From positions 2,250,001-2,282,000 of the forward strand of contig NZ_CP011041.1 in assembly GCF_002310835.1 (NCBI RefSeq): a stretch of 32,000 bases of DNA. The letters are read 5' to 3'. Made by a program: the position numbers and the translations under genes. Within the stretch, counting starts at the first letter, position 1; each line of letters begins with the position of its first letter. The notes beneath the pieces are model-generated. The model saw only the letters and a program-made list of their open reading frames with translations. It searched no databases and was not told where the DNA came from. Below, piece after piece: positions 1-32,000 of the stretch. The DNA is from Pseudoalteromonas tetraodonis. GTDB taxonomy: Bacteria > Pseudomonadota > Gammaproteobacteria > Enterobacterales > Alteromonadaceae.

Positions 1-1725
1 GAAGCTGCCTTTATAATCAAAAAGTTTATCTGCTACTTTCCAGCCATATTTCTTACTTTTTCGCGCAATCACAAAATCCGGTGGTATTAAATCAAACTGC
101 GCTTTTATAACTTGCTCTGCACTGGTAAATTCAATGGGGGATTGGCCCAGACTTACACGCTTACCAAACTGCTGATGAAAGTAATACCGAGCACCTTTGT
201 TTGATAAATCAAAAATTTCATCACAACTGGCTCCGTCTTCATCAAAATAAGTAATTTTTAACAATTGCTCTTTAAGTTTTACCACACTCAAGCCGCTACA
301 ACGTAGGACTAATGCATCTTTAAGGTTTAACGCATTGCGCAGCTTATCATCTGGGTCGGCCATCACAGCATTACAATCATGGCATTTTCGAGCAGCTATA
401 TCATTTTGTGCGCCGCACTGCTCACACTCTTTAAAACGAAAGCGGTAATCGCATTGCTCGCTTAAACCGTTATCATCTTCTAGCAAACCTTTACAACGCC
501 TGCCGAAGTGCTCGATTACTTTGCCATCAGCATCTGTTTTGCCCCAAAATATATTGGCAAAGCCACACCCAGGACACAGCACTTGCACGGGTTCATTATC
601 GCTATCGCCTTTTTTATCTCCCACTTCTGGGTAGAATAAATCAAAGCCATTGCCCGCATAGTCAATCACTAAACAATCATCTTTACCCTCAGCCAACCTC
701 AAGCCTCTACCGACAATTTGCTGGTATAAACTTACCGACTCTGTGGGCCGTAAAATAGCAATAAAATCAACATGGGGGGCATCAAAGCCGGTAGTAAGAA
801 CCGATATATTCACTAAATACTTTAATTTTTTAGCTTTAAATTGTTTAATTATTTTATCGCGTTCGCTATTTGGCGTATCCCCCGTGATCAGCGCACTGTG
901 ATCCTCTGGTAGATAAGTCATTATCTCTTGTGCATGCATAACCGTAGCTGCAAAAATCATCACGCCGTAACGATTTTCACTGTATTGTATAACCTGTTGT
1001 AAAATTGTTTGAGTTGCACGGGTCGATTTTTTTAACAGCGCATTCATATCCTCATTGCTATATTGCCCAAATGCATTGCTAGTTAAAGATGAAAAATCAT
1101 AATGGCTAATTGCAGCATCAACCTCTTTAGGGGGCGTTAAATAGTTATGCTTGATCATATAGCGCAAAGGTAATTCAAAAATACAGTGTTTGAATGGACT
1201 CTCTTTATTGCCTCTTACAAACCCATGGTAATGATGCTGATAAATCCAGCCTAACCCAAGGCGGTAAGGCGTTGCTGTTAAGCCTAATACTTTTAATTCA
1301 GGGTTGTGAAATTTAAGTGCATTAATAACCTTACCGTATTGGCTTTTCTTTTCGCCATTTACTCTGTGACACTCATCAATAATAAGTAGTGAGTAGTGCT
1401 CATTAAGTTTGTCTAAATTACGTGATAACGACTGCACACTCGCAAAAGTGACCTGATGGGTTAACGACTTCTCTTTTAATCCTGCGGAAAATATACTCGC
1501 CTCAAGACCAAAGCTTTTATACTTTTGAGCATTTTGCTCAACTAATTCTTTTACGTGCGCCAACACCAATATTTTTTGTTTAGCAATACGCGCAAGCTCA
1601 GCTATCACTAAACTTTTACCCGCACCTGTAGGCAGCACAATGACAGCAGGATCATTGGTTTTTCTAAAGTGTAAAACGGTGCGTTCAACCGCCTCTTGCT
1701 GATAGGGTCTAAGGGTGTAGGTCAT
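1..1725 (-). CDS. radD: ATP-dependent DNA repair helicase RadD (YejH family). Partial: the C-terminal few residues run off the window start.
   Basis: Absent from the ORF track because the frame has no stop inside the window. The reverse complement of 1..1725 is an uninterrupted 575-codon frame from ATG (1725-1723): [45 protein letters not shown]... I checked the frame by hand at three places. SF2 helicase motifs are present: I (LPTGAGKS), II (DECH), III (LTATP), VI (QQIVGRGLR). The C-terminus has Cys-rich zinc-ribbon segments (CPGCGF..; [12 protein letters not shown]). The N-terminus closely matches my recollection of E. coli RadD. Confidence 0.85.
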
Positions 1726-1865
1726 CAAAGGTAAGAATTCTTAATCTAATTAATGGTTATGTTTTAGGAAGACAGCTTTATTTCACATTTGTTTAAATAA
1801 TTTATATTCATAAACTAATATTCAAACTGTTTATAAATTTAGAGAACTATATTATGTATAAATAT

Positions 1866-1899
1866 AAAAAAATACCCTTAATCAAAATGATTAAGGGTA
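1866..1899 (-). terminator. Rho-independent terminator downstream of the TonB-dependent receptor gene
   Basis: An 11-bp perfect stem (taccctta atc at 1873-1883 pairs with gattaagggta at 1889-1899) has a 5-nt loop. On the minus strand it is followed by a T7 run (plus-strand A7 at 1866-1872). It lies 79 bp past the receptor stop codon. Confidence 0.75.
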
Positions 1900-1977
1900 T
1901 TTAATTACATACTTAACTTATCTGCAATTCTAAGAAACTCTATTAGTATAAAAATATTATATTAATAGGTAATAGCT

Positions 1978-4869
1978 TTAAAATTTGTAAGTAGCTTGTA
2001 GGTAGGCAAATCGACCAATATTATCGTAAATCGCTGAGCCTGCACCTGTGCCAGTCGTACTTCCTGGTAAGCCACGATTGAATAAGTTATCAACACCTAA
2101 CTTAAAGCCAACACCACTGTCAAAGTTATAAGCGACTGAAGCATCAGTTATAAAATATGAACCGTAACGCATTTCATTTGACGGGTTAGGGTTTGCTTCT
2201 ATTTGTGTAGGATTGTATAACTCAACACCGTTAATAAAGCGTGTGCTAAAATCTACAACCAGGTTTTCATAAGTATAATCAACAGAAATACTACCCTGCC
2301 ATGTTTCATTACCTAATACACCTTCATAGTCTGTGTAATTTTCAGGCTCAGCTGAGAAAGGATAATCCTTTGCTTCAATCAAATAAGTACCAATAAAGCT
2401 AGTACCAAAACTACCACCTAGAGCATCAAAATCATAACCCACCTCAAAATCTACACCAGAATTAAGACTGCGTGCGATATTAAGTGCAAAACCTTTTAAT
2501 AAGGTAATTTCACTTGTATTTGGATCACGAGTTATAAGACCACAGAATTGATTGTCAATACCAGTTGGTGAATCTACACAACGGTCTATGATAGTTTGAA
2601 ACCCAATACCACTAATTGTGTCATCAATATCAATTTCCCAGTAATCGGCTGTTACACTAAAGCCTTCTAACCATTCTGGCTGGTAAACAATACCTGCCGT
2701 AATTGATCTAGATTCTTCTGGCTGTAGGTCTGGATTACCACCAACTAAAGTCTCAAGCGTTGCGCTATCATAACTTGAGTCAAAATCAGCAGGTACACCA
2801 AGCGCTGCACAGTTAGCTGCACGAATAGCTCGGCCTGCATCACTCAACTGATCAAGCTCAGATACTTTACATTTATCATCTACATTGGCAAATGACTGAC
2901 TTTGTCCAGAAAAGAGTTCATCAATGTTTGGCGCACGCATCGCTTCAGATACTGTAAAACGAGCACGTAATTCAGGCGTAATAGTCCAATCTAAGCCTAA
3001 TTTCCAGCTTGTAGCATCACCTATAGTTGAATAATCAGCATAACGTACAGCTGTGTCAAACACTAAAGTATCGATTAAGAATACATCTTCAATTAATGGT
3101 ACTGATAGTTCAAAAAACGCTTCTGTTACATCATAACCACCATCCGTTTCACCAAGTGCATTAAAGAATGTAGCCCCTGTTTTAGCAAAAGCATCTTCAA
3201 TCGTCACACTTGTTTCATCACGGTACTCAACACCACCAGCAAAACCAACCATACCCGCTGGTAGTTCATAAATTGCCGAATTACTAAATGTTGCATTGAA
3301 TACAGTTTGCTTGATTTCTGATGTACCAATTGATGTTGTTGTCACATAGTCAATTGCTTCTTGGCTAATTGCGCCGTCACCCATAATATTTGCTGCAACA
3401 CAACCATCTGCACGAGCAGTTTCACTACGACAAACGATATTGCCACTGTCATCAAACACAGCATCAATAGCGTTAGCATAATTAGCCAAAATAACATTTG
3501 CGCCATTAATACGTTCTATCTCTGACTTACCATGAACTAAAGAGATATCCATAGACCAATCATCAGTAATATAGCCTTGGATACCTGCTACAAACCGAGT
3601 TGTTTCACGAGTATTTTCTTCTAAACGGCGACCAACATCGTTGTACATTTTGTTTACACCGATCATTGATAGCCCTTCTTCATCCATCAATGCTGCAGTG
3701 TCAGCTGATAAAAATGCATTATCTCGCTGTATCATATTTGCGCCACTAAAGAAGCGGAAGAAAGGTTGGCCTATATTTTCACCTTCTGTTTTAGAATATT
3801 TAGCTTGAAAATATGCGTTTAATTCATCTGTTACGTCATAATTCGTTTTAAAGTTAAAATTAACGCGATCAAACTTAGGTTGTATTTCTGAATATTGGCG
3901 TAAGTTAATGAAATCACAACCAGCGCTTCCACAGAATTGGCCATCATCAATAGCACCTGTATAAACATCGTTTAATGAGCTATCACCATTAAATTTACCT
4001 AAAATACCACCTGTATTTGGATTCCAAACAGTTCCTTGATTTGAAATTAAATAATAACCAGCATTAGGGACTACTATTCTATCCGGATAAGCTTCGCTAT
4101 CAATTTGACCTTCTGGGCGAGATTGACCTGTCACAACATCATATGGCATGGATGCATACGATGTTGCAGTCCAAGGGTTGTCTAAAGCATTCAATGAGTT
4201 TTGTGTATTATATTCTACAGAGAATGCAGCATTACCACGCCCTTCAGCAAAATCTTTACCGTAAGAAAAAGTATATTTTTCATTTTGATAAGAACTATTA
4301 TCTGCAAAACCTTTCGTTGCAGATACATTAAAACCAGTAATATCTTTCTTTAATATGAAGTTAACTACACCCGTTACCGCATCGGCACCATATACCGCAG
4401 ACGCACCACCAGTAATAATCTCAACTTTTTCAATCCAAGAGCTTGGAATGGTATTCGTATCAACAGAAGATGTTCCTGGGGCACTAGAAACATGACGTTT
4501 ACCGTCAACTAGTACTAATGTACGTTCACTGCCCATACCACGTAAATCTAATAAACTGATACCAGCAGTACCGATAAAACGGCCTGAGTTTGCAAGTGAA
4601 TAGGTAGTTGCTAAGGCTGGTAGTTTGTTTAGTACTTCACCGATATTCAAAGCACCAGTGCTAACTAAGTCTTCGCCCGTAATTACGGTTACCGGCGATG
4701 GTGAAATAGCGCCTTCACGTAATATACGTGAACCTGTTACTTCAATGCGTTCTACTTTTTCTGCATTTTCTTCTTCTGCAGCAAATGAACTTGCTGAGAA
4801 AGCAGCTGTAGAAGCTGCACCAAAAGCTATCGCTAAACGAACAGCTTTTGAAACTTTGTTATTTAACAT
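1978..4869 (-). CDS. TonB-dependent outer membrane receptor (substrate unknown)
   Basis: 963 aa. It has a signal peptide (..AFSASSFAAEE) and plug-domain motifs (IEVTGSRI, DLRGMGSERTLVLVDGKR, GGASAVYGADAVTGVVNFILKK). A long beta-barrel region ends in the typical aromatic terminus ..ATYKF. A GGAGA RBS lies 5 nt before the ATG. Confidence 0.9.
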   Translation of the reverse strand: MLNNKVSKAVRLAIAFGAASTAAFSASSFAAEEENAEKVERIEVTGSRILREGAISPSPVTVITGEDLVSTGALNIGEVLNKLPALATTYSLANSGRFIGTAGISLLDLRGMGSERTLVLVDGKRHVSSAPGTSSVDTNTIPSSWIEKVEIITGGASAVYGADAVTGVVNFILKKDITGFNVSATKGFADNSSYQNEKYTFSYGKDFAEGRGNAAFSVEYNTQNSLNALDNPWTATSYASMPYDVVTGQSRPEGQIDSEAYPDRIVVPNAGYYLISNQGTVWNPNTGGILGKFNGDSSLNDVYTGAIDDGQFCGSAGCDFINLRQYSEIQPKFDRVNFNFKTNYDVTDELNAYFQAKYSKTEGENIGQPFFRFFSGANMIQRDNAFLSADTAALMDEEGLSMIGVNKMYNDVGRRLEENTRETTRFVAGIQGYITDDWSMDISLVHGKSEIERINGANVILANYANAIDAVFDDSGNIVCRSETARADGCVAANIMGDGAISQEAIDYVTTTSIGTSEIKQTVFNATFSNSAIYELPAGMVGFAGGVEYRDETSVTIEDAFAKTGATFFNALGETDGGYDVTEAFFELSVPLIEDVFLIDTLVFDTAVRYADYSTIGDATSWKLGLDWTITPELRARFTVSEAMRAPNIDELFSGQSQSFANVDDKCKVSELDQLSDAGRAIRAANCAALGVPADFDSSYDSATLETLVGGNPDLQPEESRSITAGIVYQPEWLEGFSVTADYWEIDIDDTISGIGFQTIIDRCVDSPTGIDNQFCGLITRDPNTSEITLLKGFALNIARSLNSGVDFEVGYDFDALGGSFGTSFIGTYLIEAKDYPFSAEPENYTDYEGVLGNETWQGSISVDYTYENLVVDFSTRFINGVELYNPTQIEANPNPSNEMRYGSYFITDASVAYNFDSGVGFKLGVDNLFNRGLPGSTTGTGAGSAIYDNIGRFAYLQATYKF

Positions 4870-4908
4870 TTGATTCTCCCTAGAATACTATTTGTTTTTG
4901 TATTTTTT

Positions 4909-4939
4909 TGATCACACCTTGTTAATTAATTTGTGATCA
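4909..4939. repeat. 8-bp inverted repeat (TGATCACA-N15-TGTGATCA) with a GATC in each arm, in the receptor upstream region
   Basis: Read directly: tgatcaca at 4909-4916 and tgtgatca at 4932-4939. It lies 40-70 bp upstream of the receptor start codon (4869, minus strand). Function unknown. Confidence 0.5.
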
Positions 4940-5285
4940 CGCTTCAGATGATAATACTTCAAACACAAGGCGGTCAACATTAAATTAACTTTAAAAGCAC
5001 TTTGCATGACTTTTCATTATCATTTTTGGCGGTATTTTATTAGTTTTTTAAATTAATTTATGGATACGATTTAGAAACAAACTTGATAATTAGAAACAAC
5101 ATCATGGTAAACAATTGATTTTTATGAGTTTTAATAAATGATTTTTTAAATTACGCTTTGTATTCTTTTTAGATAAAATTGTAACCAAGGCCACAATTGT
5201 TAATTTACCTTTAAATTTTTTATTCACCTTTGAAGTTTATAGGCGAATAATTAACTATAAAAGACTTTTTAAGCTCATAGTTAAG

Positions 5286-7631
5286 CTAAAACAACGAGGC
5301 TTGTGTAGATTCAGATGCTGTGTTTAATGCGCTTAATATCATTTGCGCAACAGGGTCGAGCTGTCTTTGAATGTACAGTGGGTAGTTCAGAGTGTTTTTA
5401 CCGCTATAAAGCTCAGCGCCGGTTACTGCGTAAACATATTCAATCACTTGCCCGCGTTTTATTTCAAACTCAGGATGATTCGCTTTGTATTTTTTAACAG
5501 CTTGAACATGAGGAGGAATATTTTTGATGTAATCGTTAAGGTGCTGCCCTAACCGCTTTCTATATACTAATTTACGGTCGAACTCACCATTATAAAGTTT
5601 TTGAGTGTAGCTATTTATAATATCGTGCAGTTGCTGTATTTCGAAGTTGTCAGTAAATAACGTCTCAAATAATTGTGTTTGAAACTCTTGTGCAAACTCA
5701 GTCCAGTCACTACGTACCGTTTCCATACCTTTAAATACCAGTTTTTTTTCATTATTTTTGGTTACTAGCCCTACATATCGCTTTTTAGAGCCTGTTTTTT
5801 TACCTCGTATAGTTGGCATAAAAAACGGACTGTAATGAGTTTCAAATTCAATTTCTAAATAACTATGTAAATCATAGCGTTGTTTTAAATCAGCTTGCCA
5901 CATGGTATTAATATGATGAACAAGTTGGCAGCCAATTTCGTTGCATTGCTCAGGGCTTTTATCTTCACAAAGTTTTACAAACGTAGAGTCGGTATCACCA
6001 TATATCACCTCAAAGCCTTGCGCTTCTATCCATTTACGGGTTGTTTGCATTATCTCATGGCCACGTAACGTGATAGAACTCGATAAGCGCGGGTCGTAAA
6101 ACCGACAACCCTTAGAGCCGAGTACGCCATATAAACTATTCATAATAATTTTAATCGCTTGTGAGAGCATAGGTTGATTAGTGTCTTTTGCCTCTTGGCG
6201 AGTTTGTGTCAGGTGTGCAATTAATTTGGGTAGATGGTGCTGCGTTCTTGAGAATAACGCCTGATTAAACCCTTCAACCGCTTGCTCTGGTGCATTTAAC
6301 CCTGCGATTAAACCTAGTGGGTCAATACAAAACGTACGCATAATTGAAGGGTATAAGCTTTTAAAATCCAATACCAAAACGTTTTTATACAGCCCTGGAG
6401 TCGACTCCATCACATAGCCACCTGGGCTCTCAAATGAGAGCCCATGATCGCCTAAATTGGGGGCAACATAACCACTGCGGTGTAATAACGGTAAGTATAA
6501 GTTTGTAAATGCGGCAACCGAGCCACCCATGCGTTCCAGTTCGAGCCCTGTTATTTGGGTTCTGACAATGGCAAATTCAAATAGCTTTAATTTTTCGAAA
6601 ATTTGATTAACCAAAATACAATCTTGACGATTATAAGCCGCTAGAGAAAGCTTATCTTCGTTAAATTGACGAACAATTTCAGTTAGTCGGTTGTCGGTTT
6701 TTATTAATTTAGATTCGTTAAGCACACGCTCTGCAACATTGGCTAATGAAAAGCTGTCAAATCGGTAAGTGGCATTTTTTAATGTATCAATGCCATCAAT
6801 GACGCACCGCCCAGGAAGCGTTAATCGGGTGTAATGACCCTTATTAATATATAAAGGTTGATTATCTCGGCCAAAGTTTAGAGTAAGTCCTAACGCCTCT
6901 GCGCGTTCTTGCAATAAACTAAAGTCAAAATCAATAACATTCCAACCAATAATAACATCAGGATCGTTATTTATAATGTACTGCTGCAACTTGGTAAGCA
7001 GGTTAATTTCGTCATAGCACCAGTCTATTTCAAATGTCGAATCACTTTGCTGCGGCTCCCCTATCATCAATACACAATCTAAGCCATTTCCCACAAGTGC
7101 TACACTAAATAACACCCCATCGCCATTACATTCTATATCCAAAGAAATAGATGTAAGCGTTGGCGTGTAATCTTTGTTTGCTTTTAACTTTGCGTCACTA
7201 ATTTCAATAAAGCCATTTTTAGTTGTGGCGTTACCCGTTACCCACACACCTCCTTTAATAAAGCGCTCCATTAAAAAGCGGTCACTGTGGCGTACATCGG
7301 CTTCGTAAATAGGCATTGCTTGCTCTAAAAGAGCGCGTGCAGTATATAAACTTTTTATATCGTTAAAGTAACAGGCAACACATTCGTTGCCACTAAAATG
7401 ACACAACTCAACCTTATTAAACTGCGCTTTTATATTTGCCTGTGCGAGTAAAGTATTTGCAGTATGTTGCGCTGACAATGGGATGAAAAACACTGCCTGC
7501 TGGTTTTCAATAATAACTTTAAGTGGGCCATGATCAGAGCTTAGCCAATAACACAAAGTAATACCTTGCGTATTTTTAGCGCTGTATTGTTGCCTTGATA
7601 AAATAAAGCCCTGATAGATTGCTTGTGTCAA
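5286..7631 (-). CDS. polB: DNA polymerase II (family B polymerase)
   Basis: Collinear similarity to E. coli PolB as I recall it. Motifs include Exo I (SLDIECNG), Exo II (DPDVIIGWNVIDFDF), Pol A (LDFKSLYPSI), Pol C (IYGDTDS) and KKRY. I moved the start to TTG 7631 (MTQAIYQGFILSRQQ aligns with E. coli MAQAGFILTRHW). The track start (GTG 7691 / ATG 7688) adds 20 non-homologous residues and abuts the dinG ATG. Confidence 0.88.
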   Translation of the reverse strand: MTQAIYQGFILSRQQYSAKNTQGITLCYWLSSDHGPLKVIIENQQAVFFIPLSAQHTANTLLAQANIKAQFNKVELCHFSGNECVACYFNDIKSLYTARALLEQAMPIYEADVRHSDRFLMERFIKGGVWVTGNATTKNGFIEISDAKLKANKDYTPTLTSISLDIECNGDGVLFSVALVGNGLDCVLMIGEPQQSDSTFEIDWCYDEINLLTKLQQYIINNDPDVIIGWNVIDFDFSLLQERAEALGLTLNFGRDNQPLYINKGHYTRLTLPGRCVIDGIDTLKNATYRFDSFSLANVAERVLNESKLIKTDNRLTEIVRQFNEDKLSLAAYNRQDCILVNQIFEKLKLFEFAIVRTQITGLELERMGGSVAAFTNLYLPLLHRSGYVAPNLGDHGLSFESPGGYVMESTPGLYKNVLVLDFKSLYPSIMRTFCIDPLGLIAGLNAPEQAVEGFNQALFSRTQHHLPKLIAHLTQTRQEAKDTNQPMLSQAIKIIMNSLYGVLGSKGCRFYDPRLSSSITLRGHEIMQTTRKWIEAQGFEVIYGDTDSTFVKLCEDKSPEQCNEIGCQLVHHINTMWQADLKQRYDLHSYLEIEFETHYSPFFMPTIRGKKTGSKKRYVGLVTKNNEKKLVFKGMETVRSDWTEFAQEFQTQLFETLFTDNFEIQQLHDIINSYTQKLYNGEFDRKLVYRKRLGQHLNDYIKNIPPHVQAVKKYKANHPEFEIKRGQVIEYVYAVTGAELYSGKNTLNYPLYIQRQLDPVAQMILSALNTASESTQASLF

Positions 7632-7654
7632 TGTTCGATCCCACTTAATATATA

Positions 7655-7674
7655 CACTGTAATTATATACATAT
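7655..7674. promoter_or_regulatory. Candidate LexA (SOS) box shared by divergent polB and dinG
   Basis: cACTGTaattatatACATat matches 14/20 to TACTGTATATATATACAGTA. One half-site is perfect (CTGT) and the other is degenerate (ACAT instead of ACAG). It overlaps a minus-strand TATAAT (7667-7662) that could serve as the polB -10. Both genes are SOS-regulated (din) genes in E. coli. Confidence 0.4.
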
Positions 7675-7691
7675 TTTAGGTTAATCATCAC

Positions 7692-9767
7692 ATGCTATCG
7701 AGCTCACTTAAAAAAACAATTAGACAAGTACACCAGCATGTTGCAAATAACCTAACCGATTACCGCCCTCGCAGTAGTCAAAACTATTTAGTTGCTGAAA
7801 TAGCAAAAACATTAGCCGGTGAATACCATAAAAAACAACGTATTTGTGTTATTGAAGCAGGCACAGGCACCGGAAAGTCATTAGCTTACTGCCTAGGCGC
7901 TCTGCCTCTGGCATTAGCACAAAAAAAGAAACTGGTTATTTCTACGGCTACTGTGGCTTTGCAAGAGCAGTTAATCGCTAAAGAACTGCCGTTTTTTAAA
8001 AAGCACTCAGGACTCGATTTTAAATTTGATTTAGTCAAAGGTCGCCAACGTTATATTTGTGCACACAAACTTCATAATGCACTAAACAGCGATAGCCAAA
8101 CTCAAATGGAGTTTATGCCTACCCTTACATCGCCATTAAGCGATATGGAAACTAAGTGCTTAAAGCAACTTTACGATGCCTATATCAATAAAAAATGGCA
8201 AGGTGATAGAGACAGCTGGGCCGATACCATTCCTGATAGAGTATGGGGGCTCATTGCTTGCGATAAGCATGCTTGCCAACGCCAGATGAAAGCACACCAA
8301 ACATGTCCTTTTCAACTCGCCCGCCAGCAGTTAATGCAAATGGATGTATTGGTTATAAACCATTCGTTACTGTTAGCCGATTTAGACTTAGGGGGCGGAA
8401 AAATTTTACCCGAACCCGACAACACCATTTATGTAATCGATGAAGCGCACCACCTTGCACATATTACCCGCGACTTTTCATCTGCTGCAGCTACGATAAA
8501 AGGCACGATAGATTGGCTCGACAAACTTACTAAATTCAGTGGCAAAATGGCCAAAGTGTTAGTGGGTCAAAAAGGCATTGGGCAAAACTTTAAGTTATGC
8601 GATAGCGTTAACGATGCCAACAAAGATTTAAAAGTGGTGCGCGATATACTCGACAACGCCGATTTTGAATATTCAAAAGACGATACCTATCGCTTTGAAC
8701 ATGGTGAAATTCCTAAATCGTTACACGCAAAAGCAAAAGACATTAGCGAAGCCACGCTTGATGCATTACGGTGTTTAAATAAGATGCACGATACCCTCAC
8801 ACAAGATGTAAGCGACGGTGATATTAAACCTTATGTTGCCGACCCCATTCTGGCTGAAAGTGGGCAATACATAAACCGGTTAGAACAACTTAATAAATTA
8901 TGGTTTAGTTACGCTACTAAAGGCGAAGGCACACCGCATGCGCGATGGATAAAACGACTTGAATATAAAAGCCATCATGATCACCTGCTTAGCGACTGCC
9001 CTATTGAAGTCGGTTACTATTTAAAAGATAAGCTATGGAACGAATGTGCTGGAGCCGTGTTATGTTCAGCTACCTTGAGCGCACTCGGTTCATTTGATCA
9101 TTTTGCCTATGAAAGCGGCCTTGCCAAAGAGGAAGGGGTGAAATTTATTAAAGTCCCCTCTCCGTTTGACTACCCAAAACAAGCCACTTTACGCATTCCG
9201 GCCTCAAGTATAGAGCCAACAGATAAAGAGTTTAGCGATCATATTGCTAAAACATTACCCGAGTATCTAAACACTAAAAAAGCCAACTTAGTGTTATTTG
9301 CCTCTTACTGGCAAATGGACCATGTAAGTAAGTTTCTTAGAACAAAAGGATTTAACTTATTAGTACAAGGTGAAATGTCGCGAGAAGCTTTACTCAAATT
9401 ACATACTAAAAATATTGATGAAGGCAAAGGCAGTATTTTATTTGGTACCCAAAGTCTTTCTGAAGGGCTTGATTTACCTGGAAAATATTTAGAAAACCTG
9501 ATTATTACCAAAATTCCGTTTGCGGTGCCCACCTCGCCAATAGAAGAAGCACAAGCGGAGTTTGTGCAAAGTAAAGGGGGGAATCCGTTTTTATCGATAA
9601 CCGTCCCAGACGCAGCAAAGAAATTGGTACAAAGCTGTGGTAGACTGCTGCGCAAAGAAAGTGATGCAGGCACAATAACTATTTTAGATAGACGCCTAGT
9701 CACCAAACGATATGGCAAAGCCATGCTTGACACCTTACCACCTTTTAAAAGACAAATAGATTACTGA
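7692..9767 (+). CDS. dinG: ATP-dependent DNA helicase DinG (XPD-like, Fe-S cluster)
   Basis: 691 aa. The N-terminus aligns with E. coli DinG (..AEIAKTLAGE..). It carries Walker A (EAGTGTGKS), a DEAH box (VIDEAHHL), a four-Cys Fe-S region (YICAHK..ACDKHACQRQMKAHQTCPF) and C-terminal helicase motifs (SLSEGLDLPG, QSCGRLLR). Confidence 0.92.
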   Translation: MLSSSLKKTIRQVHQHVANNLTDYRPRSSQNYLVAEIAKTLAGEYHKKQRICVIEAGTGTGKSLAYCLGALPLALAQKKKLVISTATVALQEQLIAKELPFFKKHSGLDFKFDLVKGRQRYICAHKLHNALNSDSQTQMEFMPTLTSPLSDMETKCLKQLYDAYINKKWQGDRDSWADTIPDRVWGLIACDKHACQRQMKAHQTCPFQLARQQLMQMDVLVINHSLLLADLDLGGGKILPEPDNTIYVIDEAHHLAHITRDFSSAAATIKGTIDWLDKLTKFSGKMAKVLVGQKGIGQNFKLCDSVNDANKDLKVVRDILDNADFEYSKDDTYRFEHGEIPKSLHAKAKDISEATLDALRCLNKMHDTLTQDVSDGDIKPYVADPILAESGQYINRLEQLNKLWFSYATKGEGTPHARWIKRLEYKSHHDHLLSDCPIEVGYYLKDKLWNECAGAVLCSATLSALGSFDHFAYESGLAKEEGVKFIKVPSPFDYPKQATLRIPASSIEPTDKEFSDHIAKTLPEYLNTKKANLVLFASYWQMDHVSKFLRTKGFNLLVQGEMSREALLKLHTKNIDEGKGSILFGTQSLSEGLDLPGKYLENLIITKIPFAVPTSPIEEAQAEFVQSKGGNPFLSITVPDAAKKLVQSCGRLLRKESDAGTITILDRRLVTKRYGKAMLDTLPPFKRQIDY

Positions 9768-10543
9768 TGTTTGAACTTGCACTCGACCCAACAACTTGGG
9801 CTATTTTATGTGGCGTTGCACTTTTAGCTGGCTTTATTGATGCTATTGCTGGCGGCGGTGGATTACTCACTGTACCAGCACTGTTAACGGCAGGATTACC
9901 TCCTCATTTAACGCTTGGCACTAATAAATTGGCCGCCAGTTTTGGCTCGTTAACGGCCAGTATCACCTATTATAAAAAACAACTATTTAACCCACGATTT
10001 TGGTTTGCTTCTATTATGGCTACCGCCATAGGTGCTTTGTTAGGCACACTTATTGTTGATCATTTAAGTATCGAGTTTTTAAATAAGCTCTTACCCATTA
10101 TTATTATTTTAGTGGCTTGCTACAGCTTGTTTGGTAATTTAAGTACCACACAAAGTGATGATCTGCCTAAATTAACCCGCACAATAAAAGTAAAACAGTG
10201 GCTACAAGGATTAAGCCTAGGTTTTTTTGATGGTTTAGCTGGGCCTGGAACGGGAACTTTTTGGACTGCCTCAAACGGTATGCTTTATAAAATGAGTTTG
10301 CTACTCAATTGTGGTTTGGCGCGTTCAATGAATTTTGTTTCTAACTTCATCTCTCTGATCACCTTTGTTGCACTTGGCCATGTTAACTTTTTACTGGGAA
10401 TTACAATGGGCTTCTTTATCATGCTTGGTGCATGGTTTGGCGCACATTCAGCTATTCGTTTTGGCAGTAAATTTATTCGCCCAGTATTTAATACTATGGT
10501 TATACTTTTAGCGTTAAAACTAATTTACGAGGCATACTTTTAA
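9767..10543 (+). CDS. TSUP family (TauE/SafE, YfcA-like) inner membrane transporter
   Basis: 258 aa and polytopic. It has the Gly-rich signature AIAGGGGLLTVPALL and an internal duplication typical of TSUP proteins. Its ATG overlaps the dinG stop (TGATG at 9765-9769). Confidence 0.8.
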   Translation: MFELALDPTTWAILCGVALLAGFIDAIAGGGGLLTVPALLTAGLPPHLTLGTNKLAASFGSLTASITYYKKQLFNPRFWFASIMATAIGALLGTLIVDHLSIEFLNKLLPIIIILVACYSLFGNLSTTQSDDLPKLTRTIKVKQWLQGLSLGFFDGLAGPGTGTFWTASNGMLYKMSLLLNCGLARSMNFVSNFISLITFVALGHVNFLLGITMGFFIMLGAWFGAHSAIRFGSKFIRPVFNTMVILLALKLIYEAYF

Positions 10544-10544
10544 G

Positions 10545-11153
10545 ATGCAATCTGCTGCTTTAGACAAACTACGCCAACAAGTTGCTACGCTTAAGCAACA
10601 AGCTGAGCAATTTGATAAAGCAAAATTATTTGCTAAAAATCGTTATATGCAGGCACAGCCAAGCTTATTTGACAGAGCCGTATTTAGCACCAAAAGCATG
10701 AACTTGGTTGATTACGTAGTAGAAATAGAAGATGAAATAGCCAGCCTACCACCGAGCGATCACCGCCATGCCTACACTTACGCACTTGAGCGCATTGCTA
10801 GTCAGGTACAAGCGGTCTTTAATGTAATTAAATCGACCCCTATTTGGGTGAAAGAAAACAAAAGTCATTATAAGCCTCGTGCCAAACAGCCTATTTACAA
10901 ACAAGCAGTGCAAAAAATCATGCAATCATCCCATGAGTTATATGATGAGCTTAAACAAAACCATGAGTTTGAACGCCGCCTAGTACTGATGATTGAAGAG
11001 CGTAAGTTACAAATGGAAAAAGCATCACCTGCGCAAACACAAAAACTTAATCAAGAAATTTTAACCACTCATGCACGACTCGGGCGTTGTAGAAAAGCAA
11101 TTTCTGCCACCGAAGACAAAATTCAACAAGTAGAAAAACAACAGTTACGCTAA
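10545..11153 (+). CDS. priC: Primosomal replication restart protein PriC (N'')
   Basis: 202 aa, helical and basic. Segments match E. coli PriC as I recall it: LDKLRQQVATLKQQ vs LEKLEGQLATLRQR, NHEFERRLVLMIEERK vs HQDFERRLREMVAERR, and ARLGRCRKAISATEDKI vs ARLARCRHALEKIENRL. ybaM lies nearby, as I recall it does in E. coli. Confidence 0.7.
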   Translation: MQSAALDKLRQQVATLKQQAEQFDKAKLFAKNRYMQAQPSLFDRAVFSTKSMNLVDYVVEIEDEIASLPPSDHRHAYTYALERIASQVQAVFNVIKSTPIWVKENKSHYKPRAKQPIYKQAVQKIMQSSHELYDELKQNHEFERRLVLMIEERKLQMEKASPAQTQKLNQEILTTHARLGRCRKAISATEDKIQQVEKQQLR

Positions 11154-12040
11154 TGCAGCTTTATTATCACCATCTGTACTCGCAATTAGAGTTACCTGAA
11201 CGCCATCGCTTTCCAATTAAAAAGTATCAGCAGCTCAAGCATGAAGTTGAATTTTTAGGCTACACCCAGTTTATATCGCCTTCGCCAGCAACAACAGCGC
11301 AATTGAAATTGTGTCATAGCTCAGAGTACATCGCTGATTTTTTAAATGGCTCGTTAACTGACCAAGCAGTTAAAAAAATGGGATTTCCGCACTCACCTGA
11401 ACTTGTTGAGCGAACCCTTTACTCTGTTGGTGCTAGCATTCAAGCCGCTGAAAGTGCAATTAAAAGTGGTTTAGCGGCTAATTTAAGTGGCGGTTATCAT
11501 CATGCTTACAGCAATTACGGCAGTGGCTTTTGTATTTTTAATGATTTAGCCATTGCTGCAGCCCACCTTATTGCAACGGAGCAAGCCGACACCGTATTAA
11601 TATTTGATTGTGACGTGCATCAAGGTGACGGCACAGCACAAATAACCCAACAGCACGAGCAGATAATTAGTTGTTCAATTCACTGTGAACAAAACTTTCC
11701 TCGGCAAAAACAGCACTCAAACTACGACTTTGGCTTACCTGCAAACATCACAGATGCAGAGTATTTAACAACACTAGAGCAAGCTCTTGAGTTATGTGTT
11801 CGCCTCCACCAGCCCGATATTATTTTATATAATGCGGGCGCCGATATTTATACCAAAGACGAACTTGGCTTATTTGATGTTTCTTTGGCTGGCGTATACG
11901 CGCGTGACTTTGCCGTTCTTAACTTTTGTAAGCAGCGAAACATCCCGCTTATGTGCGCTTTAGGTGGTGGTTATCAGCGTAACATCAATGATTTAGTCAG
12001 TGTCCATAAACAACTATTTAAAGCGGCTCTCGATTTATAA
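11153..12040 (+). CDS. Histone deacetylase family (HDAC11-like, class IV) zinc amidohydrolase
   Basis: 295 aa. Motifs: HRFPIKKY, SGGYHHA, GFCIFNDLAIAA, DCDVHQGDGT, YNAGADIY..DELG, GGGYQR. Its ATG overlaps the priC stop (TAATG at 11151-11155). Confidence 0.85.
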   Translation: MQLYYHHLYSQLELPERHRFPIKKYQQLKHEVEFLGYTQFISPSPATTAQLKLCHSSEYIADFLNGSLTDQAVKKMGFPHSPELVERTLYSVGASIQAAESAIKSGLAANLSGGYHHAYSNYGSGFCIFNDLAIAAAHLIATEQADTVLIFDCDVHQGDGTAQITQQHEQIISCSIHCEQNFPRQKQHSNYDFGLPANITDAEYLTTLEQALELCVRLHQPDIILYNAGADIYTKDELGLFDVSLAGVYARDFAVLNFCKQRNIPLMCALGGGYQRNINDLVSVHKQLFKAALDL

Positions 12041-12090
12041 CAATCCTTGGTATAGACTCATTAAAGACAATAACAAAGAGTGACTGGAAT

Positions 12091-12363
12091 ATGCGATTAG
12101 ATGACGACATACATAATTTTTACGAAAAACTCGTTTTAGAAGAAATAGAAAAACGTAAACTTAATGAACGTTACAACGACGATGTAATGGCTGACTTTTG
12201 CTGTACCGTGCTCAATCAGTTACCACCTCGCTATATTCGATACGATGTAGACATGGCGTTTTATCTAACCCAAACAGATCGTATGGATATGGAACAACGC
12301 GTTGAACTTGCCATTAACTTTGCGATTGATCAGATTGCTAAAAAGAAAGATATTAATGAGTAA
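12091..12363 (+). CDS. ComFB-family (late competence development ComFB-like) small protein
   Basis: 90 aa. The pattern [11 protein letters not shown]...[17 protein letters not shown] fits the ComFB signature (..C.ALN.LPP.Y..) as I remember it. An AAGAG RBS lies upstream. Confidence 0.6.
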
Positions 12364-12508
12364 CCCGCTAGAAGACGCCCCTACACACATAAAACTGGCT
12401 GTTGATTTAATTATGATATTAGAGCAACACGACGTAGAGCCCGAAGAAGTATTAAAAGCGCTCGATATCGTAAAAAGTGACTTTGAGAAAAAGCTAGTTA
12501 GTAACTAG
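12356..12508 (+). CDS. ybaM: YbaM family small protein (DUF2496)
   Basis: I trimmed the start to ATG 12356, which overlaps the comFB-like stop (ATGAGTAA). The 50-aa product [50 protein letters not shown] closely resembles E. coli YbaM as I recall it ([22 protein letters not shown]...LRALDIVKRDYEKKL). Confidence 0.7.
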
Positions 12509-12510
12509 CT

Positions 12511-13038
12511 TTATTCTATTGTTTGTATTTCATGAACGGTGACAACACCATCGTGTTTATTACAATCAATTTTAATTTCGCCGAATGTGCGCCTAGGTGA
12601 TGTTGACCTACGGCAGGTCATGTTTTGAGCTTTAACACCAAACTGCTCAATATAAACGGCAACAATTGCATCTATTTCTTGCTTCTCGTGTGTTGTCGCA
12701 GCAGTATAAAAAGTATCATATTGTTGTGACCAATTTTCAACGCCTGCTTCTGCAGCAACACCCAACCACCCCATACCAAGCTTAGTTGATTGCTCTAAAT
12801 ATTGCCCTTTTAAAAACATAAACGCTAGGGTGTATTGTGCACTTTTATAGCCCAATGCAGCGGGCTCTTCTAAATAGTTAAAAGCCTCTTCAAACTCCCC
12901 TTTTCTGTATGCCTTAACACCATTATATTCTTTTTTCTTCATGGTATTATCGCTGTAAAGACTTATTGGTGACGAATTACAGCCAGTTATTAAAGCCATC
13001 AATACCAGCAAAGTGGCACTCAATTGTCGATGATTCAT
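12511..13038 (-). CDS. Sel1-repeat (TPR-like) lipoprotein
   Basis: I trimmed the start to ATG 13038, which has an AAGGA RBS 5 nt upstream. The lipoprotein signal is MNHRQLSATLLVLMALITG|C. Sel1-like repeats are present (GEFEEAFNYLEEPAALGYKSAQYTLAFMFLKGQ..GMGWLGVAAEAG). Confidence 0.7.
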   Translation of the reverse strand: MNHRQLSATLLVLMALITGCNSSPISLYSDNTMKKKEYNGVKAYRKGEFEEAFNYLEEPAALGYKSAQYTLAFMFLKGQYLEQSTKLGMGWLGVAAEAGVENWSQQYDTFYTAATTHEKQEIDAIVAVYIEQFGVKAQNMTCRRSTSPRRTFGEIKIDCNKHDGVVTVHEIQTIE

Positions 13039-13278
13039 TATTATCCTTAATTTATTATTGTTTTTGCCCAGAAACATACACCACTTTTAAAGCATCTGCC
13101 CTAAAACCTGTTAACATAAATTTAATATTATCATGGGATTGCAAAGCTTACAGCGATTATTTTTATAAGCGCAGTTTTAATCGCCCATTAAAAATAGATA
13201 AACCTATTTTTTAATACCCTGTATTTATACATAAGGTACTTTACTTTACGCACAATGCATTTAACTGACGTAAATCTA

Positions 13279-15435
13279 TCACTGACTGTCCGTTTGCTGA
13301 ACCAGTAATAATAACTGCGCGGCCGCTTTGGCATCGTCTAATGCACGGTGATGATTGGTTAAGTCTAAATTAAAGTGTGCCGATAAATTACCGAGTGAGT
13401 ATGACTTTAATCCCTTAAATGCTTTGCGTGATTCAACGACTGTACACAGTTTCGGCATTTTAAAATTAATCCCTATCCTCTCAAGCTCTTTTTTAATAAA
13501 TCCATAATCAAAATTAACATTATGCGCCACAAAAATACTGCCTGATAATTGATTCAGTAACGGCGCTGCAATCTCGCTAAATATGGGCGCATTGCTTACC
13601 ATGGCATCGTTAATGCCTGTAAGCGAGGTAATAAAACGCGGGATGGGACGCTCTGGGTTTATCAATGTGGTCCATGTATCAACTATTTCGCCCTGCTTTA
13701 TTTTAACAATACCAATTTCGGTAATGCGGTTACCGCCTTTGAGGCCTCCTGTAGTTTCAATATCAACTACACTATAAATACGGTTAGGGTCTACATACCA
13801 CTTCACCGCTGCAATATTGACTTTAAAACCACTGTTTTTTAAATTATCGATGCTCACTAGCTGGTTTCTTTTAAGCTTGTCTCCGGGCGCTTTTACCTCT
13901 TCAAAATGAACTGCGCTGTTATCAACAATCATTAAATCGGGGTAACCATCTTTTAATTGTCGATAGTTTTTTGCCATGTTTTTTAAATGGCTTAATAGCG
14001 CATTTATCGGGCTGTTTAAAATAAGCATCTCTAATGGCTTTAATACATCTTTGTGCCATCTAAATAAGCCATTTGGTTGCTCATAATACTTCGCTGCATG
14101 GTGACACACTAAACGCAGCAATTTGGAGGTACTATTACACGCAGCCAGCCGCGCTTCTATTTGTGAGGATTGATTTAAGTAAAAGGAGTCTGTTTTTAAC
14201 GCTTGCGGGAAAATATCAAATTCATTGCAGGGGGGGGTTGGGGTTTCAATAAAAAGTTCCTGCCAAAAAACCAGCGCAAATAAGCTTTGCCACAAGGTAT
14301 TCTCAGTATAAAAAACCTGCTTGCCTTGACGAGTGTAGTGATCACTTACACCTAACTCAACATCGCCACGGTAAAGTTCATCAACTTCTATAATACAGCG
14401 TGTACTGGCTAACATTTCACTAAGCCGTGAGCGTGTTTGCTTGTTAAATTTGCGCATTAAAAAGTCATCCGCAAAGTACAGTAACTCATCGGTGAGCGGA
14501 TTTTCTATAATTTTCTCAAGTTGCGCCTTTACCCATTCTTTATTACCTAAACGGTATTGCTCTCTTATTTGAATTTCTAGTGCGTGCGTATCGTCTTCGC
14601 AGGCATTAAGTACATCAAACGCTAATACAGGGTTAGTTGTTTTTAGTTGCTTATAAAGTATGACCAATAACTTATTCTTTAGCTCTCGAGCTATAACCCC
14701 TACTGCTAATTCATTAATTAATTGTTTTGCTAGCATCTCATTTTCATTGTCATCTTTCGCGTTTTTAACAGCTAACCGAAAACGGTTTAACACATAGTTA
14801 GATTGCGCTTCCTCAATTGAGTCAAAGCGAGACAAACTTTCATTATGCCCTTGCCTAACAGGAGTTACCCCTAAATCTCTTAGTACAAACCGGTTTTGAT
14901 GATTAACATCACCGGCACTGAGCCTGCCAATATACAAAAATTCAAAATACTCGTAATACTCTTCTCTATTATTGATCACGTACTGATTATACAAATGCGA
15001 AAGACGCTCTGGCTTAGATTCAAAAAATGAAATAGCGACTTCAACTAAACAACTTTTAGCAGCACTTTTTTTAAATAATGGTGGCTGCTCTTGTTGAGCT
15101 AACAACTCAATTAAGGCCGGCTTTGTTAGATGACTAAGCAGTTGCTTAGCGTCTGTTTGTGAGGGTTCATATACTAATCCGGCTGTTTTTAAATTAAAAA
15201 GTGACTGATAAGGCGAAATAATCTCTTCATAATTTAATGACTGAGTTTGCACTAAATAAGGCTTACGAGAATAAATTCGTGCTAGCATGCATTGGCTTTG
15301 CTCGTCGAGCGTGTTTATTTTATTAATAAATGTAATGTGCTTTTGCTCAAGTAAATGCATACATTTATCGCTCACAAAGCCTATTAGCTCTTTAAAATGT
15401 GCCAAATAATATTTTGCTGGTAACTCTTTTCTCAT
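13279..15435 (-). CDS. FAN1-like VRR-NUC nuclease fused to a C-terminal DnaQ-type (DEDDh) 3'-5' exonuclease domain
   Basis: The N-terminal region is FAN1-like (..PAKYYLAHFKELIGFV.., then a long helical region). The VRR-NUC PD-(D/E)xK core is GYPDLMIVDNSAVHFEEVKAPGDKLKRNQ. The C-terminal exonuclease motifs are Exo I (VVDIETTGG), Exo II (FVAHNVNFDYGF) and Exo III (HHRALDDA). I chose ATG 15435 as the start. The track's TTG 15447 is the alternative. Confidence 0.8.
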   Translation of the reverse strand: MRKELPAKYYLAHFKELIGFVSDKCMHLLEQKHITFINKINTLDEQSQCMLARIYSRKPYLVQTQSLNYEEIISPYQSLFNLKTAGLVYEPSQTDAKQLLSHLTKPALIELLAQQEQPPLFKKSAAKSCLVEVAISFFESKPERLSHLYNQYVINNREEYYEYFEFLYIGRLSAGDVNHQNRFVLRDLGVTPVRQGHNESLSRFDSIEEAQSNYVLNRFRLAVKNAKDDNENEMLAKQLINELAVGVIARELKNKLLVILYKQLKTTNPVLAFDVLNACEDDTHALEIQIREQYRLGNKEWVKAQLEKIIENPLTDELLYFADDFLMRKFNKQTRSRLSEMLASTRCIIEVDELYRGDVELGVSDHYTRQGKQVFYTENTLWQSLFALVFWQELFIETPTPPCNEFDIFPQALKTDSFYLNQSSQIEARLAACNSTSKLLRLVCHHAAKYYEQPNGLFRWHKDVLKPLEMLILNSPINALLSHLKNMAKNYRQLKDGYPDLMIVDNSAVHFEEVKAPGDKLKRNQLVSIDNLKNSGFKVNIAAVKWYVDPNRIYSVVDIETTGGLKGGNRITEIGIVKIKQGEIVDTWTTLINPERPIPRFITSLTGINDAMVSNAPIFSEIAAPLLNQLSGSIFVAHNVNFDYGFIKKELERIGINFKMPKLCTVVESRKAFKGLKSYSLGNLSAHFNLDLTNHHRALDDAKAAAQLLLLVQQTDSQ
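14230..14237. repeat. G8 homopolymer (C8 on the coding strand) inside the FAN1-like gene
   Basis: Read directly: gca-gggggggg-ttggggttt, encoding ..TPTPPC.. It is the longest G/C homopolymer I saw in this AT-rich window. Confidence 0.9.
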
Positions 15436-15447
15436 AAAAACCGCCAA

Positions 15448-15467
15448 TGCTGTATATAAAAACAGTA
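15448..15467 (-). promoter_or_regulatory. LexA (SOS) box overlapping the promoter of the FAN1-like/exonuclease gene
   Basis: The minus strand reads TACTGTTTTTATATACAGCA. This is a perfect CTGT-N8-ACAG and matches 17/20 to the E. coli consensus TACTGTATATATATACAGTA. It overlaps a sigma70-like promoter, TTGCTA (15491-15486) -16 nt- TATACT (15469-15464). It sits 13 bp upstream of ATG 15435. Confidence 0.75.
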
Positions 15468-15921
15468 TAATTATTTGAGCGCTTTTAGCAACCCAATTAG
15501 GAGTTAATAGCCTTTTAGAATTTAAATTGATTCAATCTCGGGCGCTTTAATTTCAGCGAGGTTTGTTACCTAATAAACTAAGTTAAAACCGAGCACCCTT
15601 TTTATACCCTGCACCTTATCTTCACCTGTGTAGATAGCAGAACCCTTCAAGCAGTGCGTGTTTAACATTAACGAAGCGTTAGTACCTATTTACGGGCATT
15701 CACATGGCAAAAGATCTATTTTGCTTAAAAACCAAACACACTGCTGAAACTTCAATCTCAAAAGATAAACAGACCCTCGCACAACTCAATTAATTTATTT
15801 ATGCATACGTATTACTATTGAAATATCTTTTTTAGCGTGATTACTCTGTGCTAAGGTTGCCCGCAAATTATTAGTGGTACTTTAACTTCATTACACATAA
15901 TAAAAATTAGGATTGAACAAC

Positions 15922-17346
15922 ATGACAACACAGCATGCAACTAAAGGTGAGCAAAGCGCAGCGGCAAAGTGCTCACTTTTATACGTTATTTTTATATCGG
16001 CTGTTGCCGCCATTGGTGGCTTTTTATTTGGTTTTGATTCAGGCGTTATAAACGGCACTGTATCGGCATTAGGTAATACATTTAACTCAAGCAGTGTAGC
16101 AACAGGGTTTAATGTTGCCTCTGTTTTACTTGGTTGTGCGCTGGGTGCTTTAGCTGCTGGCCCATTAGCTGACAAATTTGGCCGTCGCGCTATTATGATT
16201 GTCACTGCACTTATATTTGCTATCAGTGCATTTGGCTCTGGTATTGCTGATAGCTCAGCTGAGTTTATTTTTTACCGCTTATTTGGTGGATTAGGTATAG
16301 GTGCGGCATCTGTTTTAGCGCCGGCTTATATTGCAGAAGTAGCACCTGCCAGCTTACGCGGCCGTTTAGCAACACTGCAGCAGCTTGCTATTGTGCTGGG
16401 TCTGTTTGCTGCCTTTTTAAGTAACTACCTAATTGCTAATGCCGCAGGCGGTGCCGAGGGTATTTTACTGTTAGACTTAGCTGCATGGCGCTGGATGTTT
16501 TGGGCTGAACTGGTTCCTGCAGGCTTATTTTTGATTGGCGTACTTTTTATTCCTGAGTCACCGCGTTACTTAGTCGCACAAGGCAAGCTTAAACACGCTA
16601 AAACTGTATTTAATAAAATCTCAAATGACGATGCTGATACACAAATCAGTGACGTAAAGCAGTCTCTGAAAAGTGATAAAAAACCAAGTATTCGCGACTT
16701 ATATATTGATGGCAGTAAAAAAGTACACCCTATTGTTTGGGTGGGTGTGGCCTTGTCAGTGTTTCAACAATTTGTTGGTATTAACGTGGTATTTTATTAC
16801 GGTTCAGAACTTTGGCAAGCCGCTGGTTTTGATGAATCACAATCACTGTTTATAAACGTGCTTGCGGGTACCACTAATATTTTGTCTACTTTTATTGCCA
16901 TTGCTTTAGTTGATAAAGTGGGACGTAAGCCATTGTTACTGGTAGGTAGTATAGGTATGTTTATTAGTTTAAGTGCACTTACCTACACCTTTGGCAGTGC
17001 AGGCCTTGATGAAGCGGGCAAGTTAGCACTTAGTGAAAATATGGGTACCTTTGCTTTAATAATGGCTAACCTGTTTGTGGTATTTTTTGGTTTAAGCTGG
17101 GGCCCAATTGTGTGGGTACTGCTTGGCGAAATGTTTAATAACCGCATCCGTGGTGCAGCGCTTGCAGTTGCTGCTAGTGCGCAGTGGATAGCTAACTTTG
17201 CTATTACTATGACCTTCCCTATCATGCTAGGTAGTATTGGTTTAGCAGGCGCCTATGGTTTTTACACTCTCTCAGCGTTTATTAGTGTGTTCTTTGTGGT
17301 CAAATACATTAAAGAAACACGCGGCATGAAATTAGAGTCAATGTAA
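15922..17346 (+). CDS. MFS sugar porter family transporter (XylE/GalP-like sugar:H+ symporter)
   Basis: 12-TM MFS protein with sugar-porter signatures (DKFGRR, PESPRYLV, VDKVGRKPLL, GPIVWVLLGEMF, IKETRGMKLE). I trimmed the start to ATG 15922, which has an AGGA 9 nt upstream. The track start is TTG 15913. Confidence 0.9.
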   Translation: MTTQHATKGEQSAAAKCSLLYVIFISAVAAIGGFLFGFDSGVINGTVSALGNTFNSSSVATGFNVASVLLGCALGALAAGPLADKFGRRAIMIVTALIFAISAFGSGIADSSAEFIFYRLFGGLGIGAASVLAPAYIAEVAPASLRGRLATLQQLAIVLGLFAAFLSNYLIANAAGGAEGILLLDLAAWRWMFWAELVPAGLFLIGVLFIPESPRYLVAQGKLKHAKTVFNKISNDDADTQISDVKQSLKSDKKPSIRDLYIDGSKKVHPIVWVGVALSVFQQFVGINVVFYYGSELWQAAGFDESQSLFINVLAGTTNILSTFIAIALVDKVGRKPLLLVGSIGMFISLSALTYTFGSAGLDEAGKLALSENMGTFALIMANLFVVFFGLSWGPIVWVLLGEMFNNRIRGAALAVAASAQWIANFAITMTFPIMLGSIGLAGAYGFYTLSAFISVFFVVKYIKETRGMKLESM

Positions 17347-17354
17347 TTACTTGG

Positions 17355-17400
17355 CTGGAGTAAAATAGCGCTTAATAATGCTGTTTTACTCCAGCGTATT
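17355..17400 (+). terminator. Hairpin downstream of the sugar porter gene (possible terminator)
   Basis: An 11-bp perfect stem (ctggagtaaaa at 17355-17365 pairs with ttttactccag at 17384-17394) has an 18-nt loop. It is followed by cgtattt, which is only a weak U-tract. Confidence 0.45.
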
Positions 17401-17547
17401 TAACCCTCCTTTGTAAGCACTTTCATTACCTGTTCCTCATCCACAAACAATATGCTTTTTTAGTATATATAATCTTTTAAAGTTCTTTTTTGGAATATAA
17501 AAAGTTAGCTATTGTTCACCAACTTTTTCTACTTAATCTCAATTTAA

Positions 17548-18807
17548 ATGAAAAAACAGTTACTCTCAGGCCTTGTTTTCACCTCTGCGTTAAGCACATT
17601 TAATGTATTTGCAACGAATGGCTATTTTACCCATGGCTACGGTATGACTCACAAAGGCATGGCAGGTGCTGGTGTAGCGTTATCAGAAGAATTAATGTCG
17701 GGTGCAAATAACCCGGCTACTTTTTCAGCTAATGGCACGCAAATGTCGGTAGGTATAGAATTATTTGCTCCTGAGCGTAACTACACCGCTGCAAAGGTCG
17801 ATGAATACTTTCCCAATGCACTGTATTTGGACGCAACCACCAAAAAAAGTGATAACAGCTTATTTGCAATTCCCGAATTTGCTATTGGCCATCAACTAAA
17901 TGAGCGCATTAATATTGGCCTATTAGTTTACGGTAACGGCGGAATGAACACAGAATATGTGGCTGATTCTGCCCCTCAAGGCACATTTTATGGCGGCACC
18001 ACTGGTGTTGACTTAAAACAGTTATTTGTCAGCCCAACCATGAGCTATCAATTAAATGAACAAATACGCCTAGGTGTATCTGCTATTTATGTAGTGCAAC
18101 AATTTGAAGCACAAGGTTTGGCAAATTTTGCCGCCTTTTCGCAAAAGCCAGAGGCGCTGTCTAATAATGGCGTTGATACCAGCACAGGCATTGGAATGCA
18201 ACTTGGGATCAGCCACATTATTAACTCGTCATTTAGCTGGGGCGCCAGTTACCGTTCATCAGTGTCTATGGATGAATTTGACCGTTACAGCGGCCTGTTT
18301 GCAGAGCAAGGCGGGTTTGATTTACCAAGCTCTATTCAGCTCGGTACCGCTTGGCAGTTTTTACCATCGCACCAAGTGGTGTTTGATTGGCAAAAAATAA
18401 ATTACAGTGAAGTAAAAAGTATCGCCAACCCTATTACTAATTTAATGTCAGCGCCACTAGGGGCTGAAGCCGGAGCAGGCTTTCGTTGGCACGATATGAG
18501 TATTTATAAACTGGGTTATCAATGGCAACGCACTGAGCAACAAAAAATTAGGTTTGGTGCTTCTTATACCGAGCAACCCATTCCATCATCTGACATTTTA
18601 TTTAATATTTTAGCGCCCGGTGTACAAGAATGGCATTTTACAGCAGGCATTAGTCATGCACTTAGTGACGCGGTGCAATTTAACGCAATGGCTTTTTATT
18701 CACCTTCTAAAAATGTAGCAGGTGCAAACTATTTAGCGCCTAATCAACAACTATCAATTTCAATGGAACAATCAGGATTGGGTGTATCCCTTGCTTGGAG
18801 GATTTAA
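17548..18807 (+). CDS. FadL/TodX (OMPP1) family outer membrane transport protein
   Basis: 419 aa. It has a signal peptide (..FNVFA|TNG) and the family-typical N-terminus GYFTHGYGMTHKGMAGAGVA. The remainder has a beta-barrel-like alternating pattern. Confidence 0.8.
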   Translation: MKKQLLSGLVFTSALSTFNVFATNGYFTHGYGMTHKGMAGAGVALSEELMSGANNPATFSANGTQMSVGIELFAPERNYTAAKVDEYFPNALYLDATTKKSDNSLFAIPEFAIGHQLNERINIGLLVYGNGGMNTEYVADSAPQGTFYGGTTGVDLKQLFVSPTMSYQLNEQIRLGVSAIYVVQQFEAQGLANFAAFSQKPEALSNNGVDTSTGIGMQLGISHIINSSFSWGASYRSSVSMDEFDRYSGLFAEQGGFDLPSSIQLGTAWQFLPSHQVVFDWQKINYSEVKSIANPITNLMSAPLGAEAGAGFRWHDMSIYKLGYQWQRTEQQKIRFGASYTEQPIPSSDILFNILAPGVQEWHFTAGISHALSDAVQFNAMAFYSPSKNVAGANYLAPNQQLSISMEQSGLGVSLAWRI

Positions 18808-18810
18808 ACG

Positions 18811-19224
18811 ATGACAACCGAATTCACACCACTATCTGGGGCTATTGGCGGTGGTTTAATTGGTCTAGCCTGCGCGTTATTACTGGTTTTATTTGGTAAA
18901 GTGGCGGGAATTTCAGGGCTTATAAAATCAATTTTTAATCCACTGGCAGCAGCTTCTCGTTGGAAACTTTGTTTTATGATGGGGTTATTACTAGCAGGTG
19001 TATTTATTCAATTATTTGCCCCTGAGCTGTTAGTAGGTGAATTAAGCTTATCCCCTTGGATGATTATTATTGCAGGGCTTTTGGTCGGTGCGGGAACCAC
19101 GTTAGCGAATGGCTGCACCAGTGGTCACGGCGTGTGTGGTATGTCGCGCTTTTCGGCTCGTTCATGGGTATCAACCTGTACGTTTATGGCAATCGCCATT
19201 ATCACCGCTAATTTAGTAGGGTAA
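18811..19224 (+). CDS. YeeE/YedE family half-size membrane protein (sulfur-compound transport component)
   Basis: 137 aa with about 4 TM segments and a conserved Cys motif (NGCTSGHGVCG). A GGAGGA RBS precedes it. It starts 3 nt after the FadL-like stop. Confidence 0.75.
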   Translation: MTTEFTPLSGAIGGGLIGLACALLLVLFGKVAGISGLIKSIFNPLAAASRWKLCFMMGLLLAGVFIQLFAPELLVGELSLSPWMIIIAGLLVGAGTTLANGCTSGHGVCGMSRFSARSWVSTCTFMAIAIITANLVG

Positions 19225-19227
19225 ATC

Positions 19228-19629
19228 ATGCACGCAATTATTACGCTTATTTTAGGGTTTGTATTTGGTTTGGGACTAATTATTAGTGGCATGACCAACC
19301 CAGATAAAGTGCTTAACTTTCTCACTTTTAATCAGCAATGGGACGGTAGCTTAATTATTGTTATGGCTGTTGCAATGACCATTATGATGGGCGCATGGTT
19401 TTGGCTCACTAAAAAAGGCACGCCGGTGTTTACCGACAAACTAAGCCTTAGCGATTTAAAAAAGGTCGATACGCGGTTAATTACTGGCTCTATTTTATTT
19501 GGTTTAGGTTGGGGCTTAAGCGGCGTGTGCCCGGGCCCCGGGCTTGTACAACTGGTATCACTTAAAACAGAGTTTTGGTTATTTTTTGCTTCCGTACTTG
19601 GCGGTATGTGGCTGACCAAAAAAGTATAA
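19228..19629 (+). CDS. YeeE/YedE family half-size membrane protein (second half)
   Basis: 133 aa with about 4 TM segments and the motif GLSGVCPGPG. It starts 3 nt after the previous stop. Confidence 0.75.
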   Translation: MHAIITLILGFVFGLGLIISGMTNPDKVLNFLTFNQQWDGSLIIVMAVAMTIMMGAWFWLTKKGTPVFTDKLSLSDLKKVDTRLITGSILFGLGWGLSGVCPGPGLVQLVSLKTEFWLFFASVLGGMWLTKKV

Positions 19630-19637
19630 TATGAATT

Positions 19638-19654
19638 GCCGAGCACGCCTCGGC
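19638..19654. terminator. GC hairpin between convergent genes (possible bidirectional terminator)
   Basis: gccgag-cacgc-ctcggc forms a 6-bp perfect stem. There is no clear U-tract on either side. Confidence 0.35.
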
Positions 19655-19703
19655 CACTTAGCATGCTAACCGTGATCTATGCTGTGTGCTCTTCAGCTGC
19701 TGC

Positions 19704-22460
19704 TCAACTGAGTATATTACCAATCACTGTATATAAATCATCGCTATTAAAGGGTTTGGCTATAAAGTCATCCATACCAACAATTAAACAGCGCTGCTTA
19801 TCTTCTTCATAAGCATTTGCAGTGATCGCCACTATAGGTACTCGTAAGCCGGTTTTAATTTCAGTGGTTCTAATCGCGCGAGTGCATTCATAGCCATCTA
19901 TGTTCGGCATTTGGCAATCCATTAAAATCAAATCAAACGACTGACTCTTCAATACTTCAAGCGCCTTTAAGCCATCTTCAGCCATTGTTAAACTCACTTT
20001 AGTAGGCTCAAGCATTTTTGCAATCACCTGTCGGTTAATCGCATTATCCTCTACCAACAGTATGCGTTTATCCAAAAGATTTGGCTGCGAAGCTGTTTTT
20101 TTAGGTAACTTTGAAGGAACGTCTGCTGATTCTGGCGCACTAATACTAAAGGTGAACGTACTACCTTTACCCTCTTCACTGTGTAAATGAATTTCACCGT
20201 CCATCATTCTTATTAGCTTTTGAGAAATAGCCAGCCCCAGCCCTGTTCCGCCATACTTACGTGCAACGCCCACATCAGCTTGAGTAAACTCACTAAATAA
20301 TAATGATTGCTGTGTCTTTGCAATACCAATACCGCTATCTTCAACGCTAACCTGAAGTTTATTATCGCTATAATCGAACGATAACCGCACAAAGCCTTGC
20401 TCTGTAAATTTATACGCATTAGAGAGTAAATTAATAATCACCTGATTTAAGCGTAATTCATCAACACTAATGTACAGTGGTAAATTTGTGGTTTGAATTA
20501 TGCTAAATTCTACTTCTTTAGTACTAACAATCGGCGTAAATAAAGAGCGTATATTTTCGATAAATGGAGCTAGCTGCGTGGGTCTACTATTTAGCTCCAT
20601 GGCATTTGCTTCAATTTTAGAAAAATCTAAAATATCGTTAAGAATATTAAGCAAATTTTTTGCGCTTTTTTGCTGCGTGAGCAACAACTCTTTTTGTTCA
20701 TTACTTAAAGACTGATCTCGAAGCAAAACCTCTCCCATACCTAATATTCCATTCATAGGTGTGCGAAGTTCGTGACTCATATTAGCTAAAAATTGTGACT
20801 TAGCGATATTTGCTTCATTAGCGAGTTTAACGGCTTGTGTTAGCTCAGTTGTTTGTTCTGCTACTTTATCTGCTAGTTGCTGATTAAATTGACTAAGTTG
20901 TTTATTAAGGTCTTCATTTTTTACATTAGAGGCTTGCAAACTTTTGATTGAATGCTGAAGTGCATTGCCCAGCATTTCAAATTGTTGCTGTAATTGCAGT
21001 ACTTCATACCAACTAGAATCGGTATTAAATACGTGTTTTTTAGTTTTACTAAAGCTGTTGATTAAATTAGTTAACTCTATGATGGGTTTAACCAGCAAAT
21101 GGGTGAATTTATAAATAAATAATACCACCAGTGCAATGGAAAATAGCCCCAGCAACATAGTGGGCAACCAAGCAGCCACTACCACCAAGCTTAAATATTT
21201 ACGATTGTAAAGCGATATAACCTGCCAACCTGTGGTGTCGTCAACATACTGATTTGTATGATACACCTCGTTATCATTAGAACGAAAAAGCTGATTACCA
21301 CTTAAACGTTGGATACTAAGATCCTGCTGTTTAAAATCAGTCAGCACCGTAAACTGACTTAACGAGCTAAATACCACTTTTTTATCGGCATCAAGAATAA
21401 GTAAATCCCCTTTATACTCAAATAAATTGGGAATAAACCGCTCTAACTGATCTAGCTTGAGCGACCCCTCAACTACACCATAAAACTCATCATTTTTATA
21501 AATGGGAGCCGAAAGCGCAACAATAGGTTGATCGCCTAATCCTCTGCCTTGAAAAACGCCACTGCTGTAGCCTAAGGGGAACTGCTGAGCCTCAGCGAAA
21601 TAGGGACGATCATTAACATAACGCTGACTCTGACTTAAACCACTGAGCAATTCACTGGGTATACTTTTCTCAACATAACCTTCGGAGCTCGCATACAGAC
21701 TAGTTGCAAAACCAGGGTATAAAGCCATTAGCCGCTCAAGCTGCTGCTGTATTGGTACTCCGGCACTCATTGCATCACTGGTTATTACCATTGCATTTTT
21801 ATGAAACAACAAATAGTCACTAAGCTGGGCACTGATCGAGCGTGATTTTTCTTTAAGTTGCGTATTTACTTCGTATTCTAAGCGCGAGTAATGCTGATTA
21901 ACCAAAAAGACACTGGTGATCAAAACCACCAAAACAATAATGATACTGACAACATAACTTAATATACGGGCCAGAGGCTGCCCTTGATAAGCCCGGCTTG
22001 CGTGGGGAACAAACACACTCACTAAGTCGACCAAAGCTAACGCTATCATGGCATTGATAAAGTATTTTGAGGCAGCCACAACAAGCGTGAGCCAAGGCAG
22101 GCCTATAACAAAGTGACCCAAAGCCCACACCAGTGGTAAGCCGACTAAAAACCAAAACACTGCGCCTAAAGGAAGTATTGGCTTAGAACGCTTTAAGCAA
22201 AAGGTATAAAGCCAAAACAGCTCAAGCACATAAACAATACTGGTCCAGCTATGCCCCCAGCGATAAAATAAAAAACCAGTGACAATAGTTAAACTAAGGA
22301 GGGAATAACGAAGCCCAGCAAACACTAAACTGAGTATTACAAACGTCTGACCAAATAAAAATTCAGAGCTATCAAAAAAATACAGAGGTAAAAGGTTAGC
22401 GCATCCCCCCAAAAGCCCTAATAATATAGCAAGCGCCCACTTATTCCTCTGAGACGTCAT
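19704..22460 (-). CDS. Hybrid sensor histidine kinase/response regulator with a multi-TM N-terminal domain and a Cache-like periplasmic domain
   Basis: It has an H-box ([13 protein letters not shown]), HATPase N/G boxes ([25 protein letters not shown]) and a receiver domain ([37 protein letters not shown]). The N-terminal roughly 190 aa has about 6 TM helices, followed by an extracytoplasmic segment and another TM. I trimmed the start to ATG 22460, which has an AAGGG RBS. The track start is GTG 22487. Confidence 0.9.
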
Positions 22461-22635
22461 ATTGACCCTTAATAGCTTATTAAACACCTGCGGCGTAAAG
22501 TATAATCATGAGTTTTAATTATTGCTCACTCATTAGCTATTGTCTATAAAGGTAAAAATTTAGCTAAGTGGGTATGATCTAGAATTAGTGTACGAATAAT
22601 ATAAATAAGAAATATTGAAAAATGGAATTTTAATA

Positions 22636-22658
22636 CACCCAAATGAGGAATTTGGGTG
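22636..22658 (-). terminator. Hairpin at the 3' end of ffs
   Basis: The minus strand reads CACCCAAAT-TCCTC-ATTTGGGTG, followed by TATTAAAATTCCATTTTT. The stem includes the terminal CACCC of the RNA. Confidence 0.5.
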
Positions 22659-22767
22659 GCAGTCTTACCAGCCACATCTCGGCACACACGTCACAAACTG
22701 TGGCTGCTCCCTTCCGGGCCTGACCAGGTTCGCCTGCTAGTGTTGCGAGAGGACCAATAAGACTACC
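22654..22767 (-). ncRNA. ffs: Signal recognition particle 4.5S RNA
   Basis: The 114-nt minus strand reads GGTAGTCTTATTGGTCCTCTCGCAAC...CCTGGTCAGGCCCGGAAGGGAGCAGCCACAG...GTGTGCCGAGATGTGGCTGGTAAGACTGCCACCC. It aligns almost base for base with E. coli 4.5S RNA, including the domain IV core GGUCAGGxCCGGAAGGxAGCAGCC with its GGAA tetraloop. The 5' and 3' ends pair (GGTAGTCTTA with TAAGACTGCC) and leave an ACCC tail. The local GC rise is not explained by coding. Confidence 0.93.
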
Positions 22768-22795
22768 ATTGAGGGCCTTGGTTGGCGCAATTGAG

Positions 22796-22824
22796 ATTAT
22801 CTCTACTTTTACTCTGTTATTCAA
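22796..22824 (-). promoter_or_regulatory. Sigma70-like promoter for ffs
   Basis: The minus strand carries TTGAAT (22824-22819) -17 nt- GATAAT (22801-22796). The predicted transcription start is about 20-25 nt upstream of the mature 5' end. That is consistent with an RNase P-processed leader, as in E. coli. Confidence 0.5.
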
Positions 22825-22898
22825 GGGATAATCAAAAAAGAAAGTGCGATTGCACACTTCATATACAATCGCAGGGTATTTAGTTATTAAAGCGGTTA

Positions 22899-23777
22899 TT
22901 AATTACTCTCTAACTGCGCTTTTATATTACGTAGCGCTGCTTTTACCTTTTTCATGTTCTCTGGGCCCATGCGTAAAAGTTGTTTTTGTGCAGCGGGTAA
23001 TTGCTCCCACTCAGAAAACGCATACTGATAAGTAACCGAGTCACGCAATAAAGGTAAGCTGCCTTTTGGCTCTGGAGTATCAAGTAGCAAGTCAATGGCA
23101 TCTTCAAGTGTTTGTGTAAACTCATCATCGCCATAGCCAATTTCAGTGTATGCACTGTTGATTAGCGGTTTATATTCTTCATATAAACGAACAGCTTGTG
23201 CGGCACTCATACTTGTTAGTACTTTTACATATGGGGTGTAGCGTTCATAGCTATTAGGATCAATGGTTAAAATATCGCCTTCGTTTACGCTAAAACCTTC
23301 TTCTAACTTTACAACTGGGGTATGTTTCTTAGCTACCTTACCTTTTGCTAAGTTATCGATAAACACCACACCACGACGAATAACATCATCGTTTAACACT
23401 AGGCTCATTGCCGCATCGCCTAAGTATTCATCTAATTTTGCAACCACGACAGGATCACTGTCATTTAATGTTGGTAAAGGCACAACCTCAGACTCTGGCT
23501 CAACGTCTGGGCGCTGTGTTGGCACTGCTAACTCTTCAGGTTTTTCTGGCTTAACCGATGGTGCACCGACCACTGGGTCGTTTTCAGGTTTTAGCTCCAT
23601 AACGGGTTGCTCTTTTATGGGTTCTTCAACCTGCATAACTGTTTCTGGGGCTTCGCTTGGTTTTAATAATACAAACGCGGCGGCAATAATAATGATTAAT
23701 AAAATAACCCCTGCGAAGATAAGGTTGTTATTCGGTGGACGTTTTTGAACATCTGATTCTGATGGTTTATCTGACAT
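22899..23777 (-). CDS. DUF3014-like membrane-anchored protein (function unknown)
   Basis: 292 aa. It has an N-terminal TM anchor (LIFAGVILLIIIIAAAFVLL), a Pro/Glu-rich linker and a conserved C-terminal domain (..VIRRGVVFIDNLAKGKVAKKHTPV..SYERYTPYV..AIDLLLDTPEP). A GGAG RBS lies 5 nt before the ATG. The family assignment is from memory of the motif pattern. Confidence 0.55.
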   Translation of the reverse strand: MSDKPSESDVQKRPPNNNLIFAGVILLIIIIAAAFVLLKPSEAPETVMQVEEPIKEQPVMELKPENDPVVGAPSVKPEKPEELAVPTQRPDVEPESEVVPLPTLNDSDPVVVAKLDEYLGDAAMSLVLNDDVIRRGVVFIDNLAKGKVAKKHTPVVKLEEGFSVNEGDILTIDPNSYERYTPYVKVLTSMSAAQAVRLYEEYKPLINSAYTEIGYGDDEFTQTLEDAIDLLLDTPEPKGSLPLLRDSVTYQYAFSEWEQLPAAQKQLLRMGPENMKKVKAALRNIKAQLESN

Positions 23778-23808
23778 ACGAACTCCATAAATATAAAAAT
23801 GCGATACC

Positions 23809-23826
23809 GTTTAGAGTACTCTAAAC
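23809..23826. repeat. 18-bp perfect palindrome in the DUF3014/patatin divergent intergenic region
   Basis: gtttagagt|actctaaac, read directly. It lies 32 bp upstream of the DUF3014-like ATG (23777). Confidence 0.6.
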
Positions 23827-24123
23827 AGATTTAATTCCTAACTTACACTAATATTCATTAATAAGTAGGGTCTGTTGACCTTTCCGGATTAAAATTTGTT
23901 CAGCCCCCTTGGGTAGAGGATGTTTAATTTTTAAGCTACGTTATCACCTATTTTTGGGAAGTAACCACAATACATAGGCTCAGCCTTGCCTAAAAAACAA
24001 ACACACTACTAAAAATTCAACCTCGAAAGATAAATAGACTCTAACATATCCTTTGATTCTTCTAGCTTAAAGACTTACAGTAAATAAATAAAGTAAAGAC
24101 AGCGAACAGTTTAAATACCTAAC

Positions 24124-25269
24124 ATGAAAATTAAGCAAGTCGATCCTAGTAAACCTAAAATTGCCTTATTACTAACAGGTGGTGGTGCCCGAGCGGCTTA
24201 TCAAGTGGGTGTTTTGAAAGCGTTGGCGCAAAGTATGCCCAGAACCGCCCCGCTCCCCTTTAGAGTGATAAATGGCACCTCTGCCGGTGCAATTAATTCT
24301 GCGGCCTTAGCATGTTACGCCTCATGTATGCATTTAGCGGTAAGAAAACTAGAAACAGTTTGGAAAAACTTTTCAACTTCGATGGTATATAAAAGCGACT
24401 TTTTAAGTGTGTTTGGTCATATTACCCGTAATATTTTAACCAGTTTCCAGTCAGAGCATATAAACCATCCACCAGCAAGCTTGTTAAATAACCGACCACT
24501 TAGAAAACTGTTAAACGATATACTGGATTTACATCGTATTGAGCGTAATTTACACCGTGACTATTTAGAGGCGCTGTCTATCACTGCATCCAGTTATACT
24601 ACTGGCGATTCTGTTGCTTTTTTTCAGTCAAATACGCAGCATTCTTGGCAACGAGCCAAGCGCGAAGGACGCGCTACTCGTATCAATGTTGAACACCTAA
24701 TGGCCTCAAGTGCCATTCCTATGGTGTTTCCAAGTGTGAATATTTATAACCATTACTTTGGCGATGGCTCAATACATCAGCTTTCACCTTTAAGCCCCTC
24801 TATTCACTTAGGGGCAAATAAAATATTTATTATTGGGGTTGATCAACCCAAAGAGCCACATCCTCCAGGGTACTCTGCACATTTCCCAGGGCTTTCGGCC
24901 GTGGCAGGGCATTTACTCGACAGTGTATTTACCGACACTATGCAATCTGATTTAGAGCGCTTGGACAGAATAAACCGCACACTCGGTTTACTGCCCAATA
25001 AGCATAAGCATCAAGAATTGAAACAAATAGATAGCTTTATTATTAATCCATCGCAAAACTTCAATGCCATTGCCGCGCAGTATTACGATGATATGCCTTG
25101 GGCGATAAAAGTTTTATTACGTATGATCGGGGTAAAAAAGCGCTCTCAGTCGAGTTTGACCAGCTATTTGTTATTTGAAAAACGCTACACCCAGCATTTA
25201 ATTCAAATCGGATACGACGATGGTATGAAACAACTCCCTGAAATCAGAAAGTTCTTAGAGCTAGAGTAA
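24124..25269 (+). CDS. Patatin-like phospholipase family protein
   Basis: 381 aa. It has an oxyanion Gly-rich motif (LTGGGARAAYQVGVL), a GxSxG nucleophile (NGTSAGAIN) and a catalytic Asp motif (FGDGS). Confidence 0.85.
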   Translation: MKIKQVDPSKPKIALLLTGGGARAAYQVGVLKALAQSMPRTAPLPFRVINGTSAGAINSAALACYASCMHLAVRKLETVWKNFSTSMVYKSDFLSVFGHITRNILTSFQSEHINHPPASLLNNRPLRKLLNDILDLHRIERNLHRDYLEALSITASSYTTGDSVAFFQSNTQHSWQRAKREGRATRINVEHLMASSAIPMVFPSVNIYNHYFGDGSIHQLSPLSPSIHLGANKIFIIGVDQPKEPHPPGYSAHFPGLSAVAGHLLDSVFTDTMQSDLERLDRINRTLGLLPNKHKHQELKQIDSFIINPSQNFNAIAAQYYDDMPWAIKVLLRMIGVKKRSQSSLTSYLLFEKRYTQHLIQIGYDDGMKQLPEIRKFLELE

Positions 25270-25287
25270 GTTTTTTTGCTTGATGGG

Positions 25288-27279
25288 CTACTCTATACCA
25301 TCAAGTAAATAATGCTCAACACGTTCTACACGCCGTGGTTTACCTTGCAGCACTAGAATATCATTAGCATACAATATTGTGTGTTCTTGTGGTGTGTCTA
25401 TTTCTTCGCCCTCGCGGCGAAGCGCCTTAATTAGCACTTTTCTTTTTGCTAAATTGAGTTCGCTAATTGCTTTATTAACCGCAAATGCTTTATCTGGTAA
25501 GGCTATTACATGTAAATACTCTAAACGCTCTGGCAAGTTGGTATCGCTGTCAATATTTTCGCCGGCAAAAAAGCTTTGCAATAATTTATAACGGTTTCGT
25601 CGCTCACTACTAACACGGCGAATAATACGGCTCATTGGCACACCAGACATTGACAAAGCATGCGACACCAACATTAAGCTTGCTTCAAGCGCCTCAGGCA
25701 CAACCTCAGTAACCCCTAGCGCTTTTAAGCGCTCTAACTGACTATCATCACGGGTTCTTATGAGTATTTTAACCTTAGGTGCAACCTGTTTAATGGCATT
25801 AATGACTATTTGAGTTTGTTGAAATTCGGTAAAAGTAATAATGACTAGTCGCGCTCGCTCTACCCCCGCACACTTTAAAATATCTTTTTGCTCAACATGA
25901 CCAAATATTAAAGGCTCGCCCGCCGCTTTTCCTTCTTGTACTAAAATGGGGTCGCTCTCTATTGCCACATAATCAATTGCCTCTGGGGATAAAAAGCGGG
26001 CAATAGTTTGTCCTACTCGAGAAAAACCGCATATCACCACATGGTTATGATAAAGAGTGCTACTTTGAAGCTCGTCTTCAAAGGCAAACTTTGCGCGCTC
26101 TAACATGCCTAGTCGTTTCAAAATAAAAGGGGTTTTATCAATTAAATAGGGCGTAAGCGCCATAGAAATTACGCCCATGGCAATTAAAAATGATACTTGC
26201 TCAACGCTCAGCAAGTTATGCTGTGCAGCGAGTGCAATTAACACAAAGCCAAACTCACCCATTTGCCACAACATTATAGCGCACGCTAACGCATCTTGTT
26301 TTCGCTCTCCCATAAATAAAGAAGATAACATCACTACGGCAATTTTTAAGATTAAGATGCCCATCAAGGCAACAATAATAATACCCGCATGATCAACAAC
26401 AAAACCAATGTCTAACTGCATCCCCACGGTTACAAAAAATAACCCCATGAGAATATCGCGAAACGGGCGAATATCGGCCTCTAATTGATGACGATAGTGG
26501 CTCTCCCCTAGCATCATGCCTGCTAAAAAAGCCCCTAATGCCATCGATAAACCAAAAGAGTATGTGAGTAACCCTGCAAACAAAGACACCAATAACGTGG
26601 TTAATACAAACAGCTCATCGCTTCGTGCTAGTGCCACTTCTTTAAACACCTTGGGCAAAACCCACTTGCCAATAGCCCATAGCAATACACACACAAACGC
26701 GCCTTTAGTCAGCGCAAACAGTAATGCCCAACCAATACTATTGGGATCACTGCTGGCAAATAATGGCAAAATAATGAGTAACGGCACAACCGCAATGTCT
26801 TGAAATAGTAAAACACCGATTGCCAATTGCCCTCGGCGTTTATTTAAATCACCACTCTCTTTTAATAATTTAGCAACCACCGCCGTAGAGGAGAGCATAA
26901 TAATAATGCCGATGGTAAAACTAGTTAATAAACTAAAATTTAATAAATAAAGGATTAAAATAAGCAAGATACTGCTGACTATGACTTGCAATGAGCCTAA
27001 GCCAAATACGATATTTCGCATTGCCATTAAGCGCGATACAGAAAACTCCAGCCCTAAACTAAATAACAAAAACACAATACCCAGCTCAGCAATAAAGTCC
27101 ATTTCATGGCTTTGTGCCATCCAACCAACGCCATGGCCACCAGCTAGTAAACCTACCGCTAAATAAGCTAATACAGGGGGAAGCCCTATTCGCTTAAATA
27201 GCCATACAAATAGAACCGCAGCAACTAAAAGTCCAAAAACCTGAGCATTAATATTTTGCAATGCAATCCTTATAAGCAA
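25288..27279 (-). CDS. CPA2 family monovalent cation:proton antiporter with C-terminal RCK (TrkA-N plus TrkA-C) domains
   Basis: 663 aa. It has a roughly 12-13 TM Na+/H+-exchanger-type domain, a Rossmann motif (VVICGFSRVGQ) and a TrkA-C-like C-terminus. The only available start codons are TTG (27279 or 27261), so the start is uncertain. Confidence 0.85.
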   Translation of the reverse strand: MLIRIALQNINAQVFGLLVAAVLFVWLFKRIGLPPVLAYLAVGLLAGGHGVGWMAQSHEMDFIAELGIVFLLFSLGLEFSVSRLMAMRNIVFGLGSLQVIVSSILLILILYLLNFSLLTSFTIGIIIMLSSTAVVAKLLKESGDLNKRRGQLAIGVLLFQDIAVVPLLIILPLFASSDPNSIGWALLFALTKGAFVCVLLWAIGKWVLPKVFKEVALARSDELFVLTTLLVSLFAGLLTYSFGLSMALGAFLAGMMLGESHYRHQLEADIRPFRDILMGLFFVTVGMQLDIGFVVDHAGIIIVALMGILILKIAVVMLSSLFMGERKQDALACAIMLWQMGEFGFVLIALAAQHNLLSVEQVSFLIAMGVISMALTPYLIDKTPFILKRLGMLERAKFAFEDELQSSTLYHNHVVICGFSRVGQTIARFLSPEAIDYVAIESDPILVQEGKAAGEPLIFGHVEQKDILKCAGVERARLVIITFTEFQQTQIVINAIKQVAPKVKILIRTRDDSQLERLKALGVTEVVPEALEASLMLVSHALSMSGVPMSRIIRRVSSERRNRYKLLQSFFAGENIDSDTNLPERLEYLHVIALPDKAFAVNKAISELNLAKRKVLIKALRREGEEIDTPQEHTILYANDILVLQGKPRRVERVEHYLLDGIE

Positions 27280-27388
27280 TCAATGGAATGTAACTTAACT
27301 ATAGCAACCGTATAAGTTTCAGCCAGAATGTAAATATGGCATATAACCTGCTTAGTTATAAAAAGTAATACTATAGGGGGAAGAAATA

Positions 27389-28285
27389 GTGGAAAACGTT
27401 CATATTTTGACACAACGTATCTCTGGTCGCGGCGAATTTTTGCCGTTCTCAGCAGAGCAATATAATAGCAATACACCGACAGCACTGCATGAGCTAGCAG
27501 CTAAACTGCAAACGAGCTTAGTTTTAGAAGATATTTTAGGAACGTTTGCAAATTTTGCAAGACAACTGCTTAATTTTTCTGGTGTGCATTTTAAAGCAAC
27601 AAGTATTGATGTAAAAACACCCAATAGTGATGTTGAAAATCCAGCGTACTCGTTTGATTTAAAAGTTGAAAATGAGTACTTAGGCACATTAACTTATTAT
27701 ACAAAGTATCCGCTTAGTGCGGCTATTGAGAAAAAGCTACAACACTTTCATAGTGTACTAATTTATCCATTGCGTAATGCGCTTATGTATAACCGTGTAT
27801 TAAGGTTAGCCACAAAAGATTCATTAACCGGATTAAACAACCGTAGTCAATTTAATGACATGTTGCTACAAAAGCTTGAAAATCATCGACGTAACGGTCA
27901 TTCGTTTAGTTTAATGCTGCTTGATTTAGATAATTTTAAGCAAGTAAATGACAACTATGGTCACAAAATTGGCGATGACGTTTTAATCGAGTTTGCTGCG
28001 GTTTTATCTAGTAGTATTAGGGGGACTGATTCGGTATTTCGCTTTGGTGGCGATGAGTTTTCAATATTAATCGAAGACCCGGCTTTTACCACCAATAAAG
28101 TGGTGGCTGAACGTATTATGCGTTTAGTCAGAAACTCACCGATTATGTCTAAATACAACGTCACAGCCAGTATTGGTTTTACGCTGACTAATAGCGACGA
28201 TTGCCAGAACGAGATATTTTCTCGCGCAGATAAAGGCTTATATAAAGCAAAAGCATCTGGGCGAAACTGCGCAAAAGCCTATTAA
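27389..28285 (+). CDS. Diguanylate cyclase (GGDEF domain) with an uncharacterised N-terminal sensor region
   Basis: Motifs: DSLTGLNNR, LMLLDLDNFKQVND.YGH..GD, and active site RFGGDEFSIL. An RxxD I-site (RGTD) lies 5 residues upstream of GGDEF. The start is GTG, with a purine-rich RBS (GGGGGAAG). Confidence 0.85.
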   Translation: MENVHILTQRISGRGEFLPFSAEQYNSNTPTALHELAAKLQTSLVLEDILGTFANFARQLLNFSGVHFKATSIDVKTPNSDVENPAYSFDLKVENEYLGTLTYYTKYPLSAAIEKKLQHFHSVLIYPLRNALMYNRVLRLATKDSLTGLNNRSQFNDMLLQKLENHRRNGHSFSLMLLDLDNFKQVNDNYGHKIGDDVLIEFAAVLSSSIRGTDSVFRFGGDEFSILIEDPAFTTNKVVAERIMRLVRNSPIMSKYNVTASIGFTLTNSDDCQNEIFSRADKGLYKAKASGRNCAKAY

Positions 28286-28305
28286 GTAATAAAAACATTA
28301 TTTTT

Positions 28306-28337
28306 AAAAAGCCTAGCCTCCCCCGCTGGGCTTTTTT
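28306..28337. terminator. Bidirectional rho-independent terminator between convergent GGDEF and tilS-operon genes
   Basis: aaaaa-GCCTAGC-ctcccc-GCTGGGC-tttttt forms a 7-bp stem. One position is a G-U wobble on the plus strand and a C-A mismatch on the minus strand. A and T runs flank it. Confidence 0.6.
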
Positions 28338-28340
28338 ACG

Positions 28341-28682
28341 CTACTTTTTTAATATCACGTGCTTATAAATGAGCAACATGGCGCAAAAGCCAAAAAAGAA
28401 GCCACTGAGTAAATTAAGCAATGCGGCAATTGTCGCAAGCGGTGTAAAAAGCACTAACAGTAAGGGCATACTCACCCCTAAAATGAAAAATACGCCCCCT
28501 TTACCTAACCAATAGGCAAGTAAAATGGCGGCACATACCATACCGCCCAACACAGCGTAGCCTAATGTAATTATATTAAGGGTTAAAAATACATTCGCTA
28601 AAACCGCAATCAATAGCGTAATTAATATGCCAGTAGGTGCCTTATTTATAAGCGACAGCCCAACATGAGGTTGTTGACTCAT
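28341..28682 (-). CDS. Small hydrophobic membrane protein (3-4 TM), function unknown
   Basis: 113 aa, almost entirely hydrophobic helices. Its ATG overlaps the tilS stop (ATGA at 28679-28682), which suggests translational coupling. I recognised no family. Confidence 0.5.
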   Translation of the reverse strand: MSQQPHVGLSLINKAPTGILITLLIAVLANVFLTLNIITLGYAVLGGMVCAAILLAYWLGKGGVFFILGVSMPLLLVLFTPLATIAALLNLLSGFFFGFCAMLLIYKHVILKK

Positions 28683-29989
28683 GATTTATACTCCCAAATA
28701 ACTCCATTCTCATCTTTATGGTTATCACTAACAAAATAACCAACCACTTGAACTAGCTCATCATTGTAAAAAATTAATGGAATATGAGCACGCAGCCAAG
28801 GGGCTACTTTTGCATCTTTAAACCAATGTTTAAGACTATTACTGCCTGGTTTTTTGAGTGGTTTAATACGCGCACTATTACAGTTAAAACGAACACTGAC
28901 TTGTTCATCAAGTTTAGGGGCGCGTATACCCACTCCCTGCAGGCATTGTAGTATTTGTCCGTCATTCAGCACTAATTCGTGATTTGTTACGCGTTCAATA
29001 TTAACGGCTAAAGGCGTCGGTTGCACAAAATACAGATAACCTTGATGACGGCGTATTTGTCCATCGCTTAGCTCAATAACCATTTGCGCATCAGCTTTGG
29101 CATGAATAGCCTGACTCATTATTTGCATTAACTGTTTTTGCGAAGGCATGGTATGAGTAAATAAAGCCAGCCATGCGCGCAGAAGATTCGCAATGCGAAT
29201 AGCGCTGTAATGAGCCATATTTTGTATATTAAGCGCCTGATGTTGGTTAATACACTGTGCGAGATCTTGCTGGGTATATTCATCAAGCAGTGCTTGTTGC
29301 TGTTGTAATAATTCTATACTACGGGCTGTACACTGCTCAAACCCAGTAAAACGCTCAGCCAACTTAGGCACGATTTGTTGACGCAAAAAATTACGATCAA
29401 AGCGTTCATTGGAGTTTGACTCATCAGTAATATGGCTAATATTAAATTGCTGAGCAAACGCTTCTATGTCGCTGCGTTTTACCCCAAGTAATGGCCTGTA
29501 GCACTCACGGCCACTTTCAAGCACGCGAGTTTGCTGCATAGCGCCGAGCCCTTTTAAGCCTGAGCCGCGCTTTAAACGAAGTAGAAATGTCTCTACTTGG
29601 TCGTTTAAATGCTGGCCTAACAAAATGACACTATCACTTGGGCTGTGTTCATCAAGCGCTTGATAACGCGCTTCGCGAGCCTGCGCTTCAATACTGGTGC
29701 GCGATTTCGGCTCAATAATGACGTTTGCCGCCTTAAAATCAATTGAAAGCTGCTCACAGCGTGCATGGCAAAATTGCCGCCAGTGATGGGCGTTATCACT
29801 TAAGCCATGATTGACATAAATTGCACTTAAATCTAATTGCGGGCACTGCTGTTTTAACGCATGCATTACCTGCAACAGCACCACCGAGTCTACCCCACCA
29901 GATAAGGCTACTGTAAATGTGAATTGCCCATTTTCTAAGTAGTGATTAAGGGATTTTTTTACCTGCAGATAAATAGGTGTTTTGTGCAT
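28679..29989 (-). CDS. tilS: tRNA(Ile)-lysidine synthetase
   Basis: It has a PP-loop (ALSGGVDSVVL). The conserved HLNDQVETFLLRLKRGSG and DESN..ERFDRNFLR motifs match E. coli TilS. I trimmed the start to ATG 29989. The track start is TTG 30028. Confidence 0.9.
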   Translation of the reverse strand: MHKTPIYLQVKKSLNHYLENGQFTFTVALSGGVDSVVLLQVMHALKQQCPQLDLSAIYVNHGLSDNAHHWRQFCHARCEQLSIDFKAANVIIEPKSRTSIEAQAREARYQALDEHSPSDSVILLGQHLNDQVETFLLRLKRGSGLKGLGAMQQTRVLESGRECYRPLLGVKRSDIEAFAQQFNISHITDESNSNERFDRNFLRQQIVPKLAERFTGFEQCTARSIELLQQQQALLDEYTQQDLAQCINQHQALNIQNMAHYSAIRIANLLRAWLALFTHTMPSQKQLMQIMSQAIHAKADAQMVIELSDGQIRRHQGYLYFVQPTPLAVNIERVTNHELVLNDGQILQCLQGVGIRAPKLDEQVSVRFNCNSARIKPLKKPGSNSLKHWFKDAKVAPWLRAHIPLIFYNDELVQVVGYFVSDNHKDENGVIWEYKS

Positions 29990-30053
29990 TAATATACCCA
30001 ATGAGTAAATTGCTAATAACCCGAACAATAAAGGCTCTACGTTACGGTATTTT

Positions 30054-30086
30054 AAAACAAAAAAAGCCGCATAGGCGGCTTTTTTC
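30054..30086 (-). terminator. Rho-independent terminator downstream of accA
   Basis: The plus strand reads aaaaaaGCCGC-atag-GCGGCtttttt. On the minus strand the GC stem is followed by a T7 run. It lies 16-48 bp past the accA stop. Confidence 0.7.
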
Positions 30087-30101
30087 TATATTTAGCTATT
30101 T

Positions 30102-31058
30102 TTAACAATAACCAAACGACATTAAACGCTTGTAACGTTGGTCAAGCATCTCTTCAAGCGATAACGCTTGTAGGTCTGCTAAATCTCGCTTAAGGCGTAC
30201 TTTTAAGTTACGTGCCATCGCATCATAATTACGGTGCGCGCCGCCTAGAGGCTCTTCAACTAAATTATTAATTAAATCTAGCTCTTTAACACGCTCTGCT
30301 GTTACACCCATTGCCTCTGCAGCCAATGGTGCTTTGTCAGCACTTTTCCATAAAATAGAGGCACAACCCTCTGGTGAAATAACCGAGTAAGTGCTGTATT
30401 GCAACATGTTTACTCTGTCGCCCACACCAATGGCTAATGCACCACCTGAACCACCTTCACCAATAACAGTACAAATTGTTGGTACTTTAAGTGCGGCCAT
30501 TACTTTTAGGTTACGTGCAATTGCTTCAGACTGACCACGCTCTTCAGCGCCAACACCAGGGTATGCACCTGGGGTGTCGATAAAGGTCATGATTGGCATT
30601 TTAAAACGCTCTGCCATTTCCATTAAGCGCAATGCTTTACGGTAACCTTCAGGTTTTGGCATGCCAAAATTACGTTTGATTTTTTCAGCAGTACCACGGC
30701 CTTTTTGCTGACCGATCACCATTACTGGCTCACCATCTAAACGGGCTACGCCGCCTAAAATGGCAGGGTCGTTAGCAAACGTGCGATCACCCGCAAATTC
30801 GTCAAATTCCGTAAAAATACGCTCGATATAATCTCGAGTATAAGGACGCAACGGATGACGTGCTAACTGTGATACTTGCCAAGCGCCTAGTTCAGAGAAA
30901 ATTTTCTCCTTCATTTGTGCGCTCTTTTCTTTAAGTTTACTGACTTCCTCTTCTAATCCAAGGTCTAATTCGCCAGCGCGGCTTACATTTTGTAATTCTT
31001 CAATTTTTGCTTCTAATTCTGCAATTGGAAGCTCAAAATCAAGATAATTGAGGCTCAT
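30102..31058 (-). CDS. accA: Acetyl-CoA carboxylase carboxyltransferase subunit alpha
   Basis: 318 aa. [22 protein letters not shown].. is nearly identical to the E. coli AccA N-terminus. It is collinear throughout (..[24 protein letters not shown]..). Confidence 0.95.
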
Positions 31059-31074
31059 GCTCTAAACTACCTAA

Positions 31075-32000
31075 TTAGTTAAATTCTAGTTCTACATTTT
31101 GCGCTGCCATCAGCGATAACTTATGAATTAAGTCGTCACTTGGCGTAACACACCATTCGATCCCTAGGGTTAATTGCACCAACGCATCGGGGCGTTGATA
31201 ATATACCTTGATCGGACACGTTCCCATTTTGTATGGTTCGAGTACTTTTTGTAATTTATCGAAGAAACCAGCCTCGATCTGCACCATATTCAGCGTCATC
31301 TTAATCGCTTTTATACGCTTTTCACGCGCCTGAGCAATGGTGTTTATTTCTCTGGCGGTCATTGTAATACCACCAGAGAAGTTATCAAAGCTGACCTGTC
31401 CGGATATCACCAAAATATTGTTGATTTGCAACATATCTTGGTACATTTCAAACTGTTCTGGAAACAAGCGTACATCAATTCGGGCGCTTTTGTCATCTAA
31501 AGTTATCAGCCCCCAACGATTTCCTTTTTTATTAATTAAGGTTCTCGCTGCAATCACTAAACCTGCTCCGGTTGAGACTACATCACGATTAGTTGGTTGT
31601 AAGTCGATGAGTCGCCCACTGGTATAATGCCCAAGCTCTCGTCGATACTGGTTTATAGGATGTCCGGTTAAATAAAGGCCTAGGGTGTCTTTTTCGCCAT
31701 CAAGCCACTGATTATCCGTAAGCGGTGTTGCTTTTATAAACGCTTGCTCTACTTCATCAGGCTCTGTAGCCAATAAACCAAATAAATCACTTTGCCCTAA
31801 TAATTCAGCTTTGTTGTGCTGATCGGCTGCGCGCATCGCATCTTTTAAGCTGGCTAATAGTGTTGCTCGCCCTGGCTGAGTTTTTTCAGGCCCTAGTTGG
31901 TCTAATGCGCCTGCATAAATTAATTTCTCGGTAACGCGTTTATTTAAGCGTTTTAAATCAACACGCGCACAAAAATCAAATAGGTCTTTAAATGAGCCGC
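31075..32000 (-). CDS. dnaE: DNA polymerase III subunit alpha, C-terminal part (5' end lies beyond the window)
   Basis: I hand-translated the frame and it stays open from 31836 to the window end (..GSFKDLFDFCARVDLKRLNKRVTEKLIYAGALDQLGP..). It aligns with the E. coli DnaE C-terminus ([37 protein letters not shown] ... VELEFD). The track's ATG 31836 is internal. Confidence 0.95.
   Translation of the reverse strand, partial: GSFKDLFDFCARVDLKRLNKRVTEKLIYAGALDQLGPEKTQPGRATLLASLKDAMRAADQHNKAELLGQSDLFGLLATEPDEVEQAFIKATPLTDNQWLDGEKDTLGLYLTGHPINQYRRELGHYTSGRLIDLQPTNRDVVSTGAGLVIAARTLINKKGNRWGLITLDDKSARIDVRLFPEQFEMYQDMLQINNILVISGQVSFDNFSGGITMTAREINTIAQAREKRIKAIKMTLNMVQIEAGFFDKLQKVLEPYKMGTCPIKVYYQRPDALVQLTLGIEWCVTPSDDLIHKLSLMAAQNVELEFN

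Follow-up and report, generated by a model that had tools for sequence, protein, structure and literature searches.

Within the 32,000-nt window of Pseudoalteromonas tetraodonis, i.e. the whole stretch of DNA that was analysed, a coding sequence on the minus strand (13279..15435, stop codon counted in) encodes a protein of 718 aa that joins a FAN1-type nuclease to a 3'-5' exonuclease and is preceded by a predicted LexA operator and a putative promoter. An earlier note, which was based on the letters alone, had placed gene and control region at 13279-15491 without naming the strand; the range is right and the strand is minus. In the ORF list the reading frame starts from a TTG (13279-15447, minus strand, 722 aa). 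We took the ATG at 15435, which results in the N-terminus MRKELPAKYY, as the start because homologues begin at the equivalent M(R/K)K-LP-KYY; a start at the in-frame TTG (15447) is unlikely. Database entries from Pseudoalteromonas show 97% identity to the protein. The proposal of one ORF of about 718 aa with two nuclease modules is borne out by the ORF list and by three Pfam domains, and the profile searches suggested as a check were all significant, with FAN1_HTH (residues 13-92, E 2e-14), VRR_NUC (residues 472-550, E 1.6e-12) and RNase_T (residues 560-713, E 8e-34) exceeding their gathering scores. Indeed, the quoted motifs are present in the translation, namely KYYLAHF and GYPDLMIV...HFEEVKAPGDKLKRNQ for the FAN1 part and VVDIETTGG, FVAHNVNFDYGF and HHRALDDA for the exonuclease part. 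An AlphaFold model built with a 77-sequence alignment reached a pLDDT of 93.9 and a pTM of 0.85 (single-sequence input gave a pLDDT of 39) and resembles PaFAN1 and DEDDh exonucleases in Foldseek searches; structure prediction had been among the checks suggested in the same note.

Residues 1-550 correspond to a full-length PaFAN1-type nuclease. The family profile aligns to residues 18-558 of PaFAN1 (4r89, E 3.7e-72), and the 23 best Foldseek matches are all FAN1, with PaFAN1 5y7q_A reaching E 2e-22 and a target-normalised TM-score of 0.78 over 574 columns at ~21% identity. The FAN1 N-terminal DNA-binding (HTH/NTD) domain (residues 13-92, 15160..15399, minus strand; PF21315, 53.5 bits, cut-off 27) aligns without gaps to residues 20-126 of 4r89. 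In this alignment R53 and R57, which are conserved in at least 90% of the homologues, equal R65 and R69 of PaFAN1, and the R65A/R69A double mutant is among the PaFAN1 mutants with lowered nuclease activity (PMC4201288). The domain is followed by the SAP-like and TPR-like helical region of FAN1 (approximately residues 93-345, 14401..15159, minus strand), which was assigned from the model, the profile alignment and Foldseek and is all-helical in the AlphaFold model, and by the VRR-NUC domain with the FAN1-type helical insertion (approximately residues 346-550 around the Pfam core, 13786..14400, minus strand; PF08774, 47.9 bits, cut-off 23.8). The PD-(D/E)xK residues D500, E513 and K515 as well as Q525 do not vary among 77 diverse homologues; their PaFAN1 counterparts are D507, E522 and K524 (PMC9635880) and Q534 (PMC4201288), and GYPDL / EVK falls on GLPDL / EVK of human FAN1. 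From sequence and model we conclude that the protein belongs to the FAN1 family (PaFAN1 type), with the HTH/NTD, the SAP and TPR body and the VRR-NUC triad plus glutamine all identified.

Adjoining this nuclease via a linker of ~5 residues is a DEDDh (DnaQ/RNase T-type) 3'-5' exonuclease domain (approximately residues 553-713, 13297..13779, minus strand; PF00929, 118 bits). The Exo I (DxE), Exo II (D) and Exo III (H-x4-D) motifs and the RNase H-like fold were all found, and the five predicted catalytic residues D558, E560, D643, H696 and D701 are invariant in the 77 sequences. The nearest structure identified by Foldseek is the exonuclease domain of S. aureus DinG (rmsd 1.4 Å, 36% identity), followed by the PolC exonuclease and DnaQ, with rmsd values of 1.3-2.3 Å against DinG exonuclease domain and DnaQ structures, and the closest relatives of the domain are Bacteroidota DEDDh+GIY-YIG proteins (55-57% identity). 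In the model, strand 538-547 directly precedes strand 553-561 which, together with the pTM, indicates that the two modules are rigidly joined. Two related architectures were rejected for the protein. TIGR01407 (DnaQ-exonuclease/DinG-helicase) gives E 2e-53 across residues 558-718, but the match covers only profile positions 2-163 of 889 with 181.9 bits vs a cut-off of 547.7, and no helicase domain was found by Pfam in the fusion protein. A DEDDh + GIY-YIG SOS nuclease was discarded since GIY-YIG is without a Pfam match in the fusion protein; the domain is found in four Bacteroidota relatives.

The predicted LexA operator (SOS box), TACTGTTTTTATATACAGCA, is located at 15448..15467 on the minus strand, 12 nt upstream of the ATG. 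As the earlier note had claimed, it is a perfect CTGT-N8-ACAG that matches the E. coli LexA consensus at 17/20 positions, with exactly three mismatches to TACTGTATATATATACAGTA. The overlap with a promoter described there could also be retraced: the minus strand reads TTGCTA-16 nt-TATACTGTTTTTATATACAGCA, which comprises a putative sigma-70 promoter (15464..15491, minus strand; consensus scan, 9/12) with the -35 element TTGCTA at 15486-15491, a 16-nt spacer and the -10 element TATACT at 15464-15469, whose final four bases are common to the LexA box. In the other Pseudoalteromonas loci, too, an (A/T/G)ATACT hexamer is joined to the box at its left arm. We rejected the idea that the box controls the divergent sugar-transporter gene (15913-17346), since it lies ~445 bp from the start of that gene and 12 bp from the fusion-gene ATG, and since it accompanies the fusion gene into loci with other neighbours.

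Judged by its domains and its operator, the gene probably encodes a bifunctional DNA-repair nuclease that is held off by LexA until DNA damage occurs. In the undamaged cell, a LexA dimer on the box would block RNA polymerase, and the RecA-stimulated self-cleavage of LexA would free transcription; given a box that is near consensus and differs from the umuDC operator at a single position, induction could be tight and set in late. The FAN1 module would then recognise nicks, gaps or 5' flaps where forks have stalled or strands are crosslinked and cut the 5'-flap strand a few nucleotides inside the duplex, like PaFAN1, and it may go on in the 5'-3' direction beyond the crosslink (unhooking), while the rigidly joined DEDDh module would trim the opposing 3'-OH end, which could be a 3' flap, the end of a nascent strand or a terminus with a mispair. 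With cutting by FAN1 and trimming by DEDDh in one polypeptide, a double-flap or crosslinked junction would become a clean gap, which could then serve repair synthesis or RecA loading. That the two modules cooperate on one substrate is something we infer from the fusion itself.

It is possible, albeit rather unlikely, that a protein of the same architecture and under the same SOS control serves general flap and gap processing at stalled forks and not crosslink unhooking, for instance by clearing away 5' flaps that SOS polymerases such as Pol II displace and by trimming 3' ends before restart. This would agree with the preference of PaFAN1 for generic 5' flaps (PMC4103454; PMC9635880), with the presence of polB, dinG and priC within the same 10 kb, the Pol II gene being 6 kb away and a separate canonical dinG lying at 7692-9767, and with the reported inducers of the Pseudomonas aeruginosa gene PA1865, UV-C and ciprofloxacin, which are non-crosslinkers. 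However, the present evidence fits crosslink repair equally, the PaFAN1 structures have been read as crosslink unhooking (Jin 2018, as conveyed by PMC12796719), and the neighbours are conserved only in close relatives. The genes next to the fusion gene are housekeeping genes, and no conserved operon partners were detected in an all-against-all BLAST of the ORFs of 32 loci, in which apparent neighbour "clusters" turned out to be antisense ORFs within the fusion gene and were discarded.

We consider it improbable that the DEDDh domain acts as an in-trans proofreader for damage-induced DinB/ImuC-type polymerases without one, with the FAN1 part mainly targeting DNA structure. Sources do list the protein under the name 'DNA polymerase III subunit epsilon', its exonuclease domain is nearest to those of PolC and DinG, and there are short FAN1_HTH+RNase_T proteins that lack the nuclease core. 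Yet the PD-(D/E)xK residues are invariant in 77/77 fusions, which argues that the endonuclease is under selection, and no polymerase gene is found among the conserved neighbours. An identity as dnaQ (DNA polymerase III epsilon) was rejected as well, as the TIGR01406 dnaQ_proteo equivalog scores 80.7 bits, far under its cut-off of 222.7, and all epsilon equivalog profiles remain under their cut-offs; the exonuclease ends ~5 residues ahead of the stop codon and is thus without an epsilon-type C-terminal tail.

Quite unlikely, too, is the reading of CTGT-N8-ACAG as a palindrome that arose by chance in an AT-rich spacer, or persists there as a relic, with the gene being expressed constitutively. 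The promoter call is weak, with such consensus matches being frequent in the region (16 found, 11 expected), and the box is absent from many orthologues. However, it is the sole match with up to three mismatches in the 32 kb (0.00 expected from shuffles), it is identical to the proven E. coli K-12 umuDC operator at 19/20 positions, and no other upstream block is invariant across six Pseudoalteromonas sequences. The conservation of the box, raised as a check beforehand, thereby extends across Pseudoalteromonas species whose proteins are 40-97% identical, and LexA motifs of other types are found at the same place in other phyla.

Upstream of orthologues across the lineages, CTGT-N8-ACAG was detected in seven loci, GTTC-N7-GTTC (on either strand) in six and TGTTC-N4-GAACA in two, each being the sole copy of its class in the respective locus; we take the latter two to be the alphaproteobacterial and the Verrucomicrobia LexA motif, respectively. 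Pooled over the motifs, 17 matches were counted in 7,085 bp of upstream windows (0.14 expected) vs 6 in 297,224 bp elsewhere, a binomial statistic that takes the loci as independent although they are not. About 27 of the 44 full-length loci (~60%) are without an exact box of the three motif classes, including P. rubra, most Woeseiaceae, Puniceicoccus and the Planctomycetota locus, so that predicted SOS control is frequent but not universal. The published Bdellovibrio-type motif TTAC-N3-GTAA gave no match upstream of the Bdellovibrionota loci, and no LexA box was found before the stand-alone FAN1 genes of two loci, a sample too small to generalise from. From these sequence matches we conclude that each lineage's own predicted LexA-type operator recurs before orthologues in other classes and phyla, with patchy control.

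That the protein is part of a mobile element or of a system for defence against phages, as opposed to host DNA repair, is very unlikely. VRR-NUC and DEDDh domains are known from phages and CRISPR systems, and the exonuclease domain matches the PADLOC candidate PDC-S48, a Cas-associated DEDDh model and PHROG polymerase-exonuclease families. These matches, however, span only residues ~550-715 (for PDC-S48, profile positions 4-166 of 411), and since it is only the exonuclease domain that matches PADLOC and PHROG models, we rejected a defence or phage origin. Moreover, neither defence nor phage genes adjoin the fusion gene, which is found in all sampled Pseudoalteromonas genomes in a chromosomal setting, and the predicted LexA control and the polB/dinG surroundings suit repair.

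The suspicion that two genes were fused into the single ORF by an assembly error or a frameshift can practically be dismissed, as the region is divided into two ORFs only in loci of two metagenome-assembled genomes, whereas a single ORF of 700-770 aa occurs in hundreds of independent assemblies and the junction is confidently modelled by AlphaFold. The survey of related genomes that the earlier note had called for gave one continuous ORF in 120/120 close homologues listed, in ~100 divergent clusters and in ~30 genome loci. The fusion architecture is shared by ~100 clusters (50% identity, 700-770 aa) from Gamma- and Alphaproteobacteria, Bdellovibrionota, Verrucomicrobiota and Planctomycetota, its carriers being Pseudoalteromonas, Paraglaciecola, Hellea, Neomegalonema, Bradyrhizobium, Woeseiaceae, Chromatiaceae, Allohahella, Bdellovibrio/Bacteriovoracaceae, Verrucomicrobiia/Puniceicoccus and Planctomycetota. 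When the FAN1 portions were compared by neighbour joining, the tree was star-like and did not separate a single origin of the fusion from multiple ones; the Pseudomonas-type stand-alone proteins alone form their own clade, and short "stand-alone" sequences on small contigs nest among the fusions and are probably fragments. We conclude from the sequences that FAN1 joined to DEDDh is a genuine FAN1 variant, as yet uncharacterised, whose nuclease activities are predicted. In the literature searched, no paper deals with a FAN1-exonuclease fusion or its SOS control, in agreement with the earlier note, whose author was aware of none, and none links VRR-NUC or FAN1 with LexA; nor did a search bring up expression or binding data from Pseudoalteromonas. 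Pseudoalteromonas lies outside the coverage of the multi-chromosome SOS paper.

Among the known systems, PaFAN1 (P. aeruginosa PA1865; PDB 4R89, 4R8A, 5Y7G, 5Y7Q) is closest to the FAN1 part, having the same NTD, SAP, TPR and VRR-NUC body and sharing the catalytic D/E/K/Q residues and the NTD arginine pair with the fusion protein. It is indeed a stand-alone nuclease, as the earlier note had it: it ends at residue 559 just after the VRR-NUC domain, whereas the fusion protein adds a 165-residue DEDDh exonuclease. Human FAN1 (e.g. PDB 4RI8, 4REA, 9EOA) has a homologous SAP/TPR/VRR-NUC core and catalytic motif; unlike human FAN1, the fusion protein is without a UBZ domain, PCNA/MLH1 motifs and FANCD2-type recruitment, and it has an additional 3'-5' exonuclease and is predicted to be controlled transcriptionally by LexA. 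For the C-terminal domain, Firmicute DinG (S. aureus, PDB 8ZEF) and the PolC exonuclease (2P1J) are the best matches, but there the exonuclease is joined to a helicase or a polymerase, respectively. The Bacteroidota DEDDh + GIY-YIG proteins (COG0847, ~460 aa), an architecture predicted to be SOS-regulated in Bacteroidetes (PMC8565304), likewise combine an SOS-linked endonuclease with a 3'-5' exonuclease, but with GIY-YIG as the partner, an N-terminal exonuclease (reverse order) and other LexA motifs. The E. coli umuDC operator is similarly located just upstream of the start codon, but unlike it the fusion-gene box would govern a nuclease gene that is absent from E. coli. With respect to regulation, PA1865 is reported to be induced by UV-C and ciprofloxacin and to lie outside the LexA, PrtR and AlpR regulons (PMC12796719), whereas the fusion gene carries a near-consensus LexA box. 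This damage induction of PA1865 is the sole in-vivo hint that we found on the role of a bacterial FAN1 (PMC12796719).

Since LexA-type operators are also found in distant bacteria, the fusion looks like a widespread, unstudied damage-induced repair enzyme. We tentatively suggest, at somewhat less than even odds, that FAN1-DEDDh is a widespread SOS-inducible, UvrABC-independent nuclease that, as a single polypeptide, processes crosslinked or stalled-fork junctions from their 5' as well as from their 3' side and that was kept or recruited under LexA by lineages with three unrelated LexA motifs. If this is true, the fusion, the Bacteroidota DEDDh-GIY-YIG proteins and Firmicute DinG-DEDDh would illustrate a general pairing rule, according to which damage-response endonucleases and helicases of bacteria are coupled to one 3'-5' exonuclease module. 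Many database entries call the protein "DNA polymerase III subunit epsilon", a family whose cut-offs it fails. Human FAN1 has been studied intensively for crosslink repair, for karyomegalic nephritis and because it modifies Huntington's disease, and PaFAN1 has served as a structural model. The fusion family would put a FAN1 orthologue into the best-understood bacterial damage regulon, and its 3'-5' exonuclease, as a "Rosetta-stone" partner, suggests which DNA end FAN1 leaves unprocessed. With the predicted damage-regulon setting, the exonuclease partner and culturable, genetically tractable Pseudoalteromonas hosts, the function of bacterial FAN1 and nuclease-based crosslink unhooking in bacteria would become directly testable.

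The fusion gene occupies positions 13279-15435 on the minus strand and starts with an ATG at 15435, the same point where all homologues begin, encoding 718 aa with the N-terminus MRKELPAKYY; the ORF list gives 13279-15447 (minus strand), with a TTG start and 722 aa. Three Pfam domains score above their gathering thresholds, namely FAN1_HTH (residues 13-92, E 2e-14), VRR_NUC (residues 472-550, E 1.6e-12) and RNase_T (residues 560-713, E 8e-34), which bears out the earlier note's reading of a single ORF of about 718 aa joining two nuclease modules. What that note had observed in the sequence, i.e. the ORF, its two nuclease modules, the LexA box and the promoter pair, proved right in every particular. 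Databases carry the protein as "DNA polymerase III subunit epsilon", "DNA-directed DNA polymerase", "phosphodiesterase I", "VRR-NUC domain-containing protein" or "exonuclease domain-containing protein".

The minus-strand sequence upstream of the gene is TTGCTA-(16 nt)-TATACTGTTTTTATATACAGCA-(12 nt)-ATG. The 20-mer at 15448-15467 (TGCTGTATATAAAAACAGTA on the plus strand), which had been proposed as a LexA box, differs from the E. coli LexA consensus at 3 of 20 positions; no second match of this quality occurs in the window, and 100 shuffles gave none with three or fewer mismatches. The E. coli K-12 umuDC operator, TACTGTATATAAAAACAGTA in NC_000913.3, is identical to it at 19 of 20 positions. 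The promoter scan likewise lists the predicted pair TTGCTA/16/TATACT, consensus matches of equal quality being common in this AT-rich region. In an alignment of the 135 nt before each of six Pseudoalteromonas genes (protein identity 40-97%), the only invariant block was ATACTGT-T--A-A-ACAG, which takes in the box and the last bases of the -10 hexamer, so that the box is indeed kept in related genomes.

A profile built from 77 diverse fusions aligns in one stretch to residues 18-558 of PaFAN1, the Pseudomonas aeruginosa homologue (PA1865; structure 4r89), with an E value of 3.7e-72. The AlphaFold2 model of the fusion protein, based on the alignment of these 77 sequences (mean pLDDT 93.9, pTM 0.85), retrieved only FAN1 structures among its first 23 Foldseek matches, and the best of them was PaFAN1 on 5'-flap DNA (E 2e-22, target-normalised TM-score 0.78), in agreement with the proposed FAN1-like first module. 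R53 and R57, conserved in at least 90% of the sequences, correspond in an ungapped alignment to R65 and R69 of PaFAN1, and R65A/R69A is among the mutants with reduced nuclease activity (PMC4201288). D500, E513 and K515 are invariant, align with the human GLPDL...EVK motif and match PaFAN1 D507, E522 and K524 (numbering from PMC9635880), and Q525, also invariant in the 77 fusions, matches Q534, a mutant of which has been described (PMC4201288). From the alignment and the model we conclude that the first part of the fusion is a complete FAN1.

Whereas PaFAN1 stops at residue 559 and is thus stand-alone, as the earlier note had stated, the fusion protein continues into a DEDDh domain, the first strand of which follows the VRR-NUC strand (residues 538-547) after about 5 residues in the AlphaFold2 model. 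The exonuclease is complete, as had been claimed: next to the RNase_T match, D558, E560, D643, H696 and D701 are invariant in 77 of 77 fusions, and domain-level NCBIfam matches agree with the DEDDh assignment. For this domain, the best structural matches in Foldseek were the exonuclease domain of Staphylococcus aureus DinG (rmsd 1.4 Å, 36% identity), the PolC exonuclease and DnaQ; by sequence, it is closest to Bacteroidota proteins (about 460 aa) that combine DEDDh with GIY-YIG (55-57% identity), an architecture predicted to belong to the SOS regulon of Bacteroidetes (PMC8565304). An identity as Pol III epsilon was rejected, since all full-length NCBIfam equivalogs, epsilon included, scored far below their cut-offs, which leaves the common label "DNA polymerase III subunit epsilon" without support.

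The domain arrangement and the conservation of catalytic residues and operators were observed directly, and we propose the following mechanism. LexA bound at 15448-15467 would occlude the -10 region and the start site, and RecA-stimulated LexA cleavage would derepress the fusion gene. The FAN1 module would bind nicks, gaps or 5' flaps, cutting a few nucleotides into the duplex like PaFAN1, which has been found to incise 4-5 bp beyond the branch point (PMC4103454) or at the third to fifth nucleotide (PMC9635880). It would then go on in the 5'-3' direction and thereby be able to pass a crosslink, while the tightly attached DEDDh module would take off the opposing 3' end. Crystal structures of human FAN1 on double-flap DNA that includes a 3' flap are available (4ri8 and 8s5a, among the Foldseek matches), and the 3' strand is thus plausibly within reach of the C-terminal exonuclease. 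The pairwise joining of three kinds of modules in different lineages, i.e. FAN1 with the exonuclease in the window fusion, DinG with the exonuclease in a Firmicute fusion (NCBIfam and Foldseek matches), and VRR-NUC with a DEAD_2 helicase as gene neighbours in gammaproteobacteria (PMC3424549), lends indirect support to this mechanism. General processing of flaps and gaps at stalled forks is another possible role of the enzyme, which these data do not tell apart from crosslink repair. A pure role as a proofreader in trans is disfavoured, because the endonuclease site is invariant, and a defence or phage function is unlikely, since PADLOC and PHROG matches were domain-level only.

Fusion homologues at other loci also carry putative LexA operators. 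CTGT-N8-ACAG is found at L081 (Woeseiaceae) and L092 (a low-GC metagenome locus), and one-mismatch versions occur at L005, L093 and L097. At alphaproteobacterial loci, GTTC-N7-GTTC or its complement precedes the fusion gene instead, namely in Hellea (L007, L010), Neomegalonema (L012), Bradyrhizobium (L023), L098 and L026, the last of which is binned as Patescibacteria, yet has the alpha-type box; TGTTC-N4-GAACA is present at L031 (Verrucomicrobiia) and L084 (recA adjoining). From the Erill and Barbé literature, we take GTTC-N7-GTTC to be the alphaproteobacterial LexA motif and TGTTC-N4-GAACA that of Verrucomicrobia; that LexA motifs diverge between clades is documented as a general point (PMC3323433). 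None of these motifs has a second copy of its class within its locus (about 5-8 kb). Pooled over 44 loci, 17 matches fall into the upstream windows (-160 to +5; 7,085 bp) vs 6 in the remaining 297,224 bp, with 0.14 expected upstream (nominal P of about 1e-29, which is overstated because loci were counted as independent). The recurrence of three unrelated motif types at one position is a stronger argument than the P value, and a chance box is unlikely. Of the 44 loci, about 27 have no exact box, among them P. rubra, most Woeseiaceae, Puniceicoccus and one from Planctomycetota with the gene after dprA, and the predicted LexA control is therefore not universal. From these comparisons we conclude that the putative LexA operator is conserved in lineage-specific forms.

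At six loci (L014, L016, L027, L028, L096 and L102; four binned as Woeseiaceae, two unclassified metagenome contigs), a stretch of about 45 nt ahead of the tblastn match encodes a conserved N-terminal extension, VTYDQTHW-PVQRR, so that the true start lies earlier than the aligned one and the scan covered only part of their promoter regions. At two low-GC loci (L011:2940-3000, a Bdellovibrio MAG, and L085:1420-1470), ATGTAA-N5-ATGTAA stands as a direct repeat right in front of the fusion gene, with a period of 11 bp as in the alphaproteobacterial box; the published Bdellovibrio motif TTAC-N3-GTAA is absent, and the repeat may represent an uncharacterised operator. In a gammaproteobacterial MAG, a perfect CTGTTTAAATACACAG (L015:5236-5251) is located 55 bp downstream of the fusion stop codon, with no box upstream of the fusion gene, and presumably serves a neighbouring gene.

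The fusion protein is 97% identical to unclassified Pseudoalteromonas entries and 90% identical to those of P. undina and strain DL-6, and all 120 close homologues among the matches listed have 717-742 aa and all three Pfam domains. Filter-only HMMER against 1.8 billion cluster representatives yielded about 100 clusters at 50% identity (700-770 aa, whole-query alignment, 30-56% identity), i.e. one continuous ORF in relatives and not two genes, with a split ORF at two MAG loci only. Placed by genome and metagenome loci and source names, they include Pseudoalteromonas, Paraglaciecola, Woeseiaceae, Chromatiaceae, Allohahella, Hellea, Neomegalonema, Bradyrhizobium oligotrophicum, Bdellovibrio, Bacteriovoracaceae, Verrucomicrobiia, Puniceicoccus and Planctomycetota. 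An assembly artefact is thus unlikely, and the fused architecture is both established and ancient. Shorter architectures, among P0230, P0234, P0237, P0241 and P0244, consist of a VRR_NUC core plus RNase_T (240-320 aa) or of FAN1_HTH plus RNase_T without any VRR-NUC (353-379 aa); some may be fragments. The curated NCBIfam model PRK08517 ("3'-5' exonuclease", 270 residues) matches residues 480-713 of the window protein and hence spans the VRR-NUC/exonuclease junction. Two larger proteins are P0232 (1045 aa), in which GIY-YIG and a UVR motif come after three RNase_T domains in tandem, and P0227 (1292 aa), with a very long insert between FAN1_HTH and the VRR-NUC/RNase_T domains.

The fusion gene has several repair and restart genes within 10 kb. 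On the minus strand polB, for DNA polymerase II, and on the plus strand dinG (together 5286-9767), both SOS genes in E. coli, are divergent with a very short shared spacer, which at 7655-7674 holds CACTGTAATTATATACATAT (CTGT-N8-ACAT, 14/20 to the LexA consensus), possibly a weak SOS operator common to both; priC is located at 10545-11153. On the same strand, 200 bp downstream of the fusion gene, a 188-aa ORF (12511-13077, minus) has a signal- or lipoprotein-like N-terminus and no match in Pfam or NCBIfam; no terminator-like site was found on the minus strand between the two, and the ORF is kept in the closest relative (L001) only. Elsewhere, a convergent recA directly follows the fusion gene at L084 (L084:3748-4947). 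At L083 (Planctomycetota; L083:585-1475), the fusion gene begins 25 bp after dprA and has no LexA-type motif upstream, which suggests co-transcription with this recombination gene.

Full-text literature searches found neither a description of a FAN1-exonuclease fusion nor LexA control of a bacterial FAN1, in line with the earlier note, whose author was aware of no described LexA-regulated fusion. The nearest report is that PA1865, the stand-alone PaFAN1, is induced by UV-C and ciprofloxacin but belongs to none of the three known damage regulons of P. aeruginosa (PMC12796719). Fusion proteins are already in databases under generic names; what is new here is the combination of FAN1 with an extra exonuclease and a conserved predicted SOS operator, which does not amount to a new principle. 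The fusion represents a well-supported and directly testable route to the function of bacterial FAN1.
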